A DNA stretch of 64,000 bases from an uncultured Eubacteriales bacterium. GTDB taxonomy: Bacteria; Bacillota; Clostridia; Lachnospirales; JAISER01. Positions 1 through 64,000 of this stretch are shown piece after piece (positions within the stretch are counted from its first letter, which is position 1; every line of letters begins with the position of its first letter). The stretch lies in the NCBI GenBank assembly GCA_964545475.1, contig CAZJGG010000008.1, forward strand, positions 666 to 64,665, in the 5' to 3' direction. The notes beneath the pieces are model-generated. The model did not search any database. It saw only the letters and a list, made by a program, of their open reading frames with translations, and was not told the DNA's origin. The translations under genes and the position numbers were made by a program.

Positions 1-1101
1 CCGGAATGGGTAGACATGACAGAAATATTAAGACGCATTCATCAGCAAGATTTTGATAAAGCGGCATACGAAAAGGCACTTGCATGGACAAAGGAAAACT
101 GCAAGCAGGGCAATGATTTCAACCGCCCAGAAAAGAAGCACAATGAAGAACAACATACGCAAGAATGGGAATTTGTTGTAAAAATGACTCTTGCTTGCAA
201 AGATATTTTAACTGAGCGCAACGCAATTGCAGGAGGCTTTCAAGGACAGCGTATGTGGACGGACTGGCTTCCAAACGGGGATTTTGCCGAAGCTATCCTT
301 AACAGCTCCTTCGACTGGAGCGGCAAACGCCAGCCTACAATATTCGCTACTGAAAATGATACGCTAAATGCAATGGCAATGCTGTTCGGGCATCTCCTTA
401 CAGGCACATCAAGCATATTTGCAGATGTTCGTACTTATTGGTCGCCTTCGGCAGTGGAGAGAGTAACAGGCAAAAAGCTTGAAGGTCTTGCACAAAACGG
501 TTTTATACACTTAATTAACAGCGGAGCGGCGGCTCTTGACGGAACAGGGCTTGCAGACGGGCAGATTAAGCCATGGTGGGAAATTACACAGGAAGATATT
601 ACAAAAATGCTTTCGGCAACAGATTGGTGTCCTGCAAACCTTGATTATTTCCGTGGCGGTGGTTTTTCGTCTCATTGGAAAACCCAGGCGCAAATGCCTG
701 TTACCCTTATCCGCATGAATATAATCGATGGTATCGGGCCTGTTTTACAACTTGCGGAAGGGCACACTGTTTTACTTCCAGATGATGTACATAACACGCT
801 TGATGTAAGAACAGACCGCACTTGGCCTACTACATGGTTTGTTCCTAGGCTCGGTGTAAAAGGCTTTGAAGACGTTTACACGGTTATGGCAAACTGGGGC
901 GCAAACCACGGTTCATTTACATACGGTCATATCGGAAAAGATTTAATAACGCTTGCAAGCATGTTACGTATACCTGTATCGCTTCATAATGTTGCGGATT
1001 GCGATATTTACCGCCCGCATAGCTTCGGAGCATTCGGAACGAAAGACCTTGAAAGCGCAGATTTTGCGGCATGTAAACAATATGGTTCACTTTATAAATA
1101 A
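1..1101 (+). CDS. fucI: L-fucose isomerase, C-terminal ~366 aa (5' end lies outside the window)
   Basis: Frame 1 is open from base 1. The translation is colinear with the C-terminal half of E. coli FucI ([43 protein letters not shown]). It is followed by fucO and fucU. Confidence 0.93.
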
Positions 1102-1159
1102 AGGCGAACTCTAAAACCTGAATTAATCAGTGATTACAAAACAATTTGGAGGTATTATT

Positions 1160-2305
1160 ATGGCAAGAATGATTCTTAACGAAACGTCTTATTTTGGCAA
1201 CGGTTGTATTTCTGAAATTGTAACAGAAGTTAAAGCACGGGGCTTTAAAAAGGCATTTATCGTAACTGATAAAGACCTTGTGAAATTCAATGTAGTAAAA
1301 AAGGTAACTGATTTATTAGACCAAAACGGGTTAGCTTACACAATTTACGACGATGTTAAGGCAAACCCGTCTGTCACAACAGTAAAAAATGGTGTAGAGC
1401 TTTTTAAAAAGAGCGAAACAGACTATTTCATTGCAATTGGCGGCGGCTCTCCAATTGACACTGCTAAAGCTATCGGTATAATCATTAACAATCCGGAATA
1501 TTCCGATGTAGTTAGCCTTGAAGGTGTTGTTCCTACAAAAAACAAATGTGTACCGATAATTGCAGTGCCAACGACTGCAGGAACAGCGGCAGAAGTAACT
1601 ATAAATTACGTTATAACAGATGAAGAGAAGAAACGCAAGTTTGTATGCGTTGACCCTCATGATATTCCAGTTGTATCAATTGTAGACAGCAGCATGATGA
1701 GCAGTATGCCTAAAGGGCTTACAGCCGCAACAGGAATGGACGCTCTTACTCATGCTATAGAGGGTTATATCACAAAAGGCGCATGGGAAATGTCTGATAT
1801 GCTTCACATTAAGGCAATCGAGATTATTTCACGCTCTTTGCGCAGTGCAGTGGCAAACGAAGCAGAAGGCAGAGACGGAATGGCGCTTGGGCAATATATT
1901 GCCGGTATGGGCTTTTCAAACGTTGGTCTTGGTATTGTTCACTCTATGGCGCATCCGCTTGGTGCATTTTATGATACACCCCACGGCGTTGCCAATGCAG
2001 TTCTTCTGCCTACGGTTATGGAATATAATGCACCGGCGACAGGCGAAAAGTATGGAGAAATTGCTAAAGCTATGGGTGTAGATGTTAGTGGAATGTCTCA
2101 AGAACAGTATCGCATCGCTGCAATTGATGCGGTAAAGAAGCTTTCGTCTGATGTTGGCATACCTGCAAAACTTACGGAAATCGGCGTTAAGGAAGAGGAC
2201 TTACAAGCACTTGCAGAGTCTGCGTTTGTTGATGTTTGTACAGGCGGTAATCCTAAAGACCCTTCCGTTTCTGATATATTAGAGCTTTACAAAAAGCTGA
2301 TGTAA
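1160..2305 (+). CDS. fucO: Lactaldehyde reductase / 1,2-propanediol oxidoreductase (Fe-dependent alcohol dehydrogenase)
   Basis: GGAGG at 1148-1152 precedes ATG 1160. The protein is near-colinear with E. coli FucO (MILNETSYFG, AIGGGSPIDTAKAIG, PTTAGTAAEVTINYVITDEEKKRKFVCVD, GVANAVLLP). Confidence 0.9.
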   Translation: MARMILNETSYFGNGCISEIVTEVKARGFKKAFIVTDKDLVKFNVVKKVTDLLDQNGLAYTIYDDVKANPSVTTVKNGVELFKKSETDYFIAIGGGSPIDTAKAIGIIINNPEYSDVVSLEGVVPTKNKCVPIIAVPTTAGTAAEVTINYVITDEEKKRKFVCVDPHDIPVVSIVDSSMMSSMPKGLTAATGMDALTHAIEGYITKGAWEMSDMLHIKAIEIISRSLRSAVANEAEGRDGMALGQYIAGMGFSNVGLGIVHSMAHPLGAFYDTPHGVANAVLLPTVMEYNAPATGEKYGEIAKAMGVDVSGMSQEQYRIAAIDAVKKLSSDVGIPAKLTEIGVKEEDLQALAESAFVDVCTGGNPKDPSVSDILELYKKLM

Positions 2306-2317
2306 GGAGTGTGTTTC

Positions 2318-2737
2318 ATGCTTAAAAACATACCCAAGCTTATGCCGCCGGAACTATTAAAAATTATGATGGAAATGGGTCACGGCGATGAGATTATTAT
2401 AGCAGACGGTAACTTTCCATCTGCAGCTCTAGCACAAAGGCTTATTCGTATGGATGGGCACGGCGTACCAGAAATTTTAGATGCAATACTAAATTTTTTT
2501 CCGCTGGATAGCTACAGCGAATACCCTGTTGCGCTTATGGAAGTTGTTAAGGGCGATAAAGTAGTTCCTACAATTTGGGATGTATATAAAAATACTATTG
2601 ATAAATATGATACAGCAAAAATTGAACATATTGAAAGATTTGCTTTCTATGACCGTAGCAAAAAGGCGTACTGCATAATAGCAACAGGAGAAAGCGCACT
2701 TTATGCAAACATCATACTGAAAAAAGGCGTGGTATAA
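2318..2737 (+). CDS. fucU: L-fucose mutarotase (RbsD/FucU family)
   Basis: AAGGAG lies 8 nt upstream of ATG 2318. MLKNIPKLMPPELLKIMMEMGHGDEIIIADGNFP and FAFYDRSKKAY..GE..YANIILKKGV match FucU. Confidence 0.85.
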   Translation: MLKNIPKLMPPELLKIMMEMGHGDEIIIADGNFPSAALAQRLIRMDGHGVPEILDAILNFFPLDSYSEYPVALMEVVKGDKVVPTIWDVYKNTIDKYDTAKIEHIERFAFYDRSKKAYCIIATGESALYANIILKKGVV

Positions 2738-2755
2738 AAGTAGGAGGTGACTTTT

Positions 2756-4249
2756 TTGGGAGAAGTTATCTTGAAAATGAGCGGTATTAGTAAGAGTTTT
2801 GCCGCAGTTCCGGCGCTGAAAAACGCCAGCCTGGAGCTTAAAAAGGGCGAAGTTGTTGCTCTTATGGGAGAAAACGGAGCCGGAAAATCAACTTTAATGA
2901 AAATTCTAACAGGCATATATGAGAAAGATGCCGGAAGTATTGTTTACGAGGGGAAAGAAGTTGAATTTAAAAGCCCCGGCGAAGCTAAGGATAACGGCAT
3001 TGTAATTGTGCATCAAGAGCTTAATATGATGAATCATTTAACTGTTGCACAGAACATTTTCATTGGCAGAGAAAGCATGAAGTACAAGTTTCTTACCGAT
3101 GACAGCGTTATTAACAAAAAGTCTGAAGAGCTTTTTAATCGGCTTAATATATCAATTAATCCAAAGGAGCTTGTTGGAAACTTAACTGTCGGCAGACAGC
3201 AGATGGTGGAAATTGCAAAGGCAATTTCCACCAATGCAAAAATAATTGTATTTGATGAACCTACCGCTGCTCTTACAGATAACGAAATTGTCGAGCTGTT
3301 TAAAATTATTGACGACTTAAAAAGCAAAGACATAGGAATAATTTATATTTCCCACCGCATGGACGAAATTGAAAAAATTACTGACAGAGTTACGGTAATG
3401 CGTGACGGAGAATACATAGGCACTCTTGTAACGAAAGAAACCAATAAAAGCGAAATTATAGACATGATGGTAGGCCGTGTAATTTACGAGGAGCCTAAGT
3501 CTAAGAGTAATGTATTACCGGATGCGCCTGTTGTACTTAGCGTCGAAAATTTAAACGTTGGCAATAGCGTTAAAAACCTTAGCTTTGAGCTTAAAAAAGG
3601 AGAAATTCTCGGTTTTTCCGGGCTTATGGGAGCAGGGCGAACTGAAATGGCAAGGGCGATATTTGGCGCAGACAAAAAGGATAACGGTACTGTTACAATT
3701 AATGGTAATGCAGTTGATATAAAAACCCCGGGAGATGCTGTTTCATGCGGTATTGCGTATCTTTCAGAAGACCGCAAAAGGTACGGGGTTGTAGTAGGGC
3801 TTACTGTTACAGACAACACCGTTATGACGCATCTTGACAATTACAGCAAGCTGATAATGGACGATAGGCGAATTTATGAAGATACAAAATCTTATATTGA
3901 AAAACTTAAAATTAAAACATCTTCGCCGTCTCAGCTTATCCGCAATCTTTCCGGAGGTAATCAGCAAAAAGTTGTTATTGCCAAATGGCTTATACGCAAT
4001 TGCCAAATACTTATTTTCGATGAGCCTACAAGAGGTATAGATGTAGGCGCTAAAAGCGAAATTTATAAGCTGATGAATGAGCTGGTTGCAGAAGGTAAAT
4101 CGATCATCATGATTTCTTCCGAACTGCCGGAGGTTCTTCGCATGAGCGACAGAGTTATTGTTATGTGCGAGGGCAGAAAAACCGGGGAACTTGCAATTGA
4201 AGAGGCTACCCAAAATAAAATCATTCATTTTGCGACAATGAGGGAATAA
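2756..4249 (+). CDS. Sugar ABC transporter ATP-binding protein, fused double NBD (RbsA/MglA type)
   Basis: It has two Walker A motifs (GENGAGKST, GLMGAGRTE) and an LSGGNQQK signature. The start is uncertain: AGGAGG at 2742-2747 is followed by in-frame TTG 2756, with GTG 2747 and ATG 2777 as alternatives. Confidence 0.9.
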   Translation: MGEVILKMSGISKSFAAVPALKNASLELKKGEVVALMGENGAGKSTLMKILTGIYEKDAGSIVYEGKEVEFKSPGEAKDNGIVIVHQELNMMNHLTVAQNIFIGRESMKYKFLTDDSVINKKSEELFNRLNISINPKELVGNLTVGRQQMVEIAKAISTNAKIIVFDEPTAALTDNEIVELFKIIDDLKSKDIGIIYISHRMDEIEKITDRVTVMRDGEYIGTLVTKETNKSEIIDMMVGRVIYEEPKSKSNVLPDAPVVLSVENLNVGNSVKNLSFELKKGEILGFSGLMGAGRTEMARAIFGADKKDNGTVTINGNAVDIKTPGDAVSCGIAYLSEDRKRYGVVVGLTVTDNTVMTHLDNYSKLIMDDRRIYEDTKSYIEKLKIKTSSPSQLIRNLSGGNQQKVVIAKWLIRNCQILIFDEPTRGIDVGAKSEIYKLMNELVAEGKSIIMISSELPEVLRMSDRVIVMCEGRKTGELAIEEATQNKIIHFATMRE

Positions 4250-4264
4250 AAGGGGGGAATACAG

Positions 4265-5251
4265 ATGAACAATGAAAATATCCTCAAAAACTTAGTTTCA
4301 AAAATAGGTATGCAAAAACTTATTGCATTAAGTGCATTGGTAGTTTTGTATTGCTTTTTCGCTGTATCCAGCGCCAGCTTCCGTTCAACCGATACCCTTG
4401 TAAGTATTTTAGATGCTTCTTATTATATCGGATTTATGGCAATTGGCGTTACGTTCGTTATCATTACAGGCGGTATTGACCTTTCCATAGGTACGGTTAT
4501 GATGTGCAGTGCGATTATCGGCGGAACGCTTTTTAATAAAGTTGGTATACCGCTTGCATTATCTTTGCTTATTGCAATATTTTGCGGAACGCTGTTCGGC
4601 TTAATTAATGGCTTAATGGTTACACGTATGAAACTTCCGGCATTTATTGCAACACTAGGAACGATGATGATTTCCAGAGGACTAAGTTCCATTGTATCAA
4701 ACGTTCAAAGCACAACTTTTCCGCTTAGAAGCAGCGCAGATGGCTGGTACAAAAATATTTTCCGTGTTGAAATTGGCGGCAAGGTTTTTCCTGTAGGGTT
4801 TTTTGTGCTGATATTTTTTGCGATACTGGCGGCAATTATCCTTAACAAAACCAAAATCGGTAGGTACATATTTGCAATTGGAAGTAACAGCGAGGCAACA
4901 AGACTTTCCGGCGTTGATGTAAACAAATGGCAAACGCTTGCTTATATAATCAGCGGCACTTTTGCAGGAATTGCAGGTGTAGCGTATGCCGCAACATATA
5001 CAACTTTGCTTCCCGGCATAGGTAACGGTTTTGAGCTTGATGCAATCGCCGGTGTTGTTGTAGGCGGAACATCTATGGCAGGCGGTGTTGGCTCTATTTT
5101 AGGCACATTTATCGGTGTATTCATAATGAGTGTTTTAAAAATAGGGCTTCCTTACATAGACCTACAGCCCCATTATCAAATATTTATTACCGGATTTGTA
5201 GTAATTGCAGCGGTATATATTGATGTTAGAAGAAACTCAAATAAACGTTAA
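4265..5251 (+). CDS. Sugar ABC transporter permease (RbsC/AraH type)
   Basis: The 328-aa protein is highly hydrophobic with multiple TM segments. A GGGGGG RBS precedes it, and it sits between the ATPase and binding-protein genes. Confidence 0.9.
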   Translation: MNNENILKNLVSKIGMQKLIALSALVVLYCFFAVSSASFRSTDTLVSILDASYYIGFMAIGVTFVIITGGIDLSIGTVMMCSAIIGGTLFNKVGIPLALSLLIAIFCGTLFGLINGLMVTRMKLPAFIATLGTMMISRGLSSIVSNVQSTTFPLRSSADGWYKNIFRVEIGGKVFPVGFFVLIFFAILAAIILNKTKIGRYIFAIGSNSEATRLSGVDVNKWQTLAYIISGTFAGIAGVAYAATYTTLLPGIGNGFELDAIAGVVVGGTSMAGGVGSILGTFIGVFIMSVLKIGLPYIDLQPHYQIFITGFVVIAAVYIDVRRNSNKR

Positions 5252-5274
5252 AAAATTAGAAAAGAGGTATGATT

Positions 5275-6357
5275 ATGAAAAAGTTCAAAAATACTTTTAT
5301 AGCTGTCGGTGCAACAGTAGTTGCTGCTTCTATGTTATTATCTGCTTGCGGAAGCTCTGCCAGCACACCAGCTTCCGGCAGCACAGATGCTTCCGGAGAA
5401 TTAAAAATTGAGGTTATTGCAAAAGGCTTTCAACATGATTTTTGGAAAGCGGTTGCTATCGGCGCAGACAAAGCCGGAAAAGAATTTGGCGCAAAGGTGA
5501 ATTTTGTTGGCCCAGAGGGCGAAGGCGCTATTCAATCACAGGTTGAAATGATTAACAATGCAATAAACAAAAATCCTAGTGCAATATGTCTTGCTTCTTT
5601 GGATACTAATGCGGCAATTGATGCTATTAATAAAGCAAAAAATGCTAATATTCCAATAATCGGTTTCGACTCAGGCGTGCCGGATGCACCGGAAGGGGCA
5701 ATACATGCTAACGCCTCTACAGATAACTATGCAGCAGGTGCTCTTGCAGCTGAAAAGCTTTACGAAGGGCTTAATGGTAAAATCTCCTCTGCTTCCGATG
5801 CTGTACGCATTGGCGTAGTTTCACAGGAAGCTAATTCACAATCAATTACACAGCGTACATCAGGTTTTATTGATAAAATGATTTCTCTTATCGGCGGAGA
5901 TGTTGCGGTTATTGGTCATGACAAATTTGCCAATAATGTTTCTGACAGTAAAGTTACTATTGAAGTTAGAATACCGGCAGAAATTACTGATGCCGCAGGT
6001 AAAACCGAAGCCCAGGCGCTTCTTGAAAAGTCAGATTTAATTGCTATTTACGGCTCTAATGAATTTGCCGCAAAAGCAATTATTAACGCTAACGAAGGTA
6101 TTTCAGGCGGAAGAATCGGCGCTGACAAAGTGTTGGCGGTAGGCTTTGATGCAGGTGCTTTACAGCTTGATGCCATTTCAAACAAACTGTTTTACGGAAG
6201 CGTAACTCAAGACCCTGTAGCTATCGGCTATCAGGCGGTTAAACTGGCAATTGCTGCAGCAAAAGGCGAATCAGTTGCCGATGTTGACACAGGCGCACAG
6301 TGGTACAACGCCGACAATATGAACGACGAAAACATTAAACCATTGCTCTATAAATAA
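5275..6357 (+). CDS. Sugar ABC transporter substrate-binding lipoprotein (periplasmic-binding-protein type I)
   Basis: AAGAGG lies 7 nt before ATG 5275. It has a signal peptide with lipobox LLSAC-G and an alternating alpha/beta PBP-like sequence (IGFDSG, GFDAG). Confidence 0.88.
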   Translation: MKKFKNTFIAVGATVVAASMLLSACGSSASTPASGSTDASGELKIEVIAKGFQHDFWKAVAIGADKAGKEFGAKVNFVGPEGEGAIQSQVEMINNAINKNPSAICLASLDTNAAIDAINKAKNANIPIIGFDSGVPDAPEGAIHANASTDNYAAGALAAEKLYEGLNGKISSASDAVRIGVVSQEANSQSITQRTSGFIDKMISLIGGDVAVIGHDKFANNVSDSKVTIEVRIPAEITDAAGKTEAQALLEKSDLIAIYGSNEFAAKAIINANEGISGGRIGADKVLAVGFDAGALQLDAISNKLFYGSVTQDPVAIGYQAVKLAIAAAKGESVADVDTGAQWYNADNMNDENIKPLLYK

Positions 6358-6374
6358 AAAATTAGTTAGTTTTT

Positions 6375-6398
6375 TAGAGCAATTTGCAAAAAAACTAT
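6375..6398 (+). repeat. Mini-derivative or footprint of the 103-bp element (both termini, no interior)
   Basis: TAGAGCAATTTG is directly joined to CAAAaaaaCTAT. In the full element the ends are TAGAGCAATTTG...CAAATAGCTATA. Confidence 0.5.
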
Positions 6399-6434
6399 CA
6401 AATCGGTTAATGTGATTTGTTAATAAAATTTCTG

Positions 6435-6476
6435 AAAAAGCATCAAGGAAAACGGAAAATCCTTGATGCTTTTATT
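6435..6476 (+). terminator. Rho-independent terminator of the fucose/ABC operon
   Basis: An 11-bp stem AGCATCAAGGA / TCCTTGATGCT (6439-6449 / 6460-6470) is followed by TTTATT. Confidence 0.8.
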
Positions 6477-6501
6477 ACGTTTTTTTGATATAATTTTTAT
6501 A

Positions 6502-6604
6502 TAGAGCAATTTGACAAAACATTGACAGGTGTGGAGCGGAAACAGCAAACGTTTCACCGCTGTTTTCGCGAACATAGCTGTTTATGTTTTTGCAAATAGC
6601 TATA
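6502..6604 (+). mobile_element. 103-bp hairpin MITE-like element, copy 1 (most diverged, 96/103 versus copy 2)
   Basis: It has the same termini and architecture as the copies at 7226, 60375 and 62837, and is flanked by TA on both ends. Confidence 0.8.
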
Positions 6605-6739
6605 CCTTTTTAATTTAGAACAGCATCAGCCGCTTTTTCAGTCGGCAGAGCATTTTTAGAACCTGTGTTCAATAAGCTGTTGCCCGAATTTGAAATATTA
6701 TATTGACCTTATATTTTTTGTTTTTTGCTTTATTTTAAC

Positions 6740-6896
6740 GTGAGTTCGACGAAGTCGAAAAGCCGCTTTAGCGGCTTAATTGCGGAGCAATTCTCATGTT
6801 ATGAGCGACAATCTACGGCGGTTTTTGCCGCAAATGGTGCGAATATAGTCAAAGTTCGATGAAAATTATATTTTTTATAATTTTCGTCGAACTCAC
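6740..6896. repeat. 157-bp unit closed by a perfect 14-bp inverted repeat, with several internal hairpins
   Basis: GTGAGTTCGACGAA (6740-6753) is the exact reverse complement of TTCGTCGAACTCAC (6883-6896). Internal palindromes are AAGCCGC-ttta-GCGGCTT, CTCAT-gtt-ATGAG and CGGC-ggttttt-GCCG. Confidence 0.6.
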
Positions 6897-6942
6897 ATTA
6901 TTTTCCTATATTTTGACGGTATAATAGAATTAGAAACAGGAG

Positions 6943-7808
6943 GTGCGCAGTGAAAAAACAAAATTATTATTTGCAGTATTTTTGCTCTTAACATTATTAT
7001 TTTTATTTGATGTAGATTTATCCAATAAGGATTACGGCTCATGTCTGCCCACAAATGTTATAGTTCATTGGCAGGAATTTGAAAATTCTTCATTCCCAGT
7101 TGTTGCCTCGTGTGAAAACGAGGATACATATTTATATGGGTGAAAAGAATTTGATAAAGTTATTGTAAGGCATAAAGATGTTTTTCAAGCCTTTGATTGG
7201 TATTACACAACGCCAAGAAGATTTTTAGAGCAATTTGACAAAACATTAACAGGTGTGGAGCAGGAACAGCAAACGTTTCACCGCTGTTCCTGAGAACATA
7301 GCTGTTTATGTTTTTGCAAATAGCTATACCCCAAATGAAAGTGTGTGATATTGATGGAGACGGTGCAGACGAAATTGCTGTAAGCATGAATATGGGTTCA
7401 GGAACAGGCATAAGCATTTATGAGCTTCATATACTTGAAATTTTAAATGATAGGTTTATTGACAATAAATTTTTGTTAGAACCAGGAAGCGATTTATCTG
7501 CTTTAGGCATTGACTTTAAAATTACAAAGGAAAACGATAAAACATTTTTAACCCTCTATAATAATTCGGAGTTAGAAGCTGTGCAGGATATTACAGAATA
7601 TGGGTTAACTGAAAATGATGTTAAATTTTCATATGGTTACATTGTGGAATTTAATATTTTGGAAAACGGAGAAATTGAAATGAATGTGGCCGTTGGTCTT
7701 GATACTGTAAGTGAAGCTACGATTATTTATCTTTTTGATGTAAAAGCTTCAATTAAATATGAAAAAGACGGTGGGTTTTCATTTAAAGTTAAGTCAATAA
7801 CAGAGTAA
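6943..7808 (+). pseudogene. Inactivated paralog of the 7881-8630 gene (in-frame TGA at 7141 plus a 101-bp element insertion)
   Basis: The ORF fragments 6943-7143 and 7308-7808 are together colinear with the 249-aa protein encoded at 7881-8630 (EDTYLYG, MKV.D.DGDG..EIA, YELHILEI, KDGGFSFKV). They are interrupted by a stop codon and by the repeat at 7226-7328. Confidence 0.8.
7226..7328 (+). mobile_element. 103-bp hairpin MITE-like element, copy 2 (inserted in a coding sequence at a TA)
   Basis: It differs from copy 3 at 1 of 103 positions. Removing the element plus one TA restores the host reading frame. Confidence 0.85.
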
Positions 7809-7880
7809 TGCAAACAAGACTAAATATTGTTGTTAGAAAATCTTAAGGTATAATATAGCAGATTCCAGGAGGGTAATAGT

Positions 7881-8630
7881 ATGAAAAAAAGGTTACACAC
7901 AATTATGTTTTTTTGTATTTCTGTGATTATTGTATTTGTTTCATATATATACGGAAAAAGTAATCTTTTTAATAAAGTTATAGCTAGCCAACTGGAATTT
8001 GATGAATCTTGTCCGCAATTAGTTGCTGTTTGTGAGAAAGAAGATACATATTTATATGGCGTTGGATATGAAAAAGTTATTCTAAAACATAAAGGCATAA
8101 CTCAAGAGTTTAATTGGAATTATTTACAAATAAGGTTTGACTTACCTAAAATGAAAGTTTTTGATTTTGATTCAGACGGCAAAGAAGAGATAGCGATAAG
8201 TATTAACACCCGTGCAGGAGTAGGTACAACTGTGTATGAGCTTCATATTCTAGAGATTGAGGAAAACGGATTTATGGACCAGAAATTTATGTTAGACGGT
8301 AGAAGCTATGATATATCTACGCTTGGAATTAATTATGAATTTAACAAGGAAAATGATGAAATGTTTTTAAATATTTATAATGAAGAGAGGACAATTCATT
8401 CTCAAAATGTAACAAAATATAATTTAAATGAAGACAATTTAAGATTATGTTATGGGGATTATGTTATATTTAATCCTTTAGAATGCGGCGATATAGAAAT
8501 GTATGTATTAATAGATGTGAGAAACGATGAAGTAGGACGCATATGTTATTTTTACAATTTTAAGGCATTATTAAGTTATAATAAAGACGGTGGGTTTTCA
8601 TTTAAAGTGAATGATATGACAGAGGGATAA
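7881..8630 (+). CDS. Hypothetical membrane-anchored protein with a DxDxDG (FG-GAP/VCBS-like) motif
   Basis: An AGGAGGG RBS precedes it. It has an N-terminal hydrophobic anchor, an FDFDSDGKEEIA motif, and a paralog immediately upstream. Confidence 0.75.
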   Translation: MKKRLHTIMFFCISVIIVFVSYIYGKSNLFNKVIASQLEFDESCPQLVAVCEKEDTYLYGVGYEKVILKHKGITQEFNWNYLQIRFDLPKMKVFDFDSDGKEEIAISINTRAGVGTTVYELHILEIEENGFMDQKFMLDGRSYDISTLGINYEFNKENDEMFLNIYNEERTIHSQNVTKYNLNEDNLRLCYGDYVIFNPLECGDIEMYVLIDVRNDEVGRICYFYNFKALLSYNKDGGFSFKVNDMTEG

Positions 8631-8637
8631 ACACACA

Positions 8638-8668
8638 GAAAAAGGAACAGGTGAGATGTTCCTTTTTC
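8638..8668. terminator. Bidirectional terminator between the convergent genes 7881-8630 (+) and abfD (-)
   Basis: An 11-bp stem GAAAAAGGAAC / GTTCCTTTTTC has A/T runs on both sides. Confidence 0.7.
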
Positions 8669-8686
8669 TATGTTTGCAAAAAGCTT

Positions 8687-10138
8687 TTATTGCGTAACCT
8701 TAGCAATATCTTTAGCAAACTGTTTTTTTTCATCAAGGTTGGACTGTCTTGCAATCATAATTCTTTGGGCCTGAGGAGAACCAGCTCCGTGCATTGATTC
8801 CGTTTTGTAGCCGACAGCCGCTGTGCCTAAAGTTAAGTTTTCAATAAGCCTTAAAATTCTCATTCTTTGCCCTGCGGATACTCCGTTTGCGCCTTTTAAG
8901 TATTTTTCAAGATAATGGGCGATTTCTTCGTTTTTAAAGTCTTTTTCAGAAGGTGCAGTTACGAAGAGCCCACCGGCAATGTCTTCCGCAAGACGGGCGA
9001 TTTCGTAAGGGTAGCGGGTTACGTTTTGTTTGCAGACGTTAGCCAAAAGCAAATCGATTATGTAATTGCCGGAAGCGGTTTTAGAGCCTTGGCAAGAACA
9101 GCCTATGCCGCAAGCGTATAAAGTTTCATTAAGGTGTGTCATTTCAATAATTTTATCTTTAACGTGGCTTGCCTTTGAAACTCCGCTGTAATCAGCCGCA
9201 ACAGCTGTTGCGCCGATTAATACATCACCAACGCCCACTTTACAACCACCGTAGCTCTGTCTGTGGTAGCCGGCGAATCTTTCAACCATCATTCCGGCAA
9301 ATTCAGTTTCGCCGTTTAAGAAAATTCTTTCGTTGGGAACAAAAACATTGTCGAAAATAACAACTGCTTCCATGCCGCCGAACTCGCTGTTGCCAACGTC
9401 AATTTCAGAACATTCAAGTTTTCTTGTGTCGCAGGATTGTCTTCCTACTATTATAATAATACCTTTTGTATCTACAGGAACTGCAAAAGATACGGCGTAG
9501 TCTTTATCTTCCGGTGTAAGAGAAATTGTAGGCATAACTAAAACTTCATGAGAGTTGCAAATGCCTGTTTGGTGAACTTTTGCGCCGTTAACTACGATAC
9601 CATCTTCACGTCTTTCAACGATTCTTAAAAACAAATCCGGGTCAGCCTGTTTGTGAGGAGGAAGCCCTCTGTCGCCTTTAGGGTCTGTCATTGCGCCGTC
9701 TACTGTTAAGTCGTTTTTCTGAACGTTCTTCATAAATTCATTAAATCTTTCGTGATACTTTGTGCCTTTAGCCTGGTCAACCTCATAAGTAGTGCTGAAA
9801 ACGGAGTTAAAAGCATCAAGACCTACACATCTTTGAAAGCAAGAACCAGTTTTTTGCCCAAGCATACGTTGCATTTTAACTTTGTTAACTAAATCTTCAG
9901 TGCTGTGGTGAATATGGGTAAAGCGGTTAATTTTTTCCCCTGTGTAATGGGAACTAACAACCATTAAATCCTGATATTCCGGGTTGTGTGCAAGGCAGTA
10001 AGTGAGCCTAACGGAATTTAAAGATGGCATAAGTATTGGGCTTTCCGTTGGGTTGCTAATTTTTTCCCCCATTAAGTACATATTAAAATTTATCTTTTTA
10101 ATACTTTCAATATATTGCTCGCCTGTCATTAAAGGCAT
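8687..10138 (-). CDS. abfD: 4-hydroxybutyryl-CoA dehydratase / vinylacetyl-CoA delta-isomerase
   Basis: AAGGAG lies 7 nt before ATG 10138. The protein is colinear with Clostridium aminobutyricum AbfD (MTGEQYIESI, KVKMQRMLGQKTGSCFQRCVGLDAFN, MTDPKGDRGL, ERFAGYHRQSYGGCKVGVGD, HGAGSPQAQRIMIARQ). Confidence 0.9.
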   Translation of the reverse strand: MPLMTGEQYIESIKKINFNMYLMGEKISNPTESPILMPSLNSVRLTYCLAHNPEYQDLMVVSSHYTGEKINRFTHIHHSTEDLVNKVKMQRMLGQKTGSCFQRCVGLDAFNSVFSTTYEVDQAKGTKYHERFNEFMKNVQKNDLTVDGAMTDPKGDRGLPPHKQADPDLFLRIVERREDGIVVNGAKVHQTGICNSHEVLVMPTISLTPEDKDYAVSFAVPVDTKGIIIIVGRQSCDTRKLECSEIDVGNSEFGGMEAVVIFDNVFVPNERIFLNGETEFAGMMVERFAGYHRQSYGGCKVGVGDVLIGATAVAADYSGVSKASHVKDKIIEMTHLNETLYACGIGCSCQGSKTASGNYIIDLLLANVCKQNVTRYPYEIARLAEDIAGGLFVTAPSEKDFKNEEIAHYLEKYLKGANGVSAGQRMRILRLIENLTLGTAAVGYKTESMHGAGSPQAQRIMIARQSNLDEKKQFAKDIAKVTQ

Positions 10139-10159
10139 AAAAACATCTCCTTTAGGCAT

Positions 10160-11416
10160 TTACGCCATTTTTCCCCAGTTTTCAATAATTTCCGGGATAA
10201 CTTTATAAAGGTCTTCAACGATTCCATAGTCTGCAATTTCAAATATCGGTGCGCCGGAATCTTTGTTTATTGCTATAATTATGTCCGAATTTTGCATTCC
10301 GGCCATATGCTGGATTGCGCCGGATATACCGCAGGCAAAATAAATTTTAGGTTTAACAGTTGTGCCTGTTTGGCCAACTTGGTGGGTATGGTCTATCCAG
10401 CCGGCATCAACAGCCGCCCTTGATGATCCTACAACGCCGCCGACTTTTTCTGCAAGCTTTTTAATAAGCTCAAAACCGTCAGCGTTTCCAAGCCCACGTC
10501 CGCCGGAGCATATAATTTCAGCATCGCAAAGAGAAACAATCTCTTTAGCCGCTTTAACAATTTCAAGAACTTGGGTTCTTAAAGCAGACTCTTCTATCTC
10601 AACGCTAAAGTCAACAACTTTGCCTTTGCGGCTTTCGTCTTTAACAAGCTTATCCATAACCCCCGGGCGAACCGTAGCCATTTGAGGGCGTCTTTTCGGG
10701 CAGATGATTGTCGCCATTATGTTGCCGCCAAAAGCAGGGCGAGTTTGCTTTAAGTTAACGTCTTTGCTTGATACGTCTATGCTTGATGTATCAAGAGTTG
10801 TATTTTTATTTAAGTATTCTACATAATTTTTAGTGTTAACATCAAGCCTTGTGCAGTCCGCAGTAAGACCAGTGTCTAACCTTGCGGCAACTCTTGGAGC
10901 TAAATCTCTGCCAATATGAGTTGCGCCGAAAAGCACGATTTCCGGCTTAAACTCTTTAATTGCACCGGTTAATGCTATTGTATAACCGTCTGTAGTATAG
11001 TTTTCAAGAAGCGGATTTTCAATTTTGTAAACTACATCTGCTCCGTAAGCATAAAGTTCATCAACTAAATGCCCTATGTTATTTCCGATTAACACAGCGC
11101 AAACGTTTCTTTCACCGATTTCTTTAGCAAGCTTAGAGCCTTCGCCTAAAAGCTCAATGGAAACGTTCATAAGCTTTCCGGCTCTTTGCTCTGCAAATAT
11201 CCAAACGTCTTTGTATTCGGATAAATCTGCAGCACCCTCGCTGGATTCGGTTTTTTCAATAGCATTAAACGGACAAGCCGGAATACATTGGGAGCAAGCT
11301 GTGCATTTTTCATTAATAACCGCAAGCTTATTAACCATATCAATTGCTTCAAACGGGCAGGCTTTAACACAAAGCCCGCAACCTTTACATTTATCGTTTA
11401 TTATATTTATCGCCAC
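10160..11416 (-). CDS. etfA: Electron transfer flavoprotein alpha subunit with an N-terminal 2x[4Fe-4S] ferredoxin domain
   Basis: It has a GTG start with a GGGGGG RBS. The N-terminus carries two CxxCxxCxxxCP motifs ([24 protein letters not shown]), followed by an EtfA/FixB core (GGRG..., [14 protein letters not shown]). Confidence 0.88.
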
Positions 11417-11427
11417 GTCTGTCCCCC

Positions 11428-12219
11428 CTATTCAATAATGTGCTTTTCGTGAAGTTTTGCTAAAAGCGTTTTTGCGGCTTCCTCAGGCGTGTCGCATTCA
11501 AGCATAATGCCTTTGCCTTTCGGCTGAGGCGTAAAAGAACGGAAAACATTTGTTGGCGAGGCTTCAAGACCAACAGTTGATAAATCAATTTTAAGCTCTT
11601 TTGCCCCCCAAATAGGAATGTTTGCGCTTACTGCGGAATAAATGCCGCTTATGTTCATATATCTTGGGGTGTTAAGCTCTTTTATAGCTGTTAAAAGGCA
11701 TGGGGTTTGAAGTTTAATAACCTCATAACCATCTTCTAAAGCCCGTTTAACAGTTATTTCTTTACCATTAATTTCAAATTCTTTAACATATGTAACCTGT
11801 GGAATATCAAGTTTTTCCGCAAGCTGTGGCCCTACTTGTGCTGTATCACCGTCAATGGCTTGACGTCCTGCAAAAATTATGTCGTAATCGCCGATTTTTT
11901 TAACAGCCGCTGCTAAAGCGTTGGAAGTCGCCCATGTGTCTGAACCACCAAGGGCTCTGTCAGAAACTAAAACACCTTCGTCTGCGCCCATTGCAAGACA
12001 TTCTATAAGTAAGTCTTTTGCTTGTGGAGGACCCATAGTTATAACTGTTATATGGGTTTCCGGGTATTTATCTTTTATTTTTAAAGCTTCTTCCAAAGCG
12101 TTTGCATCGTCATGGTTTAAAATACTTGGAACACCTTCACGAATTAAAGTGTTTTTAACCGGGTCGATTCTAACCTCGTTTGTGTCTGGAACTTGCTTTG
12201 CGCAAATTATAATTTTCAT
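11428..12219 (-). CDS. etfB: Electron transfer flavoprotein beta subunit
   Basis: [13 protein letters not shown]...VRIDP and [16 protein letters not shown] are typical of EtfB. A GGAGGAGG RBS precedes it. Confidence 0.9.
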
Positions 12220-12242
12220 GTTTTTCCTCCTCCCATATGGAA

Positions 12243-13382
12243 TTATTTGAAAACGTCGCCTGAAATAACCATTTTCATTACTTCGGAAGTACCTTCGTAA
12301 ATTTCAGTTATTTTTGCATCTCGCATCATGCGCTCTACAGGGTAGTCCTTAATATAACCGTAACCGCCGTGGAATTGAACAGCTTTCGTTGTAACATGCA
12401 TTGCGGTTTCGGAACAGAAAAGTTTTGCCTGTGCCGCTTCTACAGAGCTTGGAAGCCCTTTTTGCCGTCTGTCACAAGCTCTGTATAATAAAAGTTTTGC
12501 CGCATCTATTCTGTTTTTCATATCAGCCATTTCAAATTGAAGATACTGATTTTTTGAAAGTGGTTTGCCAAATTGCTTTCTTGATTTTAAATATTCAACG
12601 GTACAGTCAAAAGCGCCTTCGGCAATGCCTAAAGCTTGCGCCGCAATGCCAAGCCTGCCTACGTCAAGGGCAGACATTGCAATTTTAAAACCTTGACCTA
12701 ATTTGCCAAGCAAGTTTTCTTTAGGTACTTTTACGTTTTGAAATAAAAGTTCCGCCGCAATAGAACCGCGAATACCCATTTTGTTTTCTTTTTTAGGGAA
12801 AGTAAAACCTTCCATGCTTTTTTCAACTATAAATGCGCTTACGCCTTTAATTCCCTTTGATTTATCTGTCATAGCAAGGATTACGTAAGTTTCCGCTATG
12901 CCGCCGCCGGAAATAAATATTTTAGAGCCGTTTAAAAGGTAATGGTCGCCCATGTCTACCGCTCTTGTTTGAATGCCTGCCGCATCGCTTCCTGCGTTAG
13001 GCTCTGTTAGCCCAAAAGCACCAAGCTTTTTGCCTGTTAATAAATCCGGTAAATACTTTTTACGCTGTTCTTCCGTTCCGAAAGTATAAATCGGCCATGA
13101 GCAAAGAGCTACGTGGGTTTGCAAAATAACACCTGTTGCTCCGCAAACTTTTGAAATTTCCTCAATCGCCATAATATAGGCTATGTAATCTGCTCCGGCT
13201 CCGCCGTATTCTTTTGGAAGCGGCATACCCATAATTCCAAGCTTGCCGCATTGTTCTATAGTTTCCTTAGGAAATCTTGCCTGTTCGTCTATTTCAGCCG
13301 CAATGGGCGCAATTTGTTCCGCCGCAAATTTCCGTACCATTTTTTGTACAAATTCTTGCTCTTTTGTTATACTAAAATCCAT
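12243..13382 (-). CDS. bcd: Acyl-CoA dehydrogenase (butyryl-CoA dehydrogenase-like)
   Basis: The 379-aa protein has GLTEPNAGSDA and QFHGGYGY..DYPVERMMRDAKITEIYEGTSE motifs and lies adjacent to etfBA. Confidence 0.85.
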   Translation of the reverse strand: MDFSITKEQEFVQKMVRKFAAEQIAPIAAEIDEQARFPKETIEQCGKLGIMGMPLPKEYGGAGADYIAYIMAIEEISKVCGATGVILQTHVALCSWPIYTFGTEEQRKKYLPDLLTGKKLGAFGLTEPNAGSDAAGIQTRAVDMGDHYLLNGSKIFISGGGIAETYVILAMTDKSKGIKGVSAFIVEKSMEGFTFPKKENKMGIRGSIAAELLFQNVKVPKENLLGKLGQGFKIAMSALDVGRLGIAAQALGIAEGAFDCTVEYLKSRKQFGKPLSKNQYLQFEMADMKNRIDAAKLLLYRACDRRQKGLPSSVEAAQAKLFCSETAMHVTTKAVQFHGGYGYIKDYPVERMMRDAKITEIYEGTSEVMKMVISGDVFK

Positions 13383-13409
13383 TTAAAAACCTCCCTTGCT
13401 TATTTAATT

Positions 13410-14135
13410 TTACAGCCTTGTGCCGCCTGCAACGGAAAGCACATGACCGTTAACATAGCTTGAATCGTCGCTTGCAAGGAACAATACGCATTTTGCCACT
13501 TCCTCGGGTTTGCCAAGCCTGCCTAAAGGACATTTCTTACGAAGTGTATCAAGTATTTTTTCAGGAACTGAAAGAACCATTTCCGTTTCAATATAACCCG
13601 GAGCAACTGCGTTTGTTCTGATGTTTGCGCCTTTTCTTGTAAATTCTTTAGCCCATGTATATGTCATGCCGATAAGCCCTGCTTTAGTTGCGGCATAATT
13701 AGTTTGCCCAATGTTTCCGTATTCACCAATAAGAGAAGAAACGTTAACAATGTTGCCTTCGCCTTGTTCAAGCATAATAGGGGAGACAGCTTTTGTCATA
13801 AAGAAAACGCCTTTTAAATTTATATTAAGAACATAATCCCAGTCTTCTTCGCTCATTTTGCCTAAAATTGCATCTTTTATAACGCCGGCATTGTTAACTA
13901 AAACGTCGATTCTGCCGCTTTCTGCCTTAACTTGTTCAACAAAAGCGTTAACATTCTCGCCTTTTGTAACATCAGTTTTAATGTGTTTGTAATTGGGGTG
14001 TTCAAAAGTAGCTTCGCTTCTTGCGCAGGAATATACCATCTTTGCGCCTTCATTTAAAAACAATTCTGCAATAGCTTTTCCGATGCCTTTGTTGCCTCCG
14101 GTTACTATACAAACTTTTCCTTTTAACCTTTCCAT
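13410..14135 (-). CDS. Short-chain dehydrogenase/reductase (FabG-like)
   Basis: It has TGGNKGIG, NNAG and YAATKAG motifs and an AGGAGGT RBS. It is the first gene of the minus-strand operon. Confidence 0.85.
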   Translation of the reverse strand: MERLKGKVCIVTGGNKGIGKAIAELFLNEGAKMVYSCARSEATFEHPNYKHIKTDVTKGENVNAFVEQVKAESGRIDVLVNNAGVIKDAILGKMSEEDWDYVLNINLKGVFFMTKAVSPIMLEQGEGNIVNVSSLIGEYGNIGQTNYAATKAGLIGMTYTWAKEFTRKGANIRTNAVAPGYIETEMVLSVPEKILDTLRKKCPLGRLGKPEEVAKCVLFLASDDSSYVNGHVLSVAGGTRL

Positions 14136-14300
14136 GATAAAACCTCCTATATTTAATGGTATTTTAAATTTAATAATAATAATGTATTACATACGTATTC
14201 GATTTAATAAAAAGCCCAAATATCAGCATTTTGCAAAAATAAGGTGTTGTATTTTTTGTCCTATTTTGATACAATGATAAAAAACTTAGCGAGGTTCTTT

Positions 14301-15347
14301 ATGAGTGACAAAAAGTATGATAAGTCATTGTTAACCGGCAAAAAAAACGTTACGTCAAGAGATGTTGCAAAAGTTGCCGGTGTATCCCAGTCTACAGTTT
14401 CAAGAGCTCTTAACCCTAACAGCATTTTGTCGGACAAAACAAGGGAGAACGTTTTAAGCGTTATGAAAGAGCTTAATTATAAACCAAATGCCATTGCCAG
14501 AAGCCTAACAGCCCAAAAAACTAATATAATAGGCATTGTTATGGTACGGTCTGTACCTTTTTATAATGATGTTTTGAGCGAATTTACAAGAAGGCTGCAA
14601 AACATGAACAAGCAAATTCTTTTATTTAGCTGCGAGGAAGACCAGGACATAGACGATATTTTGTCTAATGTATTGCAGTACCGTGTAGACGGGCTGATTA
14701 TTGCCTCAGCAAGCCTTTCTTCCAAAATGGCAGACGAATGCGAGCAAAGCGGCACACCTGTAATCCTTTTTAACCGTTATGTTCCCAATTCCTGCGCAAG
14801 CGCTGTTTGTTGCGATAACGTAGAGGGCGGGAGAATCGCCGCAAATTTTTTACTTGACGGCGGTCATAAGCGTTTAGCTTATATCTCCGGCACTGAAAAC
14901 GCTTCCACAAATAAAGACCGCAAAAAAGGATTTATTGACAGATTGTCTGAACGAGGCATAAACCATGTTATTGTGGAGCGTGGTACATTTACATACGACA
15001 GCGGCGCAGAAGCAACAAGACGGTTACTAAAAAGTGCTGATAGACCTGATGCAATTTTTTGCGCCGACGACACAATGGCTCTTGGCGCAATGGACGTTGC
15101 AAGGCACGAATTTGGGCTTAAAATCCCTGAGGATTTGTCAATTATAGGCTTTGACGATATACAAATGGCTTCATGGCAATCCTATAATTTAACAACAGTA
15201 CGCCAACCTATGGCACGTATGTGCAATACAACTATTGAACTTTTACTTGCCCATATGAACAATGAATATCAGCAGTCAATATTACGTCTTCTTGATGTTA
15301 ACCTTATCCAAAGAGGGTCTGCCCGTTTGCCGGAAAATAAATATTAA
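14301..15347 (+). CDS. LacI family transcriptional regulator
   Basis: It has an N-terminal HTH (VTSRDVAKVAGVSQSTVSRALN) and a PBP-like effector domain. It is divergent from the SDR-bcd operon. Confidence 0.88.
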   Translation: MSDKKYDKSLLTGKKNVTSRDVAKVAGVSQSTVSRALNPNSILSDKTRENVLSVMKELNYKPNAIARSLTAQKTNIIGIVMVRSVPFYNDVLSEFTRRLQNMNKQILLFSCEEDQDIDDILSNVLQYRVDGLIIASASLSSKMADECEQSGTPVILFNRYVPNSCASAVCCDNVEGGRIAANFLLDGGHKRLAYISGTENASTNKDRKKGFIDRLSERGINHVIVERGTFTYDSGAEATRRLLKSADRPDAIFCADDTMALGAMDVARHEFGLKIPEDLSIIGFDDIQMASWQSYNLTTVRQPMARMCNTTIELLLAHMNNEYQQSILRLLDVNLIQRGSARLPENKY

Positions 15348-15360
15348 TCTTTAGCTTATT

Positions 15361-15390
15361 GGCGGTGTTTGCATAAACACCGCCTTTTTT
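15361..15390. terminator. Bidirectional terminator between the LacI gene and the convergent operon
   Basis: A GGCGGTGTTT-gcat-AAACACCGCC stem is followed by TTTTTT. Confidence 0.8.
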
Positions 15391-15396
15391 GCTGGA

Positions 15397-16515
15397 CTAA
15401 TTTTCTGTCTCGCAGTCTTCGCATACGCTCTCATAACATTGTTGCTGGCTGTATACTTGCACAAGCAAATCAAGGGCATCAAATGTAACCCATTCTTCTT
15501 TAATTTTATTATCTAAAACAGTAAAATGACTTATACCTAACACATCAACCGGTTTGCCGGAGGGCTTACCAAAAAAGCCTATACCCTCATGAAGCCCTGT
15601 CAAACGCCAGCGAACTGCTACGTCGTAGCTGTTTTCCTCGCTTCTGTCGTTTATCGTAATCCGTTCGATTCTGTACGAACCGTTGGGAATTGAGGCGAAA
15701 AAGCTTATAAGCATACCTTGAATTTGGATGTGTCCATTTAATTCTTGGTTGCAAATATAATGAACAGTTGCGTTTTCATGGTAATATTCGCAAACCATAT
15801 CAAACATCTTACAGCAATAAATATTTTTAATTATTTCAACCATGCGTTCGCCGACAGAGCTGTCTTTTGCTTTGTAGGTTTCCGGGAAAAGTTGACCTTT
15901 TGTGCTTTCGCCCAAAGATTTTATACAGGATTCTGTTAAAACGGGGCGTTTAGCCGCCATTTTCATGGCAACTTCATGGGGGCAAAGCCCGAGCTGTTTA
16001 ACAATCCACATATTGTCCCGAACAAGCCATTCTTCGTAAATACGGTTGTTTTTACCGGCGCAGTCTGCAAATGTACGGAATTCAACTTTTTTAAAAGTTG
16101 CATCACCGAAACTACTGTCTCCTAAATTAGTCGCCGTAGAATAAACACGGTGAGAAGAATAATAACCCTCGCCGCCGTCAGAAGACCAAATAACGTTTTG
16201 GGCTATAAGCTTTCTATCCGGAAAAGCAAACAGCGTTTGTAGAGTTCCGGCGATTACTCCTTGAATTCCGGTTGTAGTGCTGGAGGATGAATGTATTAAA
16301 ATATTATTGTGATAAGTTTTATAAATTAAGCCGATTGACCTTTCCTCCCATATTTTGTGGGTAATTTTAATAATGTAGTCCACATAATCAAGGTATTCGC
16401 TGTCAAAACCTTTAAAGTCCTGACTTCTTTCGGTATGTTTTATATATTCGTTGTAATCGTCACCGTTTACTGGGTTTACTTCGCTGTTTGCTCCGTAAAA
16501 TATAATATTTTCCAA
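15397..16515 (-). CDS. Tandem SnoaL/NTF2-like (ester-cyclase-like) two-domain protein of unknown function
   Basis: It has a TTG start 6 nt after AGGAGG. Two ~150-aa halves each show the SnoaL-like pattern (..IW..R........Y.......H.......G / EEW...D). The C-terminal tail is Cys-rich and acidic (CYESVCEDCETEN). Confidence 0.6.
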   Translation of the reverse strand: MENIIFYGANSEVNPVNGDDYNEYIKHTERSQDFKGFDSEYLDYVDYIIKITHKIWEERSIGLIYKTYHNNILIHSSSSTTTGIQGVIAGTLQTLFAFPDRKLIAQNVIWSSDGGEGYYSSHRVYSTATNLGDSSFGDATFKKVEFRTFADCAGKNNRIYEEWLVRDNMWIVKQLGLCPHEVAMKMAAKRPVLTESCIKSLGESTKGQLFPETYKAKDSSVGERMVEIIKNIYCCKMFDMVCEYYHENATVHYICNQELNGHIQIQGMLISFFASIPNGSYRIERITINDRSEENSYDVAVRWRLTGLHEGIGFFGKPSGKPVDVLGISHFTVLDNKIKEEWVTFDALDLLVQVYSQQQCYESVCEDCETEN

Positions 16516-16528
16516 AATGTGCCTCCTG

Positions 16529-17569
16529 TTAAGGTATTAATAATATTTTAATTCTGCATTCTTTTTTTTCTTCCATTAATTTAACAACATCTTCAAATTT
16601 TTCAAGGGGAAACCGGTGTGTAATCAGCGGTTTAACATTAAGCTTTCCAGATGAAATCATTGAAATAATGGGCTTAAAGCAGTTAGGGCTTGCTAAAACT
16701 CCGCAAAGCTCAGCATCTTTTGTTATTACAGTGTTAATTATAGCCGGCATTTCCGTACCAGAATAAAAGCTTAAAAGGGCGATTCTGCCTTGTGGGCGTA
16801 TTGCCTGAATTGCTTGGTTAAAAGCAATGTTATTGCCGGAAGTTTCAATAATTTTATCAACTCCGACACCACCTGTTTCGTTTCTTATAACTTCAACAAC
16901 GTCATTACGTTTATAATTATAAACAACGTCTGCACCGGTTTGTTTTGCAATTTCAAGCTTTTCGTCCCAGCTACCAACAGAAATTACTTTAGAAGCGCCG
17001 GAAAGTTTTGCACACTGAACTGCTAATAATCCTATAGGTCCATCGCCAATTACTGCAACAGTGTCACCGAATTTAACGTTTGCCCGTTTTACACCGTAAT
17101 ATGCAGTTGCGGCAGGCTCAATTAAAGCCCCGTCTTCAAAACCTATATTATCAGGCAGTTTATAAACATGTCTATAGGGAATTGTTAAATATTCGGCAAA
17201 TGCGCCGTCTTTGTTGCGGTAACTTCCTATTACAACTCTGTTGGGGCAAAGGTTGTAATGTCCTTCACGGCAAGTTTGGCAGCATCCGCAGCCAATTGAA
17301 ACATCCCCGGTAACACGTTCCCCAACAGTAAAACCCTTAACAAATTCGCCTACGGCTTCGATTACTCCTGTCCATTCGTGCCCCGGAATTAAGGGGAATT
17401 TTGTAAAGCCATTTTTAATATGAGGCATTTCTCCGCTTAAAAGCTCTAAATCTGTTGCACAAACGCCAACAGCCATAATTTTAACTAAAATATCATTTGG
17501 GCCGGGCACCGGCTTTGCAACTTCGGAAACCTCAATTTTGTAAGGCTCCATAAATCGTATTGCTTTCAA
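16529..17569 (-). CDS. Zinc-dependent medium-chain alcohol / sugar-alcohol dehydrogenase
   Basis: It has a TTG start after AGGAGGG. Motifs are GVCATDLE, GHEWTG, the structural-Zn site CGCCQTCREGHYNLC, and the Rossmann motif GDGPIG. Confidence 0.85.
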   Translation of the reverse strand: MKAIRFMEPYKIEVSEVAKPVPGPNDILVKIMAVGVCATDLELLSGEMPHIKNGFTKFPLIPGHEWTGVIEAVGEFVKGFTVGERVTGDVSIGCGCCQTCREGHYNLCPNRVVIGSYRNKDGAFAEYLTIPYRHVYKLPDNIGFEDGALIEPAATAYYGVKRANVKFGDTVAVIGDGPIGLLAVQCAKLSGASKVISVGSWDEKLEIAKQTGADVVYNYKRNDVVEVIRNETGGVGVDKIIETSGNNIAFNQAIQAIRPQGRIALLSFYSGTEMPAIINTVITKDAELCGVLASPNCFKPIISMISSGKLNVKPLITHRFPLEKFEDVVKLMEEKKECRIKILLIP

Positions 17570-17571
17570 AT

Positions 17572-18360
17572 CTAACCCTCCTGTTTATTATATAATATCA
17601 TTTCAGCCGTTCGCATCATTATTACTTTGCATTCAGGGCATTTTTCTTCCATTTCTTTTTTAAACGCCTGTGGGTCTCCCCCGTGCTCTGCAAAAGTGTA
17701 GAAATGGCAAGGTATAACTGCTTTTGCTCCGCAAAACAGAGCAAGTTCTGCCCCCTCCGCCGAATTTAAATTACCAAACGCCCCGTTAATTGACAAAATT
17801 GCAATATCAGGCTTTGCTTCTTTAACTTCTTCCCATTTTTCAAGCCTTAGAGCTGTATCGCCGGAAACATATATACAATTTTCATCAATTTCAATTAACA
17901 GCCCTACAGCATCTGGCGCAAGCTGCCCATGGTCTGCATATACAGCCGTTACTTTAACGCCGAAATGGGTAACGCTTTTTTCCGGTTCAAGCAAGGCTAA
18001 ATTTTTTTCTTCCCCTTTAATCTCTTTCAGAAGTTCATAACAAGTTTTATTAGCCAGAAACATTGTTTCAGGGCTATTTTTTATAATTATAGGAATTGCA
18101 TCATTATCAAAATGGTCAAAATGGTGATGAGTTGTTATATAAATATCTGCTTTTAAATCTTCCGGTGTTATAAATATAGGGGAAATGCGCTTAAAGCCTT
18201 TTATTCTGTTGCCGTAGTCCGTTAAATAAAGGTCTATGGCAACTACTGTTCCGTCACTGGATTTAATTAAGAAACCAGCTTGCCCCACCCACAGAATTAA
18301 AAGTTCTCCTTTATTTAAAACTTTGTTATAAAAATTTTCAAGGCATTTATTATCTTGCAT
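17572..18360 (-). CDS. MBL-fold metallo-hydrolase (UlaG-like lactonase family)
   Basis: It has an ITTHHHFDHFD metal motif and a WVGQAGFLIK N-terminus. Confidence 0.75.
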   Translation of the reverse strand: MQDNKCLENFYNKVLNKGELLILWVGQAGFLIKSSDGTVVAIDLYLTDYGNRIKGFKRISPIFITPEDLKADIYITTHHHFDHFDNDAIPIIIKNSPETMFLANKTCYELLKEIKGEEKNLALLEPEKSVTHFGVKVTAVYADHGQLAPDAVGLLIEIDENCIYVSGDTALRLEKWEEVKEAKPDIAILSINGAFGNLNSAEGAELALFCGAKAVIPCHFYTFAEHGGDPQAFKKEMEEKCPECKVIMMRTAEMILYNKQEG

Positions 18361-18380
18361 ATATATTACTTCTTTCGTTT

Positions 18381-19223
18381 TTAATATAGAGCGTTTTCAA
18401 GGTCTAAATATCTTTCGTCAAATTGAACTCTGTATTCTTTTTCGCTTCCGGCAAGCCCCCAGAACAAATAAGCTTCGCACCCAGGAAGGGCAAAAGAGGT
18501 GTGGAAGCCTTTTGGAAGCGCAATTGCTCCGTTATCGTCTTCAACGGCGTACATTTCGTCCCAGCGGTTGCCGTTTTCATCATAATCATAACTTAACTGA
18601 ATAGCAGCACCGCCTGATAAACCTCTTACACGCATAGAAAAAATTTCATCAAGAGGAAATTCCTTTTCAGTAACAATATCATGTCTGTGAGCCGGAAAGC
18701 CTATCCAGCCGCCGGGAACGGAAACGGATTCGCCGACAATAAGCCTTTGTGTAATATCTCCGTTATTTTTGCCTTTTGGTGCAAAAATCGAGCGATATTT
18801 GCGTTTCCATTGTTTTGCCCCCGGTTCTGTTTCAATAACCTTTGATGGCGGACAGAAGAATGGTGCATTGCCGCCATTGGCATCGCAGTGGAAAATTCTT
18901 GCGTGCATACCGTTTACAGTATTAATTTTCATTGAAGCTCCGGCTGGAATGTAAACAGCTGTAGGCATATCATCAAATACACAAGTTCTTGTGCCGGAAA
19001 TGCCGTCTAAAATCTTTTCTCCGTTTGCGTAAACTTCCCCTGTAAAATCGCCGGATTGAAGAACTAAAACGGATTCTTGCCCGGGGATTTCAAAATTGTA
19101 GGAAGCGCCTTTGTTAAGCCATAGAACTGAAAAATTAAGGATTTCAAGCCCTGCTTTTTTATAATCAATTATTTGCTGAAAGCCCTCTTTTTCTTCAAAT
19201 TTGTAAAAGCTTGAATAAGCCAT
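18381..19223 (-). CDS. IolB-family cupin (5-deoxy-glucuronate isomerase-like)
   Basis: The C-terminal half resembles B. subtilis IolB (GGWIGFPAHRHD versus GNWSSYPPHKHD, and the LPKGFHTS region). Confidence 0.6.
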   Translation of the reverse strand: MAYSSFYKFEEKEGFQQIIDYKKAGLEILNFSVLWLNKGASYNFEIPGQESVLVLQSGDFTGEVYANGEKILDGISGTRTCVFDDMPTAVYIPAGASMKINTVNGMHARIFHCDANGGNAPFFCPPSKVIETEPGAKQWKRKYRSIFAPKGKNNGDITQRLIVGESVSVPGGWIGFPAHRHDIVTEKEFPLDEIFSMRVRGLSGGAAIQLSYDYDENGNRWDEMYAVEDDNGAIALPKGFHTSFALPGCEAYLFWGLAGSEKEYRVQFDERYLDLENALY

Positions 19224-19228
19224 ATGTA

Positions 19229-20203
19229 TTACCCCTTTTTTATTTTTTTTATATCATTAACCTGTGGGTTTACTAAGTACGTTGGTTTTTTCCCGGATAA
19301 AACTTCGCAAATTCCTTGCGCGGACTGAGTAGCCATTGCAACAAGGGCGTTGTCTGTAAGCGCCGCATTATGGGGCGAAAGCAAAACATTTGGAAGAGTA
19401 AACAGCGGTGAGTCCGCTTTAGGTGGTTCGTCGTTAAAAACGTCAAGAGCCGCTCCCTTAATAATATTTTGGGTTAAAGCCTCATAAAGGTCAGCTTCGT
19501 TAATAATTCCGCCTCTTGCGGCGTTTATTATAAAGGCTGATTTTTTCATTTTTAAAAGCTGATTTTTGCCAATTAAGTTTTGGGTCTCTTTTGTAAGCGG
19601 CAAATGTAAGCTAATAAAGTCTGAAATTTCTAAAATCTCCTCAAGAGTTTCAACTTTTTCAACCCCTGCATCTTTTGCTTGTTCCTTAGTAATAAATGGG
19701 TCGTAGGCTAAAATTTCCATATCAAGAGCTTTACATTTTTTTGCAAGCAGTCTTGCAATTCTTCCAAAGCCCAAAAGACCTAATTTTTTACCAGAAAGTT
19801 CTATATTTTCAACTTGTGTGCGCATTGCAAAATTATTATTTCTAACCTCTTTATCCATTTGAAGCAAATGTTTCGATAATGCTAAAATCATACAAAGTGA
19901 ATGTTCTGCAACAGCGTTTACATTGGATTCCGGCGCATTAACCACCATAATGCCACGTCTTGTTGCGGCTTCAACGTCGATATTGTCTACTCCTATGCCG
20001 TGCTTGCCGATAACCTTTAAGTTGGGCATAGCCGCCATTATTTCATCGGTAATTTTAGCGGAGCGTATTAACACGCCGTCTGCTTCTTTACCTTTTTCTA
20101 TAATAGAGCTTGCTTCCTTGCCGCCGTTTTCAATAACCTCTGCAACCTGATTAAGTATTTCGATTCCTGCTGGGTTAATTGGCTCTGTTAAAAGAACTTT
20201 CAT
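19229..20203 (-). CDS. D-isomer-specific 2-hydroxyacid dehydrogenase (PGDH/glyoxylate reductase-like)
   Basis: It has GLLGFGRIARLLA NAD-binding, NAARGG and LSPHNAA motifs. Its ATG shares one base with the upstream stop codon (TAATG). Confidence 0.85.
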   Translation of the reverse strand: MKVLLTEPINPAGIEILNQVAEVIENGGKEASSIIEKGKEADGVLIRSAKITDEIMAAMPNLKVIGKHGIGVDNIDVEAATRRGIMVVNAPESNVNAVAEHSLCMILALSKHLLQMDKEVRNNNFAMRTQVENIELSGKKLGLLGFGRIARLLAKKCKALDMEILAYDPFITKEQAKDAGVEKVETLEEILEISDFISLHLPLTKETQNLIGKNQLLKMKKSAFIINAARGGIINEADLYEALTQNIIKGAALDVFNDEPPKADSPLFTLPNVLLSPHNAALTDNALVAMATQSAQGICEVLSGKKPTYLVNPQVNDIKKIKKG

Positions 20204-20970
20204 TATTTTTTCAGCTCCTTAACGTAATTTTTTGCAACACCAGACATCATGCCCTGGTCAGAACCGATTATTATGTAATTTGCGCCCATTTCAATAAAGT
20301 GTTTAGCTTTTTCAATTGTCCCAACAAAAATCCCGGCTGTTTTACCTGCTTTAACAGTTTTTTGAATAACCGTTTCAATGGCATTAACAACGGTAGGGTG
20401 GGAGTCATTTCCTATAACACCATAAGACTGAGACAAATCCATAGGTCCAATAAAAACAACGTCGATTGCCGGAATTGTAAGTATTTGGTCTAGGTTTTCA
20501 ACAGATGTAACAGTTTCGCAATGAGAGACTATTAATGTGTTTTCGTTGGAAAGCTTTATGTATTCGTTTTTGTCTATAAAGCCGTATCCTGCCGCTCTTA
20601 CGGAAGGGGAGAAGCCTCTGTTTCCCTCCGGGGTATATTTGACACTGTCTGCAAGCTGTTTAGCTTCTGCATACGTATCCACATTTGGTACTTGAACGCC
20701 AAACGCACCGGCATCAAGAGCTTGGAGCACTTCAACAGGCTGGTTTTCTCTAACTCTTACTATAGGAACAATTGAAACGGCGGAAGCGGCACGCATTGTG
20801 TTAACCATGGCTTCTCGGCTCATTGCCACATGCTCATTGTCTAGCACGAAAAAATCAAACCCGGAAAGCCCAATTATTTCAACAATGGCTGGGTCTGCCG
20901 TTTTAACAAATGTACCGATAACTGGCTGGTTTTGCGTAAGTTTTTTCTTAACCTCATTTTGTTTAATCAT
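20203..20970 (-). CDS. HpcH/HpaI family 2-keto-3-deoxy-acid aldolase
   Basis: The 255-aa protein has G.F......P...E.....GFDF...D.EH, VRV and GPMDLS motifs typical of HpcH/YfaU/GarL aldolases. Confidence 0.8.
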   Translation of the reverse strand: MIKQNEVKKKLTQNQPVIGTFVKTADPAIVEIIGLSGFDFFVLDNEHVAMSREAMVNTMRAASAVSIVPIVRVRENQPVEVLQALDAGAFGVQVPNVDTYAEAKQLADSVKYTPEGNRGFSPSVRAAGYGFIDKNEYIKLSNENTLIVSHCETVTSVENLDQILTIPAIDVVFIGPMDLSQSYGVIGNDSHPTVVNAIETVIQKTVKAGKTAGIFVGTIEKAKHFIEMGANYIIIGSDQGMMSGVAKNYVKELKK

Positions 20971-21041
20971 ATAAGCTCACTCCATTTATAAAATCTAAAA
21001 TGATTACGTATTCATAAACTGTAAAAAAAATAATTTTGAAG

Positions 21042-21704
21042 TTATTGATTTGCAACTAAAATTTCAAATTCATTCTTATTAAAGTTAATAATTCCTTCTT
21101 TTCGCATTTTGCAAAGCTCGTTGCACATTGCGCTTCTGTCTACACATAGGTAACTTGCAAGTTCTTCCCTGTTATAGGGGATTGTAAATTTATTTGCGGC
21201 ACCCCTATGATATTCAAAAAATAGAAGAAGTTTATCTCTAGTTGTACGTTTAGAAAGTATTTCTATTTTTTTATTTAGAGATAAATTATTTTTCGATATT
21301 ATGAATAGCAAATTTTCTACAAGCCTTTTATGATATTCGCATGAATTAGAACATGTGTTAACAATTTTTTTGTAATCTATAAAAAGAATTTCGCAGTTGC
21401 TAAGAGCCTTAACAGATATGGGGCTGCGGGAAACGCCGGCACAAGCGAAAACTTCTCCAAAGATACCAGAAGCGTACAGTTCCTTAATTACTTCGGTATT
21501 ATCTTGATTTTCCTTTATAATTGAAACACTACCTGTAATTACAATGCCTACAGAGCTTACATTATCGCCATATCTTAAAACAATGTCGTCTTTTTCATAA
21601 CTTTCGCTTTTGACAAAAAGGCAATTCAATAGCTTTTCAAATTTCGAAAAAGAAATACCGCCAAACAAATAGTTACTTTTCAATATTTCAAAGTATTTTC
21701 TCAT
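21042..21704 (-). CDS. Crp/Fnr family transcriptional regulator
   Basis: AAGGTGAG precedes ATG 21704. It has a cNMP-binding-like N-terminal domain and a C-terminal HTH (REELASYLCVDRSAMCNELCKMRKEG). Confidence 0.8.
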   Translation of the reverse strand: MRKYFEILKSNYLFGGISFSKFEKLLNCLFVKSESYEKDDIVLRYGDNVSSVGIVITGSVSIIKENQDNTEVIKELYASGIFGEVFACAGVSRSPISVKALSNCEILFIDYKKIVNTCSNSCEYHKRLVENLLFIISKNNLSLNKKIEILSKRTTRDKLLLFFEYHRGAANKFTIPYNREELASYLCVDRSAMCNELCKMRKEGIINFNKNEFEILVANQ

Positions 21705-21849
21705 AAAACTCACCTTTTGTTGTATATACAACAGATACGTTGTAATTATTATATATCATATCTTATAAAAATACAAGGGTTTTTTTATGAAAATTATTTA
21801 TTTTGTCAATTAAAAAGATTTTTTAAATTTATAAAATAAACCTTCCGTT

Positions 21850-21977
21850 GTGAAAATATACTCAAGTCTATATTTGTAATATTATGGATTGATATAAATA
21901 CGATATTAGTAGAAGCTTAGTGAAAATTTATGAAGTATTAGGTTGTTTTTGGCAACGTTTATATCAGTTGTGAAAAT
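21850..21977 (+). promoter_or_regulatory. Three GTGAAAAT boxes in the divergent Crp/Fnr - LuxR intergenic region (candidate regulator sites)
   Basis: GTTGTGAAAAT occurs at 21847-21857 and again at 21967-21977, exactly 120 bp apart. TAGTGAAAAT occurs at 21918-21927. The first box resembles a TGTGA-N6-half CRP-type site. Confidence 0.3.
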
Positions 21978-22047
21978 GCACATTGCGGTATTAAAATGAT
22001 TGTGATATTATAGTGTTGTATTGAATTGTAAAACAAAGGAGGAAAAT

Positions 22048-24576
22048 ATGACAGCAATTAATTATTTAAACGAAAAGTTTGCACCGGCAGTATTGCCTGA
22101 TATTTATGCACCAAGGCGTAAGCTTATTCAGGAGTTAAAAAGCATCAAAGGTATAAGATTTTTTTATATTTCCGCCCCAGCCGGATATGGAAAAACTCTT
22201 TCAACACTCCTTTGGCTTAAAAGTTCCGGGCATAAAATAATTTGGATAGGTCTTGACTCTTACGATAATACGCCACATTTGTTTTATAAACTTTTTTGCA
22301 CTGGAATATCTTCAATACAGTCGGATAATGAGGCCATATTAAACATAATACGGAATCAGTCGTTTTCATCTTCACCTGTTGAGCAGACTATAGAAGTTTT
22401 GTCTAACATAGTGCCGGAGAATGGCAAATTTGCGCTTGTCTTAGATGATATGCATGAAATAACCCATGAAGAAATACTTAAATCAATGCCATATGTGTTT
22501 AAAAGACTACCTGTTAATTTTGACGTATTTATTTTATCAAGGAACGAACCAAGAGATAGTATTAAAAATTATATTGAATGCGGTAAAATGAAGCTTATTA
22601 CTTCTGAGCAGCTTGCCTTTAAAAGCGATGATATTAAAGACTGCTTTACAAAATCAGGACACAGCATAACAGGCAACGAAGTTTCAAAAATTTTGAAGTA
22701 TACAGAGGGTTGGCCTATAGGAGTAAGTGCTCTTGCGTTAAGCCGCAATACTGAGTTGAGTGAAACAAAAGGTAACATTTTAGGGAACTACATAAAAAAA
22801 CAAATTTGGGATAAGTGGGATAATCAAACTAGAGAGTTTTTGCTAAAGACAGCTGTTGTTGACGAAATGACACCTGAACTTTGCAACAGGCTTACAGGCT
22901 TCCAAAATAGCGAGGAAATACTTGAAAACCTTTATAATTCTAACTATTTTATTAGGCGCAGTTCTGGAAACGTTTACACTTATCATCAATTATTTTTGGA
23001 ATTTCTAAGAGATTTGCAAAAGGCGTTTGACACAAAACCTTTAAACAAAATTGTAGCTGAATATTATATTGAAAAGGGTGATGTTTTAACGCCGAGAAGA
23101 TACGCTTTAAAAAGCGAGGACATTGAAACAATTACAAAAGCTGTTTTTAAGTATAACCAGTATAATGAAAATAACGTCTCTATAGATGATTACGTAAATT
23201 TTCGCAGAAATTTTAACAGGGATGATTTGCCTGAAGTTGTTTGTGATAAATACCCATTTTTATACTTATCTCATGTCTGGTTTAATTTTTTAGCAGGTGA
23301 TAGCAAAAAGACGGAATACTATTTTGACAAACTTTATAAGTTTTTGCCCGTCATTGAAAACGAATATTCCCAATTTCTTGAATTAACTGTATTAATTTTG
23401 ATTTCTGACTACAGATATACAATTTATGAACAATATGAAAAATTTAAGTTAGTTGATATAAAGGATTTGCATGATAAACAAATGGGTCCAACAATAACTA
23501 TGCATATGCCTTTTATACATAGAGGGTTTAGAGATTTTATTGAGCTTTTGGATATCAAAAGGTTTAACAAATGCAAGCCACTATTATCTAAACTTATTAA
23601 GCATAATCTTGACATATTTATTTCTGGTGTGCAAGCGTGCCTTTTGTATGAGAAAAATTTGTTGAAGGAAGCTTTAGAGCTTGCAGTGAAGTCTAAAAAG
23701 AAAATATCAGGTTCTGATACGGATGAGCTGATTTTTACATGGGATGTTTTAATTTCCAGCATTTATTTTAATATGGGAAACGACTTTGCTTCTGATGAAA
23801 TAATTAACGAAATAGACAAAAACATAACTGAAAGAAAATCCTATTACTTAAGTGCAAACTTTGCTGCTTACAAAACTAGGTTAGAACTTGTAAAAGGTAA
23901 TAAAAACGCTGCTACTCAATGGTTAGATAATTACTATGTTACAGACTCTAAACAGATGGAGCTTTACAAAGCATATCAATATTTTACGACAGCCAGAGCA
24001 TATATAATATTAGGTAAACTTCATAAGGCGTTAGAATATGTATTTGACATTAAACAATTAGGTTTAGATTATAACAGAACGCTGGATGTTTTTGAGGCAA
24101 TGGTTTTACAATCCATTATCGAATGGAATTTGAGCAAAAGAAAAGAAGCCGTTGACACACTTGAGCGCACTTTAATTTTAATGCAAAAATATGGATTTGT
24201 TAGAATAGTTGCTGAAGAAGGGGCTGCGATTTTACCGGTTCTTAATAAAATTATTACTAAGCTTAAAAGAGGCAAAGCTTCTGATGAACTTGACGCTACT
24301 TTTACAAATGATGTTTTAATCGCTGTATATGAACAATCTAAAAGGAGAAAAGGAATAACGGAACTCATTGAGGTTAAACCTGTGAAACTTTCTAACCAGC
24401 AAACAAGGGTTTTAAATTATATTGCGCAAGGAAAGAAAAATGTGCAGATTGCTGAAATAACAGGGTTAAGCGTTCATACAATAAAATGTCATACATCTAT
24501 CGCTTATTCTAAACTTGGTGTAAATAACGCCATGGATGCCGTTTTAAAAGCAAGAGAATTAGGGGTAATTGAATAG
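22048..24576 (+). CDS. MalT/LuxR-type large ATP-binding (STAND/LAL) transcriptional regulator
   Basis: An AAGGAGG RBS precedes it. It has a Walker A-like motif (SAPAGYGKT), a long helical/TPR-like middle region, and a C-terminal LuxR HTH (LSNQQTRVLNYIAQGKKNVQIAEITGLSVHTIKCHTSIAYSKLGV). Confidence 0.85.
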   Translation: MTAINYLNEKFAPAVLPDIYAPRRKLIQELKSIKGIRFFYISAPAGYGKTLSTLLWLKSSGHKIIWIGLDSYDNTPHLFYKLFCTGISSIQSDNEAILNIIRNQSFSSSPVEQTIEVLSNIVPENGKFALVLDDMHEITHEEILKSMPYVFKRLPVNFDVFILSRNEPRDSIKNYIECGKMKLITSEQLAFKSDDIKDCFTKSGHSITGNEVSKILKYTEGWPIGVSALALSRNTELSETKGNILGNYIKKQIWDKWDNQTREFLLKTAVVDEMTPELCNRLTGFQNSEEILENLYNSNYFIRRSSGNVYTYHQLFLEFLRDLQKAFDTKPLNKIVAEYYIEKGDVLTPRRYALKSEDIETITKAVFKYNQYNENNVSIDDYVNFRRNFNRDDLPEVVCDKYPFLYLSHVWFNFLAGDSKKTEYYFDKLYKFLPVIENEYSQFLELTVLILISDYRYTIYEQYEKFKLVDIKDLHDKQMGPTITMHMPFIHRGFRDFIELLDIKRFNKCKPLLSKLIKHNLDIFISGVQACLLYEKNLLKEALELAVKSKKKISGSDTDELIFTWDVLISSIYFNMGNDFASDEIINEIDKNITERKSYYLSANFAAYKTRLELVKGNKNAATQWLDNYYVTDSKQMELYKAYQYFTTARAYIILGKLHKALEYVFDIKQLGLDYNRTLDVFEAMVLQSIIEWNLSKRKEAVDTLERTLILMQKYGFVRIVAEEGAAILPVLNKIITKLKRGKASDELDATFTNDVLIAVYEQSKRRKGITELIEVKPVKLSNQQTRVLNYIAQGKKNVQIAEITGLSVHTIKCHTSIAYSKLGVNNAMDAVLKARELGVIE

Positions 24577-24616
24577 GATTCTATGTGTGTAATGTAACAA
24601 ACTTCGTTTAAATATT

Positions 24617-24652
24617 AAAAAAAGGAGCTCGGCTTTCGCCAGCTCCTTTTTT
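24617..24652 (+). terminator. Rho-independent terminator after the LuxR-type regulator
   Basis: An AAAAAAGGAGCT-cggctttcgcc-AGCTCCTTTTTT hairpin. Confidence 0.8.
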
Positions 24653-24716
24653 GCTATACTTTTTTGAAGCCTACAGTCGCCATATTTTCATAAGAAAAAA
24701 TAATGTTGTCAAAGTA

Positions 24717-24745
24717 TTGACAATATTCAATAATAGTAATAAAAT
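24717..24745 (+). promoter_or_regulatory. Candidate sigma-A promoter of rny
   Basis: TTGACA (24717-24722), a 17-nt spacer, then TAAAAT (24740-24745). The -35 box is half of the palindrome TTGTCAA-agta-TTGACAA. Confidence 0.45.
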
Positions 24746-24839
24746 AATTTGGTATGTTATTTTCAATTTTATATATTTTTTATAGAATTATAAAAATTTC
24801 TGGAAATTATACTTTTAAGGAGGTGCGTTTTTATTATTT

Positions 24840-26393
24840 ATGGATGATGTTATTTATATTGTTTTAGGAATTATTCTCGCCATATTTTGCGCTCTTATAA
24901 TTTTTTTCGCCGGCGTTTTTTATAGAAAAAAGGTTGCCGAATCAAAGGTCGGTTCTGCCGAAATTGAAGCCGAGAACATAGTTGAGGAAGCTAAGCGGAA
25001 CGCCGAAGCGCTTAAAAAGGAACTTTTGCTTGAAGCAAAAGAAGAAAGCATAAGAACAAAAAATGAAACAGAAAAAGAAGCTAAGGAACGCAGAAATGAG
25101 TTAACAAGGCTTGAAAGAAGGCTTATCCAAAAAGAAGAGGTTTTAGACAGAAAAAGCGAAACCTTTGAAAAAAAAGAAGAACAGCTTCATAATAAAATGG
25201 ATATGCTGGAAAATCAGAAAAGTGAAATTAACAACGTATTAGTTAAACAGCAAGAGGAGCTTGAGCGTATTTCTGGCTTTAGCGCAGAACAGGCAAAGCA
25301 ATATTTGCTTGCGACAATCGAAAGCGAAGTCAAGGTTGAAGCTGCTGTTCTAATTAAAGATATTGAAACAAAGGCTAAGCTGGAAGGCGAAAAAAGAGCC
25401 AAAAATATTATTGCTAATTCCATTCAAAAATGTGCAGTTGACCACGTTGCCGAAACGACAGTTTCAGTTGTGACCCTTCCGAATGATGAAATGAAGGGGC
25501 GCATTATCGGCCGTGAAGGCAGAAACATAAGAACGCTGGAATCCTTAACAGGTATTGATTTAATTATCGACGATACGCCGGAAGCGGTTATATTATCAGG
25601 TTTTGACCCTATGAGAAGGGAAATTGCAAGAATTGCCCTTGAAAAGCTTATTTTAGACGGGCGTGTTCATCCGGCACGTATTGAAGAAATGGTTGAAAAG
25701 GCTAAAAAAGAAGTAGAAGTTATGATTCGTGAAGACGGCGAAGCTGCAACATTTGAAACCGGAATTCATGGAATCCACCCGGAGCTTATTCGTTTGCTTG
25801 GTAAAATGAAGTTTAGAACAAGTTACGGGCAAAACGTTTTAAAACACTCCATTGAAGTTGCGCATTTGTGTGGGCTTATGGCTGGTGAGCTTGGGGTAGA
25901 CATTACGCTTGCAAAGCGTGCAGGTCTTTTGCACGACATCGGCAAATCTGTAGACCATGATATGGAAGGCTCTCACATCTCAATTGGTGTTTCTCTTTGT
26001 AAAAAATACCGGGAATCGGATATTATTATTAATGCGGTTGAATCTCACCATGGTGATGTTGAGCCTACTAACATTATTTCAGTTTTTGTACAAGCGGCAG
26101 ATGCCATTTCAGCGGCTCGCCCTGGGGCAAGGCGTGAAACGTTAGAATCTTATATCAAAAGGCTTCAAAAGCTTGAAAATATTGCGGATACTTTTAAAGG
26201 CGTTGAAAAATCCTTTGCTATCCAAGCGGGTAGGGAGCTTCGTATAATTGTTATTCCGGAAGACATTGACGATAAGGGTATGACTGTCCTTGCAAGAGAT
26301 ATCGCAAAGAAAATTGAAGAAGAAATTGAGTACCCAGGTCAAATAAAAGTTAACTTAATACGTGAAACAAGAGCGATTGACTATGCAAAATAA
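24840..26393 (+). CDS. rny: Ribonuclease Y
   Basis: It has an N-terminal TM helix, a coiled coil, a KH domain ([22 protein letters not shown]) and an HD domain (LLHDIGK). It is near-colinear with B. subtilis Rny up to ..[10 protein letters not shown]. Confidence 0.95.
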
Positions 26394-26395
26394 AA

Positions 26396-26440
26396 ATCTT
26401 AGGGCCAAGCGGAAAAACTGCTTTGCCCTAAGATTTTTTT
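26396..26440 (+). terminator. Rho-independent terminator after rny
   Basis: An ATCTTAGGGC ... GCCCTAAGAT stem is followed by TTTTTTT. Confidence 0.8.
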
Positions 26441-26518
26441 GTTTGCTTGCAATTTATTATAACAATTTTGTTACAAAGGTCGAATTTGTGAACAAAATGT
26501 AAATTTTCTGCGTTTTAA

Positions 26519-26547
26519 TTGTTATAAATAGATTTATATTGTATAAT
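26519..26547 (+). promoter_or_regulatory. Candidate sigma-A promoter of the ABC/CARDB/FtsX operon
   Basis: TTGTTA (26519-26524), a 17-nt spacer ending in TG, then TATAAT (26542-26547). Confidence 0.55.
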
Positions 26548-26627
26548 AAGTATGTGCTTTGTTTTATGGGAAGGCTTTGGTACTTAACACCTATAGTTCC
26601 CTTATTTATAAGAAAAGAGGCGAAAAA

Positions 26628-27350
26628 ATGGCAATTATTCAATTGTCAGAAGTCAGAAAAGTTTACAGAATGGGTGACGAAAAAATTGTCGCATTAGACA
26701 GCATAACCCTTGATTTTGAGAAAGGCAAAACATATTGCCTGCTTGGGACAAGTGGTTCGGGGAAGTCAACGCTTCTTAACATGCTTGCTGGACTTGAAAA
26801 ACCCACAAAAGGTAAAATTGTATTTAACAACGTTCATTTGGAGTCATTAAACGAGTCACAGCTCGCTAAATTTCGCCAAAAATACGTTGGATTCGTTTTT
26901 CAGTCCTATAATTTATTGCCGACACTTACGGCCCTTGAAAATGTTATGCTTCCGCTAGTTTTCAGCCGTATTCCATCGGGAGTTAGGAAAAAAAAGGCAA
27001 TGGAAATGTTAAAGGCAGTAGGGCTTAAAAACAGGGCTTATCATAAGCCATCAGAAATGAGCGGCGGCCAGCAGCAGCGTGTTTCAATTGCTCGTGCGTT
27101 TGTTAACACTCCGCAAGTAGTTTTCGCAGATGAACCAACAGGGAACTTAGATACAAAAACTACGTTTGAAATGATGGACCTTATGACAGGGCTTGCTAAA
27201 GAGCACAACCAAACTTTAATTATTGTTACGCATGATGAGGAAATCGGAGTTTATGCAGACAAACTGATACATATGCGTGACGGAGTTATAGATAGTATTA
27301 AAGAAAAGACAGAAGAAAACGAAAAGGAGAATAACGATGAAATTGAGTAA
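26628..27350 (+). CDS. ABC transporter ATP-binding protein (MacB/LolD/FtsE-like)
   Basis: It has GTSGSGKST Walker A, LSGGQQQRVSIARA signature and VFADEPTGNLD Walker B motifs. Its stop overlaps the start of the next gene. Confidence 0.9.
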   Translation: MAIIQLSEVRKVYRMGDEKIVALDSITLDFEKGKTYCLLGTSGSGKSTLLNMLAGLEKPTKGKIVFNNVHLESLNESQLAKFRQKYVGFVFQSYNLLPTLTALENVMLPLVFSRIPSGVRKKKAMEMLKAVGLKNRAYHKPSEMSGGQQQRVSIARAFVNTPQVVFADEPTGNLDTKTTFEMMDLMTGLAKEHNQTLIIVTHDEEIGVYADKLIHMRDGVIDSIKEKTEENEKENNDEIE

Positions 27351-29559
27351 AAAACTTACATTAACTTTTTTAACTGCTTTTATTTTTACATTTTTTTCTA
27401 TACAATCGGTTTTTGCAACATTTGCTACTTATATACCTTTTGATGGAAGTGAGCCAAATCCTACCGTGATTCCGACGGAATCCCCGTCTCAACCAAAAAT
27501 TAGTGTAACTTCACCTTTAAACCATACGTTTAAAGCCGGAGAAACTAGGACAATTAAAGTTACGGTGAAAAATATCGGTACAAAATATGCCAATTCTTTT
27601 ATTGCCCAGGCTTCTAGCCCGGAATCCGGCATAACAGCAAACATTACTACAAACACAAATGAAATACCGTATATATATGAGGGTAGCAGTTATACTTTTG
27701 ATTTAAAAATTTCAGCTGATAAATCCCTTAAAGAAGGAACTTATAACGTAACGTTAAAATATTTGTACAAAAACGAGATCAAAGAAAATTTTGAAAGCTC
27801 TGATACACTTTATATAAAAATTACAAACCCTATTGAAGAGGCGAACCTTTATATTGATAAAGCCGCTGTCAGCAAAAACGTGTTAATGCCGGGAGACACC
27901 TTTGATATAGCCGGTATTTTAGTTAACTCCGGCGGAAAAGATGCTGAAAACGTTCAAATCACATTTGACGGCTTAGGTAGCGACAGAATTAATTTATTAA
28001 ACTCGGATAAAACAAATTTTAATACTGTAAAAGCAGGTGAAAAAATAAATTTAAACTACCGCTTTTCAATTTATAATAAATTAAAAGAGGGAACTTACCC
28101 AGTAGTATTTAAAATTCAATATAAAATATCAGACGGAACTTTAAAAGATTACAGCTATACCCAATATATTAACGTGTCCGACGGCAAATCCCAAAGTGAT
28201 AAAAAGGCCGTTGTGGAAATAATATCCGCCCAAGCTCCACAAGGAGTTTTAAACGTTGGAGATTTATTTACTGTTAATGTTACACTTCAAAATAATGGTA
28301 AGACCGATGCAACAAACGTTAAAATTACAGCAGTTGTTGATAAAGAGGGCGCAGTTGTTCCTAAATCTTCAAACACTAAGGTTATAGATAAAATGCCTGT
28401 TGGAGCTTCGGAAAGGCTTTCATTCTCTTTTTCGCCGACGTCTTTGTCAAAAAGCCAGAATTATGTTATTAACTTTAATGTAACATACGAAACAGGTTTT
28501 GAAAAGACTGATGAAACTATGGAAACTCTTTCTGTTGACCAATACGTGGGTGTAAACGTTGTAAACCCAAAAGCGGACAAAGACGAAGAGGACAGCAAAA
28601 AAATAAGTAAGCCAAAAATTATTATTCAAAGCTATGAATGCGACCCACAAATTGTTAAGGCAGGGCAAAATTTTAATTTAAAAATGGTCTTCCAAAACAC
28701 CCATAAATCAAAAACTATCGAAAATATTAAAGCAACAATTGCGGCAACGGAAGCGGACAATAACCCTAATGATAAAAAAGGCAACACATTTATGCCGGTA
28801 GACGGCAGTAACACATTTTATATTGATTCTATTGCTCCAAAAGCAACAAGCAGCAAAGATTTTGTTATGTTTACAATACCCGATGCAGACCCAAGAACTT
28901 ATACGTTAACTGTTAAGTTTAAATATCAGGATGCTGATTTTAACGAATACGAAGAGGAAGAAATAATCGGTATAACTGTTAAACAAGTTACAAAGCTGGA
29001 TGTTGGAAATATAATTGTACCGGAAACCGGCATGCCAGGGGACATTATTAACATTAACTTTAACCTTATGAATACCGGGAAATCCCCTTTAAATAACTTA
29101 ACTGCAAAAGCAAGAGGTAATTTCGACGACAAAAATTCAATGATGTATTTCGGAACGCTTAACAAAAGCGCATCTGCATATTATGATGCTGAAATAACAT
29201 TAACAGAGCCCGGCAAACAAACAGGAGAAATTGTAATAACTTATGAAGACGAAGTTGGGGAAGTAACGGAAATTGTAAAAGAATTCGCAATTGATGTTAT
29301 GGAAATGGGTGCAATGCCGGACGGCATGATGGGCTCGGATCAAATGGGTTTTGGAGGCCCTGTTGCTATAGGCCCTGACGGTATGCCTATGGATATGCAA
29401 ATGGGCATGGACGGAGCAATGCCACCTCAAGGCGGAATTATGAGGATTGTTAAAAACCCTTGGGTTATTGGCGGTATTGTAATTGTTATATTAATTGGCG
29501 CAGTTGTTGCTGTTAAAATCCATAATAAGAGAAGAAAGGAAAAGCTGGCCGATGAGTAG
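27337..29559 (+). CDS. Surface protein with five CARDB-like beta-sandwich repeats, a Met/Gly-rich stalk and a C-terminal TM anchor
   Basis: It has a signal peptide. A module G(D/E)T..(I/V).V.(V/L).N.G...A.N(V/L) recurs five times (e.g. FKAGETRTIKVTVKNIGTKYANS, LMPGDTFDIAGILVNSGGKDAENV, LNVGDLFTVNVTLQNNGKTDATNV). The C-terminal anchor is VIGGIVIVILIGAVVAV followed by KIHNKRRKEK. Confidence 0.7.
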   Translation: MKLSKKLTLTFLTAFIFTFFSIQSVFATFATYIPFDGSEPNPTVIPTESPSQPKISVTSPLNHTFKAGETRTIKVTVKNIGTKYANSFIAQASSPESGITANITTNTNEIPYIYEGSSYTFDLKISADKSLKEGTYNVTLKYLYKNEIKENFESSDTLYIKITNPIEEANLYIDKAAVSKNVLMPGDTFDIAGILVNSGGKDAENVQITFDGLGSDRINLLNSDKTNFNTVKAGEKINLNYRFSIYNKLKEGTYPVVFKIQYKISDGTLKDYSYTQYINVSDGKSQSDKKAVVEIISAQAPQGVLNVGDLFTVNVTLQNNGKTDATNVKITAVVDKEGAVVPKSSNTKVIDKMPVGASERLSFSFSPTSLSKSQNYVINFNVTYETGFEKTDETMETLSVDQYVGVNVVNPKADKDEEDSKKISKPKIIIQSYECDPQIVKAGQNFNLKMVFQNTHKSKTIENIKATIAATEADNNPNDKKGNTFMPVDGSNTFYIDSIAPKATSSKDFVMFTIPDADPRTYTLTVKFKYQDADFNEYEEEEIIGITVKQVTKLDVGNIIVPETGMPGDIININFNLMNTGKSPLNNLTAKARGNFDDKNSMMYFGTLNKSASAYYDAEITLTEPGKQTGEIVITYEDEVGEVTEIVKEFAIDVMEMGAMPDGMMGSDQMGFGGPVAIGPDGMPMDMQMGMDGAMPPQGGIMRIVKNPWVIGGIVIVILIGAVVAVKIHNKRRKEKLADE

Positions 29560-30955
29560 CATTGACTTATTCACAATGGCAATACGCAATCTGTTTAAGC
29601 GGAAAGTTCGGACTTCGCTAACGATTTTAGGCGTTGTTATTGGAACGGCTTCAATTGTTATAATGATTTCGCTAGGGCTTGCCATGAATAAGACTTTCGA
29701 GGAGCAATTGGCAAACCTTGGAGACTTGACTGTTATAAACGTTTATAATTACGGCGGAGGCGGCGGCATGATGATGGGTGGCGGCGTTATGGTATCCTAC
29801 GGCGGCTCGTCTAACAAAAAGCAGATTATACTTGATAAAAATGCAATATCAACAATGGGGAAATTTCCGGGGGTTGTTGCTGCAACGCCTATTATGGAAT
29901 ATTATATTACCCTTTCATCAGGGAAGTTTGCCGCACCTTATGTTAACATAATGGGTATAGACCCCGAAGCAATGGGGCCTTTGGGGTACAATGTAAGCGA
30001 AGGCAGAATATTAAATGAAAATGATAAATTTAATATAATTTTTGGCACGGAGGTTGTAAGAAGCTATTTCTTTAACCCTAAAAAAACCCAATGGCCAGAC
30101 CCATCTAAACCAATTAATATGGAACCTTTGAAGACAAGGTTAAAAGCTTCGGGAGACTGGCGCTTTTACAGCGAAATTATGGGGTATGATCAGGGAGAGG
30201 ATAACAGTAACATTCCCATTAAAACATATGACGCAAAAGTAGTTGGAGTTTTAGAACCAAAAGGATACCCGGCAGATGGCTCAATTATAATGAATATAAA
30301 TTATTTAACAAAACTTAAAGCGGATATTGAAAAAGCCCAGCAAGCTTTAAACAGCGAATACGGCTGGAGTCAGGGAACAGGAAATAAGCGTGAAACAGGT
30401 TACCAGCGTGCTCTTGTAAAATGTACTGACCTAGAGTCGGTAAAAAAAGTAAAAGTAATGATTGAACAAATGGGCTTTACGGCGGAAATTCCGTCTCAAA
30501 GCTTAGACTCAATGGAAAATATTGCAAAAAGCTTACAATCATTATTAGGTGCAATAGGAGCGGTTTCGTTTTTCGTTGCGGCTCTTGGTATTGCCAACAC
30601 AATGATTACTGCAATATATGAAAGAACAAGGGAAATCGGCATTATGAAAGTTATCGGGGCAACATTACCTGATATTAAAAAACTGTTTTTGCTTGAATCT
30701 TCATTAATCGGCTTGTTTGGTGGTATATTTGGTGTGTTAATAAGTATGCTGGCATCAAACTTAATGAATTCCTACAATTTGCGGCTTTTTTCATCAATTC
30801 AGGAATTTGCCATGCAAACTACGGTGTCTTTAATAACTCCAGAATTGTGCGGCATGGCTGTTCTTTTCGCCACGCTTATGGGGCTTTTCGCAGGATATTT
30901 GCCTGCCGACAGAGCGATGAGGTTATCGGCGCTTTCGGCAATCGGTGCGGAATAA
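29552..30955 (+). CDS. ABC transporter permease, MacB/FtsX family
   Basis: Its ATG overlaps the previous stop by 8 nt. It has the N-terminal AIRNLFKRKVRTSLTILGVVIG motif, a large extracytoplasmic domain, and a C-terminal FtsX 3-TM module (ERTREIGIMKVIGA). Confidence 0.88.
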   Translation: MSSIDLFTMAIRNLFKRKVRTSLTILGVVIGTASIVIMISLGLAMNKTFEEQLANLGDLTVINVYNYGGGGGMMMGGGVMVSYGGSSNKKQIILDKNAISTMGKFPGVVAATPIMEYYITLSSGKFAAPYVNIMGIDPEAMGPLGYNVSEGRILNENDKFNIIFGTEVVRSYFFNPKKTQWPDPSKPINMEPLKTRLKASGDWRFYSEIMGYDQGEDNSNIPIKTYDAKVVGVLEPKGYPADGSIIMNINYLTKLKADIEKAQQALNSEYGWSQGTGNKRETGYQRALVKCTDLESVKKVKVMIEQMGFTAEIPSQSLDSMENIAKSLQSLLGAIGAVSFFVAALGIANTMITAIYERTREIGIMKVIGATLPDIKKLFLLESSLIGLFGGIFGVLISMLASNLMNSYNLRLFSSIQEFAMQTTVSLITPELCGMAVLFATLMGLFAGYLPADRAMRLSALSAIGAE

Positions 30956-31050
30956 GTCTTGCATTTGCTACTAATCAATATTATAATAACTCATGTGTTA
31001 ATGCTTCTTGAAGAAATTTTAATGAAGTATATTGATTAGGGGGCAAGTAT

Positions 31051-31617
31051 ATGAAAAATAAAATAAAAACCGTTATAATAACGGGTCTGTGTGTTTGTGG
31101 GCTGGCAACACAGCTTTCAGCAGCCCAAGCGCAGCCCGGCAGCGCAGAAGATCCATTAGTTACAAAAAGTTATGTAGACGGAAAAATTAGCCAGATAACT
31201 GGAGTTAGTCCGTCTACAGGCACATCTTCTTCAAGCGGTAATGAAGCTATAGTTAACGATGTTTTAGCTCAGCTTGAAATTATTTACGGTATAAGTAAAA
31301 AAGTTGGGACAGGCAGTGCAAACACATCAAGCTCAAGCTCAAAGCCAGAGGGTGAAGCTTTTGAACCAGTTTTTGCATCCGCAGGGCAAATTGTAGTTGG
31401 GCTCGAGGGGGCAGAAATTATTTTGCGAAGTGGCAAAGCTGTTGCGTATTGCCCGGGAGAAAATGGTGTTATTAATGTTTCAAAAGGGATAGACTTAAAA
31501 AATGGTGACGAGGTAGACCTTAACAACATGTTAATTGTGCCCCGGTCAGACGGACGGGGAATTTCCGCCACAACTGATATTTGGGTAATTATTAAAGGCG
31601 GTTACGAAATTAAATAA
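31051..31617 (+). CDS. Secreted hypothetical protein (Ser-rich linker)
   Basis: A GGGGG RBS precedes it. It has a signal peptide ending AAQA-QP. I recognised no domain. Confidence 0.7.
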   Translation: MKNKIKTVIITGLCVCGLATQLSAAQAQPGSAEDPLVTKSYVDGKISQITGVSPSTGTSSSSGNEAIVNDVLAQLEIIYGISKKVGTGSANTSSSSSKPEGEAFEPVFASAGQIVVGLEGAEIILRSGKAVAYCPGENGVINVSKGIDLKNGDEVDLNNMLIVPRSDGRGISATTDIWVIIKGGYEIK

Positions 31618-31627
31618 AGGAGAAATT

Positions 31628-34417
31628 ATGAAAAACAAATTGTGTAAGTTTGTAAGCGCAATTATAACTTCAGTAGTTTTAATTAGCTCGTTAAATATAA
31701 ATGCGTTTGCTGTTACTTATTTTGAAAATGTGGAAAGGGAAATTTTAGGCAGGGCAATGAGCACAGAAGTTGTGCGCTCGGTTACGGATAAAGGAATGCT
31801 TGACGTTTATGTTTTGCGTGTGCCCACAGGAGACCCATATATTAAAATTAAACCTGTAGAATCTGCTAAGGAAAGCCAGCTTAAAGAGCCGACTTCTGTA
31901 ATTTTACAGGAAAACGGCGCAATAGCCGGTGTAAATGGGGATTTCTTTAATTTATCTGGGGCGTATTCAGCACCAATTGGAGCATTTGTTTCAGACGGCA
32001 AAATAAAAGTTGTAGATAGTGTTACAAACGTTGATAAAAACAGCTTTGCTACTCTTTTTGTCGGCAAGGACGGAAACCCTTTAATTAGATACATAAAATC
32101 AGAAACTGTTTTTTTAGTTGAAGGTTCTGAAAAAATTAAAGTTTATACAATAAATAAATTAAGAGATTTATCTCAACCGGTTTATGTAGACCGTAATTAT
32201 GCAAACGATACTCAAAAAATAGATGCTCAATTTCCCGGGTTATCAAAAGTTGTTGTAGACAAAGGCGTTATAACAAAAATTGCAAAAAACGGCGAAGTTG
32301 TTGAAATACCAGAAAACGGATTTGTTGTGCTCATAAAGAAAGAATCATCCGATTATTTCACTTCTCTTGTTTCTATAGGGCAAAAGGCAAGTATTTCTGT
32401 AAAATCCTATGTTGACTTTTCCCAAATGGAAGCGGCTATAGGGGGAGGCGGAAAAATTTTAACAGAGGGCAAGCTTGCGGCGGACGAAGGTTACGTTCCC
32501 GGGGGCAGGCAACCAAGAACTGCTGTTGGATATAACAAAGAGAAAACAGAAATGATTTTAATGGTTGTAGACGGCAGAAGCCATTCAATCGGCGCATCAC
32601 AAGCCGAAATGGCGGAGCTTATGTTAAAATACGGAGCATATGAGGCAATGAACTTTGACGGCGGCGGTTCTTCTACTTTTGCGGTAAAAAACAAAGGGGA
32701 GAGCACTGTAAAAACAATAAACACGCCGTCGGAGGGAAGAGAGCGTAAAGTTGTTAATGCTCTTGGCATTTTTTACGATGCACCTCCCCAACAGCCAACT
32801 TCTATTACCGTAAAGCCGGCAGAAGAACGAGTTTTTAAAGGAACAGGTATACCTGTAAACATTTTCGGCATTGACCAGTATTTTAACACAATACTGTTAG
32901 ACAGCGCTCAAATGGGCTTTGCTTGCGACGATGGCGGTGCAAAATATGAAAACGGATACTTTTTCCCAAGCGTTACAGGTGATATTAACTTAATTGCCAC
33001 TTTTTCTGGAACTGAGGGAACAGGCAAGGTTGTGTCTAAAGAGCTTGCGCAAATTATTCCTGCTAAAAATAATATAAACACAGGGGTAGGGGGCAGGCAG
33101 GTTCTTGAATTTACAGGAAAAAGTACTGACGGATATAACGCTTACATTTATAAAGGTGTATTTTGTGAAGTTGTGCCTAACACATTAGGGCATATTGAGG
33201 GTAACGAATTTGTTGCGGATAGTCTTGGCGCAGGTTACATTAAATGCAGTGTTGGTAATGTTACATCGTATATTGACGTAAACGTAGGTTATCAAAATGT
33301 GCAGTTAACAAGCTTTGAAAACAATATACCGATTAATTCTACAGTTTACCCGGCAGGACCTACAGCAAGCTCTTATTATACAGAGCAAACTGTTTCCGAC
33401 GGTAAATTCGCAGTAAAAATGGATTATAACTTTGTTCAAAGCGAAATTACGCAAGCGGCATACACAATATTTTCAACGCCCATTCAGCTTAAACAAGGAG
33501 CTATAAGCTTAAAGCTTTCTGTTTTTGGGGATAATTCAAGCCATTGGCTTCGGGCAAGGCTTCTTGATGCAGACGGCAATGAAAGCATGGTGGACTTGGC
33601 TAAAGCAGTGGACTGGGAGGGCTGGAAAGAACTTACAGTTACGCTTCCGGAAGGAATAAAACAGCCTGTAAGCCTTGAAAGAATTTACGCTGTAAGCCTT
33701 TCAAACCCACAACTTACAAGCAATTCACTTATTTTTGATAATTTAGGCTGTACAATGCTTGTTAAATACGATAAAGTGCAGCACCCACAAGATTCTTTAT
33801 ATATGGATAAAGTTAAGGTGGATTTAAACACACCGTCAAAAACAGGTTATGATATAACTGTTATAGGCGATGTTTCAATGTTAACAGACAAGAAACCGGA
33901 AAATTATGTTAAAGAGCAAAGCAATTTAATAAATAGCGCTAAAAAGAACTCAAAAGGATTAATTATTGCAGGAAGCAATGACGTTAATGAGGATAGCGCA
34001 TCATTTTTATGGAAAAACTTTTACCAGATGAAAGAACTTACAGACGCTTCGGTTATTAGCGTTTCCGGCGAAAAAGGCGGTATTTCTCTTACAAGCCCAG
34101 GACAATACGGATATTTTCCTAAAGACATAGAAAAAAGCGAGAAAAAGGTTATTATTGTTACAATAGACAAAAGCCCATTAAACTTTACTCACTTTAAGGA
34201 ATACGAACTTTTCCAGAGCGTTATGGAAAAAGCAGTAAAAGCAGGAAAAAGTGTGTTTGTAGTAAGCTCCGAGGGTAACACAAACTCGGTTAATACAAGA
34301 AACGGCGTGCGTTATATTAATTTAGGCGGGCTTTGGGATAAAGACGGAAAACCTGTAAAAGCCAATATATTAAAAATACGCATAGAGCCCGAAGGTGTTA
34401 ATTTCGATATTCAATGA
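31628..34417 (+). CDS. Phosphodiester glycosidase family (NAGPA/DUF2233) secreted multidomain protein
   Basis: It has a signal peptide and the motifs GVNGDFF and NFDGGGSST characteristic of the phosphodiester glycosidase domain, plus a ~550-aa C-terminal extension. Confidence 0.7.
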   Translation: MKNKLCKFVSAIITSVVLISSLNINAFAVTYFENVEREILGRAMSTEVVRSVTDKGMLDVYVLRVPTGDPYIKIKPVESAKESQLKEPTSVILQENGAIAGVNGDFFNLSGAYSAPIGAFVSDGKIKVVDSVTNVDKNSFATLFVGKDGNPLIRYIKSETVFLVEGSEKIKVYTINKLRDLSQPVYVDRNYANDTQKIDAQFPGLSKVVVDKGVITKIAKNGEVVEIPENGFVVLIKKESSDYFTSLVSIGQKASISVKSYVDFSQMEAAIGGGGKILTEGKLAADEGYVPGGRQPRTAVGYNKEKTEMILMVVDGRSHSIGASQAEMAELMLKYGAYEAMNFDGGGSSTFAVKNKGESTVKTINTPSEGRERKVVNALGIFYDAPPQQPTSITVKPAEERVFKGTGIPVNIFGIDQYFNTILLDSAQMGFACDDGGAKYENGYFFPSVTGDINLIATFSGTEGTGKVVSKELAQIIPAKNNINTGVGGRQVLEFTGKSTDGYNAYIYKGVFCEVVPNTLGHIEGNEFVADSLGAGYIKCSVGNVTSYIDVNVGYQNVQLTSFENNIPINSTVYPAGPTASSYYTEQTVSDGKFAVKMDYNFVQSEITQAAYTIFSTPIQLKQGAISLKLSVFGDNSSHWLRARLLDADGNESMVDLAKAVDWEGWKELTVTLPEGIKQPVSLERIYAVSLSNPQLTSNSLIFDNLGCTMLVKYDKVQHPQDSLYMDKVKVDLNTPSKTGYDITVIGDVSMLTDKKPENYVKEQSNLINSAKKNSKGLIIAGSNDVNEDSASFLWKNFYQMKELTDASVISVSGEKGGISLTSPGQYGYFPKDIEKSEKKVIIVTIDKSPLNFTHFKEYELFQSVMEKAVKAGKSVFVVSSEGNTNSVNTRNGVRYINLGGLWDKDGKPVKANILKIRIEPEGVNFDIQ

Positions 34418-35151
34418 GGTGTAATGTGAAAACGGTTTTAGTAACTGGGTCGTCAAGAGGAATAGGTCTTGCAATAGCAGAAAAATTTGCCTTAAACGGT
34501 TATAAGGTTGTATTAAATTGCATTAAAAATGACGTGCTAATGAATGAGCAGGTTTTAAGGCTTTCAAAATTTAATAAAAATATTATAGGCCTTAAGGCTG
34601 ATGTTTCAGATTACGAAAGCGTTGTATCATTGCAGCAGAGAATTAGTGAGAAATTTGGAAATGTGGATATTTTAATAAATAATGCCGGCATAGCTTATGC
34701 CGGCTTATTTTCCCTTATGAAACCCGAGGAATGGAGAAGATTAACAGAGGTAAATTTTTATTCGGTTTTAAACTGCTGCAATGTATTTTCAGAAGACATG
34801 ATTAGTAAAAAAAGTGGCGTAATAATAAATATTTCTTCAATTTGGGGGCAGCAAGGCGCTTCCTGCGAAGTTGTTTATTCCGCAACAAAAGGGGCAGTTG
34901 ACAGCTTTACAAAAGCTCTTGCCCAGGAGCTTGCACCATCCAATGTTAGGGTAAACGCTGTTTCCTTCGGCGCAATAGACACAGAGATGAATGATAACCT
35001 TTCATTAGAAGAAAAGTTAGAATTTGCAGAGGAAATACCCCTTAAAAGGTTTGGTAAAGTTAGTGAAGCGGCGGCGGCGGCATATTTTTTAGCCCAAGAC
35101 GAATCGGCTTATATTACAGGGCATATACTAACTGTTAGCGGTGGCGTATAA
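34414..35151 (+). CDS. Short-chain dehydrogenase/reductase (FabG-like)
   Basis: It has TGSSRGIG, NNAG and YSATKGA motifs. The start is either ATG 34414 (an ATGA overlap) or GTG 34426 after GAGGTG. Confidence 0.85.
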   Translation: MRCNVKTVLVTGSSRGIGLAIAEKFALNGYKVVLNCIKNDVLMNEQVLRLSKFNKNIIGLKADVSDYESVVSLQQRISEKFGNVDILINNAGIAYAGLFSLMKPEEWRRLTEVNFYSVLNCCNVFSEDMISKKSGVIINISSIWGQQGASCEVVYSATKGAVDSFTKALAQELAPSNVRVNAVSFGAIDTEMNDNLSLEEKLEFAEEIPLKRFGKVSEAAAAAYFLAQDESAYITGHILTVSGGV

Positions 35152-35155
35152 TAAA

Positions 35156-35204
35156 AACAGGACTAATTATGAAGGTTAAAACTTCATAATTAGTCCTGTT
35201 TTTT
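35156..35204. terminator. Bidirectional terminator (19-bp stem) between convergent operons
   Basis: An AACAGGACTAATTATGAAG-gttaaaa-CTTCATAATTAGTCCTGTT stem is flanked by A and T runs. Confidence 0.85.
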
Positions 35205-35237
35205 ACTTAAATTTTAGAATTAGTTTTGTTTTTCGTG

Positions 35238-38200
35238 TTATTCTGCTTTAAAAGCTTCTGAAAAACCATTTTTTGAAGTAGCTTTAGTTCTTACAAAAAT
35301 TGTTTGCCCTTCTTTTATAACAACTTTGTTAATAATGCCTTTTGTCGGAACAGATTTCCATTTTGTAAGTTTTGTATTTGTTAAATCATTTACATTTGCA
35401 TTGGCATCAGCCACTGCGTATTGAAGGGTTTTAGTGAGTACACCTTCACCTGGGATTATTGTTACTTCCGCACCTTTTTCGCCCGGAACAATAGTTACAG
35501 AAACATTAGGTGCGTTGCCGGAAACTAAAGTTTTTACTCCTTTTCTAGGAACGGATGCCGGATAAATTAAGCTTTGTGCGGCTCTAATAAATATTAAATC
35601 CTGATATTGAGCAGACACTGTAACAGTTGGTTTTGTGCCTTCAGTTGGGCAGCCTTTCCAGCTGTTTTCAAAAATAGATGCCTCGTTTTGTGCAAGCTGG
35701 TATTGATAGTTGCTGTATGGTTTAGAAAAAACTAGGCTGGTAGTACCGACAACTCCTGATGAAGTTGATTTAACGCTTGCAGATGGTGCTTTTGGTGCTG
35801 AAATATATTTATTGGATAGAGTTACTGTATCAAAAATTCCGGCTTCGCTTTTTGAATTGGAAAGCAATATTTTGTAGCCTGCTTTTACGGAATTGCTTGG
35901 CACAGATGTTTTTGTAACTTGTCTCCAAGTTATTTTTTTAACACCATCCCAAATAGCGTAATAATATTTAGTTGTTTTTATATCTGTTAAATTAAAGGTT
36001 ATATCAGTTGCCGCTGCTTTTTTAAGGCTTTTGGATACATGAATATAAGTAAATACGTCATCTTCACCATTATTGTTGTCATCGTCATCATCATCGTCAT
36101 CGCCGTCACCATCTCCACCTTCTGTGTCAGAGATTTTTGAGAAGTTTGCTGTAACTGTAACTTTTTTACGAACAGATGTATCCGGTAATGTAAATGAAGT
36201 TTGTTGCGCTGATGCATTTGTAAGAGTGCCGGCTGTAGCTGTCCAGCCATCAAATTTATATCCATTATTAGGGGAAGAAGAAATATTTACTGTATGACCA
36301 GAACCATAAACCCCTTCATGAGGTGTTACAGAGCCGCCACCAGAAGCAACAACAGACAATTCATTATATGGCAAAGCCTTTTTCAAGTTTTCAACAAAAA
36401 ATCTGTTAGCGCCATTTACAATAAAGTTATAGCGGTCTGGGTAACCTGTTAAAGAGTGTACTCCTCCTTTGGCTTCTTTATAGAACAAGTCCGTTGTTCC
36501 GTTTTGAACTCCTGCTTCTTCAAGCCTTGAAACGAACCGTCTTGCATATCCTACGTTTATTGTAGGGTCTGCATCTCCATGAAGTACATATGTAGGAGTC
36601 CCCGGTTTTAATTCATAAAGTTCGTCGAACTCATTTTCAGGAGTTCCCCAAAGTACTGCGGAAGCAATATGCCCGTTGTAGTTAAAGCCACGGTTTGCCT
36701 TAGCATAAGCATAACCTGCAACTGTGCGCCCTCCGGCAGAGCCGCCCGCAGTAAATATATAATTCGGATCAAAGTTATATTTATTTGCGTTTTCTCTAAG
36801 CCAGTTAATAGCTGTGTTTAAGTCTTCGCTAGCATCACGCATTGCAGGCACTTCGTCTGCAGTTGTTGGCATGTCTGAACCTTTTCTAAGGCGATAATCG
36901 ATAGAAGCGGTTACATAACCAAGCTTTGCAAAACGTGTAGCCATTTCAACAATATACCCTTGTTTTCTGGTGGAATCATCTCTAAAGCCGCCACCGTGTA
37001 CGAAAACTATAACAGGTCTGTTGTTTCCGGTCATGCCGTCACCACGATATATATCCATAGATAAATCTATTTCTTTTTGTTTATAATCTCTTAAAGTTGC
37101 AAACTTTTCTTCGGTTACATTAACGGTTGAAAACTGCTCATTAAGATAAACCTCCGGGTTAATCGGCGCATATGAACGTGTGTCAACAGGGATTTCCGCA
37201 GGGGTGTTTGGATCACCGCCGCCCCCTTCAGAGCGTTCAAGCTGTAAAACAAAAGTTCTTTTAGAAACACCATTTGCCGCAGTAACATCCATTTCAAACT
37301 CATTAAGCCCCATTTCTAAGCTTACACGAAATTGGTCTTTAATTAATGTTTTAGCACCATCTTTTACTCTATAAATATTAGCAACTGCACCTACAGGTAT
37401 TTGTGGAATTATACAAACGCTTTCTACTACTTCATTAACTGCGCCTGCATAAACGTTAGGTGGGTTATATTCTTGGAATACTTGCACTGCCCCTCCGATA
37501 ACACCTGTTGCAGTTTGAAAACCTTCTAAAACTTTAAAAGTTGCATCTGTTTTATCGTCCGTAGGAGAACCTGCGCCGGTTGTAACATAAAGCTTCGGAC
37601 GAAGATTAGAGCTCTTTGTATTTATTGAATGAAATTTTAAACCGTTTGAGTTATTTGTTGTAGTAAAAGGTATAAGCCTAAGAGAGAAAGTACCGCCTTT
37701 ACCTACCTTGCTATTATAAAAATCCGTTATATCAACAACACACTGAGAGTTTGAGGATTCTGCATAGAATTGGGTTATATAACCCATATCTCTATTTCCG
37801 GAGGTTAAATCACCGAAAAGCGCTGTTGAAGTTGAACCGTTTTCAAGTATGTTTGGCTGTGTGCCCCATGTCATTCCTGCTTGCCAATCCGAAACTTCAA
37901 AAACACCAACATCATGTTTTACAGAACCGCCGGAATTGCCGCTTATATTTATCTGAAGTTCGACTTTTTCAGCTTTTGCTGTGGGTGCATTAAAAGTAAG
38001 GTAAGGTGCTCTCGGGCCGCTTGTAGACGGAAGCTTTATAAGCATATCTTCTGCGTTATCAAAAATATTTACAGAACCACCCTCAACATAAGTAGTTTTT
38101 GTGGGGTAATCAATTTTAACGCCTTCTGGCAAACGATCAATTGTTAAAGTGTACTCTAATTGAGCATCCCAGTCTTCTGCTGTTGTTTTTATTAAAACAG

Positions 38201-41200
38201 TATTTTTTCCAGCGTTGAGGTTTGCGGTTACCGTAAAATTTTCGTCTTGTTCTACAACTTGACCGTTTACTTTAACTACTTGTGGTGAAGCAGGAGTTTT
38301 TTCTGTTTGCTGTTCGGATTTAATTGTAACAACACTTGTTTCATATGGAACAAGTGCGCTATAATCTTTAACGCTGTCAGTAAGGTTTGGGCTTATTGCA
38401 ATGTTTTCTAAACCATCCATAACCTTAAGTGTTTTAAGCTTAGCATTATTATCAAGCCCAGATGCGCCATTTGTAATTACTAAACTAGGTTTAGTTTGTT
38501 CAGATGCACCTGTTGAAGTTGAGTTTATAGAATAAACAAGGTTGTTTGGTGTTGTGCTTGATTGGGACATAACAGTAACAATTAAAGTTAATGTTAAAGG
38601 ACCGCTTACACCTTGTGCTTTATCTTTTAATATATCTGTTATATTAGCGTCAAGCTTTACGCCACGTGAATTTGCAAATGGAATATCAACAGCACCATCT
38701 TTGTTTCTGAAAGTATCTGCATACCATGGATGACTTGTATTAAATGCATCGTAGTAAGTTTTAGCTTCAGCGCTACCATTAGCACCCGGGCTTAGTTCGT
38801 TTGAAACCGGTTGGGATGCCCATGTCATAGGGGTAGCTAAAGTTACAGGCTGCTCCGTAACAAATAGTCCTAGTTGAGAGGTATGAGTGCCAGCAGTGCC
38901 ACTGCTTGTATCTAACACTATAGAAAACAAGCCTTTGTTAAAGTCGTTTTCTTTAATTTTAGCTACATCGTCAGCAGAAAGCTCTAAAGTATAGTATATA
39001 AGCCTACATGCTGTGGCACCTGCGTTTTTTAATGCTAGGTTTGCCGTACCATTTACAATGCCGCCGCCGCCGTCGTTACTATGTAAGAAAACGTCTTGTG
39101 TTGGAATAATGGTGCGCGTATCAAGTACAGAATCTACAACTGTAAAGCTTCTTCTGTAATCAACTCCGTTGTATGAGTAAGTAACATGTTGCACGCCTTT
39201 GCTTTTTGTGCTGATAGCATTAGGTGTTATTGTTAAACCGGTTAAATCTGCGCCGCCGTTTATAGTAACGCCTTGTTTAAGGAAGTCTTCACCTAATTCA
39301 TAGTTTGGAGCAGAGCCGGAAAGCCTTTGAGCTGTTCCATTTTCAAAACCAACAGGTGTTACGCCGCCTTGGAATTGAATAGGTCCAATATCCGGCGTTG
39401 ATTGGTTTATTGAATTTCCTGAAATATCTGTAGACGGCATACCTGAAATTTGTTTGCCTGCGCCTATAGCCGGAGAATCACTTCGTAATTTGTAACCATC
39501 AAACATTGCTTTGAAAGTATCAAAGTTGAAGTTTGTTTTATTCCCTCCGTTAAGAGTACGTTTGCCTGGGGCTTTGCCCGGGAAAATTAATTTAGGGTCT
39601 AAATATATATTGTTTTGGCCGATTCCGGCTTGAATACCAGAGTCCGGTTTTGCACCAATACCGTAAAAAATGTTATTGTCTATATCACGGTTAATAACAA
39701 CCTCTGTAGAGCCGTTGTTACGCTTTCCGTCTGGGGATATTAAGTGGTAAACATAGTTACTATCGCTGTAAACGATATTGTTGTAGAACTTATAATCAAG
39801 AACCCCCGAGTAGTTTCCGCCGCTTCTTTTATAAGTTTCGTAAATAACAGGTATATCTTCTGTATAACCAGTGGATGTACCCTTGGGGTGGGTAGGAATA
39901 ACTTTTTCTCCAATATAAAAGAGGTTATTATAAATTTGTGTATTAATGAAATTATAGTTTAAGTTCAAAATACGCCCACGGTCGTTTTGGCTTACATTGT
40001 AGCGCACAACAATATCTTTGTCTGATGCAACTGTACAGAATGTTATAAGCCCGAAGTTATTATCATGGGTGTAATTATATTCCCAAACTGTACCGGGACT
40101 GTAAAAGTCTGCATCGAAGCCGCTTCCGTCCAAATCATGGTGCTCTCTGTTGTCATAAGCTTCGTTGTAACGGAAAGTTGTTCCGTAAACGGTACGGCTC
40201 ATAATTGAGTTTCCGCTTCCTGCACGGTCGGAAATGTTATGAACTATATTTTTTTCAACAACACATGTTTCATCCGTTAAACGGATTATCATTGCATTTT
40301 TTCCTGTATCTGTTACAAGATTATCTCTAATTGCAACGTTTGACCATTTCATATCGTTCCAGGAAAGTTTTTCGCTAGAACCGAGAACGTCTTTCTTTTC
40401 AGCAGCTTCAGCGGGATCTCCTGTAGGTCTAAAATTTGTAGAAAACCCGTTACTGCCCATTGTATCTGAGGTTGTGCCGTAAAATTGGTTAACTGTATTT
40501 CCGCCAGATCCCCAGTTAAAATAACCGTCAAAAAATATACCGGTGCTGTTAACTCTCTCAACAACACAACCCTCTATTACAACATCTTCAAAGCGAGGTT
40601 TTTCCGGCTTTGAGGAAACGGCTGTAACTGCAAAACCTATGCCGCCTGTCATTTTGCTAACGTTTGTTCCCTCAACAAGCCCTGTAACATCGTGTACATA
40701 AAGGTCTTTAAGGGTTACGCCTTTAAGAGTTCCGTCATCTCGGTTTTCAACAAACACCCCTGCTAAAAAGTTTCCGGTACCAATGCCAGAACCTGTAACA
40801 GTTAACCCTGGCGTTATGTTTGTAACCTCAATATCACTTACTGTAACATAAGCTGCATTATACAAATAAATGGATGCGTTTGGAACAGGGTTGCCGGATG
40901 TTGCTCTCATGTCATTATCTGTACCGCTTATGTTTGAAGGGTTTTGCCCTGTTCCGTTAATAATCGGCTTATTTCCGCTTCCGTAAGCCCCAACGGTTAT
41001 TTCGTTGCCGTTAGTTCCTTTTCCTTGGATTTTTAAAGTTCCCTCAAAAATAGAACCTCTTTCCAAAAAAACTTTATCTCCCGGAGCTAAAACTAAATTG
41101 TCTAGCTTTGAAAGGTTTCTCCATGGCGAGCCTTCGCTGCCGTTGTTGCTGTCATTGCCGTTAGTTGAGGAAAAATAATAGCTTGTTCCTCCTGTTGATT

Positions 41201-41480
41201 GTGTAAGCTCTAACGGTGTTGCTAATGGTGCAGCAATTTGTTGTAAATTCTCATCTAGGTTTTCTTCTGTATTATTGTTTGTATCCTTTTCTTTGTCGTC
41301 AGAGGGCGGAATTTCACTTTCGCCTTCGACATCTGTATCCTCTATTGGTAAGTTGTCACCATTATCAATTGGGGTTGAAACATCTTCAATTGAAGTGTCA
41401 TCAGCAAATGCATAAAATGAAGCATTTGTAAAGCATAATGCAAATATAAGTAAAAAAGCTATACTTCGTTTAAACATCAT
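35238..41480 (-). CDS. Giant (~2,080 aa) secreted multidomain polysaccharide-active enzyme combining a right-handed beta-helix and an alpha/beta-hydrolase carbohydrate esterase
   Basis: AAGGGTG RBS precedes ATG 41480 (MMFKRSIAFLLIFALCFTNASFYAFA signal peptide). Next come an acidic linker and a beta-helix-type N-terminal region (SPWRNLSKL..LAPGDKVFLERG). It has cadherin-like/Ig-like modules and an esterase core with HGGG (VIVFVHGGGF), GGSAGG and HGDADP motifs. It also has a Listeria-Bacteroides-type repeat (GYKFDGWT), a D8 linker, and three C-terminal ~90-aa beta modules. Confidence 0.8.
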   Translation of the reverse strand: MMFKRSIAFLLIFALCFTNASFYAFADDTSIEDVSTPIDNGDNLPIEDTDVEGESEIPPSDDKEKDTNNNTEENLDENLQQIAAPLATPLELTQSTGGTSYYFSSTNGNDSNNGSEGSPWRNLSKLDNLVLAPGDKVFLERGSIFEGTLKIQGKGTNGNEITVGAYGSGNKPIINGTGQNPSNISGTDNDMRATSGNPVPNASIYLYNAAYVTVSDIEVTNITPGLTVTGSGIGTGNFLAGVFVENRDDGTLKGVTLKDLYVHDVTGLVEGTNVSKMTGGIGFAVTAVSSKPEKPRFEDVVIEGCVVERVNSTGIFFDGYFNWGSGGNTVNQFYGTTSDTMGSNGFSTNFRPTGDPAEAAEKKDVLGSSEKLSWNDMKWSNVAIRDNLVTDTGKNAMIIRLTDETCVVEKNIVHNISDRAGSGNSIMSRTVYGTTFRYNEAYDNREHHDLDGSGFDADFYSPGTVWEYNYTHDNNFGLITFCTVASDKDIVVRYNVSQNDRGRILNLNYNFINTQIYNNLFYIGEKVIPTHPKGTSTGYTEDIPVIYETYKRSGGNYSGVLDYKFYNNIVYSDSNYVYHLISPDGKRNNGSTEVVINRDIDNNIFYGIGAKPDSGIQAGIGQNNIYLDPKLIFPGKAPGKRTLNGGNKTNFNFDTFKAMFDGYKLRSDSPAIGAGKQISGMPSTDISGNSINQSTPDIGPIQFQGGVTPVGFENGTAQRLSGSAPNYELGEDFLKQGVTINGGADLTGLTITPNAISTKSKGVQHVTYSYNGVDYRRSFTVVDSVLDTRTIIPTQDVFLHSNDGGGGIVNGTANLALKNAGATACRLIYYTLELSADDVAKIKENDFNKGLFSIVLDTSSGTAGTHTSQLGLFVTEQPVTLATPMTWASQPVSNELSPGANGSAEAKTYYDAFNTSHPWYADTFRNKDGAVDIPFANSRGVKLDANITDILKDKAQGVSGPLTLTLIVTVMSQSSTTPNNLVYSINSTSTGASEQTKPSLVITNGASGLDNNAKLKTLKVMDGLENIAISPNLTDSVKDYSALVPYETSVVTIKSEQQTEKTPASPQVVKVNGQVVEQDENFTVTANLNAGKNTVLIKTTAEDWDAQLEYTLTIDRLPEGVKIDYPTKTTYVEGGSVNIFDNAEDMLIKLPSTSGPRAPYLTFNAPTAKAEKVELQINISGNSGGSVKHDVGVFEVSDWQAGMTWGTQPNILENGSTSTALFGDLTSGNRDMGYITQFYAESSNSQCVVDITDFYNSKVGKGGTFSLRLIPFTTTNNSNGLKFHSINTKSSNLRPKLYVTTGAGSPTDDKTDATFKVLEGFQTATGVIGGAVQVFQEYNPPNVYAGAVNEVVESVCIIPQIPVGAVANIYRVKDGAKTLIKDQFRVSLEMGLNEFEMDVTAANGVSKRTFVLQLERSEGGGGDPNTPAEIPVDTRSYAPINPEVYLNEQFSTVNVTEEKFATLRDYKQKEIDLSMDIYRGDGMTGNNRPVIVFVHGGGFRDDSTRKQGYIVEMATRFAKLGYVTASIDYRLRKGSDMPTTADEVPAMRDASEDLNTAINWLRENANKYNFDPNYIFTAGGSAGGRTVAGYAYAKANRGFNYNGHIASAVLWGTPENEFDELYELKPGTPTYVLHGDADPTINVGYARRFVSRLEEAGVQNGTTDLFYKEAKGGVHSLTGYPDRYNFIVNGANRFFVENLKKALPYNELSVVASGGGSVTPHEGVYGSGHTVNISSSPNNGYKFDGWTATAGTLTNASAQQTSFTLPDTSVRKKVTVTANFSKISDTEGGDGDGDDDDDDDDNNNGEDDVFTYIHVSKSLKKAAATDITFNLTDIKTTKYYYAIWDGVKKITWRQVTKTSVPSNSVKAGYKILLSNSKSEAGIFDTVTLSNKYISAPKAPSASVKSTSSGVVGTTSLVFSKPYSNYQYQLAQNEASIFENSWKGCPTEGTKPTVTVSAQYQDLIFIRAAQSLIYPASVPRKGVKTLVSGNAPNVSVTIVPGEKGAEVTIIPGEGVLTKTLQYAVADANANVNDLTNTKLTKWKSVPTKGIINKVVIKEGQTIFVRTKATSKNGFSEAFKAE

Positions 41481-41493
41481 AAAAACACCCTTT

Positions 41494-42225
41494 CTAATTA
41501 AGATCAATTGTGAGCCAAAATAAAAGCCTTGGCTTAACTCTATAGCCATTAGCAGTTTCAGAAACAATCCGTTCAAAAGCTCTGTTGCAATATAGGTTTA
41601 AAACTGTGTCTTTAACTTCCTCAAAAGGTTTTAACTCTTTTGATTCCTCTTCGCCTTCTATTGAAGGGTATACATAATTTTGTTTTGTCTCTTTATAAAG
41701 GGCTAGCAAATCATCTTCTGTAAATTCAACTTCATTTTCTATAACCTTATATTTAACAGCAATTTCTAAATTGGATATATAATAGTCATAGAAGCGGTTA
41801 AATTCTTGAGTAAAGACTTCTCCATTGGTTTCATCTTTTATAATTCCCCCAGTTGCGCCAAAATCCTCGGCAATGCTTTCAAACGAAACATCGTCTGTAA
41901 GCCCGTATTTTACGGCTAAAGACTGGATTACCTTTATACGAGCCAGCTCATTGGCTGCCGAATTTTTTGCGTATTCAAGGGGCGTTGTTCCGTCTACCTT
42001 TGTTTTCCAGAAATCTTTACCAAACTCCAAATTGTACTGCCTGTTAAAGTAAGATGCGGTTTCTGCTCGTTTTTTTTGTATAAAAAACAGCAGTTCGTCT
42101 TTTCTTACATTGAAACTATCAATTTTAACAACAACAGGATTTTTAGAAAACACCGGTAATATAGCAGTAATAAATACAACTGAAAAAATCAGTAAAAGGC
42201 AGAGAAACATTTTTTTATTACGCAA
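41494..42225 (-). CDS. Membrane-anchored hypothetical protein, SurA/PrsA N-terminal-like with no PPIase domain recognised
   Basis: The likely start is TTG 42225, 9 nt after GGAGGG, giving MRNKKMFLCLLLIF.. as a signal anchor. The gene ends 13 nt upstream of the giant enzyme gene. Confidence 0.55.
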   Translation of the reverse strand: MRNKKMFLCLLLIFSVVFITAILPVFSKNPVVVKIDSFNVRKDELLFFIQKKRAETASYFNRQYNLEFGKDFWKTKVDGTTPLEYAKNSAANELARIKVIQSLAVKYGLTDDVSFESIAEDFGATGGIIKDETNGEVFTQEFNRFYDYYISNLEIAVKYKVIENEVEFTEDDLLALYKETKQNYVYPSIEGEEESKELKPFEEVKDTVLNLYCNRAFERIVSETANGYRVKPRLLFWLTIDLN

Positions 42226-42243
42226 AATATAAAGTCCCTCCAA

Positions 42244-43086
42244 TTAAATTCCAAGTGAACTGTAAAATTCATTGAGCCATTGCTGCTGCAATTCTTCTGT
42301 GATTTTTTCTTCAATTAATAGGTTGAGGACCTCATACTGAAATCTTTTCCAGCTTCCGGCTTCGCTTCCAATAATAATAGGATAAAACCAAACGCCATTT
42401 TCAAGAGCGGCATTTATATCGCCTACTGCGTCGCCAATCATTATTACCTTTTTTGAGGAGTAGCCTTTTTCAAGTAAGCTTGCAATGCAATAAGCTTTGC
42501 TTCCGGCTTCTTGAGACAACAATATGTTTATAAAGCTAGTTAAACCGTGTTCTTCCCATTCGCTTTCCAGTGCAATCCTGTTTGCAGAACTTACCCCTGC
42601 AATATCGCAAAGGCGGGAAGCGGTGTGCAAAGCTTCCTTTGCGCCGGGAAACGGCTTGTTATTAACCTGCTCTGATAATGCAACAATTGCTTTGTTGGTT
42701 GCAATGCTCCATTCAAGAACTTTTTGCATACATTGGTTGTTATCGTTTGCAAGAGCAATTTCTAAAGCACGGTTTGATAGCTCTGGGCTGTTTTCACAAA
42801 ACTTTTTAAAAGTTTCAAAGCCATTTGGCTTAATGTTTAGATCTGTTAAAGCCTGTAAACAGCCTTTAAACCGGTTTATGCCTCTTGTCTTTGAATATAA
42901 GTTTATTTTTAGCCATTTGTTTATAGCCTCTTCGCTACGCTCTTGCAGTTCAAAAGCCTCAACGAAACATGGGGCAAAGCATTTTTCATGCTTTATGTTC
43001 ATAACGTCCATAACACAGCCGTCAGAATCTGCACAAATTAAAAAATCATGTTTTTTTATGTAACCTTGGAATATATCTCTGCTCAT
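42244..43086 (-). CDS. HAD-superfamily hydrolase
   Basis: GAGGT precedes ATG 43086. It has the nucleophile motif ADSDGCVMD and the distal motif GDAVGD. Confidence 0.7.
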   Translation of the reverse strand: MSRDIFQGYIKKHDFLICADSDGCVMDVMNIKHEKCFAPCFVEAFELQERSEEAINKWLKINLYSKTRGINRFKGCLQALTDLNIKPNGFETFKKFCENSPELSNRALEIALANDNNQCMQKVLEWSIATNKAIVALSEQVNNKPFPGAKEALHTASRLCDIAGVSSANRIALESEWEEHGLTSFINILLSQEAGSKAYCIASLLEKGYSSKKVIMIGDAVGDINAALENGVWFYPIIIGSEAGSWKRFQYEVLNLLIEEKITEELQQQWLNEFYSSLGI

Positions 43087-43102
43087 ACTCTTTACCTCAT
43101 TT

Positions 43103-44827
43103 TTAAAAACATACTTGTTCTTTAGCATCTGGGTTTTTACCAAACAAAGTTTGGGCAACAGCTGCTATGTTTTCACGCCCAGACGGACAAAAGCTTACAA
43201 CGGCGTTTTCAATGTATTGGGGCACGCCGAAAGCTTCATATGGCGTGTTACTAACAATAACTACAGGTGTGCCGTATTTAACAATCTCAGGCAAAAGAGA
43301 AGTCATAGCAGCGTGAGAGCGGTAATTGTAATAACTAGTGCATACAATTGTGTCAAATGATTCATTATTAAGGCGTTCTAATATAGCCTGTTTGTCACTG
43401 TCAGTAAATTTTTCATGAATTAACAATGAGTGCACGTTATCGCTGTGTTTTCTCATTTCTTCATATAACACGCCTGCATGAACGTATGTTGTATTAATAA
43501 AAGAATGGAAATGGTGAATTTGTTCAATTAATAAAATCTTTTTATCTGGCTGTAAAGGCAAGGCGGAACCTTTTTTTAATACAACAGTGCTCTTTTTCGC
43601 CGCTTCTTCAGCAAAGCTTTTTACTTCATTGTCGTTAAACAATTCTCCGGCGGCATTTTCATCAACTTTGCCTCCGTTTATATGCAAGCCCATATCGTAA
43701 CGCATTGCCAAAACACGCATAACGCTTTCATCAATACGTTTTTCTGTTATACGCCCGTTTCGCACAGCTTCCAGCACCTTTTCGATTACGTATATGGTTG
43801 CAGGAGATTCACTGCGGAAAAGCATAAGGTCGCACCCTGCTTCGATACAACGAATTACTGCTTCAGACAACTCATATTTGTCTAACAAGCCACGCATTTG
43901 AATGTTATCTGTAGTGACTACCCCTTTGAATTTTAGCTCATTGCGCAACAAGTTTGTTATAATTTCTTTGTTAGTTGCGGCAGGAATGTTTCCTCCGCCT
44001 AAAGCCGGGTATGCTGTAAACGCCGCCATAATTGCCGGCAGACCATTTTCAATTAATACTTTAAAAGGTTTTATATGTTCATTTAACATTTCTTCTTTGT
44101 CTATATCAATGCTTGGTAATGCAAAATGCGCATCTTCGCAAGATGAACCTCGCCCGGGGAAATGCTTGCCTGTACATGAAATTCCTGCTTCGCTATATCC
44201 TCTCAAAGACTCAACTGCATATTTAATAACAATATCAGCGTTAGGCCCATAAGAACGAGGACCAATTTCTGGGTTCAAGGGATTTGTGTTAACATCAAGT
44301 ACCGGGGAATGAATCATATTTGCCCCCAAAGCTCGTGCTTGTTTCCCAGCGTAAAGCCCGGTTTTATATGCTATCTCCGGTTCGTTTGTTGCGGCAAGCC
44401 CCATAGGGTAGGGGAACAATCTTTGAGAAAACAGGAAATCTGCACCCTCTCCCTCTTGGTCGTATGCAAAATGTAGACCAATGCTGTCTTTGCGTTCAAG
44501 AGCCAAATCCCTTAAGTAATTTAAAGTCCCGGCATATTCAGTTGGGGTACAATAAATACGCTTTGTTTGCAAATCCGCCGGAACATCAAATGTATCTTTA
44601 TCAGCTAAAGAGTAGTTAACTTCGTCTCTTTTATATATTCTGCTCTCGGCAGAACCGCTATGGAACTTTTGGGCAATTCTAAAACCGCCTACATGATACT
44701 TTGTAATTAGCTCTTTTACAGCAGGTGTTACAACAGGGCCTTGAAACCCAAAAACCATTAATTGACCAACCTTTTGTTCAAGGGTTAGATTTCCCATTAA
44801 GGTGTCAATCCATTTTTCCTTAGACAT
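43103..44827 (-). CDS. Glycoside hydrolase family 3 (NagZ-like beta-N-acetylhexosaminidase / beta-glucosidase-like)
   Basis: GGAGGT precedes ATG 44827. It has the KHFPGRGSS..D.H motif and a GH3 N-terminal domain pattern (GGFRIA, SPVLDV), and no signal peptide. Confidence 0.8.
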   Translation of the reverse strand: MSKEKWIDTLMGNLTLEQKVGQLMVFGFQGPVVTPAVKELITKYHVGGFRIAQKFHSGSAESRIYKRDEVNYSLADKDTFDVPADLQTKRIYCTPTEYAGTLNYLRDLALERKDSIGLHFAYDQEGEGADFLFSQRLFPYPMGLAATNEPEIAYKTGLYAGKQARALGANMIHSPVLDVNTNPLNPEIGPRSYGPNADIVIKYAVESLRGYSEAGISCTGKHFPGRGSSCEDAHFALPSIDIDKEEMLNEHIKPFKVLIENGLPAIMAAFTAYPALGGGNIPAATNKEIITNLLRNELKFKGVVTTDNIQMRGLLDKYELSEAVIRCIEAGCDLMLFRSESPATIYVIEKVLEAVRNGRITEKRIDESVMRVLAMRYDMGLHINGGKVDENAAGELFNDNEVKSFAEEAAKKSTVVLKKGSALPLQPDKKILLIEQIHHFHSFINTTYVHAGVLYEEMRKHSDNVHSLLIHEKFTDSDKQAILERLNNESFDTIVCTSYYNYRSHAAMTSLLPEIVKYGTPVVIVSNTPYEAFGVPQYIENAVVSFCPSGRENIAAVAQTLFGKNPDAKEQVCF

Positions 44828-44852
44828 TTTTATGACCTCCTTCAACAATAAA

Positions 44853-44959
44853 GCGGCAGACTTAACGCCTGCCGCAAATTCTAAATATAACAATTCAAAG
44901 ATAAAATAAATTTTTGAATTGCCTTAGTCAATGATTAAAACCAATTCTAAATCATTGAC
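44853..44959 (-). promoter_or_regulatory. Three intercistronic stem-loops between the binding-protein gene and GH3 (attenuator or mRNA-stabiliser candidates)
   Basis: The stems are GTCAATGATT/AATCATTGAC (44927-36/44950-59), CAATTCAAA/TTTGAATTG (44891-99/44913-21) and the GC-rich GCGGCAG/CTGCCGC (44853-59/44869-75). The last is followed on the minus strand by TTTATTGTT. Confidence 0.5.
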
Positions 44960-44963
44960 ATAC

Positions 44964-46601
44964 TTAATTGGCGTTATACCTAGCTAAAGCACCATTATAA
45001 ATATCAAGTACCTTTTGAATACCCATTTCATTTAATTTTGCCATATAGTTATCAAAATCGGATATTGGCTTTTTACCAAGAACAAACGCATCTAGCCATT
45101 CATCTTTATATGTATTAATTTCAGACATAATAGGCGTAATAGTGTCTTGTTCTTCTTTTGTAAATTTAAGTTTAGGCATTCCTTCAATTATGTATGGAAC
45201 ATATTCTTTACGAATTTTCTTAACTTCGTCTGAAATAAATGCGTTTTCGTAAACTTCGCTTTGTTGATAAGGGAAGTCTATTGCCATACCGTTTTTGCGA
45301 AGCATATCAGCCGGAGCTTTGCCTTCTGGATCTTTGAGGATCACGTCTGTATACTGAATGCTATCGCCGCTTCCAGTGTAAGTTTCACCATCTGAACCGA
45401 AGTTTAGCAAATTCATGCCTTCTTCGCTGTAAATAAAGTCAAACATTTTAATAATTTCTTTTTTGTATTTAGAGTTTACAGAAATAGCAGTTGCACCAGT
45501 TTCACGAACTTTCGCTAACTGTCTTCTTGTTTGTGGCTTGCCGGAAGGCCCAACAGGAGGAAGAAGTCCGATAAGTTGTGCGTTAGGGTCTTCTTTTTGT
45601 AAAACAGCATTAAATCTGTCTATTCTTGAGGAGTAGCCGATGGTAATACCTGATTGCCCAGTTGTCATACGGCTTTCCCAAATTGGTGTATCAACTGTTA
45701 AATATTCAGGGTCAAGCAATTTTTCAGTGTAAAGCATGTTTGCAAATTCTAAATATTCTTTCATGCGAGAGTCAGCCGGACCGTATTTAATTTCTCCGTC
45801 TTCATAGAAGAACTCGTTATCTACGCCGCAATCTATGCCGAAAGCCTCAAAAAGGTTTGCGCCTGCAAATTTGTTTGTAAATGTGTAAGGTATTTCGTCT
45901 TTTTGACCATTTCCGTTCATATCATTGTCACGGAAAGCTTTCATTACAGATACCCAGTCATCAGTTGTTTTAGGTTCTGATAAACCAAGCTTTTCAAGCC
46001 AGTCTTTACGTATCATATATGTAAGTTCGTTTGGAATGGCTGCAATTTGAGGTAATATATAAACCTTTCCGTCGTTAAATGTAACATCTTTCTTTATTAT
46101 TGGGTTTTCATCAAATATTTTTTGAAGAGATGGAGCATTTTCTGCAATTAAATCTCCAAGCGGAGCGTAAGCGCCTTTTTCCACATATGGAGAAAGCCCT
46201 GAATAAGTGTGAATAATCAAGTCCGGCACGTTAGATGGTGAGGACATCATAATATTAAATGAATCTTTGTAACCATCCCAAGGTACTGTTTGCCATTTAA
46301 AGCGAATATTTGTCTTTTCCTCAATTGTTTTAATTACGAGCATGTCGTTTCCAATTGGGTAATCTGTTCTGTCTCTAAAGAACACGGTAATTTCCACAGG
46401 ATTATCAGAAACATACCATTTTTTAGATTCATCAACAGGTTGCTCCTCTGCGCTTGCCTGATTGTTTGAATCCCCTGAAGTTTGGCTTTCAGTTTGATGC
46501 TGAGGTGCGGATGATGATGCACTATCCGCAGGTTTTGAACATCCGCTTAATAAGCCTGATAAAATGCAGCTTGCAAGTAAAAGTGATATTAGCTTTTTCA
46601 T
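44964..46601 (-). CDS. Extracellular solute-binding lipoprotein (LplA-like, ABC family 1)
   Basis: It has a signal peptide with lipobox LLSGC-S, a Ser/Gln-rich linker and a 545-aa SBP-like body. Confidence 0.85.
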   Translation of the reverse strand: MKKLISLLLASCILSGLLSGCSKPADSASSSAPQHQTESQTSGDSNNQASAEEQPVDESKKWYVSDNPVEITVFFRDRTDYPIGNDMLVIKTIEEKTNIRFKWQTVPWDGYKDSFNIMMSSPSNVPDLIIHTYSGLSPYVEKGAYAPLGDLIAENAPSLQKIFDENPIIKKDVTFNDGKVYILPQIAAIPNELTYMIRKDWLEKLGLSEPKTTDDWVSVMKAFRDNDMNGNGQKDEIPYTFTNKFAGANLFEAFGIDCGVDNEFFYEDGEIKYGPADSRMKEYLEFANMLYTEKLLDPEYLTVDTPIWESRMTTGQSGITIGYSSRIDRFNAVLQKEDPNAQLIGLLPPVGPSGKPQTRRQLAKVRETGATAISVNSKYKKEIIKMFDFIYSEEGMNLLNFGSDGETYTGSGDSIQYTDVILKDPEGKAPADMLRKNGMAIDFPYQQSEVYENAFISDEVKKIRKEYVPYIIEGMPKLKFTKEEQDTITPIMSEINTYKDEWLDAFVLGKKPISDFDNYMAKLNEMGIQKVLDIYNGALARYNAN

Positions 46602-46673
46602 TTTAATTTCCTCCTATTTTTAAAGTTGGTTGAGTACGCAGCAATGAAACTTCTTCGGACTCAAGTTAAAATA

Positions 46674-47537
46674 TTATCCCTTTTCCGCTCCAACCATCAT
46701 GCCCTTAACAAGATATTTCTGCATAAATGGGTAAGCAACAACCATTGGAAGAATTGAGATAACTATAGCGGCATATTTTAAACCTTCCCTGCCTGCTGAG
46801 GCGCTGCCCAGCATTTCGGAAGTATTGCCCAAAATAACTAAATCCCGTAGCACTAATTGCAAAGGCCACAGATTTTTGTCTCTTAAGTATAACATTGCTG
46901 GCAAATATGCGTTCCAATGATATACCACATAGAACAAAGCGATAGTAACTAAAGACGGTATGGAGCATGGCAAAAATATTTTAAACAGCACGGCTATATC
47001 GTTTGCGCCGTCAATTTTTGCAGCTTCCTCAATACTATCTGGTAATTGCTCAAAAAATGTTTTCATAACAATCATGTTATAAGTTGTTATGGCCATTGGT
47101 AAGAGCATTGCCCATACTGTGTTATAAATCTTTAATTTATCTACTAACAAAAAGTTAGGTATCATACCGGCATTAAACCAAATAGTTGCAGCGGTAAAGA
47201 TTGTAAAAAACTTTTTACCGAAAAACTGTTTTCTGGATAACACATATGCGCCGAACACAGTTAAAACCATATTAATGGAAACACCTGCAACCGTATAAAA
47301 AATGGTGTTTGCATACGCCCGCCAAATTATTTTATATTGCATTAAGCGTTCATAGGCATCTGTTTGAAAGCCATAAGGAATTAAGTTTACTTTTCCTTGT
47401 ATTAAAAAGTCATCTCCTGTAAATGAAGCCGCCAATACATAAGCCAGCGGATAAAGTGTTGCTGCTGCAACTGCTAATAATATAATAGCGTTAAAACTCA
47501 TAAATATTTTGCGGCTTTTAGAATTTTCTCCTATCAC
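46674..47537 (-). CDS. Carbohydrate ABC transporter permease (LplC-like)
   Basis: It has six predicted TM segments and an EAA-type loop (EAAKIDGANDIAVLFKIFLP). Confidence 0.88.
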   Translation of the reverse strand: MIGENSKSRKIFMSFNAIILLAVAAATLYPLAYVLAASFTGDDFLIQGKVNLIPYGFQTDAYERLMQYKIIWRAYANTIFYTVAGVSINMVLTVFGAYVLSRKQFFGKKFFTIFTAATIWFNAGMIPNFLLVDKLKIYNTVWAMLLPMAITTYNMIVMKTFFEQLPDSIEEAAKIDGANDIAVLFKIFLPCSIPSLVTIALFYVVYHWNAYLPAMLYLRDKNLWPLQLVLRDLVILGNTSEMLGSASAGREGLKYAAIVISILPMVVAYPFMQKYLVKGMMVGAEKG

Positions 47538-47549
47538 TATTTTCCCTCC

Positions 47550-48497
47550 TTACCACATACTTCTGCCGGTAAATTTCTTGCTTAACCTATTTGTGACCAT
47601 AACAAGAATTAAAGACAATGCCGCCTGAAACAAACCAATTGCAGTAGCGTAGCTGTAATTTCCTTCGCTAATACCGATTCTGTAAACAAATGTTCCTATA
47701 ACATCGGCTGTTTCATATAGCTGGGAGTTATACATAAGAAGTATAGCCTCGTAGCCTAAATTAAATATTTGGCCGGATTTAATAATAAACAAAACAATAA
47801 TTGTTGGAGCTATGCAAGGAAGCGTAACAACCATCATTTGCTTAAAGCGCCCGGCGCCGTCTACAACTGCTGCTTCGTACAATTGAGGGTCTACCGCTGT
47901 TAAGGCCGATAAATAAATGATAGAACTCCAACCTAGCTCTCTCCATATATTCATGCCGGTAAACAATCCCCAAAAATATTTCGGCTCTGTTAAGAAATAA
48001 ACGCTGTCCATACCAATGCTTTGTCTTACTAAGTTAAACAATCCCGTGTTGGGCTGTAGAAATTGCATATATATACTTACAATAACTACCAGAGATATAA
48101 AATGGGGTATGTATCCTATAGTTGATACCATTTTTTTAAACTTGGGGCTTGTAACCTCATTTAAAAGCAATGCGAAAATAACTGGCGCACTGAATGTAAA
48201 TGTTAAGTCGAAAAGACCAATCATCAATGTGTTACGCATAACCCTCCAAAATGAATTTGAAGATAGAAACTGCTTAAAATAATCAAAGCCTACCCACGAA
48301 CTTTCCCAAATACCAACGTATGGGTTATAATCTTTAAAAGCTATAATTGTCCATAACATTGGGACATAGCGGAAAACTACGTAATAAATTAATACTGGCA
48401 AAAACATTAAATAAAGGTATTTGTTCTCATTTATTATTCGTTTTATAGAACCCCTGGTTTTTGAATATGCTTTTCTGCCAGCCCCTGCGGTATCCAT
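47550..48497 (-). CDS. Carbohydrate ABC transporter permease (LplB-like)
   Basis: GAGGTG lies 6 nt before ATG 48497. It has an EAA loop (EAAVVDGAGRFKQMMVVTLP). Confidence 0.85.
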   Translation of the reverse strand: MDTAGAGRKAYSKTRGSIKRIINENKYLYLMFLPVLIYYVVFRYVPMLWTIIAFKDYNPYVGIWESSWVGFDYFKQFLSSNSFWRVMRNTLMIGLFDLTFTFSAPVIFALLLNEVTSPKFKKMVSTIGYIPHFISLVVIVSIYMQFLQPNTGLFNLVRQSIGMDSVYFLTEPKYFWGLFTGMNIWRELGWSSIIYLSALTAVDPQLYEAAVVDGAGRFKQMMVVTLPCIAPTIIVLFIIKSGQIFNLGYEAILLMYNSQLYETADVIGTFVYRIGISEGNYSYATAIGLFQAALSLILVMVTNRLSKKFTGRSMW

Positions 48498-48720
48498 TTC
48501 CATCACCTCACTATTTTTGTTGTATTGTAAAATGAGAAAGCATATTTGGCAATATTCATTTTTTTTCAATAAGGTTATTCAAACTAAAACGCTTTCAAAT
48601 AAAGATTTAGAAGAATCTTCAAAAATTAACAATATTTTTATCAATAAACATTTTTATTGTATACGTGTTAAAAATTTGTTAATATAGGCTAATAGAAACA
48701 AAAATTTTGGAGGATATCTT

Positions 48721-50985
48721 ATGTTTCTTTCGTTCATAAAAAAAAGTGTGTTTTGGATAAAAAGGAACTCGTTTTTTCTAAAGCTATCATTTTCATTTTT
48801 TTCATTAATAGTATTTGTTATCATTAGTTTTCAAATTTTTGCAAGTAACTACATACTAAACGTAATGAAAGAAATGGTAACTAAATCTCGCATTGATACC
48901 TTGGAAAAGGTGAAAAATATTTTTGAACAGCAATATTCAAACTTAAACGATATAACTAAACAGCTTACTCTTGATAATAATGTTTTGTCCGCCTCATATT
49001 TTGACAGTAAAATGGGCTCAGATGAACTTCTGACATATCAGAATATTATAAATCAATTAAAATCCCTGAATTTTACCAATCAGTATGTTCAAAACATATC
49101 AATATATTTTCACAAGTCGAAAAATGTATTGACACAAAGTGGTAAGTATAGTGATAAATTTTTCTTTGATACCCATTCGGATATGATACAGGAGGTTTAT
49201 CAAGAAGATATAGACAGAATTTACCCATTTAGCTTTCGTTGCAGAGAGGAAAACGAGATTGTTTTTTCCGCTCCTTTGCCCCTTTATTCGGCTTATCCTA
49301 AGGCAAGCGTATATATTGGAGTAAAACCTGAACTTTTTGACAGCCTTATTCAAGATGCAAAACAGGGTGTACAATGTTATTCGCTTATAATTGACCCAAA
49401 CGAAAATATTGTATCTGAATACAGCTCTTTTCAAGACTTGGAAACTATCGAACAAGTTAAACAGTTAATATTATCAAAAAGCGAAGATGAATCTATTGAA
49501 GATTTAAAAAGCAAACTCCGAAGTATAGGGTTTGAATCGGATTACATATATTCGGATTTGACCCACTATAGCTTTGTATCAGTGTTTCCTGTAAGCTATA
49601 TATCTGAAAAGTTGTCTCTTTATGTTAAGGCTAGCAGAATTACGACAATTACCATATTAGTAATAAGCTTGTTATACTCACTTTTTATAATTAAAAAAAT
49701 ATATAAGCCAATAAAAGAGCTTGTTAACTACATAAATATTTGTTCGGATAAAAATGCATTTTCTATAGATGAAATAGATTTTATAAACTTTTTTATTCGA
49801 TCTATATTACAACAAAATGATAAGCTAAAGCAAAGCCAGTATATGGCAAAACAGAGAATACTTAGTGATACTCTTAAAGGAAATATTAGTTCTGCCCGTT
49901 TTTTTAAGGAATACAATTTTCAATATTTTAATAATGATTTCAGATATAAATATTATTTTGTTATAACGATTCAGTCATTAAATATATTGAAAGACATTGT
50001 TATACAAACCCTTCATAAGCAGTTTGAATCTGTAGAAAACTTTTCCTGCCATATTGCGGAGCAGGATTCTCATACGGTTTGCATAATTTTAAATTTTGAA
50101 ATAATTGATAACATTTCAACAAATATAAATACAATTGCAGAATATTTAAAAATTATGTTGGGAGAGGATTCGGATTATGCTATCGGTGTTGGAAACTGCT
50201 ATGAAGGATTTGATTACCTTGCAAAATCCTTTGAAGAGTCTTTGTATGCTGTTCAAAATAGGGTTTTTAGAAGCAGAGGAAGTGTAATTTATGTAGATGA
50301 GGTTAGAGAATATTCACATTTCGGGCTTAACGTTTCACAAATACATGAAACAAAGCTTATTAACGCTGTTAAGTCTGGCAATTTTCAAGCCATTAAACCG
50401 CATTTTGATGAAATATTTAGCGTTTTTGATTCCAATAGCAACAGCTATTATTCTATCGAGGGTATAACAGCGTTTTTTTATAAGCTTCTTAACATTATTG
50501 TAAATTGCCTCTACGACATGAATGTTGATGAATTTGATATACCTATATTTAAAGATAATATTTACAAAAAGCTTGAGAGAGGGAAAAATCTTGAGCAGAA
50601 GCAAGAGATACTTATAGAATTTGCCGAAAGTGCGGCAAAGATTATTGCCAATAAGGAAACTAACAATACACAAGTGATTTACGACAAAATGGTTGAATAT
50701 ATCAAAGCCAACTACACTAATGACATTTCTCTAAAATCATTAAGTGACCTTCTAAATTATTCAATACCGTATCTTAGCTTTATTTTTAAACAGGTATCCG
50801 GGGAGCTTTTTGTTGATTTTGTTAATCAATATAGAATTTCCAAAGCAAAGGAGCTTATGAAATCTACAGATGAGCCTATTTCTTCTATTGCATTGGGAAT
50901 AGGTTTTACAAGCGCAAATAATTTTATTAGAGTATTTAAAAAATACGAAGGAATTACACCAGGTTTATATAGAAAAAATAAATAA
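48721..50985 (+). CDS. Membrane-bound AraC family transcriptional regulator with an extracytoplasmic sensor region (YtdP-like)
   Basis: It has two TM segments (around aa 20-40 and 305-325) flanking a ~270-aa external domain, and a C-terminal double HTH (SIALGIGFTSANNFIRVFKKYEGITPGLYR). Confidence 0.8.
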   Translation: MFLSFIKKSVFWIKRNSFFLKLSFSFFSLIVFVIISFQIFASNYILNVMKEMVTKSRIDTLEKVKNIFEQQYSNLNDITKQLTLDNNVLSASYFDSKMGSDELLTYQNIINQLKSLNFTNQYVQNISIYFHKSKNVLTQSGKYSDKFFFDTHSDMIQEVYQEDIDRIYPFSFRCREENEIVFSAPLPLYSAYPKASVYIGVKPELFDSLIQDAKQGVQCYSLIIDPNENIVSEYSSFQDLETIEQVKQLILSKSEDESIEDLKSKLRSIGFESDYIYSDLTHYSFVSVFPVSYISEKLSLYVKASRITTITILVISLLYSLFIIKKIYKPIKELVNYINICSDKNAFSIDEIDFINFFIRSILQQNDKLKQSQYMAKQRILSDTLKGNISSARFFKEYNFQYFNNDFRYKYYFVITIQSLNILKDIVIQTLHKQFESVENFSCHIAEQDSHTVCIILNFEIIDNISTNINTIAEYLKIMLGEDSDYAIGVGNCYEGFDYLAKSFEESLYAVQNRVFRSRGSVIYVDEVREYSHFGLNVSQIHETKLINAVKSGNFQAIKPHFDEIFSVFDSNSNSYYSIEGITAFFYKLLNIIVNCLYDMNVDEFDIPIFKDNIYKKLERGKNLEQKQEILIEFAESAAKIIANKETNNTQVIYDKMVEYIKANYTNDISLKSLSDLLNYSIPYLSFIFKQVSGELFVDFVNQYRISKAKELMKSTDEPISSIALGIGFTSANNFIRVFKKYEGITPGLYRKNK

Positions 50986-51001
50986 GATGAGTTATCAGGG
51001 A

Positions 51002-51032
51002 TAGCAGGAGGAAATTGCCCTCCTGCTTTTTT
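51002..51032. terminator. Terminator between convergent AraC-family genes
   Basis: An AGCAGGAGG-aaattgc-CCTCCTGCT stem is followed by TTTTTT. Confidence 0.8.
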
Positions 51033-51051
51033 GTTAGAAGCTGATATATAG

Positions 51052-51942
51052 CTATTTGTGATTATTCAACACGCCCCTATCAGGTATAAAAACCGAATAA
51101 TATTCCTTTGGCGAAATGCCATATTCACTTTTAAATGCCCTAAAAAACGATGTATAATCGCAAAAACCGCAATTTTCCCAAGCCTTATTAATCGGAACAC
51201 CAGATGTAATGTTGTTTTTTGCCATAACGACACGTTGTTGTAATATATATTTATACATGGGTATGCCAACTTGTTCAGTAAAGAAATGGGCGATTTTAGA
51301 TTTGCTCACCAAAAAATTTTTGGCTACAGTATCAAGGGTTAGTTTTTCGTTTAAATGACCATGGATATATGACAAAATGTCTGAAAGCAAGAAATCACTT
51401 TGGGTATTTACATTAATAACGCCTGACTGATCAATAATTTTACGGCTAATCTCCACAATAAGTTCAGCAATTAATGAGTTTATATAAATATTAAAAAAGG
51501 GCTTCTTATTTGTGTTTTCATCAATAATCCGTATAAGGCTTTGATAAAAGCCTTGCCACGTACCATTATCGTTTCTTACTAGAAAACAACCATTGTTTTG
51601 TTTTATCAATTCTTCCATACTCAAGCTTTTGTCTGAAAAGCAAACGTTTTGCCACCATTTTGTTGAAATCCATAAAACAATACGCCTGTATGGCAGAGTT
51701 TTTTCATTCTTTTTTTGAACAGGCTGGTGAATAACGTTTGGCGGAATTAAAAGCAAGTCTCCCTGCTTTAACGAATACACCAAGCCCCCAATAATATAAT
51801 CAGTTGAGCCGCCCATATACAAATATATTTCATAAAAATCATGGTGGTGGGCACCGATATTTGTGGGTGATGAATCAAAATAAGAAAAAACTTCAAAATC
51901 ATCTCTAAGCATTTTTTGTCTTGAATTAAACTTTGAATACAT
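51052..51942 (-). CDS. AraC family transcriptional regulator (cupin sensor plus HTH)
   Basis: GAGGTG precedes ATG 51942. It has a cupin-like N-terminus (HHHDFYEIYLY) and a C-terminal AraC HTH (CGFCDYTSFFRAFKSEYGISPKEY). It is divergent from uxuA. Confidence 0.85.
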   Translation of the reverse strand: MYSKFNSRQKMLRDDFEVFSYFDSSPTNIGAHHHDFYEIYLYMGGSTDYIIGGLVYSLKQGDLLLIPPNVIHQPVQKKNEKTLPYRRIVLWISTKWWQNVCFSDKSLSMEELIKQNNGCFLVRNDNGTWQGFYQSLIRIIDENTNKKPFFNIYINSLIAELIVEISRKIIDQSGVINVNTQSDFLLSDILSYIHGHLNEKLTLDTVAKNFLVSKSKIAHFFTEQVGIPMYKYILQQRVVMAKNNITSGVPINKAWENCGFCDYTSFFRAFKSEYGISPKEYYSVFIPDRGVLNNHK

Positions 51943-52078
51943 ATAAAACACCTCGCCAATTTGCAAGATTCGCAATGTAATCTACAAGAATTACAATGTT
52001 AATTATAAAATATTTAAGTATAATGTCAATATATAATAAAGTAAAATAAATTACTATCAAGAAATGGAGGAATATTTA

Positions 52079-53128
52079 ATGAAATTATCATTTAGGCATT
52101 ACAACGACAGTGACCCTATACCGTTGTCCTACATTAGGCAAATACCCAACATGCATTCTATTGTTTCCGCTGTATACGACACCCCAGTAGGCACTGTTTG
52201 GGGCGAGGAAAGCATTGTTAAAATAAAACAAAGTGTTGAATCAGTAGGTTTGGTTTTTGATATTGTGGAGAGCGTGCCTGTTCACGAGGACATTAAACTT
52301 GGCAAACCTTCACGGGCTGAATATTTGGAAAATTATAAAGAAAATATTCGCAGATTGGCAAAACATGGAGTTAAATGCATATGTTATAACTTTATGCCTG
52401 TTTTCGACTGGACAAGAACCCAGCTTGACCGTGTTCTTGCAGACGGCTCAACGGCACTTGTGTATTACAAAGACCAGCTTGAAAAAATGAATCCGCTTAC
52501 AGGTGAACTTTCTTTGCCGGGATGGGATAGTAGTTATAAAAAAGAAGATTTAGCAAAATTGTTTGATGAGTATAAAGGGGTAAACGAAGAAAAACTTTGG
52601 GAAAATTTAGAATACTTCCTTAAAGAAATAATCCCTGTTGCCGAGGAATGCGACGTTAAAATGGCGATACACCCAGATGATCCGCCGTACCCAATTTTTG
52701 GATTACCAAGAATTATTACATGTGAAGAAAATCTCGACCGCTTCTTGAAGTTATATGACAGCCCTTACAACGGTTTGACACTTTGCACAGGCTCTTTAGG
52801 GTGTGCGGTTTCAAACGATGTTTTAAGAATGGTTGATAAATATGCGGGAATGAAGCGTATACATTTTATGCATGTGAGAAACGTTCTTTTAATGGAAGAT
52901 GGCAGCTTTGAGGAAAGCGCACATTTCTCACCATGCGGCTCTTTAGATATAGTGGCGATTATGAAGGCACTGCACAAACATGGGTTTGACGGCTACTTGC
53001 GCCCGGACCACGGCCGCATGATTTGGGGAGAAACAGGAAAAGCTGGTTACGGTTTGTATGACAGAGCACTTGGAGCAAGCTATTTAACAGGAATTTGGGA
53101 AACTTTGTGTAAAACTTTAAATGTTTAG
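52079..53128 (+). CDS. uxuA: Mannonate dehydratase
   Basis: GGAGG precedes ATG 52079. [17 protein letters not shown] and [13 protein letters not shown] match UxuA. Confidence 0.88.
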
Positions 53129-53148
53129 ATTGATGGGAGGAAATAACT

Positions 53149-53997
53149 ATGGAATTACCTTTTAATATAGATTTGAAAAATAAAGTTGCTGTTGTTACCG
53201 GTGCTGGGGGAGTGCTTTGCTCTATGTTTGCTAATGCTGCTTCTCTGTGCGGTGCAAAAATCGCCCTACTGGATTTAAACCAGGAAGCGGCACAAAGCGT
53301 TGCGGATGAAATTAATGCAAAGGGAGGAACTGCTAAAGCCTATAAAGCTAATGTTCTTGACAGAGAAGACCTTGAAAATGTTCATAAACAAGTTCTTGCA
53401 GACTTAGGCAAATGCGATATTTTAATTAACGGCGCAGGAGGGAACTCTCCGAAAGCCACAACAACTAAAGAATATTATTTTGAAGGAGATATAGACAGCG
53501 ACACAGTAAGCTTTTTCGACCTTGATAAGTCGGGAGTTGAGTTTGTGTTTAACCTTAACTTTATAGGAACGCTATTGCCTACACAGATTTTTGCGGCCGA
53601 TATGTTGGGGCGTGAAGGATGTTCTATTATAAATATAAGCTCTATGAATGCGTTTACGCCGCTAACAAAAATTCCGGCATACAGCGGCGCAAAAGCGGCT
53701 ATTTCTAACTTTACCCAATGGCTTGCAGTTCATTTTTCTAAGCAGAAAATTAGAGTTAACGCCATTGCCCCCGGATTTTTTGTTACTGCCCAAAATGAAA
53801 AGCTTTTGTTTAACCAGGACGGAACTCCTACGGAAAGAACAGGGAAAATCCTTGCGGCAACGCCTATGGGGCGCTTTGGAGAAGGAAAAGAGCTTGTTGG
53901 TACATTGTTATACTTGCTTTCAGATAATGCATCAGGTTTTGTAACAGGTGTTGTTATTCCAGTAGACGGTGGGTTCTCGGCATATAGTGGGGTGTGA
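53149..53997 (+). CDS. uxuB: SDR-type D-mannonate oxidoreductase (fructuronate reductase, YjmF/UxuB-like)
   Basis: It has TGAGGVLC, NGAGGN and YSGAKAA motifs and lies between uxuA and uxaC. Confidence 0.7.
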   Translation: MELPFNIDLKNKVAVVTGAGGVLCSMFANAASLCGAKIALLDLNQEAAQSVADEINAKGGTAKAYKANVLDREDLENVHKQVLADLGKCDILINGAGGNSPKATTTKEYYFEGDIDSDTVSFFDLDKSGVEFVFNLNFIGTLLPTQIFAADMLGREGCSIINISSMNAFTPLTKIPAYSGAKAAISNFTQWLAVHFSKQKIRVNAIAPGFFVTAQNEKLLFNQDGTPTERTGKILAATPMGRFGEGKELVGTLLYLLSDNASGFVTGVVIPVDGGFSAYSGV

Positions 53998-53998
53998 T

Positions 53999-55234
53999 AT
54001 GAAAAAATTCTTAGATAAAGACTTTTTGCTTAAAACAGACACAGCGAAAAAACTGTATAATTACGCTGAAAACTTGCCGATTATTGACTATCACTGCCAT
54101 GTGAACCCTAAGGAAATAGCGGAAGACAAGAAATTTAGTAACATTACAGAGGCTTGGTTGTATGGCGACCATTACAAATGGAGAGCCATGAGGGCATGCG
54201 GGGTGCCGGAAAGCCACGTAACAGGAACAGCTTCTGATTTTGATAAGTTTTATTCATATGCTAAAATTATGCCCCAATTGCTGGGAAATCCTCTTTACCA
54301 TTGGTCACATTTGGAATTGCAAAGATATTTTGGCGTTGATGAAATTTTATCTGAAAAGACTGCTAAAACTATATACGATAAATGCAATGACGTGATTTCA
54401 GAGCTTTCTGTGCAAGAAATTATTAAGCGTTCAAATGTTGAGGTAATATGTACAACAGACGACCCCGACGATACTTTGGAATGGCACAAGGCAATTAAAG
54501 AAAACGGCTTTAAAACAAAAGTTTTACCAACGTTTAGACCTGATAGACTTTTAAAAAATGAACTAGGACTGTCTGAAACTGAACTTTTGAAGCATTTGGA
54601 GAAGCGGTTAGACTATTTTGCTGAAAACGGTTGCAAATTAGCAGACCATGGCATTTCTAGCTTAAACGACACAAAGCTTATAATTGAAGTTGCAAAGCTT
54701 TACAAAGAGCGTAATATCGCTATGCAGCTGCATTTTAATGTTGTAAGAAATGCAAACAGCAAAATGTTTACAAAAATTGGAGCAGATACAGGGTTTGACG
54801 CAATATGCGACAGCGCAAGTGCTCAACCAATAATACATATATTAGACAGCCTTAACTCATGCGGCAAGCTTCCAAAGACTGTGCTTTACTCCCTTAATCC
54901 ATCGGACAACACATCAATCTCAGCATTGAGTGGTTGCTTTGATAATGTAATTCAAGGTAGTGCTTGGTGGTTTAACGATTCTATTAAAGGCATGGTAGAG
55001 CAAATAACAACTATGGCAAGCGTTTACCCTATAGGGCGTTTTCTTGGAATGCTTACAGACAGCAGAAGTTTTCTTTCTTATACAAGGCATGAATATTTTA
55101 GGCGTTTGTTTTGCAATATTGTTGGGGAGCTTGTGGAAAACGGCGAATACCCCAATGATTGGGATTGCCTAACAGCATTGGTAAAAGGTGTATTTTACGC
55201 AAACTCAAAAGATTTTTTTGAATTCGGAGGTTAA
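53999..55234 (+). CDS. uxaC: Glucuronate isomerase
   Basis: FLLKTDTAKKLYNYAENLPIIDYHCH..P and GDHYKWRAMRACGV match UxaC. Its start lies 1 nt after the upstream stop. Confidence 0.88.
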   Translation: MKKFLDKDFLLKTDTAKKLYNYAENLPIIDYHCHVNPKEIAEDKKFSNITEAWLYGDHYKWRAMRACGVPESHVTGTASDFDKFYSYAKIMPQLLGNPLYHWSHLELQRYFGVDEILSEKTAKTIYDKCNDVISELSVQEIIKRSNVEVICTTDDPDDTLEWHKAIKENGFKTKVLPTFRPDRLLKNELGLSETELLKHLEKRLDYFAENGCKLADHGISSLNDTKLIIEVAKLYKERNIAMQLHFNVVRNANSKMFTKIGADTGFDAICDSASAQPIIHILDSLNSCGKLPKTVLYSLNPSDNTSISALSGCFDNVIQGSAWWFNDSIKGMVEQITTMASVYPIGRFLGMLTDSRSFLSYTRHEYFRRLFCNIVGELVENGEYPNDWDCLTALVKGVFYANSKDFFEFGG

Positions 55235-55235
55235 G

Positions 55236-55859
55236 ATGAGTGAAATAATGAAAAAACTAGGTGAAACAGGTATAATTCCAGTTATAAAAATAGATGATGC
55301 AAATACGGCACTTCCTTTAACTGAAGCGATGATAAATGGTGGCATTTGCTGCGCAGAGGTAACATTTCGCACAGATGCCGCCGAAGAAAGCATTGCTCTA
55401 ATTGCCAAAAATTTACCAAATGTTTTGTTGGGGGCGGGAACGGTGCTTTCAGCCGAACAGGTAGACAAAGCGGTTAGCGCAGGGGCAAGCTTTATTGTTT
55501 CTCCCGGAATTAACCGTAAAGTCGTTGAATATTGTTTATCAAAAAATATACCAATCATTCCAGGGTGTATCACTCCAACAGAAATAGAAATTGCTTTAGA
55601 GTATGGGCTTGAAACAGTTAAGTTTTTTCCGGCTGAACAGGCAGGGGGATTAGGCATGATAAAAGCCTTGTCTGCGCCGTATAACAAACTTAATTTTATA
55701 CCAACAGGCGGTATTAACTTAAATAATTTAGCCCAATATTTGAGTTTTAACAAAATAATAGCTTGCGGCGGTTCGTTTATGGTTAATAACGATCTTGATA
55801 AAGTGACGGAGTTATCCAAACAAGCAGTGAAAATTGTTAAGGAGGCTAAAAGCTTATGA
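55236..55859 (+). CDS. eda: 2-dehydro-3-deoxyphosphogluconate (KDPG) aldolase
   Basis: GGAGGT precedes ATG 55236. It has GIIPVIK, CAEVTFRT, GAGTVL, VSPG and KFFPAE motifs. Confidence 0.88.
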   Translation: MSEIMKKLGETGIIPVIKIDDANTALPLTEAMINGGICCAEVTFRTDAAEESIALIAKNLPNVLLGAGTVLSAEQVDKAVSAGASFIVSPGINRKVVEYCLSKNIPIIPGCITPTEIEIALEYGLETVKFFPAEQAGGLGMIKALSAPYNKLNFIPTGGINLNNLAQYLSFNKIIACGGSFMVNNDLDKVTELSKQAVKIVKEAKSL

Positions 55860-56875
55860 AAATAGTAACATTCGGTGAAATAATGCTTCGTCTTGCCCCC
55901 GAGGGTTACTTGCGCTTTGTGCAAGCAAGCAATTTCGGCGCAACTTACGGAGGGGGGGAGGCAAACGTTGCTGTTTCTCTTTCTCAATTTGGCTTGAACG
56001 CTTCTTTTGTTACAAAGCTTCCTAAGCATGAAATAGGTCAAGGGGCTGTTCAGTCTCTAGCTCGCTATGGCGTGGATACATCAAAAATCATACGGGGCGG
56101 AGACAGAGTTGGCATATATTTTCTTGAAAAAGGCGCAAGCCAACGCTCCAGCAAAGTTATTTACGATAGGTCAAATTCGGCCATTGCTACTGCTACTGCG
56201 GCAGACTTTAACTGGGATGAAATTTTAAATGGTGCGGATTGGTTTCACTTCACTGGTATTACCCCGGCAATAAGCGACAATGTTGCAGAAATATGTTTGG
56301 AAGCGGTAAAGAAATGTAAGGAAATGGGAATAAAAGTAAGCTGTGATTTGAATTATAGAAAAAATCTTTGGAGCAAAGATAAAGCAGGAGAGATTATGGG
56401 TAAACTCATGCCTTATGTTAACGTGTGTATTGCCAATGAGGAAGATGCCAGCGATGTTTTTGGCATATCGGCGGAAAATACCGATGTGAATTCAGGCAAG
56501 GTTAACCATGAGGGCTACATTGAAGTAGCTAAAAAGCTTGTTGAACGCTTTTCTTTTGATAAAGTTGCCATAACTTTGCGCTCCTCAATTTCCGCCAACG
56601 ACAATAATTGGGCGGCAATGCTTTATGAAGAAGGCAAAGCATATTTTAGTAAAAGTTATGCAGTGCATATTGTAGACCGTGTTGGGGGAGGAGACAGCTT
56701 CGGAGCCGGCTTGATTTATTCTGTATTAAACGGATATGAACAACAGCAAGCAATTGAATTTGCTGTTGCGGCTAGCTGCTTAAAGCATAGCATTGAGGGA
56801 GATTTTAACCTTGTTAGCGTTTCTGAGGTGGCAGCCCTTGTTAAAGGAGATGGAAGCGGAAGAGTAAAAAGATAA
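55856..56875 (+). CDS. kdgK: 2-dehydro-3-deoxygluconokinase (PfkB family)
   Basis: It has an ATGA overlap with eda and the motifs FGEIMLRL, GGGEANVA and DRVGGGDSFGAG. Confidence 0.88.
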   Translation: MKIVTFGEIMLRLAPEGYLRFVQASNFGATYGGGEANVAVSLSQFGLNASFVTKLPKHEIGQGAVQSLARYGVDTSKIIRGGDRVGIYFLEKGASQRSSKVIYDRSNSAIATATAADFNWDEILNGADWFHFTGITPAISDNVAEICLEAVKKCKEMGIKVSCDLNYRKNLWSKDKAGEIMGKLMPYVNVCIANEEDASDVFGISAENTDVNSGKVNHEGYIEVAKKLVERFSFDKVAITLRSSISANDNNWAAMLYEEGKAYFSKSYAVHIVDRVGGGDSFGAGLIYSVLNGYEQQQAIEFAVAASCLKHSIEGDFNLVSVSEVAALVKGDGSGRVKR

Positions 56876-56898
56876 TAATTTTTTTTGAATAGGCTGTA

Positions 56899-57007
56899 AA
56901 AGAGTGTTTAAAAAATAAAACTTGCCAAATTTAGGGCATGTTCAAAGTCTCTGAAATGGAGACTGTGAACAGGCTCTTAGGCGAGTTTTATTTTTTAAAC
57001 ACTCTTT
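56899..57007. repeat. 109-bp palindromic element with perfect 24-bp arms, downstream of kdgK
   Basis: AAAGAGTGTTTAAAAAATAAAACT (56899-56922) is the exact reverse complement of 56984-57007. The interior holds a second hairpin AGTCTC-tgaaatg-GAGACT. The core is 28/35 identical to 60195-60229. Confidence 0.7.
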
Positions 57008-57158
57008 AGTATATTGTATATTGGAAAAGTTTATGTTAGAATTATAGCATAAAATGTAATAATGAAACAACGTTGAAATTGCTTTATGCTTTAATATGTA
57101 AAGAGATGGTATAGGGCTTGAAATTTATTGTATTTCCAAACTTCTAGGGGGGTAAGAC

Positions 57159-59669
57159 ATGAACTTAAATTCTATAGGGAAAAAGCTTATGTTTGCAACA
57201 TTATGCTGTATTTTATCTACAACTTGCTTATCAATATTAATTATGTATATAGGCAATGTTAGTGCTATTGAGAATATTAACGCCCATGATTCAAAGGCGG
57301 CTATGGATTATATGGTTTTACATACAGAAGAAATGAAAGAAAAGTCACTGGAGGCTTGTAAAAAATTGTCTGAAAATAATAATATTGTTTTCAGTGTTAA
57401 ATTTGGAAACCCTGCCGTGGCGGTTACTTATGCTAATCAGATTCTTGCCCAGTTTCCGGATATTGAAGTTGTAACTATAGTAGATGATAAAGGCATAGTT
57501 GTTGGAAGAACTTATAGTGATGAAGTGGGAGATTCTATTGCTTGGCAGCCGGATATTAAAAATGGGCTAAATGGTGTAACAGGTTCATATATAGAGGAAG
57601 AAAATGATGTTAAATTGTCAGTTCGTTCTTCGACTCCGCTAATTGATGAAACAGGAGCTATTGTTGGTGTAATTTCGTGCGGTTATCGGTTGGATACCAA
57701 CGATTATGTTGATAGAATAAAACAATCCACCGGCTTAGATATTACCGTTTTTTTAAACGATGTGCGCATAAGTACAACTATTGCTAAAGATGGACAGCGG
57801 CAAACAGGAACTCAGCTTAACCCTGAAATAGCAAAAATTGTGTTGGAACAAGGTGAATCCTATCTTGCAGAAGCAGATATTTTAGGCTCAGAGTTCTATA
57901 CTATATATGAACCAATAATTGATGAAAACGGAAAGATATTAGGTGCATTCTTTGCGGGTAAGCATATTGGTTTTGTTAAAGACTCCATTAGAAATACAAC
58001 AATTGTTGCTGTTGTCATCAATTTCTCTTTATGTCTTGTGTTGTTGTTTATAAATTGGAGGTTTAATAAAAAGAGAATTGCTGACCCCATAGCTAAAATT
58101 AGTGAATGTGTAGCAGAGTTGGCTCAGGGAAATGTTGATATAAACATTCCTGTTTTTAAGTCAGATGATGAAATAGGACGCATGACAAGCAACATTGGAG
58201 ATATGGCTAACGTTATTAGGTGTCTTATAGACGAATTAAATGTCATGTTATCAGACCATAAACAGGGAATAATATCAACAAAAATTGACGTTTCAAAATA
58301 TAAAGGGTCTTATAATAATGTTGCGGTTGGTATTAACGAAATGGCAGAAGATTATGATTCGGATAATTCGGCTGTTCTTGATTGCCTTCAAAGCTTTGCT
58401 AATGGTAATTTTGACATAGTGGTAAAAGAGTTTCCGGGGGAAAAACACATTACTAACAATGCAATAGAGCAAGTTCGTGCAAACCTTAAAAACGTAAGCT
58501 TTCAAATCAATCGTCTTCTTGGAGACTCTTTAAAAGGTAAGCTTGATAGCCAAGCGGATATTTCTCAATGTTCCGGTGAATGGGCTGAAATTTTATTATC
58601 GCTAAACAGCCTTATGAACGGGATTGCAGCGCCGATTAACGAGGCTATGCCTATTTTAGAAGAAATTGCCGCAGGGAAATTTGATAACAAAATTACTGGG
58701 AATTATGAGGGAGTATTTGCTTCTATTAAAGATTCTGTTAATAATACGTCAAATTCACTTGCATATTATTGTATGGAAATTGAAAGAGTTCTTGGAAATA
58801 TGGCAAACAATGATTTCGACCAAAAGATTAAGGGTTATTTTCCGGGAAGTTTCTCTAATATAAAAGGTTCAATTAATGAACTTATTATTAAGTTTAATAA
58901 TGTTATTAGAGAAATTGGAACTGCTGCAAATAATGTATTTGAAAGCTCTTCAGGCATCTCAAAATCAAGTATTGTAATTGCTCAAGGTTCAGAACATCAG
59001 GCAGCGAGTATTCAGGAGCTTGGAGGAGCTATTGAAGAAATTAATCAGCAGGTGAAGGATAATTCTACAAAAGCGGAAAGTGCATTTGAACTAACAAAAA
59101 TATCAAAGCATAAAGCAGATAAAAGCCAACATTCTATGGATGAAATGCTAGAAGCCATGGATTCTATAAAAATTGCATCAGATAAAGCTGCGAGAGTAAT
59201 GAAAGTGGTTGACGACATTGCTTTCCAAATAAATTTATTGGCGTTAAATGCGTCGATTGAGGCGGCCAAGGCAGGGCAACACGGAAAGGGCTTTTCTGTT
59301 GTTGCAGAAAAGGTACGTAATCTTGCAGGGAAAAGCAAAGCGGCATCTGAAGAAAGTGAGCAATATATTAAAAATACAATAAAAACAATAAGTGTTGGCG
59401 TTAAGAGGGCAACGGATACTTCAAATGCATTAAAACAGATTCTTGAAAATGTGAACAGTGTATCAGAATACATTTCCAGCATTGCATCAGAATCTCAAAA
59501 TCAAGTTCACTCTATTTCCAATATTAATGATGGGGTTAACCAGATTTCTCAGGTTATCCAAAATAATTCGGCAATGTCTCAAGAAGCTGCAAGCGTTTCT
59601 GAAGAACTTAACAGACATGCGGAAAACATGAGGAATTTGACAAATCAATTCAAAATTAAAAATACATAA
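57159..59669 (+). CDS. Methyl-accepting chemotaxis protein (dCache-like sensor, multiple HAMP-like repeats)
   Basis: A GGGGGG RBS precedes it. TM1 is followed by a ~250-aa extracellular domain and TM2. About five degenerate repeats of the form G.FD..I....G follow. The C-terminal signalling domain contains IAFQINLLALNASIEAAKAG. Confidence 0.88.
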   Translation: MNLNSIGKKLMFATLCCILSTTCLSILIMYIGNVSAIENINAHDSKAAMDYMVLHTEEMKEKSLEACKKLSENNNIVFSVKFGNPAVAVTYANQILAQFPDIEVVTIVDDKGIVVGRTYSDEVGDSIAWQPDIKNGLNGVTGSYIEEENDVKLSVRSSTPLIDETGAIVGVISCGYRLDTNDYVDRIKQSTGLDITVFLNDVRISTTIAKDGQRQTGTQLNPEIAKIVLEQGESYLAEADILGSEFYTIYEPIIDENGKILGAFFAGKHIGFVKDSIRNTTIVAVVINFSLCLVLLFINWRFNKKRIADPIAKISECVAELAQGNVDINIPVFKSDDEIGRMTSNIGDMANVIRCLIDELNVMLSDHKQGIISTKIDVSKYKGSYNNVAVGINEMAEDYDSDNSAVLDCLQSFANGNFDIVVKEFPGEKHITNNAIEQVRANLKNVSFQINRLLGDSLKGKLDSQADISQCSGEWAEILLSLNSLMNGIAAPINEAMPILEEIAAGKFDNKITGNYEGVFASIKDSVNNTSNSLAYYCMEIERVLGNMANNDFDQKIKGYFPGSFSNIKGSINELIIKFNNVIREIGTAANNVFESSSGISKSSIVIAQGSEHQAASIQELGGAIEEINQQVKDNSTKAESAFELTKISKHKADKSQHSMDEMLEAMDSIKIASDKAARVMKVVDDIAFQINLLALNASIEAAKAGQHGKGFSVVAEKVRNLAGKSKAASEESEQYIKNTIKTISVGVKRATDTSNALKQILENVNSVSEYISSIASESQNQVHSISNINDGVNQISQVIQNNSAMSQEAASVSEELNRHAENMRNLTNQFKIKNT

Positions 59670-59715
59670 TACTGAACTGCGCAAAAGAGCTAAACATTGC
59701 AGAAAGGATATAAAA

Positions 59716-60177
59716 ATGAAAAAATCCATTAATTTATTCCAGATTAGAAAGATTGCTGAAAATTACTATGCTAATGGTGACTTTTACTGTTCGGAAGCAA
59801 TCGTAAAAACTATAATCGATGAATTCGATCTACCAAAGAATGATGAAGCAATTAAAATGGCTTCTGGTTTTCCGGTTGGGATTGGTGGGAAAGGATGCAC
59901 CTGTGGTGCAATTTCTGGTGGAGTTTTGGCAATTGGATTGTTTTTTGGAAGAAGTGTAGGCAAAAACCCTGCTGTACACAAAGCTATGGAACTTAGCGGA
60001 AAGCTATACGACATGTTTACTGAGAAACAGCGTTCATCGTGTTGCCGTGTGTTGACAAAAGGCATGACGCTTGGTTCTGATGAACACATGAGCCAGTGTG
60101 TCTCCTTTACGGGTTATGTTGCCTATGAAACGGCAAAAATGATTGCCGAAGAGCTGAATCTAGAGATTATTGAGTGA
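59716..60177 (+). CDS. C_GCAxxG_C_C family putative redox-active protein
   Basis: It has CSEAI near the N-terminus and the diagnostic GCTCGAISGG motif. It lies 46 nt downstream of the MCP gene on the same strand. Confidence 0.75.
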   Translation: MKKSINLFQIRKIAENYYANGDFYCSEAIVKTIIDEFDLPKNDEAIKMASGFPVGIGGKGCTCGAISGGVLAIGLFFGRSVGKNPAVHKAMELSGKLYDMFTEKQRSSCCRVLTKGMTLGSDEHMSQCVSFTGYVAYETAKMIAEELNLEIIE

Positions 60178-60264
60178 TAAAGCTATTTGCCGAAAAGACA
60201 CTGAAATGGAGATTGCAAAAAGGCCCTTAAATGGGCGCATTATACCGCTTAATAAATTGCTATA
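60177..60264 (-). repeat. 88-bp element with the termini of the 103-bp MITE (inverted orientation) but a different interior
   Basis: It begins AGCTATTTGC (the reverse complement of GCAAATAGCT) and ends AAATTGCTATA (close to the reverse complement of TAGAGCAATTT). Its interior is homologous to the core of the 56899-57007 palindrome. Confidence 0.5.
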
Positions 60265-60374
60265 TTTTTCAGGGGTTTTGGTAGAGCAATTAGATAGAAC
60301 ACAACGCTAATAACTGGAAAATATTTTTGGCGTATTTTGGCTAATTTTTATATAAATAATGGGTATAATCTACA

Positions 60375-60477
60375 TAGAGCAATTTGACAAAACATTAACA
60401 GGTGTGGAGCAGGAACAGCAAACGATTCACCGCTGTTCCTGAGAACATAGCTGTTTATGTTTTTGCAAATAGCTATA
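60375..60477 (+). mobile_element. 103-bp hairpin MITE-like element, copy 3
   Basis: It is 102/103 identical to copy 2. The only difference is at loop position 51. Confidence 0.85.
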
Positions 60478-60615
60478 TGCAAAGTTTCAAATACACTCAA
60501 ATAGGGTTAATTTAAAAGGTATCTGCATTTCTGGTGGTTTTGAAAATTTGCCGGAAACACAAAAATTACTACAAGCAGGTTTTTAAGCCCTATACACTAA
60601 AGGAAAGATTTTATT

Positions 60616-61518
60616 ATGAATTTTATAGAAATAGACTTAAAACATAGAGAAGATTTTCTGAGATTTATATATACAACTAATTATAGAACATGCGAACTTG
60701 CATTCTCAAACTTATATTGTTTGCGCAAAAAATATGGAACACAAATTTTAATTGATGATTTTCTTTATATCAGACAGTCAACAAAGGCAAACCCAAATGC
60801 GCTTTACTATTTTATGCCAATAGGGCAGGGAGACTTGAAAAAAGCAATCCAACGGATTGAGGCAGATGCTAAGGCGAATAACAAAGATTTTATGTTTTGG
60901 GGCGTTACAGAAGAAATGAAACAAAATATTGAGGCTGTTTTCCCAGACAGATTTAATTTTACAACAAACCGTGATTGGTGTGAATATATTTACCTTTCTC
61001 AAAAACTTATTTCACTTGAAGGCTCTGAGCTTAAAAAGCGGCGTAATAACCTTAATCTATTTATAAATAAATACGGCGAAAGTTATAAATTTGCTCCAAT
61101 TACAAATAAAAATTTATGTAAGGCATGGGAATATCAACAAAAATGGGTTGAAATAAACATAGAAAAAAATGAAGTTACTAAATCTCTTTATGAAGAAAAT
61201 GAAATTATTTGCTGTGCATTTAATAATTGGGCGGAACTTGGATTATCTGGAGGTATCGTTTCAATAGACGACGAGGTAATGGGATATACTTATGGCAGTC
61301 AAATTTATTTAAATACTTTTGATGTTTTTGTTGAAAAGGCGGATTTTTCAAAAAACGGTATTTATCAAGCAATTAACCGAGACTTTGCAGAATATGCCTG
61401 CAAAGAGATTAAATATATTAACCGTGAAGAGGACTTAGGAATTGAAGGATTGCGCATATCCAAGCTAAAATATAAGCCTGAGCATCTTCTTTGCAAATAT
61501 ATGGGGTGCTACAAATGA
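60616..61518 (+). CDS. DUF2156 domain protein (lysyl-phosphatidylglycerol synthase C-terminal-like acyl/aminoacyl-transferase fold)
   Basis: The 300-aa protein shows the N-terminal pattern typical of DUF2156 (..ELAFSNLYCLRKKYGTQI, KKRRNNLNLFINKY). Confidence 0.6.
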   Translation: MNFIEIDLKHREDFLRFIYTTNYRTCELAFSNLYCLRKKYGTQILIDDFLYIRQSTKANPNALYYFMPIGQGDLKKAIQRIEADAKANNKDFMFWGVTEEMKQNIEAVFPDRFNFTTNRDWCEYIYLSQKLISLEGSELKKRRNNLNLFINKYGESYKFAPITNKNLCKAWEYQQKWVEINIEKNEVTKSLYEENEIICCAFNNWAELGLSGGIVSIDDEVMGYTYGSQIYLNTFDVFVEKADFSKNGIYQAINRDFAEYACKEIKYINREEDLGIEGLRISKLKYKPEHLLCKYMGCYK

Positions 61519-62150
61519 GTATAAATGAGTGTTTTGTCAAATTTCCGGTTATTGAAAGCGAAAGGCTTTTGCTACGGCAAATTAAGCCACAAGACATTAA
61601 CGACCTTAACGAAATACTTAACGATTTTGATCTTAACAAGTACTGGGGATATTATGACCCTGAGACAGGGCAGTCATATCCGGAATTTGAAATGGATAAT
61701 GGTTATGTTGAGAACGTCCTAAATGAATTTAAACGTAAATCAGAGCTTAGATTCTGTATAGTCCTTAAAGATGAAAATAAAGTTATCGGAGAGGTAATAT
61801 TATACGATTTTGCTATGGGGCGTCAAGCCGAAATCGGTTATAGAGTAAATCGAAATTACTTAAGCAAAGGTATTGCCTCTGAAGCTGTTTCTATGGTTGT
61901 TAGCTTTGCCTTTGAAAGGCTCGGGCTTACACGTATTATGCTTAAATGCTTTGCTGTTAATAAAGCCTCAAGGCGTGTTGCAGAAAAGGCTGGGTTTACA
62001 AAAGAGGGATTTATTAGGAAAGGGCTTGTTGTAAGAGCCTTTATAGATCATTACATTTACGGGTATTTGGCCGAAGATTACTTTGGAAGGAATAACAAAC
62101 ATAACCATCCCTATGTGGCTAAGCCACGTCTAAAAAAGACAAAAATTTAA
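61515..62150 (+). CDS. GNAT family N-acetyltransferase (RimJ/RimL-like)
   Basis: It has an ATGA overlap with the upstream gene. It has the IESERLLLRQI N-terminus and the motif-A region GYRVNRNYLSKGIASEA. Confidence 0.8.
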   Translation: MSINECFVKFPVIESERLLLRQIKPQDINDLNEILNDFDLNKYWGYYDPETGQSYPEFEMDNGYVENVLNEFKRKSELRFCIVLKDENKVIGEVILYDFAMGRQAEIGYRVNRNYLSKGIASEAVSMVVSFAFERLGLTRIMLKCFAVNKASRRVAEKAGFTKEGFIRKGLVVRAFIDHYIYGYLAEDYFGRNNKHNHPYVAKPRLKKTKI

Positions 62151-62507
62151 ATATAAATGAATTTATCGATTTTGTTGTTCTGTACGAAAATGCTGAAATA
62201 AATGATGATATTAAAAAACAAGTTGAAAAATATAAAAAAACATCAAATATTGATAAAAAACATACTCTTTCATCAGACTTAATAAATGTTTTACAACCAG
62301 ATGATCAGTATTCAATTCCCGGTGAACTTTCCGAAGATTTGATTTCTTTTGATTATAGCAATGAGCCGGAAATAGATGGTTATAACTCCAATGATAACAG
62401 TATGTGGGATCCGTATCATGGAGACTTATACGGATGTACACGTCGTGGGAGGAGTGATTGTGCAAACTTCGTGTCGGATATACTGTTGCATTTTATAATA
62501 TGACAAG

Positions 62508-62714
62508 ATGAAATCAGTCAAAGTAGATGGTAGAATGAATAAATCAAAAACTGTTTATGTATTTTTGATTCTAATATTAATTATTACTTTTATAAATATT
62601 TATTATGTAAAAAAAGATAAATATATAATTAAGACATTTGATACGACTAATACTAGATATTATGTCATTAGTGGTAACGAATTTGAATCTCTATTAAATT
62701 TAATTAATTATTGA
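62508..62714 (+). CDS. Small hypothetical membrane protein (possibly a gene fragment)
   Basis: It has one TM-like segment (VYVFLILILIITFINIYY). There is no clear RBS and the context is AT-rich and decayed. Confidence 0.25.
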   Translation: MKSVKVDGRMNKSKTVYVFLILILIITFINIYYVKKDKYIIKTFDTTNTRYYVISGNEFESLLNLINY

Positions 62715-62788
62715 CTTTAAATATAATGTTCACAACATTTTAAAACAAACTACATAATAGAATCAACTAAACTTTACAAAGATTGTCA

Positions 62789-62821
62789 TTTTAAAGAGCG
62801 GTCAAAAACCGCTCTTTAAAA
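62789..62821. terminator. Hairpin terminator-like element
   Basis: TTAAAGAGCGG-tcaaaaa-CCGCTCTTTAA. Confidence 0.6.
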
Positions 62822-62836
62822 CTGCTTAGAGCCTCC

Positions 62837-62939
62837 TAGAGCAATTTGACAAAACATTGACAGGTGTGGAGCAGGAACAGCAAACGTTTCACCGCTGTCC
62901 CTACGAACATAGCTGTTTATGTTTTTGCAAATAGCTATA
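62837..62939 (+). mobile_element. 103-bp hairpin MITE-like element, copy 4 (99/103 versus copy 2, stem partly decayed)
   Basis: It has the same termini. Three substitutions in the 3' arm of the apical stem are not compensated. Confidence 0.8.
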
Positions 62940-63085
62940 TAGAACTTTTTAGCCATTTTTATATTATATCACTGTTTTTTTGTTAACTACAATCTTTGTA
63001 ACACCCATTTTACAGTGAGAAAAGTTCTAATCCTCCTTAATTTGCATATAAATAAATGAATGGATACATTTAAGGAGGAAGCAAA

Positions 63086-63175
63086 ATGGAGAACTTTGAT
63101 TTATACAAAGACATAGCTGAAAGAACCAGCGGAGATATTTACATAGGTGCTTCTGTTATAATAGGACTAAATTAG
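63086..63175 (+). pseudogene. spoIVA: 5' fragment (21 native codons) of stage IV sporulation protein A, interrupted inside the Walker A region
   Basis: An AAGGAGG RBS precedes it. MENFDLYKDIAERTSGDIYIG matches the SpoIVA N-terminus (B. subtilis MEKVDIFKDIAERTGGDIYLG-VVGAVRTGKS). After Gly21 (63146-63148) the frame reads ASVIIGLN-stop instead of VVGPVRTGKS. Confidence 0.8.
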
Positions 63176-63211
63176 CGAAGTGAGAGCTTCAAAAATTTAG
63201 TCCTATTTTTT
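63161..63211 (+). terminator. 12-bp-stem hairpin plus T-run just inside the foreign DNA
   Basis: An ATAGGACTAAAT (63161-63172) / ATTTAGTCCTAT (63195-63206) stem is followed by TTTTTT. It encloses the premature stop codon. Confidence 0.6.
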
Positions 63212-63349
63212 TACTGTATAATTAGTGAATATTGCATGAACAATATGTACATTTATATTGTCAAGTGGAAAGAAATGTTATATTATTAGTACATAAAGTT
63301 CACAAAGATTGATAATACACTAAATATAGAAATGTGAGATGATTCAATA

Positions 63350-64000
63350 ATGAAAAAATCAACACCTGGCCCTGATTTAAGCAAAGACTTTAAGTTGTTT
63401 GCTGATGAATGGTTAAAAGAAATACTTAATTCTGAAAGTTTTCAGGAATACGCAATAAAACAACTCAAAAAGCATTATGAAGGAGATATGGTTTTTAAGG
63501 GCGCACAGTGGCTTGCCAAAGCCGAAGGTAATATACCTTACATATACAGTACAAAAGATCCCGAGCACAAAAAGTGGAATGGTGGTTTTGACAAAAGTCA
63601 AGACTTAACATTTGGAATGGGGCACAGTATCAAGACTGAAGAAGAATTTAACGATATAAAGAATTTTGTCGAAACACATAGTGATTCAGAAATATCTGCA
63701 AAAATACAGCAGTACATACAGGAAGAAATAGCCAATGCTGTCGAACATGTAAATAATTTTCTTAAAAGAAATAATGTTTTTATAAATCAAAATGAATTTG
63801 ATGCTGTGGTTTGTCTCGTTTTTAACTATCCGAAAGCGTTAACAGATAGCTCTGACCTTGGAAGGGCACTAAAATCAAGTACTTACAGTACAGAAGATAT
63901 AATAATTGGCTTTACGTATACTTTACAATACAATGATAAAAAGAAAATAAAAGAGCGAGTACCCGGCTTAGTAACAAGGCGCAACAACGAACTAAACTTG
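63350..64000 (+). CDS. Phage-type lysozyme (GH24-like), 3' end outside the window
   Basis: The frame is open for 217 codons to the window edge. AEGNIPYIY...TFGMGH resembles the T4-lysozyme catalytic region (E..x..D..T.G.GH). QNEFDAVVCLVFNYP and PGLVTRRNNE match the conserved GH24 C-terminal motifs. Confidence 0.7.
   Translation, partial: MKKSTPGPDLSKDFKLFADEWLKEILNSESFQEYAIKQLKKHYEGDMVFKGAQWLAKAEGNIPYIYSTKDPEHKKWNGGFDKSQDLTFGMGHSIKTEEEFNDIKNFVETHSDSEISAKIQQYIQEEIANAVEHVNNFLKRNNVFINQNEFDAVVCLVFNYPKALTDSSDLGRALKSSTYSTEDIIIGFTYTLQYNDKKKIKERVPGLVTRRNNELNL

Follow-up and report, generated by a model that had tools for sequence, protein, structure and literature searches.

The 103-nt palindromic unit that begins at position 6502 raises the question of what its hairpin is kept for, and in particular whether one strand of it is maintained as a folded molecule or whether the pairing follows from the mechanics of a palindrome. 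The window, the whole 64-kb stretch that was analysed, corresponds to G000:C8:666-64665 of a draft genome of 3.05 Mb (36.7% G+C, 148 contigs) and contains four copies of the unit, all on the plus strand. An initial annotation of this DNA had interpreted paired substitutions and G:T pairs in copy 1 as selection on the structure of the plus strand. The copies, the parts of copy 1 and two associated features are located as follows.

6502..6604, plus strand: copy 1 of the 103-nt palindromic repeat (G000:C8:7167-7269), of subtype GCGGAAACAGC/GCTGTTTTCGC with a G38.T65 wobble
6502..6533, plus strand: 5' outer arm of copy 1 (element positions 1-32), which together with the 3' arm behaves as a strand-symmetric inverted repeat, as judged from the fold and the family arm counts
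6534..6571, plus strand: conserved 38-nt core of copy 1, from GAGC to GCGA (positions 33-70)
6534-6535 with 6570-6572, plus strand: tandem G.A internal loop of copy 1
6536-6546 with 6559-6569, plus strand: apical stem of copy 1
6547-6558, plus strand: apical loop of copy 1, AAACGTTTCACC
6573..6604, plus strand: 3' outer arm of copy 1 (positions 72-103)
7226..7328, plus strand: copy 2, of subtype GCAGGAACAGC/GCTGTTCCTGA, with its core at 7258-7295
60375..60477, plus strand: copy 3, of the same subtype as copy 2 with the loop variant A51, and its core at 60407-60444
62837..62939, plus strand: copy 4, with its core at 62869-62906 and two plus-strand A.C mismatches that are G.U wobbles on the minus strand
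6375..6399, plus strand: degenerate mini form TAGAGCAATTTGCAAAAAAACTATC, in which a left terminus is joined to a right terminus that has diverged
6760..6778, minus strand: empty-site paralogue, a hairpin aagccgc-TAAA-gcggctt inside another repeat unit

The secondary structure of the four window copies was predicted by RNA folding. As had been proposed, each copy gave one long imperfect hairpin, with minimum free energies of -43.1, -42.7, -42.7 and -35.7 kcal/mol for copies 1-4 and z-scores of -5.0 to -8.3 relative to dinucleotide shuffles. The proposed pairing of the termini, 1-12 with 92-103, was recovered as part of this hairpin, except that positions 1-3 and 101-103 were unpaired in the predicted fold. 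The apical stem was also recovered; it had been described as 10 bp long and is 11 bp in most genomic copies, G35 also pairing with C68. Copy 1 differed from copy 2 at exactly seven positions (23, 37, 39, 64, 65, 66 and 68), and five of these were paired changes within the apical stem, as annotated: A37:T66 to G:C, G39:C64 to A:T and G38:C65 to G:T (window positions 6538, 6540 and 6565-6567). At position 23, opposite T81, copies 1 and 4 have G while copies 2 and 3 have A.

The argument that had been built on the G:T pairs, namely that they are tolerated only if the plus strand is the folded species, fails at the level of the window. Among the changes in copy 4 that had been regarded as uncompensated, A40.C63 and C36.A67 do disrupt the plus-strand helix, but both are G.U pairs on the minus strand, and this copy folds slightly better on that strand (-36.9 compared to -35.7 kcal/mol), so that within the window one copy votes for each strand. 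Rare variants, defined as those found in fewer than 3 of 39 independent loci, also contained A.C mismatches at least as often as G.T (21 compared to 13), together with 18 other mismatches and 2 compensated changes.

The distribution of the unit was therefore considered across the genome, where BLAST identified 105 loci. Near-full copies, which span 90 nt or more of the 103, account for 48 of these and have unrelated flanks. Approximately 55 of the genomic copies are partial, being truncated, internally deleted or reduced to a mini form. The mini copies, of which there are approximately 13, are 50 nt in length and lack positions 17-69, a deletion that is bounded by two AACAT direct repeats. These coreless copies occupy different loci, indicating either that the core is dispensable for movement or that the identical deletion has recurred. 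A comparison of filled and empty sites was provided by C80:1433 and C3:77605, which carry the element in a repeat unit that is found empty at window positions 6760-6778; the gain at these sites is 101 nt, adjoining the TA in the loop of that unit's hairpin. The copy at C19:31555 likewise lies inside the loop of a terminator-like hairpin.

Most copies have TA on both sides, while in many the 5' dinucleotide is AA, CA, TG or AG and the 3' dinucleotide remains TA. The variable 5' T is inherited with the subfamily, AAGAGC being present at unrelated loci, and is often at odds with the 3' TA. In the metagenome families described below, positions 3-4 are hypervariable among otherwise identical copies. 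With the flanking dinucleotides excluded, the two ends of the element can be aligned as inverted repeats over positions 3-101. A target-site duplication of 3-4 bp was rejected because the 5' and 3' flanks mismatch. The unit is non-coding, as it contains no reading frame of its own, and pairing between the arms extends from one end to the other. It combines the properties by which MITEs are recognised, a short non-coding sequence with terminal inverted repeats, many dispersed copies and a filled and empty site, and belongs to a small mobile repeat that is non-coding, MITE-like and in most cases flanked by TA.

Covariation between the paired positions was measured using 42 sequences, comprising 38 distinct copies and four from genome G028. 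The covariation implied by the initial annotation was borne out: 95.4% of the cells were paired compared to 92.5 ± 0.2% in shuffles, and double changes were found at 12 pairs compared to 5.3 ± 1.4, with none of 500 shuffles reaching 12 and slid controls giving 2-5 pairs, although copies of the same family are not independent, and shared descent inflates the cell counts and overstates their significance. Across lineages, 24 of the 29 pairs predicted by RNAalifold carried double changes in a MAFFT alignment that was not fitted to any structure. The core alignment gave 85.2% paired cells compared to 65.6 ± 1.6% in shuffles, and a covariation score of 0.484 compared to 0.168 ± 0.021 in shuffles (reached by none of 500) and 0.02-0.15 in slid controls. 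Over the 39 independent loci the apical stem is found as discrete, fully paired types, which include GCGGAAACAGC/GCTGTTTCCGC at 6 loci, GCAGGAACAGC/GCTGTTCCTGC at 5 loci with a further 3 carrying A68, GCAGAAACAGC/GCTGTTTCTGC and GTGGAAACAGC/GCTGTTTCCAC. The types AGG/CCT, AGA/TCT and GGA/TCC are connected by G.T intermediates, and pair 38:65 displays the full series of G:C, G.T (3 loci) and A:T (1 locus).

Full-length relatives were sought in 150 other genomes of the order with a covariance model built on the entire element (R1), and were obtained in eight of them, with 21 matches in G028, 9 in G031, 8 in G006 and 1-3 each in G129, G084, G056, G123 and G032. A model of the core only (R2) gave no match in 150 genomes, mostly from other orders of the class. 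Searching with the core pattern revealed 82 metagenome contig stretches, nearly all from a single sample series (Ga0123355). The pattern scan of genome contigs showed that Clostridiales bacterium Rs511_bin10 carries real copies, and the remaining records, apart from this genome and one Clostridia MAG, look like chance matches. No match to the element was obtained in the plasmid collection (searched in distant mode) or among viral contigs, and Rfam gave none at the gathering score, its E-value mode returning only weak matches to generic hairpins of the miRNA precursor kind.

The related elements are 102-104 nt long in all of these sets. Between families the arms, and often the termini too, are nearly wholly different, with a mean identity of 0.44, while the centre is always 38 nt and has a mean identity of 0.82 over the eight families compared; this contrast is inflated, as 22 of the 38 core positions are set by the search pattern, and the ascertainment of relatives is biased towards core conservation, as the models and the pattern contain the core. 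The core consists of GAGC, a stem of 11-12 bp, the loop AACGNTTCA(A/C) and then GCGA, with the stem reading R-R-A-A-A on its 5' side and T-T-T-Y-Y on its 3' side. Both the loop sequence and the tandem G.A loop are conserved in most lineages, including families with unrelated arms.

The strand preference of the fold was assessed by comparing G.T with A.C pairs. Variants present in at least 3 independent loci of G000 comprised 28 compensated Watson-Crick cells, 26 G.T, 4 A.C and 4 G.A, and one wobble, G30.T74, is part of the consensus. Counted by variant type, G.T and A.C are represented in the apical stem of G000 by 8 and 9 types, respectively. These near-equal numbers indicate that mutation supplies both alike, and that the forms which have multiplied are those that pair on the plus strand. 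Within G000 alone the excess of G.T over A.C among multiplied forms is suggestive only, as the cell counts are inflated by shared descent.

Among 44 distinct metagenome cores, the 12-bp apical stem contained 479 Watson-Crick, 38 G.T, 1 A.C and 10 other cells, and one position of this stem was mostly G.T (27 G.T, 9 G:C, 6 A:T and 0 A.C). The sets derived from the models gave apical G.U to A.C ratios of 16:0 for G028, 5:0 for G006 and 18:5 for G000; the 9 A.C calls in G031 appear to arise where a 2-bp helix is predicted within the loop. The metagenome elements from which the cores came showed no strand bias in their outer arms, with 54 G.U compared to 64 A.C. Since arms and core share the same orientation, replication and transcription context, strand-biased mutation cannot explain a bias that is confined to the core. 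The tandem G.A/A.G internal loop (5'-GA / 5'-GA(A)) is the consensus in 6 of 9 genome lineages and in all metagenome families, and would read C.T/T.C on the minus strand. Purine-purine mismatches were at least as frequent as pyrimidine-pyrimidine ones in every lineage. When the whole element was folded, 7 of 9 genomes and 48 of 76 metagenome copies favoured the plus strand, and G031 and G129 gave a slightly better fold on the minus strand. The apical hairpin is kept as a plus-strand fold in which G.T is tolerated and A.C is not. The one-strand constraint that had been claimed for the unit thus holds for the central 38 nt, once relatives are added, and does not extend to the outer arms.

The explanation we favour, which in our judgement has an even chance of being correct, is that of a two-module mobile repeat, the core of which is kept as a one-strand fold for the element's own copying and in which compensation is partly templated. 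The outer arms, of approximately 32 nt each, behave as ordinary inverted repeats that have diverged between families yet stay complementary and carry no strand preference, and the central 38-nt core is the part kept as a plus-strand fold. The constraint on the core probably acts when new copies are made, the core being a putative cis-acting structure of mobilisation that would be read on the folded single strand. Part of the 'compensatory' pattern may be made mechanically, by templated copying from arm to arm, and the variants that keep the fold would then go on to multiply. In our view single-stranded DNA is somewhat more likely than RNA to be the folded species. By analogy with the hairpins of HUH transposons or the single-strand origins of plasmids, the core could be the recognition or priming hairpin of an unrecognised folded-ssDNA movement in Clostridia, with an enzyme outside the common transposase families and the arms as interchangeable, family-specific ends; this more specific proposal is speculative and we consider it rather improbable.

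Copying between the arms has left traces in individual copies. Several have lost the asymmetric internal loop in a single step, by a multi-base replacement that makes the arms exact complements, such as the conversion of GCGAAC to GCTCCAC in C100:83 and C74:1 of G000. In G028 the 3' arm has been rewritten from the 5' arm (L056 and L058) and the 5' arm from the 3' arm (L065), and in the minis C49:13266, C1:54260 and C6:3964 the palindrome is perfect throughout, including the termini, which are normally asymmetric. The mechanism proposed for this copying, hairpin-templated repair or template switching during replication, is that of quasipalindrome mutagenesis. Templated copying of this kind shows that intrastrand pairing occurs at the level of DNA, and that 'compensatory' double changes can arise without selection.

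These tracts, seen in both directions, are what would be expected if the folded strand had no function, the palindrome being kept by arm-to-arm correction and by the need for its ends to fit one transposase, with the centre simply inherited. The absence of strand bias from the outer arms and the equal frequency of G.T and A.C variant types in G000 agree with such an account. It is nevertheless unlikely, because correction should erase the G.A loop and the G.T pairs, and both persist in most of the lineages in which the other positions have turned over. The 'corrected' forms are rare singletons, and the forms that have multiplied retain the G.A loop. Furthermore, a G.T to A.C ratio of 38:1 that is confined to the core is unexpected from a strand-symmetric process, and the loop sequence is conserved in families where the arms are 44% identical.

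The element might instead be a MITE of the IS630/Tc1 type, moved as double-stranded DNA by a TA-duplicating DDE transposase, with its hairpin potential incidental. The TA on both sides of most copies, the gain of 101 nt at the filled sites, which equals 99 nt plus TA, and the alignment of the ends from position 3 to 101 without the flanking dinucleotides would all be consistent with this, but the 5' T varies and travels with the subfamily, the 5' and 3' dinucleotides often disagree, and cut-and-paste movement of double-stranded DNA leaves the one-strand constraint on the centre unexplained. DDE_3 (PF13358) is absent from G000, G006 and G031. In G129 the IS630-family element next to one copy was rejected as its partner because the ends of that IS630 element, TACCAATCCCTAA, are unrelated; the copy itself sits in a truncated IS. 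Taken with these observations, movement of this type appears doubtful.

The search for an autonomous parent in the draft assembly found no pairs of ends 0.1-5 kb apart and none at 0.4-5 kb enclosing a transposase, most of the extra 'end' motifs being chance 13-mers or other small repeats. A Pfam panel of DDE_3, Y1_Tnp, DDE_Tnp_1, rve and DDE_Tnp_4 revealed no family common to the five element-bearing draft genomes searched, and the draft genome G006, with six near-identical copies of the element, gave no match to any of the five. No recurrent transposase was present among 728 clustered ORFs beside 80 metagenome copies.

Whether the favoured explanation, a core kept for the element's own copying, is to be preferred over a function for the host was judged from the orientation of the copies and from their private mutations. 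The occurrence of all window copies in one orientation, which had been cited in support of a one-strand function, is a local accident, as both orientations are used genome-wide. Relative to co-directional flanking genes, the numbers in the same and the opposite orientation were 15 and 9 in G000 and 17 and 9 at metagenome loci, and the pooled ratio of 32:18, which is derived from crude ORF calls on draft assemblies, is not significant. Many copies lie between divergent or convergent genes. With GC skew as a proxy for the direction of replication the ratio was 16:17. Use of both orientations is an outcome that the initial annotation had itself listed as refuting its proposal, and it counts here against a role in host transcripts. 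The number of private substitutions per site was 1.05 for the apical stem, 0.83 for the loop and 0.50 for the outer arms; private mutations are thus not depleted in the core, and resident copies do not protect it. A constraint on the core can be seen solely in those lineages that have multiplied, which points to a cis-acting role in the propagation of the element and against a host function.

A role of the hairpin as a host RNA is accordingly unlikely, and the undepleted private mutations of the core argue against the functions as 3'-UTR stabiliser, terminator or ncRNA that had been suggested for the resident loci. In its explicit form, that a plus-sense hairpin acts as a 3'-UTR stabiliser, terminator, processing site or small RNA and is selected locus by locus, we regard this reading as quite improbable. 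It has a precedent in bcr1, which is transcribed and displays RNA-level compensatory changes (PMC3184786). The tolerance of G.U and the tandem G.A loop are typical of RNA helices, G.U is the commonest pair at one stem position (27 of 44 cores), and the pooled 32:18 is a weak excess of copies co-oriented with their flanking genes. Both orientations are common, however, including many copies between divergent or convergent genes, and copy 1 itself lies downstream of a terminator-like hairpin. The consensus scan called neither a terminator nor a promoter in the element, there was no Rfam match, and the T-run of the stem is paired with no free U-tract after it.

Individual signals within the unit were also considered and rejected. 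Intrinsic terminators have a G+C-rich stem, a loop of 3-8 nt and an unpaired U-tract immediately behind the stem; the scan called none here, the loop being 10-12 nt and the T-run lying inside the stem, paired to an A-run. An internal promoter was rejected because the TTGACA at positions 9-14 lacks a -10 partner. A protein-coding reading was discarded because the open frame has no start and the copies are found in both orientations, and readings of the core as a k-turn, T-loop, cre, CodY box or LexA box, compared by eye with the consensus motifs, did not fit in spacing or bases.

PATEs of the IS200/IS605 type typically insert on the 3' side of a fixed sequence of four or five nucleotides, cause no duplication and have an orientation tied to the direction of replication. 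Mobilisation as a REPIN-like element by a RAYT, or as an IS200/IS605-type palindromic element, is largely refuted and highly improbable: a RAYT-like gene is present at G000:C9:28-516 (NF047646, 75.2 bits with a cut-off of 80, E = 4.7e-21) and REPINs are hairpins of approximately 100 nt in which compensatory changes are common (PMC3116915), but the REPs that flank this RAYT-like gene, GTAGGGAACG...CGTTCCC, form a family of their own with no sequence relationship to the 103-nt element, three genomes that carry the element (G006, G031 and G129) have no Y1_Tnp (PF01797) match, no conserved target oligonucleotide is found at either flank, and orientation is unbiased with respect to the replication proxy, at 16:17.

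Compensatory changes in dispersed bacterial hairpin repeats are already known, and what is different here is a conserved one-strand centre between unrelated arms. For REPINs, compensatory changes have been described on both sides of the hairpin, and selection was argued to act on the replicating unit, not on host function (PMC3116915); for bcr1, compensatory changes that keep the fold have been reported (review PMC3184786). The RAYT-mobilised REPINs of Pseudomonas and enterobacteria resemble the element in being dispersed non-coding hairpins of approximately 100 nt, but in REPINs it is the ends that are conserved (REPs with 5' GTAG) and the centre that varies, whereas in the 103-nt element it is the centre that is conserved. 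Bcr1 and its relatives in the Bacillus cereus group, ERIC and the Correia elements of Neisseria are also small, multicopy, intergenic, palindromic MITE-like repeats. Bcr1 has 5-bp direct repeats and known transcription. RUP, the TA-duplicating MITE of IS630-Spn1 in Streptococcus pneumoniae, is similar in its length of approximately 100 nt, its TA flanks and its inverted-repeat ends. Unlike RUP, the 103-nt element has no matching-end IS630 partner that could be found, its 5' flanking base is variable, and its centre is conserved and constrained on one strand. To our knowledge no families with unrelated arms that share one strand-specific core have been described, and a literature search also found none.

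Hairpin repeats are common in bacteria, and 'RNA-like' covariation in them can rarely be attributed to a folded molecule as opposed to the mechanics of a palindrome. The internal contrast of this family separates the two, with arms that behave as a strand-symmetric palindrome and a centre that behaves as a one-strand fold which matters only for the lineages that multiply. If the centre is a mobilisation signal, it could be used to track down the enzyme behind the movement of these elements in gut Clostridia.

In function, the closest parallel to a palindrome that is folded on one particular strand is ssoA of the rolling-circle plasmids of Firmicutes, a long imperfect palindrome that is folded as single-stranded DNA on one strand and has a conserved motif in its terminal loop (PMC5703833, PMC4598088). 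Two sequences define ssoA, the stem motif RSB (TTATGCCGAGAAAATTT) and the terminal-loop motif CS-6 (TAGCGT) (PMC4598088). Membership of this group was rejected, as CS-6 is absent from the plus-strand loop (AACGNTTCA), the element is approximately 103 and not 160 nt in length, and its copies are chromosomal and dispersed with no adjacent rep. The CCGAG..AAATT of the core loosely resembles the RSB of ssoA (TTATGCCGAGAAAATTT).

The ends of the 103-nt hairpin element and of its metagenome relatives vary, and in the metagenome copies the two ends do so unequally. In metagenome loci L139-L218 (e.g. L152, L161, L167, L190 and L214), otherwise near-identical copies carry CA, TT, CT, AT, AA or TA at positions 3-4 of the 5' end, while the 3' end is far more constant. 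The copies in G000, the draft genome of the uncultured Eubacteriales bacterium, contain 1.83 private changes (substitutions peculiar to single copies) per site at the six terminal positions, compared to a mean of 0.74. This end variability may reflect an asymmetric joining step. The related and neighbouring features considered here are listed below.

Mini, variant, host and transposase-related elements in G000 and in two other genomes of the order, G006 and G129 (C, contig; L, locus).
G000, C34:24455, C66:4800, C43:665, C14:16411, C7:56455, C11:25775, C49:13266, C1:54260 and others: mini copies
Window 6740-6896, with many further loci, e.g. G000:C1:54300 and C2:47000: second repeat family, 157-bp unit
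Window 6853-6893: terminator-like hairpin, 18-bp perfect AT-rich stem followed by a T-rich tail
G006:C25:31372-31521 (L076): G006 element, 150-nt form
G000:C64:6866-6950 with 9045 (opposite strand), C141:2640 and C6:50950: other small palindromic families
G000:C9:28-516 and 750-1133 (L091): RAYT-like gene (REP-associated tyrosine transposase; assigned using NF047646) and shortened tandem duplicate
G129:C25, L097:890-2025, and G129:C54, L095:1400-2215: IS630-family element copies

Approximately 13 mini copies of 50 nt each were found in G000, all lacking element positions 17-69, a deletion bounded by AACAT direct repeats. Both A97 and T97 variants occur among them, therefore the deletion may be recurrent, or the mini copies may be mobile without the core.

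The repeats are also nested, as on C80, C3 and C133 the 103-nt element is inserted in the loop of an internal hairpin of the 157-bp family. The terminal sequence of this family is TTAACGTGAGTTCGACGAAG, which we take, as a lead only, to resemble the internal portion of the inverted repeats in Tn3-family elements. The terminator-like hairpin falls within the 157-bp unit and is the sole such call within window 6300-7450.

In the 150-nt form of the G006 element, the apical loop contains a 47-nt insertion that forms its own hairpin, TTTTTGACGC..GCGTCAAAAA. The other small palindromic families of G000, one of which reads AGAGCAATTTAATTATTTTGGAAAAAACATTGATTAATGCCTCAAGTG...TTAAATTGCTCT, have the terminal words AGAGCAATTT/ATAGCAATTT in common and different interiors; judging from these sequences, ends and centres seem to be combined in a modular manner.

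The RAYT-like gene encodes 162 amino acids and is followed by the truncated duplicate. Its NF047646 score of 75.2 bits is slightly below the cut-off of 80 bits. The GTAGGGAACGACCCCTGTGTCGTTCC motif is present both within and upstream of the reading frame. At other sites in G000, similar GTAGGG(A/G)ACG hairpins adjoin the 103-nt element in several of its copies.

The IS630-family element of G129 has TACCAATCCCTAA termini. Its two frames, 923-1465 and 1462-2010, overlap and may be connected through a frameshift. In the second copy the 5' end is missing, and the truncation falls precisely where a 104-nt hairpin element abuts it.

Follow-up and report, generated by a model that had tools for sequence, protein, structure and literature searches.

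The 103-bp hairpin unit at positions 7226-7328 of the window (the whole stretch of 64,000 nucleotides analysed here) is very probably a non-autonomous MITE of the IS630 family that would be mobilised at its ends by the transposase of a full-length relative, with duplication of the TA dinucleotide into which it inserts. It is a RUP-like MITE, an undescribed family of a well-known kind of bacterial repeat, and its predicted membership in IS630 rests on its ends. As the original prediction had claimed, a total of four full copies are present in the window; they lie at 6502-6604 (copy 1), 7226-7328 (copy 2), 60375-60477 (copy 3), and 62837-62939 (copy 4), all of them on the + strand. Three of the four are intergenic, including copies 1 and 4, each of which lies directly past a terminator-like hairpin, and one (copy 2) lies within a defective gene. 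The copies are 92-99% identical (1 to 8 pairwise differences per 103 positions). Copy 1 is the most diverged, with 7-8 differences, while the sole difference between copies 2 and 3 is at position 51 (T versus A), in agreement with the single mismatch in 103 positions originally counted; this near-identity suggests that the MITE has been active recently.

Copy 2 reads TAGAGCAATTTGACAAAACATTAACAGGTGTGGAGCAGGAACAGCAAACGTTTCACCGCTGTTCCTGAGAACATAGCTGTTTATGTTTTTGCAAATAGCTATA and consists of a 99-bp element proper (7228-7326) with TA on either side (7226-7227 and 7327-7328). When the four copies were aligned together with 30 nt of each flank, similarity extended from exactly TAGAGC to exactly GCTATA. 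The flanks are unrelated to each other, such that units with sharp TA...TA borders are found dispersed across 64 kb. It should be noted that, while TA bounds all four window copies, this is a weak test because TA is part of the conserved unit; TA flanks on further copies would therefore provide no independent test of duplication. The left terminus of copy 2 (7226-7246, + strand) is TAGAGCAATTTGACAAAACAT, and its right terminus (7308-7328, − strand) reads TATAGCTATTTGCAAAAACAT as the reverse complement, the last 12 nt of the unit being CAAATAGCTATA. The terminal inverted repeats, TAGAGCAATTTG versus TATAGCTATTTG, match at 10 of 12 positions. The unit is non-coding and is crossed by a single ORF, a chance frame of 31 aa. 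Exact occurrences of the 12-mer TAGAGCAATTTG number five in 64 kb, all on the + strand, where ~0.01 would be expected given the length and base count; four of these open the full 103-bp copies. The fifth, a solo terminus at 6375-6386 that is followed by CAAAAAAACTATC and is located 127 nt upstream of copy 1, is a putative remnant or mini-element.

Exact searches of 185,579 species-representative genomes (among which the species of the window has no representative) returned no matches to a 22-mer of the left end and none to a 23-mer of the central hairpin, indicating that the 103-bp MITE is carried by no representative genome. The whole MITE was also absent from the metagenome and viral collections, while its terminus was present in metagenomes.

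Over its full length, the 103-bp unit forms a long imperfect hairpin in which the arms formed by the terminal inverted repeats contain mismatches and measure ~30 bp. The minimum energy was -25.2 kcal/mol when folded as DNA (z = -6.95) and -42.7 kcal/mol when folded as RNA (z = -8.28), and none of 200 shuffles equalled either value. The hairpin predicted at 7226-7328 was thus recovered with exact borders and a fold z of about -7 to -8. At its centre is a G+C-rich stem-loop (7261-7292, + strand) that comprises a 10-bp stem (7261-7270 paired with 7283-7292) and a 12-nt loop. In copy 1 (6502), two pairs of this stem are kept by changes on both sides, while in copy 4 (62837) two pairs are broken. 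A reading of the unit as a terminator was ruled out, as a terminator scan calls none there and no T-run is found past the stem. Further, the element had no match in Rfam, either at the gathering threshold or at E <= 1.

A hairpin of this strength is also a point in favour of a stationary repeat of the REP, BOX, or terminator type, with a role at the RNA or DNA level and a history of spread by recombination. The two stem pairs kept by double changes in copy 6502 can be read in the same way, as can the orientation of the copies, all four of which are co-oriented with neighbouring genes and two of which lie directly past terminator-like hairpins. We nevertheless regard a stationary repeat as extremely doubtful. 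One copy is inside a coding sequence and leaves a precise 101-bp footprint there, the unit shares its termini with IS630-family elements (both described below), and it has neither a T-run past its stem, nor a called terminator, nor an Rfam family; moreover, co-orientation of four out of four copies would arise by chance in 1 in 8 to 1 in 16 cases.

Unlikely, although with a small chance of being correct, is the additional possibility that the mobile MITE has been co-opted for a second function, as an RNA hairpin on the sense strand, for example a stabiliser or processing site at the 3' end of mRNA. Co-option of this type would explain the conserved central stem together with the uniform orientation, and it has in its favour the two compensatory pairs in the central G+C-rich stem as well as the placement of all four copies on the sense strand of their flanking genes, two of them directly behind terminators. 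Correia elements have been proposed to undergo processing by RNase III and to regulate mRNA (PMC2229807). However, the case is made from only four copies, one of which (62837) breaks two pairs of that same stem, and intra-strand templated repair in palindromic DNA yields paired changes without any selection.

Evidence for the identity of the MITE comes from its ends. No IS630-type transposase is encoded in the window (tblastn, best E = 1.3), and for this type the original prediction that the window contains no transposase gene is borne out. The same prediction proposed a search for an IS630-family transposase with terminal inverted repeats that match TAGAGCAATTTG, and in metagenomes that search was positive, yielding IS of 1014-1025 bp. 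The metagenome scan, with the terminus TAKAGCWATTTGMMAAAACAT as query, returned 68 loci, many of which are chance matches, either in one conserved gene or in a phage. In at least 11 metagenome contigs, the terminus, in the form TA(G/T)AGCAATTTGACAAAACAT, is found ~60-70 nt upstream of an ORF that starts MP(A/S/K/Q/R)PLS.DLRKRI. A complete IS of 1014-1025 bp is present in five contigs (L114, L136, L137, L142, and L170), with right ends that read ..CAAATTGCTATA, ..CAATTTGCTATA, ..CCAATTGCTATA, or ..CAATCCGCTCTA and with TA at both ends in all five copies. TA is likewise found on both sides of 8/8 related elements (5 IS, 1 deletion derivative, and 2 MITEs); a 47-bp mini-element in L125 has an end with TG rather than TA. 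The left terminus of the window MITE matches the left end of the L142 IS at 21/21 nt (25/27 nt when extended) and those of the L114, L136, and L137 IS at 20/21 nt each, and the last 12 nt of the MITE match the IS right end CAAATTGCTATA at 11 of 12 positions. Beyond the terminal 21-27 nt, no convincing similarity between the MITE interior and the IS was detected.

Full translations were obtained for three of the elements, those in L114 (329-1353), L136 (66-1089), and L137 (94-1114). In each, the transposase frame is split at a run of seven to eight A residues (A7-A8), beyond which it continues in the +1 frame. Unsplit versions of the protein, of 306-314 aa, are present in the protein database. 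Either homopolymer errors or programmed transcriptional slippage, which is reported to occur in certain IS630 members, would be compatible with the split. When joined, the transposase scored 171 bits on the NCBIfam model NF033545 'IS630 family transposase' (cut-off 100) and matched Pfam DDE_3 with E = 2e-33, along with weaker matches to PAX, HTH_32, and the Sleeping-Beauty HTH (HTH_SB). The distance from the D in IMDNL to the E in NPIEMMW, counted by inspection, is 34 residues, which is the spacing of the Tc1/IS630 group. The nearest annotated plasmid-borne relatives are IS630-family transposases of ~40% identity, indicating that the IS clade is divergent and, within these collections, unnamed. 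Three arbitrarily chosen Logan homologs of the transposase came from runs other than the samples of this genome.

These comparisons bear on a further alternative, namely that the MITE is moved by another transposase family, such as the ISL2 or IS427 group of the IS5 family, and that its match to IS630 ends is convergent. The element proper starts with GAG, as do many IS5-family ends in the ISfinder tables, and the single contig of this genome provides no IS630 partner. This alternative is nonetheless very unlikely given that, in no fewer than 11 independent IS630-type contigs, 20-21 of 21 nt match at the very tip of the element, that this tip is always ~60-70 nt before the transposase start, that the right end matches too, and that none of the elements seen with these ends was of the IS5 type. 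The agreement of the termini with IS630-family elements at 20-21 of 21 nt instead supports the IS630/Tc1-mariner-type MITE that had been predicted. PATE elements of the IS200/IS605 type and REP elements that depend on RAYT carry sub-terminal hairpins and no terminal inverted repeats, and they insert 3' of a fixed tetra- or pentanucleotide without duplication. Both were ruled out for the 103-bp element, as the left flanks of its four copies share no motif; its true terminal inverted repeats and the DDE type of the partner enzyme also argue against them.

The IS clade has also given rise to shorter elements. Two contigs, L086 (2294-2659, + strand) and L106, carry a 366-bp internal-deletion derivative with the same ends, in which the first ~20 codons of the transposase gene are fused to the last ~85 codons (the C-terminal DDE tail). 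The presence of this derivative at two different loci indicates that it is itself a mobilised non-autonomous element. Additionally, a 103-bp MITE in L140 (1822-1924, + strand) and a 105-bp MITE in L146 (317-421, + strand) share the 21-nt left terminus of the window element but have a different interior. MITEs with the same ends and another interior indicate that the IS clade yielded at least one other type of ~100-bp MITE. The recurrence of a size of ~103-105 bp, here in two copies, could hint that selection or the transposase favours a certain size and shape. In L165, at ~1040-1100 of the + strand, the same IS terminus directly adjoins 38 nt similar to the beginning of a second transposase gene, of which an intact copy lies ~280 nt further on, in what appears to be a nested or rearranged IS arrangement.

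Contigs L140 and L125 belong to the Oscillospiraceae MAG Lab288P3bin192, recovered from the gut of the termite Labiotermes (PMC7024585). Contig L165 belongs to a Deferribacteraceae MAG with an isolate name, Coa324_bin33, that fits the naming scheme of Lab288P3bin192, and for one housekeeping gene in the window, several of the closest homologs come from MAGs that are named in that scheme. This suggests that the organism from which the window derives shares the termite-gut habitat of these MAGs.

The footprint left by copy 2 in its host gene provides a second line of evidence. The 5' fragment of the disrupted gene occupies 6943-7227 (+ strand, in the frame of the paralog alignment) and the 3' fragment 7329-7808 (+ strand), from which the NCBI annotation derives a 157-aa product that starts at the ATG at 7335. 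An intact tandem paralog of 249 aa follows at 7881-8630 (+ strand) and served as the template for an in-silico empty site. The proteins of the tandem pair (6943-7808 and 7881-8630) are orphans with an N-terminal hydrophobic segment; for the paralog, no Pfam family was found and, among 5.8 billion proteins, no homolog beyond its own copies. When deletions of 98 to 105 bp were made in silico, the downstream frame was open only with 98, 101, and 104 bp. The 101-bp deletion (7228-7328) was the sole size that gave a gapless junction (RRF-L-PQMKV versus RFD-L-PKMKV in the paralog), confirming that excision of this length joins the two fragments in frame and without gaps against the paralog. Across the junction, where 7227 is joined to 7329 (..AGATTTTTA followed by CCCCAAATG..), the reconstructed product reads WYYTTPRRF-L-PQMKVCDIDGDG and the paralog reads WNYLQIRFD-L-PKMKVFDFDSDG. 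The two proteins are 43% identical over 251 residues (E = 2e-66), and their alignment is free of gaps from 27 residues before the junction to 55 residues after it.

The point of insertion of copy 2 is the TA of a TTA codon (7225-7227). Three 101-bp deletions (7226-7326, 7227-7327, and 7228-7328) yield one and the same product because TA is repeated. A single product from the three deletions is what a TA duplication would predict, and an element that carried TA at one end would be expected to look identical. As judged from the paralog, an empty site reconstructed in silico favours a 101-bp insertion that leaves one TA. Together with what is known of the family, this 101-bp footprint points to a duplication of TA upon insertion.

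Excision of the MITE brings the frames back into register locally, as predicted, but the gene that results is still not intact. The 5' fragment contains an in-frame TGA (7141-7143, + strand), a second lesion that is independent of the MITE. TGA is a genuine stop in the window, where it closes 4 of 39 long ORFs, and its use as a sense codon was ruled out because it terminates such ORFs. Moreover, the start and the body of the gene are in different frames. The Shine-Dalgarno sequence AGGAGG at 6938-6943 is followed by a GTG at 6950 and a run of six A residues at 6953-6958 (all + strand); this GTG, the only start with a proper Shine-Dalgarno sequence, reads MKKQNYYLQYFCS and then meets a stop, after 13 codons. 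The out-of-frame start is probably a third lesion caused by the loss of 1 nt in the A6 run, since the addition of one A to this run would give MKKTKLLFAVF..., parallel to MKKRLHTIMFF in the paralog. With an in-frame TGA and an out-of-frame start, excision of the element mends the local register and not the whole gene. The host gene is a multiply damaged pseudogene that was not knocked out by the element alone. Among 5.8 billion proteins, no intact allele of the host gene was found, the search returning only the 157-aa fragment from the source contig. A 156-bp element is located at 6741-6896, just upstream of the promoter region of the pseudogene; it is bounded by inverted repeats of 14 nt (GTGAGTTCGACGAA / TTCGTCGAACTCAC), contains several hairpins (DNA fold z = -7.0), and has no other copy in the window.

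Searches for a natural empty site drew on public sequence data. Among the public contigs of the 7226 locus none was empty, each being either filled or broken within the element. An exact look-up of the neighbour proteins of three insertion sites recovered nothing other than the source contig and, from runs SRR10912415-17, Logan contigs that all end in the element or carry it at these sites. Orthologous loci were sought via a 4-hydroxybutyryl-CoA dehydratase-like neighbour, the best relatives of which are just 76-78% identical and spread over many orders; no close genome is therefore at hand for an empty-site comparison. In-silico empty sites of the eight related elements likewise gave 0 matches when compared with all fetched loci.

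The breaks in these independent assemblies could also be taken as a sign of an assembly artefact, in which a short repeat misjoined two contigs of a metagenome-assembled genome: the source is apparently a metagenome assembly, and the Logan assemblies break at every copy. An artefact is, however, barely credible for copy 2, on the two sides of which lie the halves of one gene, colinear with the paralog. A chimeric join would not produce halves that come into register after a 101-bp excision. Further, an independent Logan contig (L001) carries the same right junction, in which the last 28 nt of the element are joined to the same downstream sequence as in copy 7226.

Taken as a MITE, the unit would work as follows. 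Its ends (~21-27 nt) would carry the recognition sequence of an IS630-type DDE transposase, an enzyme predicted to combine a paired/HTH DNA-binding domain with a catalytic domain of the DD34E type. The transposase may be supplied in trans by a full-length copy at another place in the genome or within the community, and mobilisation in trans is what the shared ends suggest. It would excise the MITE and paste it into a TA dinucleotide, and this TA would be duplicated on repair. In the case of copy 7226, the insertion would have hit a TTA codon in one member of the tandem pair of orphan paralogs.

The window contains additional palindromes and repeats. Between two + strand genes, at 56899-57007, is a 109-nt near-perfect hairpin with 31-nt arms that are 94% complementary (DNA fold z = -13.3) and with no match in Rfam; it may be a bidirectional terminator or belong to a further family of palindromic repeats. 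The core of this hairpin (56944-56979) shares 81% identity with 60194-60229. An 87-bp stretch at 60178-60264 (+ strand), directly past the stop of 59716..60177, has ends (TAAAGCTATTTG ... TAAATTGCTATA) that are terminus-like 12-mers. This stretch does not fold into a hairpin (z = 0.67) and is possibly a decayed relative of the MITE, an assignment that is uncertain. A further terminus-like 12-mer is present at 60282.

Several described pairs of a short repeat and an IS can be compared with the system outlined here. The eukaryotic Stowaway MITEs and Tc1/mariner elements fall into one superfamily with IS630, duplicate a TA target, and have only the termini in common between the non-autonomous and the autonomous element; the system described here differs in its bacterial host and bacterial IS630-type transposase. 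Nezha and other cyanobacterial IS630-derived MITEs have terminal inverted repeats that match those of an IS630-family IS (ISNpu3-like) and also duplicate TA. They come from another phylum and differ in sequence. The link between RUP and IS630-Spn1 was reportedly established in 1999, and to the best of our knowledge RUP and the 103-bp unit share no sequence similarity. RUP, of Streptococcus pneumoniae, is a 107-bp repeat with IS630-Spn1-like terminal inverted repeats, TA targets, a long stem-loop, and near-identical copies that have been read as a sign of recent mobility, and it is the only bacterial repeat with terminal inverted repeats that match an IS according to the same review (PMC2229807). 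The 103-bp unit resembles RUP in its size of ~100 bp (107 versus 103), in being non-coding, in having terminal inverted repeats in common with an IS630-family IS, TA at both ends, insertion at TA, and a long stem-loop, and in its host from the Bacillota. In contrast to RUP, the partner IS clade here is ~40% identical to annotated plasmid IS630 transposases and was located in metagenome contigs, a number of which are of termite-gut origin; the one contig of this genome contains no partner. The Correia/NEMIS elements of Neisseria, of 105-155 bp, also combine terminal inverted repeats, TA duplication, and a long hairpin and often lie next to genes (PMC2229807). No partner IS is named for Correia in that review, whereas here a partner has been identified at the level of the family. 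The Correia elements and the Stowaway and Tc1/mariner pairs share the way of working proposed for the 103-bp MITE.

No concept is changed by this finding, since the relationship between RUP and IS630-Spn1 is already the same. The gain is, first, one of annotation, as the element accounts for the split pseudogene at 6943-7808 and for the breaks of short-read assemblies at its copies. Second, catalogues of mobile elements gain an undescribed IS630 clade with a graded series that leads from the full IS, through a 366-bp derivative, to MITEs of ~100 bp.

Follow-up and report, generated by a model that had tools for sequence, protein, structure and literature searches.

A locus in the genome of an uncultured Eubacteriales bacterium, lying within the 64,000-nucleotide stretch analysed here (the window), raises the question of what six tightly packed genes for an aldolase, two dehydrogenases, a cupin, a hydrolase and a tandem SnoaL protein could degrade together (Table 1). 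A preliminary description had read them as a catabolic operon for an undescribed sugar or sugar-acid pathway with neither a transporter nor a canonical dehydratase, and had proposed the SnoaL protein as the missing dehydratase. The six open reading frames were confirmed where it had placed them, all on the minus strand and with the 1-nt overlap at 20203. From the aldolase to SnoaL-A the intergenic gaps measure -1, 5, 20, 2 and 13 nt, a Shine-Dalgarno-like site precedes all six starts, and a strong terminator is predicted 3' of SnoaL-A. Because the gaps and ribosome-binding sites fit and the terminator closes the last gene, the genes appear to form one transcription unit. Together with a LacI-type operator, these features bear out the earlier claim and support a genuine catabolic operon.

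Table 1. Coordinates of the operon, its predicted control elements and its neighbours within the window.
Feature	Position	Strand	Details
HpcH/HpaI-family class II pyruvate aldolase	20203..20970	-	255 aa; operon gene 1
D-isomer-specific 2-hydroxyacid dehydrogenase (2-HADH)	19229..20203	-	324 aa; operon gene 2
KduI/IolB-family bicupin	18381..19223	-	280 aa; operon gene 3
Metallo-beta-lactamase-fold (MBL) hydrolase, UPF0173-like	17572..18360	-	262 aa; operon gene 4
Zn-dependent medium-chain dehydrogenase (Zn-ADH)	16529..17569	-	346 aa; operon gene 5
Tandem SnoaL/NTF2-fold protein (SnoaL-A)	15397..16515	-	372 aa; operon gene 6, last
GC-rich hairpin terminator	15361..15384	.	10-bp; between convergent LacI and SnoaL-A genes
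LacI-type operator TGATTACGTATTCA	21001..21014	.	14-bp palindrome, 30 nt 5' of aldolase ATG
LacI-family repressor	14244..15347	+	Pfam LacI and Peripla_BP
Crp/Fnr-family regulator	21042..21731	-	Pfam cNMP_binding and HTH_Crp_2; directly upstream of operon
SDR, acyl-CoA dehydrogenase, EtfB, EtfA (ferredoxin-fused), AbfD operon	8687..14135	-	Pfam

The operator differs by a single mismatch from the palindrome TGAATACGTATTCA, which with 0-1 mismatch also lies 5' of SnoaL genes in many other loci; by a rough estimate, not one computed by a tool, chance would supply ~0.2 such matches per 1.3 Mb. Only two sites with <=1 mismatch occur in the 3.05-Mb genome, the one in the window and an identical operator on contig C17, at a locus with a TRAP system and SnoaL-like genes. 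The LacI protein, whose probable true start is the ATG at 14301, shares 44% identity with its counterpart in the C. difficile SnoaL cassette and likely regulates the operon. Judged from sequence, the six genes form a single LacI-controlled operon, with a candidate repressor and a predicted operator. Both of the flanking regulators named in the preliminary description are present, the LacI gene convergent with the operon and the Crp/Fnr regulator uncertain in its relation to it; no terminator is predicted in the 71-nt gap between the Crp/Fnr gene and the operon. Near the SDR-to-AbfD operon, positions 14188-14201 hold a weak operator-like site.

Pfam assigns the six products, in order, to HpcH_HpaI, 2-Hacid_dh, KduI/IolB, Lactamase_B_3, ADH_N/ADH_zinc_N and SnoaL (two stretches). 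Catalytic motifs are intact on inspection of the sequences, and none of the six proteins reaches an NCBIfam equivalog cut-off. The aldolase (116 bits against PF03328) finds its best NCBIfam and PDB matches in GarL, HpaI and YfaU, at 146-187 bits against cut-offs of 369-441 (186 against 393 for GarL). It carries His47, Arg72, Glu152 and Asp178-like positions and agrees in fold, and in metal and Arg/His positions, with these enzymes, whose substrates are 4-hydroxy-2-oxoacids; unlike in their pathways, the upstream dehydratases are absent here. Its homologues (52-63% identity) repeatedly adjoin the partner genes, and the earlier view that the pathway ends at a class II pyruvate aldolase is supported. 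The 2-HADH matches PF02826 and PF00389, with Arg/Glu/His positions present and no NCBIfam equivalog cut-off reached, and its gene always adjoins the aldolase and/or IolB-like gene in loci L104, L105, L106, L112, L114 and L115. The cupin, the sole KduI/IolB family member in the genome, scores 132 bits against PF04962 and belongs to a subfamily with 42-55% identity among anaerobes. It shares its bicupin family with KduI and with IolB, the 5-deoxy-glucuronate isomerase of the Bacillus-type iol pathway, and probably also their chemistry, in which an alpha-hydroxyaldehyde and a ketol are interconverted; the operon cupin is presumed to be a ketol/alpha-hydroxyaldehyde isomerase. Unlike a Bacillus-type enzyme, it falls below the IolB equivalog cut-off (120 against 205 bits), and a search covering IolD and IolE found no protein in the genome reaching either family cut-off.

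The MBL protein retains an HHHFDH motif, and the label UlaG-like proved weak: it scores 42.6 bits against a UlaG cut-off of 306 and is nearer UPF0173 hydrolases. Its closest PDB entries are TM_1162 and Igni_1254. The protein is a candidate lactonase or ring/C-C hydrolase. The Zn-ADH, which also matches Glu_dehyd_C, has a catalytic-zinc GHE and a four-Cys structural-zinc motif, and resembles threonine dehydrogenase, polyol dehydrogenases and IolM (232 bits, cut-off 450).

The tandem SnoaL/NTF2 architecture noted earlier holds, with two Pfam stretches and two alpha+beta barrels (residues 44-175 and 221-356) in an AlphaFold2 model (pLDDT 89.6), whereas the Cys/acid-rich tail is unconserved among homologues. 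Lsd19/MonB is the best tandem match by Foldseek (E = 5e-10 against 3rga), and single domains match SnoaL-like proteins at TM <=~0.77 (target length). SnoaL-A thus shares a tandem or paired NTF2-fold architecture with the polyether epoxide hydrolases/cyclases Lsd19 and MonBI-MonBII and with the aldol cyclases SnoaL/AknH. Unlike these enzymes, to which identity is ~10%, it has no polyketide genes nearby and sits among transporters, LacI and catabolic enzymes. Homologues at 50-63% identity occur in many anaerobes, usually grouped in one cassette with two transporters and another tandem SnoaL protein (SnoaL-B); in most genomes they are not adjacent to operon-type enzymes, and many genomes hold the SnoaL and transporter cassette only. 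Being linked mainly to transporters and SnoaL-B suggests that SnoaL-A acts at entry and not midway through the pathway. The proposal that SnoaL-A is the missing dehydratase fares poorly, because the SnoaL-free clusters L105, L106, L112 and L114 likewise contain no enolase-type or IlvD-type dehydratase, and SnoaL therefore fills no such gap there.

The gene set is not a one-off: distantly related anaerobes carry it too. Natroniella acetigena, Desulfitibacter alkalitolerans, Desulfobaculum bizertense, genomes G188 and G362 and locus L086 all combine the aldolase, 2-HADH and IolB-like cupin, at 42-63% identity and in varying gene order. Partners of this trio include TRAP or sodium symporters, LacI, an oxaloacetate-decarboxylating malic enzyme and a creatininase-family ring hydrolase resembling IolN, the 3-dehydro-scyllo-inosose hydrolase (175.6 bits, under cut-off), together with an aldehyde:ferredoxin oxidoreductase, a Zn-ADH and MBL pair, or both. 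Zn-ADH and MBL genes are adjacent in the window, L086, L104, L106, L112 and L114, Zn-ADH and aldolase stand beside SnoaL-A and SnoaL-B in L021, L022 and L074, and Natroniella has MBL, SnoaL-A and Zn-ADH side by side. Genes for URO-D/MtaA-like proteins and small cupins also occur in full clusters. Among the relatives, TRAP binding proteins most resemble sugar-acid binders (PMC11668362), and the MFS transporter of the cassette has its nearest matches in aromatic-acid and metabolite:H+ symporters.

Within the genome itself, contig C27 carries SnoaL-B and a sodium symporter beside three GFO/IDH/MocA dehydrogenases, a xylose-isomerase-like TIM barrel and a PfkB kinase, and the end of contig C52 carries an IolN-like hydrolase gene (138 bits, under the equivalog cut-off). 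The reported absence of a transporter is therefore only local: it stands at the operon and fails genome-wide, because the symporter and SnoaL partner lie on C27 and the TRAP system on C17.

Our best explanation, held tentatively, is a cyclitol-type route from a cyclic carboxylic acid to pyruvate. An acid substrate is suggested because of the nearest relatives of the TRAP and MFS transporters, and quinate, shikimate or a gallate-type acid is the leading guess, the substrate class being assigned by chemical bookkeeping. A polyhydroxylated cyclic carboxylic acid (quinate, shikimate, dehydroshikimate or gallate) would be imported, and SnoaL-A and SnoaL-B, as cofactor-free NTF2 enzymes, would interconvert a ring enone and a beta-hydroxyketone or keto-tautomer through hydration, dehydration or tautomerisation, or may act in a retro-aldol reaction. 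The IolM-like Zn-ADH would oxidize ring hydroxyls to a 1,3-diketone, which the C52 IolN-like enzyme or the MBL protein may open hydrolytically. The IolB-like cupin would convert the ketol end to an alpha-hydroxyaldehyde, and Zn-ADH and MBL would take this aldehyde through lactol and lactone to the carboxylate, a step at which aldehyde:ferredoxin oxidoreductase may substitute in relatives. The 2-HADH would then make the 2-oxoacid, and the aldolase would cleave it to pyruvate and a second oxo-acid, oxaloacetate in the case of a C7 acid cleaved via 4-carboxy-4-hydroxy-2-oxoadipate. Ring CH2 groups would give the 3-deoxy position, so no dehydratase would be needed. Several points count against this route. 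LacI regulators typically sense sugars, not aromatic acids; to our knowledge, cleavage of a 4-carboxy-4-hydroxy-2-oxoacid by an HpcH-family enzyme is not documented; all family scores lie under equivalog cut-offs; and the IolN-like gene stands outside the operon, with none within 10 kb of the Desulfobaculum cluster. Nor does the route assign a function to the URO-D/MtaA-like or small cupin genes, and it poorly explains the genomes with SnoaL and transporters only.

Three known systems resemble parts of the proposed route. The Thermotoga maritima myo-inositol pathway (IolG, IolM, IolN, IolO; NCBIfam NF041097, NF041098) likewise relies on a Zn-dependent dehydrogenase for diketo-cyclitol formation and on a creatininase-family hydrolase for ring opening, and cluster members find their best or near-best named matches in its IolM and IolN families. 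Unlike it, the cluster scores below cut-off, lacks IolG and IolO, adds an HpcH aldolase, 2-HADH, IolB-like cupin, MBL and SnoaL, and has transporters that suggest an acid rather than neutral inositol. Gallate/protocatechuate 4,5-cleavage also ends with a C7 diacid split to pyruvate and oxaloacetate, by 4-carboxy-4-hydroxy-2-oxoadipate aldolase, and the malic enzyme of related clusters would decarboxylate the latter. Those routes use an aldolase of another fold and open the ring with an oxygen-dependent dioxygenase, whereas here the hydrolytic, oxygen-independent opening is wholly inferred. The anaerobic phloroglucinol pathway of Clostridium scatologenes, present in anaerobic Firmicutes of gut and soil, splits a cyclic 1,3-diketone with an amide-hydrolase-like enzyme and feeds its products into butyrate fermentation, although each step employs a different enzyme family (SDR reductase, 'cyclase'-family hydrolase, BKACE lyase) and neither aldolase nor SnoaL takes part (PMC10470551). 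A literature search found no paper on the six-gene cluster and no matching described pathway, in keeping with the earlier suggestion of novelty.

The originally favoured non-phosphorylative sugar or deoxy-sugar route, in which Zn-ADH would form a lactone, MBL an aldonate, SnoaL-A a 2-keto-3-deoxy acid and the aldolase pyruvate plus an aldehyde, is a live rival but an unlikely one. The recurrent Zn-ADH and MBL pairing, the Glu_dehyd_C match, an aldolase nearest GarL and YfaU and the sugar-acid-type TRAP binders of relatives all suit it, as does the aldehyde:ferredoxin oxidoreductase, a feature of archaeal non-phosphorylative Entner-Doudoroff routes. Cyclitol-type ring oxidation and hydrolysis fits better because the Zn-ADH is IolM-like and relatives encode an IolN-like hydrolase; the sugar route leaves that hydrolase, the cupin, 2-HADH and malic enzyme without a role, and is at odds with the dehydratase-free clusters and with SnoaL-A being tied chiefly to transporters and SnoaL-B. 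We consider decidedly unlikely a uronate/aldarate route from hexuronate, or 5-keto-4-deoxyuronate derived from unsaturated uronates, in which Zn-ADH and MBL, or aldehyde:ferredoxin oxidoreductase, would yield 5-keto-4-deoxy-glucarate, and a GarL-like aldolase pyruvate and tartronate semialdehyde, the latter passing through hydroxypyruvate (cupin) and D-glycerate (2-HADH) to glycerate kinase. The best aldolase matches are 2-dehydro-3-deoxyglucarate aldolases, the cupin is in the KduI family, 2-HADH enzymes classically include hydroxypyruvate reductase, an acid substrate suits the TRAP and MFS acid transporters, and the genome encodes a glycerate kinase accompanied by a CdaR-type sugar-diacid regulator. 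Yet the genome scan found no operator near that kinase gene, the aldolase is well under the GarL cut-off, and SnoaL-A/B, the IolN-like hydrolase and malic enzyme would have no role. Moreover, gut Firmicutes are reported to catabolize aldarates via GudD, GarD, GudL and GarR (PMC11775122).

A neutral-inositol variant of the Thermotoga-type pathway (IolG, IolM, IolN), with inositol or inosose imported by the symporter and converted by ring oxidation and hydrolysis to a keto-aldonate for the remaining enzymes, seems very unlikely. The IolM-, IolN- and IolB-like scores and the company of SnoaL-B and the symporter on C27 favour it, as do the SSF and sugar-porter MFS families, which include inositol carriers. 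However, the TRAP and acid-type MFS transporters favour a carboxylate, no protein in the genome reaches the IolD or IolE cut-off, and an inositol-derived keto-aldonate has no 3-deoxy position, so that the aldolase would need a dehydratase and none is present. Finally, SnoaL-A could have been added by accident as the last gene of a five-gene operon unrelated to it, outside the chemistry of that operon, as its separation from such enzymes in most genomes and the several enzyme clusters without it might suggest. This we can scarcely credit, given that SnoaL-A is found amid these enzymes in three other, independent settings (Natroniella; L086; L021 with L074), is only 13 nt from the Zn-ADH gene with a good ribosome-binding site, and shares an operon with the operator type found 5' of SnoaL cassettes elsewhere.

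Under the cyclitol-type route, pyruvate would pass to the adjacent butyrate-type acyl-CoA module, and the operon at 8687-14135 is a probable linked fermentative electron sink; an ACAD/Etf/3-hydroxyacyl-CoA dehydrogenase module also adjoins Zn-ADH, aldolase and SnoaL in L074 and L021. As read from the genome sequence, the six-gene operon is the enzyme half of a dispersed regulon whose entry functions lie on C27 and C17, and it probably degrades a ring-shaped or sugar-like acid to pyruvate.

The six minus-strand open reading frames that a preliminary description had placed at 15397-20970 were borne out by an ORF check of the window, which gave intergenic gaps of -1, 5, 20, 2, and 13 nt and a Shine-Dalgarno-like site at each of the six gene starts. 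None of the six encoded proteins reaches an NCBIfam equivalog cut-off. The catalytic motifs are intact in the metallo-beta-lactamase-fold (MBL) hydrolase (HHHFDH) and in the Zn-dependent medium-chain dehydrogenase (Zn-ADH; GHE and a four-Cys zinc motif), as are the expected Arg/Glu/His and metal positions of the aldolase and the D-2-hydroxyacid dehydrogenase (2-HADH). The aldolase scores 116 bits on PF03328 (gathering score 25), which places it in HpcH/HpaI class II, and inspection found H47, R72, E152, and D178, which we take to match the HpaI metal and Arg/His residues. Its scores on the GarL/HpaI/YfaU equivalogs (186.6, 186.1, 181.6, and 146.4 bits) fall below the cut-offs of 393, 368.8, 406.75, and 441. 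The designation of the MBL hydrolase as UlaG-like proved weak (42.6 bits versus 306 on the UlaG model, over residues 58-141 only), and the protein is nearer to UPF0173 hydrolases.

Operon genes in order of transcription, with the adjoining hairpin and predicted operator
Feature	Position	Assignment or location	Source
Gene 1		HpcH/HpaI aldolase	Pfam
Gene 2		D-2-hydroxyacid dehydrogenase	Pfam
Gene 3		KduI/IolB bicupin	Pfam
Gene 4		Lactamase_B_3 hydrolase	Pfam
Gene 5		Zn-dependent medium-chain dehydrogenase	Pfam
Gene 6		two SnoaL stretches	Pfam
GC-rich hairpin, 10 bp	15361-15384	between convergent LacI and SnoaL-A genes
Predicted LacI-type operator, TGATTACGTATTCA	21001-21014	30 nt upstream of aldolase ATG

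The predicted operator differs by one mismatch from the perfect palindrome TGAATACGTATTCA, and the entire 3.05-Mb genome holds two sites within one mismatch of that palindrome, the other being an identical 14-mer between dctP and dctQ on contig C17. With 0-1 mismatch, the palindrome recurs immediately ahead of SnoaL genes at numerous unrelated loci, including three copies in Peribacillus muralis (locus L005), against a chance expectation that we estimate at ~0.2 in the 1.3 Mb searched. A CG-centered palindrome close to the putative promoter and an adjacent LacI gene agree with a LacI repressor/operator unit, and the LacI of the window is 44% identical to that of the Clostridioides difficile SnoaL cassette. 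Together, the site, its recurrence at other SnoaL loci, and the related LacI indicate that the operon is part of a regulon type common to several genomes, with a predicted LacI-type operator of its own. The LacI gene does flank the operon as first described, and it runs convergent with it. As listed, its ORF begins with a GTG at 14244, which places the helix-turn-helix at residues 39-82. Translation from an ATG at 14301, probably the true start, restores the usual N-terminal position. Where LacI and the neighboring SDR-ACAD-Etf-AbfD operon diverge, TACATACGTATTCG at 14188-14201 has three mismatches to the operator yet a perfect ATACGTAT core, and by itself is statistically not significant. No operator was found upstream of the second tandem SnoaL gene (SnoaL-B) and symporter on contig C27, and a two-mismatch site near a glycerate kinase on contig C13 was dismissed as unrelated, lying between leuA and rseC.

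The last operon gene encodes SnoaL-A, a 372-aa tandem SnoaL protein (SnoaL domain, 71.7 bits versus 28.4) with 50-63% identical homologs that are common in anaerobes, among them C. difficile, C. oceanicum, Acidaminobacter, Caloramator, Natroniella, Brachyspira, and many gut and sediment metagenome contigs. In phylum-wide samples it is rare (1 of 400 other genomes), and a single-sequence scan of genome contigs yielded five loci only. The 91 SnoaL-A loci were dereplicated into 44 groups at 90% identity, and neighbors were counted per group: SnoaL-B, which is only remotely related, occurs in 28 groups, a sodium:solute symporter and an acid-type MFS transporter in 25 each, and LacI in 23. The MFS transporter of this cassette is nearest to aromatic-acid and metabolite:H+ symporters. 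The earlier remark that the operon lacks a transporter is true within the window and is limited to it, since contig C27 of the same genome encodes SnoaL-B and a sodium symporter, respectively 71 and 59% identical to their C. difficile counterparts. Across the 44 groups, SnoaL-A is surrounded by transporters, LacI, and catabolic enzymes rather than in a polyketide-cyclase context; no polyketide synthase stood out among the annotated neighbors, Pfam having covered a minority of the neighboring families. The structure prediction suggested earlier gave a confident AlphaFold2 model (pLDDT 89.6) and no function: its nearest tandem fold match, Lsd19/MonB, is ~10% identical and uninformative, and PDB sequence and fold searches returned generic NTF2 matches only. 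The Cys/acid-rich tail is not conserved among homologs, so the idea of a metal site there was dropped.

Several further loci carry SnoaL-type genes. At C17:11981-18825 (L020:7981-14825), a second locus in the source genome, an IclR gene faces a HisD paralog (41% identical to the copy on contig C4) beside TRAP DctPQM and four half-size SnoaL-like ORFs (168-186 aa) that resemble two split tandems. At C27:24000-37693 (L103), an AraC gene, SnoaL-B, and the sodium symporter lie close to the contig end, adjoining a second AraC, a PfkB ketohexokinase-like kinase, three GFO/IDH/MocA dehydrogenases, and a xylose-isomerase-like TIM barrel, a group resembling an operon for cyclitols or anhydro-sugars. 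In two dereplicated groups (L086:5710-8007, L074:3102-5432), the cassette symporter is preceded by a tandem pair of M19 (renal-dipeptidase-like) genes, and a ~410-aa TPR protein adjoins the cassette in 7 of 44 (L016:5551-6783, L004:8475-9713, L074:14196-15428). The P. muralis locus (L005:3096-18255) is an aerobic version, with an SDR, Fe-ADH, aldehyde dehydrogenase, alpha/beta hydrolase, HpcH aldolase, HisD-like dehydrogenase, and unknown protein alongside LacI, three tandem SnoaL paralogs, and MFS carriers.

The enzyme block also recurs, as a co-occurrence check proposed at the outset confirmed. The IolB-like subfamily (42-55% identity) is rare, with 3 of 400 genomes of a phylum-wide sample, and its clusters occur in Natroniella acetigena, Desulfitibacter alkalitolerans, Desulfobaculum bizertense, Alkalibacter mobilis, two further genomes (G188 and G362), and locus L086. 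Aldolase, 2-HADH, and IolB-like cupin stand together in all but two of these, Alkalibacter showing only the latter two genes and L086 being cut at its end. Variable partners include TRAP or SSF transporters, LacI, malic enzyme, a URO-D/MtaA-like protein, a small cupin, and a creatininase-family protein. Either an aldehyde:ferredoxin oxidoreductase or the Zn-ADH/MBL pair, in some cases both, is found in the window, L104, L105, L106, L112, L114, and L086, and the two may be alternative solutions for one aldehyde-to-acid step. The relatives' TRAP binding proteins are nearest to PDB 7bbr and its neighbors, a type that takes sugar acids, pantoate, or erythronate (PMC11668362). Beside their 2-HADH and IolB-like genes, Desulfobaculum and Alkalibacter also have Asp/Glu-racemase genes and LarA-like genes, the latter of the nickel-pincer hydroxyacid racemase family (L106:2699-3952, L115:5680-8893), with a gap-pgk pair nearby in both.

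Comparison with related loci also bears on the window's SDR-ACAD-Etf-AbfD operon (14135-8687). In L074, an acyl-CoA dehydrogenase (84% identity), EtfB, ferredoxin-fused EtfA, 3-hydroxyacyl-CoA dehydrogenase, Zn-ADH, and aldolase form one string beside the SnoaL cassette, and L021 has the order EtfA, 3-hydroxyacyl-CoA dehydrogenase, Zn-ADH, aldolase, SnoaL-A, SnoaL-B. On the strength of these strings, the window operon is probably a linked redox sink.

What the operon degrades can be approached by weighing several routes. The preliminary description proposed a sugar-to-lactone route with the SnoaL protein as dehydratase, which we consider doubtful: an aldonate dehydratase of the enolase-superfamily or IlvD/Edd type is missing from all clusters checked (the window operon, L104, L105, L106, L112, and L114), and with it the dehydratase of the non-phosphorylative Entner-Doudoroff, Weimberg/Dahms, and L-rhamnose/L-fucose oxidative routes. 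A route leading from uronates or aldarates to tartronate semialdehyde and glycerate is improbable. Among published systems, the gut glucarate aldolase GudL was set aside as DapA-like rather than HpcH, and the L-threonate 3-dehydrogenase cluster as reliant on kinases. Pantothenate or pantoate, sialic or ulosonic acids, ascorbate, 4-O-methylglucuronate, and mycosporine-like compounds were considered as substrates and put aside, as none of them accounts for all of the core genes.

The operon likewise departs from known inositol pathways. Unlike a canonical iol operon, it has a cupin that scores 120.2 bits on the IolB model TIGR04378 (cut-off 205), and the genome (95% complete) yields best matches of 214 bits versus 715 for IolD and 41 versus 290 for IolE, with no second KduI-family gene; the Dysosmobacter inositol-to-butyrate pathway, which runs on canonical iol genes, was set aside. 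For the Thermotoga-type pathway, the Zn-ADH falls short of IolM (scyllo-inosose 3-dehydrogenase; 232.5 bits versus 450), and a gene on contig C52 falls short of IolN (3-dehydro-scyllo-inosose hydrolase; 138 versus 245). This creatininase-family gene adjoins a URO-D/MtaA-like gene at the very end of its contig (C52:19407-21666), where the assembly breaks off upstream of the two; the full clusters of Natroniella, Desulfitibacter, G188, and G362 all contain this pair, and IolN is the best named match of the Natroniella protein (175.6 bits versus 245). A neutral-inositol variant is rated as quite improbable. Finally, an accidental adjacency of SnoaL-A to the operon seems very improbable to us. HpcH aldolase (5 of 44 groups) and Zn-ADH (4 of 44) are its most frequent enzyme partners, and Natroniella has the order MBL, SnoaL-A, Zn-ADH.

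From the conserved families, we tentatively favor a cyclitol-type scheme, while holding it short of probable. An IolM-like enzyme would oxidize ring hydroxyls to a 1,3-diketone, the ring would be hydrolytically opened by the IolN-like or MBL protein, and the ketol end would become an alpha-hydroxyaldehyde through IolB/KduI chemistry. Aldehyde:ferredoxin oxidoreductase, or Zn-ADH with lactonase, would then yield the acid, 2-HADH would convert the 2-hydroxy to a 2-oxo group, and the aldolase would split the final product. SnoaL-A and SnoaL-B might act at entry, handling ring enones and beta-hydroxyketones as hydratases, dehydratases, or tautomerases that need no cofactor; chemistry of this kind is familiar from NTF2 enzymes such as scytalone dehydratase. 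As precedent for ring opening, and by analogy only, we point to the phloroglucinol pathway, in which a cyclic diketone is opened hydrolytically and feeds butyrate fermentation (PMC10470551). The cyclitol-type scheme gives no role to the URO-D-like protein, the small cupin, the M19 pairs in L086 and L074, or the cassette-only genomes.

A shikimate-family cyclohexane carboxylate as the substrate is unlikely by our estimate. Its ring CH2 groups would turn into the 3-deoxy position, which would explain the absence of a dehydratase from all clusters, and its product would be 4-carboxy-4-hydroxy-2-oxoadipate, whose cleavage to pyruvate and oxaloacetate would give malic enzyme a role. By electron count, gallate would need two two-electron oxidations and quinate four, the former fitting clusters with only two oxidoreductases. 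We hypothesize, as an unlikely extension, that the whole regulon could be an oxygen-independent hydrolytic route for C7 quinate, shikimate, and gallate, in which an NTF2-hydrated or tautomerized ring would undergo 3,5-diketo C-C hydrolysis, the opened chain passing through the same oxoadipate to pyruvate and oxaloacetate.

A literature search found no published description of this cluster, nor any function assigned to the gene set or the SnoaL/transporter cassette. All of the enzyme families are known; what is undescribed in the literature searched is the pathway and a catabolic role for tandem SnoaL proteins. Many anaerobes of gut and sediment, C. difficile and Brachyspira among them, carry the gene set and cassette, and knowing the substrate would give gut fermentation models a further nutrient route and provide the first primary-metabolism role for a large tandem NTF2 protein family. 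If the C7-acid reading is true, that first role would fall to the tandem SnoaL proteins, and the conversion of hydroaromatic acids into acetate and butyrate by fermenting anaerobes of gut and sediment would be accounted for, settling the oxygen-free fermentation of quinate-type plant acids by strict anaerobes.

Follow-up and report, generated by a model that had tools for sequence, protein, structure and literature searches.

Within the stretch of DNA analysed here (64,000 nt; the window), the frame of the sporulation gene spoIVA loses all resemblance to SpoIVA after its 21st codon. What interrupts the gene, and could the interruption be reversed? SpoIVA is a universally conserved coat-morphogenetic ATPase that comes early under sigma-E. 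Sporulation-gene elements that are excised in the terminally differentiating mother cell are the classic case of mobile DNA as a developmental switch. For spoIVA itself, mother-cell, sigma-E-dependent expression was established in B. subtilis (PMC517825). The first-pass annotation of the locus had suggested an intervening element that begins with a phage lysis gene. We examined the junction in the window, searched for the same junction and for its far end in relatives, and reconstructed the recombination sites.

Results

spoIVA breaks just before the Walker A loop

The spoIVA frame in the window started at ATG 63086, behind the RBS AAGGAGG (63072-63078), as had been annotated. The ORF (63086-63175, plus strand, 29 codons) read MENFDLYKDIAERTSGDIYIG from 63086 to 63148, followed by ASVIIGLN and TAG (63173-63175). 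The 29-aa peptide matched positions 1-22 of the Pfam family PF09547 (SpoIVA_ATPase; E 6.9e-6, 26.0 bits, slightly below the cut-off of 26.6), and its residues 1-21 were identical, at 21/21 positions, to the N-terminus of P0251, a complete 492-aa SpoIVA. These matches bear out the claim that the frame is a conserved SpoIVA N-terminus. Intact spoIVA genes continue from codon 22 with VVGPVRTGKS, the Walker A loop, and the window breaks just before it. tblastn detected no SpoIVA similarity 3' of the break in any frame and no further SpoIVA-like sequence within the 64-kb window; the abrupt end of similarity after 63148, followed by eight unrelated codons and TAG, was thus confirmed.

Upstream of the frame, a promoter-like block with the 5' leader and RBS (63018-63085, plus strand) was 95% identical to positions 2113-2180 of L015, one of the contigs described below, and aligned with the region 5' of intact spoIVA in other Defluviitaleaceae. 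Candidate sigma-E-like motifs were spotted by eye in this block. The genes near the junction were those of an ordinary chromosome (uxuA, SDR, uxaC, pfkB, MCP and GNAT genes). In L072 and L073, too, spoIVA has uxaC and pfkB as near neighbours, a hint that this is the native locus.

Several other features of the window were recorded. A partly palindromic intergenic repeat of about 104 nt occurs in four copies, 91-99% identical (6498-6604, 7226-7328, 60375-60478 and 62837-62940); one copy sits about 80 nt 5' of the spoIVA promoter block, and Logan contigs from the same organism end inside this repeat. uxaC is divided between two ORFs that overlap (53969-55234 and 55188-55859), which points to a frameshift or insertion, and a 2112-aa ORF occupies 35238-41576 on the minus strand.

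Downstream of the break, eight element-derived codons and the stop (63149-63175, plus strand) closed the truncated frame. They were overlapped by a hairpin with a 14-bp outer and a 5-bp inner stem, then a T-run (63160-63214, plus strand). The outer stem paired 63160-63173 with 63194-63207, and the RNA fold had an energy of -23.3 kcal/mol (z = -3.6 against shuffled sequences). A hairpin and T-run had been annotated here with a stem of 12 bp; both were found, the outer stem being 14 bp long. The structure looks like an intrinsic terminator. We considered whether it was a genome-wide repeat and rejected this, as it occurred once in the window, at the junction. Rfam gave no match in the window between 56 and 64 kb.

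The same junction occurs in four independent contigs

The spoIVA break of the window recurred at the identical codon in L015, L016 and L027, three further independent Defluviitaleaceae contigs. L015, an NCBI Defluviitaleaceae MAG, was the sole match in a scan of species-representative genomes. L016 and L027, from JGI termite-gut metagenome data, turned up when metagenome contigs were searched for exact matches to the 19 bases preceding the break; many intact spoIVA genes matched as well. A conserved element end was common to all four. Immediately 3' of the break each contig carried G-NNN-CTGT-N-ATAATAGGACTAA, then the hairpin, then the T-run; past about 60 nt from the break the sequences were unrelated. 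The frame-closing tails were equivalent (ASVIIGLN in the window, ASVIIGLSK* in L016 and VPVIIGLSH* in L027). The hairpin stem was retained in L016 and L027 by compensatory change (AGT/ACT for AAT/ATT), with different loops. Foreign DNA therefore follows spoIVA codon 21 at an exact, site-specific junction in four contigs, in agreement with the proposal of an intervening element at this position.

L015 was unusual in two respects. Its spoIVA fragment started with ATT instead of ATG, and its RBS was weakened, with part of it lost. Upstream of the perfect junction, positions 1-2271 held a degenerate hairpin without CTGT, a frameshifted lysozyme gene and a 300-aa gene. This layout, for which simple integration by a large serine recombinase (LSR) does not account, reads as a decayed arrangement, with a dead junction in at least one lineage. 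It also raised the idea that the element brings a spoIVA promoter and the first 21 codons of its own and so rebuilds the gene at the far junction. We rejected this as a general design, because the far junctions described next (L071 and L072) have unrelated N-terminal tails and the boundary at 63018 marks a promoter block that is kept in intact genes.

Arrays of serine recombinase genes adjoin the 3' part of spoIVA in relatives

To find the far junction (attR), we searched proteins with the SpoIVA of L041, an intact relative; the closest sequences were annotated Defluviitaleaceae. The search returned SpoIVA proteins with a replaced N-terminus. P0167, in the attR set of L071 and L072, started with MQVTFSLCLTDAG|VVGPVRTGKS. 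P0177 started with MTDAG|VVGPV, and the pair P0177/P0178 read (M/L)TDAG|VVGPV. SpoIVA proteins of 455 aa were also considered as attR products and rejected; in L073 the gene proved to be intact, its start having been miscalled.

In L071, three LSR genes (555, 562 and 533 aa) and an ORF for a resolvase-domain protein of 166 aa preceded spoIVA, which was present from codon 22 to its end and in the same orientation; ordinary host genes followed. L072 contained the end of one LSR gene and a complete 531-aa LSR gene, followed by the 3' part of spoIVA in the same orientation. The LSRs of both contigs had the Pfam domains Resolvase, Recombinase and Zn_ribbon_recom, and the nearest solved structure to the LSR N-terminal domain was TnpX (E 2e-25). 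A serine recombinase near the far junction had been anticipated; it lies directly upstream of codon 22 in these two contigs, that is, in related elements only. No recombination directionality factor (RDF) was recognised among the genes near the LSR array, where small ORFs (DUF6870, HTH_11 and the 166-aa resolvase-domain protein) are RDF candidates.

The split 3' parts of spoIVA in L071 and L072 were uninterrupted ORFs of 471 codons. Against intact genes their dN was 0.12-0.16, and the intact pair L041/L073 gave 0.14, with far greater divergence between other intact pairs; dS was saturated, so these values are dN only and not a true dN/dS. Between L071 and L072 the terminal LSRs were 78% identical and the preceding LSRs 71%. 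The similar divergence of the LSRs (78%) and the SpoIVA parts (80%) fits, and does not prove, long co-residence. The attL contigs (window, L015, L016 and L027) and the attR contigs (L071 and L072) were separate, none carrying both junctions.

Reconstruction of attB and attP

An alignment of four attL, two attR and five attB sequences identified a common core, GGTG, at 63146-63149 of the window (no strand assigned). The B arm of attL consists of spoIVA codons 1-21 (63086-63148, plus strand), recognised by the PF09547 match and the identity with P0251, and ends just 5' of the Walker A loop. The P' half-site, TG CTT CTGT TATAAT AGGACTAA, occupies 63148-63170 (plus strand), and its outer part is overlapped by the hairpin; CTGTNATAATAGGACTAA was conserved in the window, L015, L016 and L027. 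On the other side, codon 22 was preceded by TTAGTCCTTACTTGACAGATGCTGG-TG in L072; L071 had a closely similar sequence that matched P' less exactly. When inverted, the P arm, TTAGTCCTTACTTGACAGATGCT, matches P' at 16/23 positions. It lies 55-75 nt 3' of the LSR array, about 55 nt past the last LSR stop in L072; in L071 the 166-aa ORF lies between. The attR pattern was TTAGTCCT-N6-ACAG-N5-GGTG, then GTNGTNGGNCC.

Combining the independent attL and attR contigs gave an attP of 48 bp, an imperfect palindrome of the form TTAGTCCT-N6-ACAG-N12-CTGT-N6-AGGACTAA with GG at its centre. attB was the spoIVA coding sequence around codons 16-27, ...GATATTTACATA-GG-TGTAGTTGGACC... When the B arm of attL was joined in silico to the B' arm of attR at GGTG, the product read ...GDIYIG|VVGPVRTGKS..., in the frame of intact genes. 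attB, attL and attR had only GGTG in common, and the junctions had no long direct repeats. The short repeats expected at both junctions are therefore present as a common core, of 4 bp only. The presumed crossover dinucleotide is GG (63146-63147). Judged from sequence pattern, this anatomy is that expected of an LSR site.

Scanning for the complete 48-bp attP pattern gave a single match, in L058 (3896-3943). It lies 6 nt downstream of an LSR array, counted from the last stop codon; the terminal LSR there shares 37% identity with the LSR of the spoIVA type. The site continues into the left end of a sister element and reads as a circular or unintegrated junction. The sister family, which shares the outer att motifs of the spoIVA family, was seen in the viral contigs L050-L054 and L056. 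There, the P' 18-mer cuts LSR genes right after Y-x-D-E-G, and the elements, inserted into LSR genes of other elements, carry RepA_N, ParB and DUF3801 genes. The layout pieced together from attL and attR on different contigs thus occurs as a real attP in this related family.

Occupied and empty sites

The termite-gut metagenome Ga0123355 contained both L027, with an occupied site, and L041, with an intact spoIVA. The two contigs were 100% identical over all 116 nt that L041 has 5' of the junction, which, at the level of contigs, showed that empty and occupied spoIVA sites coexist in one termite-gut metagenome.

P0251 may represent a similar case. Its N-terminus, identical to that of the window, was matched by none of about 30 other Defluviitaleaceae-like N-termini compared. 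It is known from NCBI data only, on one contig of 44,273 nt, and is absent from the L015 MAG, the sole other indexed relative, and the 90% clusters of seven window proteins revealed no second NCBI assembly of the species. For these reasons P0251 probably comes from the same assembly as the window. By analogy with L027 and L041, the simplest reading would be that P0251 is the empty-site allele and that the assembly, probably a MAG, holds both occupied and empty alleles; P0251 could instead be the product of a second spoIVA locus. An intact P0251 implies that at least part of the population, or another locus, has an unsplit spoIVA. The first-pass annotation had reasoned that its proposal would fall if an intact spoIVA existed elsewhere and the 21-codon piece were only an att-site remnant. 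The former is probably true in the shape of P0251, which does not in itself make the fragment such a remnant.

Could the junction then be a dead relic, that is, an old, decayed insertion with a functional intact spoIVA elsewhere on the same chromosome and nothing left to be reconstituted? An intact, NCBI-only SpoIVA with an identical N-terminus, with no second assembly to which it could be assigned, would be expected in that case, and the decay in L015 (the ATT start, the frameshifted lysozyme gene and the degenerate second hairpin) shows the kind of change that it involves. The window, however, has kept its promoter block, RBS, ATG, P' half-site and lysozyme ORF intact. The same data are explained by coexisting occupied and empty alleles, as seen directly for L027 and L041, and LSR integration alone yields no second intact copy. 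We therefore consider a relic unlikely, and a recombination site in an occupied allele the better reading of the window.

The visible cargo is not phage-like

The contig of the window, 64,880 nt long, reaches at most 1.7 kb into the element, and only one cargo gene is visible. This gene encodes a GH24-domain muramidase (63350-64000, plus strand; PF00959, Phage_lysozyme), residues 84-214 of which matched PF00959 with an E value of 5.9e-10. The gene had been annotated about 140 bp past the hairpin and as running off the window; it does run off the window, from an ATG at 63350 (not 63351). The full protein, P0001, has 245 aa, with 217/245 codons in the window and a computed end at 64087, beyond it. 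A sigma-70-like promoter match, TTGTCA-17-TATTAT, was located 5' of the gene (63258-63286, plus strand). This is a consensus match only, and such matches were no commoner in the region than in shuffled sequence.

The muramidase was 62% identical to the frameshifted copy in L015. It had no tblastn match in 50,697 phage records, no blastn match to phage DNA, at most 35% identity in IMG/VR, and a weak match to the endolysin family phrog_7 (E 5e-9). Among its closer relatives, one was a C-terminal domain behind an RHS core, one had choline-binding repeats, and another was found among small ORFs lacking annotation, in an array that also included a phospholipase-like gene and an RHS-core fragment. 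Elements at the same junction carried other genes: ParA in L016, and a 1509-aa protein with HTH and DUF6870 genes in L071. The visible parts of the related elements (L016, L071 and the sister family) contained no phage genes. Nothing in the phage records searched exceeded 37% identity to the LSR, a search of viral contigs with it gave no close relative, and no IMG/VR contig carried a spoIVA attR.

These results bear on whether the insert is a prophage, with the lysozyme gene as the start of its lysis module, as the first-pass annotation had it. The GH24 domain call was correct. The domain itself, the phrog_7 match and the fact that known elements splitting sporulation genes are mostly prophage-derived (PMC4191935, PMC10747680) are what such a prophage would predict. 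The rest of the evidence points elsewhere: the protein is without relatives in the phage records, some of its kin are tied to RHS cores, choline-binding repeats or a phospholipase-like gene, the related elements carry ParA, cargo of no known kind or the RepA_N, ParB and DUF3801 genes of the sister family, and viral contigs lack the spoIVA attR. The inference of a phage lysis module is thus unsupported, and a prophage appears less probable still than a relic; an integrative element moved by LSRs accounts better for what is visible.

Short SpoIVA ORFs and other breaks in spoIVA

Short SpoIVA N-terminal ORFs are common in public data, occurring on up to 95 contigs, and are frameshifts. We considered them as extra insertion sites. 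The class of 104-105 aa (P0023, P0025, P0037 and P0100) was rejected, because the next ORF overlaps and continues SpoIVA; that of 112 aa (P0019, P0020, P0054 and P0120) reads as a frameshift of GYLEDD. Contigs L066-L069 have several neighbouring genes split besides spoIVA.

Although such frameshifts are frequent and the window probably comes from a MAG, an assembly chimera or a simple frameshift pseudogene is hardly credible as the origin of the break in the window, given the identical junction in independent assemblies of different projects, a downstream sequence with no SpoIVA similarity in any frame and a junction with recombination-site anatomy. These observations, together with attR in relatives, identify the break, as read from sequence, as a site-specific recombination junction (attL), neither a frameshift nor an assembly artefact.

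Other interruptions of spoIVA were found apart from this junction. A second recurrent break in termite-gut Defluviitaleaceae lies at codon 417, the Pfam boundary between the middle and C domains (L074 11180-11360; also L075 and L076). There the frame ends in a tail without relation to SpoIVA (FKYKMK...) and a stop, with a terminator hairpin behind them; the break is represented by the proteins P0205, P0212, P0218, P0236, P0242 and P0253. The island behind it exceeds 10 kb and carries AAA_14/DUF4143, AAA_35 and CHAT genes; the C-terminal piece of spoIVA was not within 10 kb. The IMG/VR contig L044 (1-2823) has a once-frameshifted spoIVA frame that passes directly into a terminase large subunit near residue 433; this is either a chimera or a prophage inserted at a third site. 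L037 (319-1863) encodes a SpoIVA of 514 aa in which an unrelated C-terminal tail replaces the conserved ending ...EGSGGLICIIL.

Discussion

Positions 63146-63170 of the window are very probably the attL of an integrative element that belongs to an LSR-moved family and is inserted in spoIVA. The insertion sits inside the coding sequence, after codon 21. We propose that the attB of this family is the spoIVA coding sequence itself, with strand exchange at the GG of the Gly21 codon. Integration would part the promoter and 21 codons from the remainder of the gene, which begins at the Walker A loop. The element end would supply eight codons, a stop and a terminator-like hairpin, so that transcripts initiated at the spoIVA promoter would end where the element begins. 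At the far end, judging by the related elements, two to three LSR genes in a row would be followed by the P arm and then, in the same orientation, by all of spoIVA from codon 22 onwards. Excision by the LSR would restore GGT|GTA exactly, with the frame preserved. Since the window contains only attL and a short stretch of cargo, the recombinase, attR and the 3' part of spoIVA are demonstrable in relatives rather than in its own genome. We infer that the element of the window keeps its recombinase end, and that excision may occur in its organism.

The proposed element resembles several known systems. Skin in sigK (SpoIVCA in B. subtilis; CD1231, with the RDF CD1234, in C. difficile) is likewise an LSR element inside the coding sequence of a sporulation gene, one that B. 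subtilis expresses in the mother cell (PMC5025042); its recombinase gene adjoins one junction, and precise excision restores the frame. The target of skin is a sigma factor, whereas that of the spoIVA element is a sigma-E-dependent morphogenetic ATPase. Skin has one LSR, while the relatives of the spoIVA element have arrays of two to three and cargo that, where visible, is not phage-like. SPbeta in spsM (SprA/SprB) also shows LSR integration in a sporulation gene, a short core and reconstitution upon excision (PMC4191935, PMC5499854). SPbeta is, however, an active phage, and the LSR of the spoIVA element has no counterpart above the 37% identity seen in phage records.

The later-found elements gin in gerE (B. 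cereus) and yin in yabG (C. botulinum) follow the same principle (PMC5595907, PMC10747680). gin is a non-prophage element, and integrated and excised forms of yin coexist in one culture, resembling the occupied and empty sites of L027 and L041. Their targets differ from spoIVA, and those cases were shown experimentally, whereas the spoIVA case is drawn from sequence alone. Large serine recombinases of the TnpX type, from clostridial mobile elements (Tn4451), are similar in that the recombinase genes lie at the element end adjoining the att site; the LSRs of the spoIVA element differ in their strict one-codon target in one conserved gene and in their multi-LSR arrays.

Full-text literature searches returned sigK, spsM, spoVFB, spoVR, gerE, yabG and spoVK as targets of sporulation-gene-splitting elements, and none reported spoIVA. 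We thus found no earlier report of spoIVA as a target of this known kind of element, consistent with the remark in the first-pass annotation that it is not among the classic examples. spoIVA would add to the known targets sigK, spsM, spoVFB, spoVR, gerE and yabG, and would extend the phenomenon to Defluviitaleaceae (class Clostridia), including termite gut symbionts. The 48-bp attP, the attB in a conserved coding motif and the multi-LSR array would form a recombinase/site pair with a well-defined natural target, directly testable in vitro. For annotation, sporulation need not have been lost in such genomes just because spoIVA looks 'missing' or truncated.

A more far-reaching possibility, which we put forward tentatively, is that spoIVA of Defluviitaleaceae is a developmentally rearranged gene. 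The multi-LSR element, lying between a sigma-E-type promoter with 21 codons and the ATPase body, would be excised in the mother cell soon after sigma-E activation, rebuilding the gene, and the second, independent insertion at codon 417 would make spoIVA a recurrent hot spot. If developmental excision is true, assembly of the coat basement layer, a step earlier and more structural than in any known case, would be under mobile-element control.
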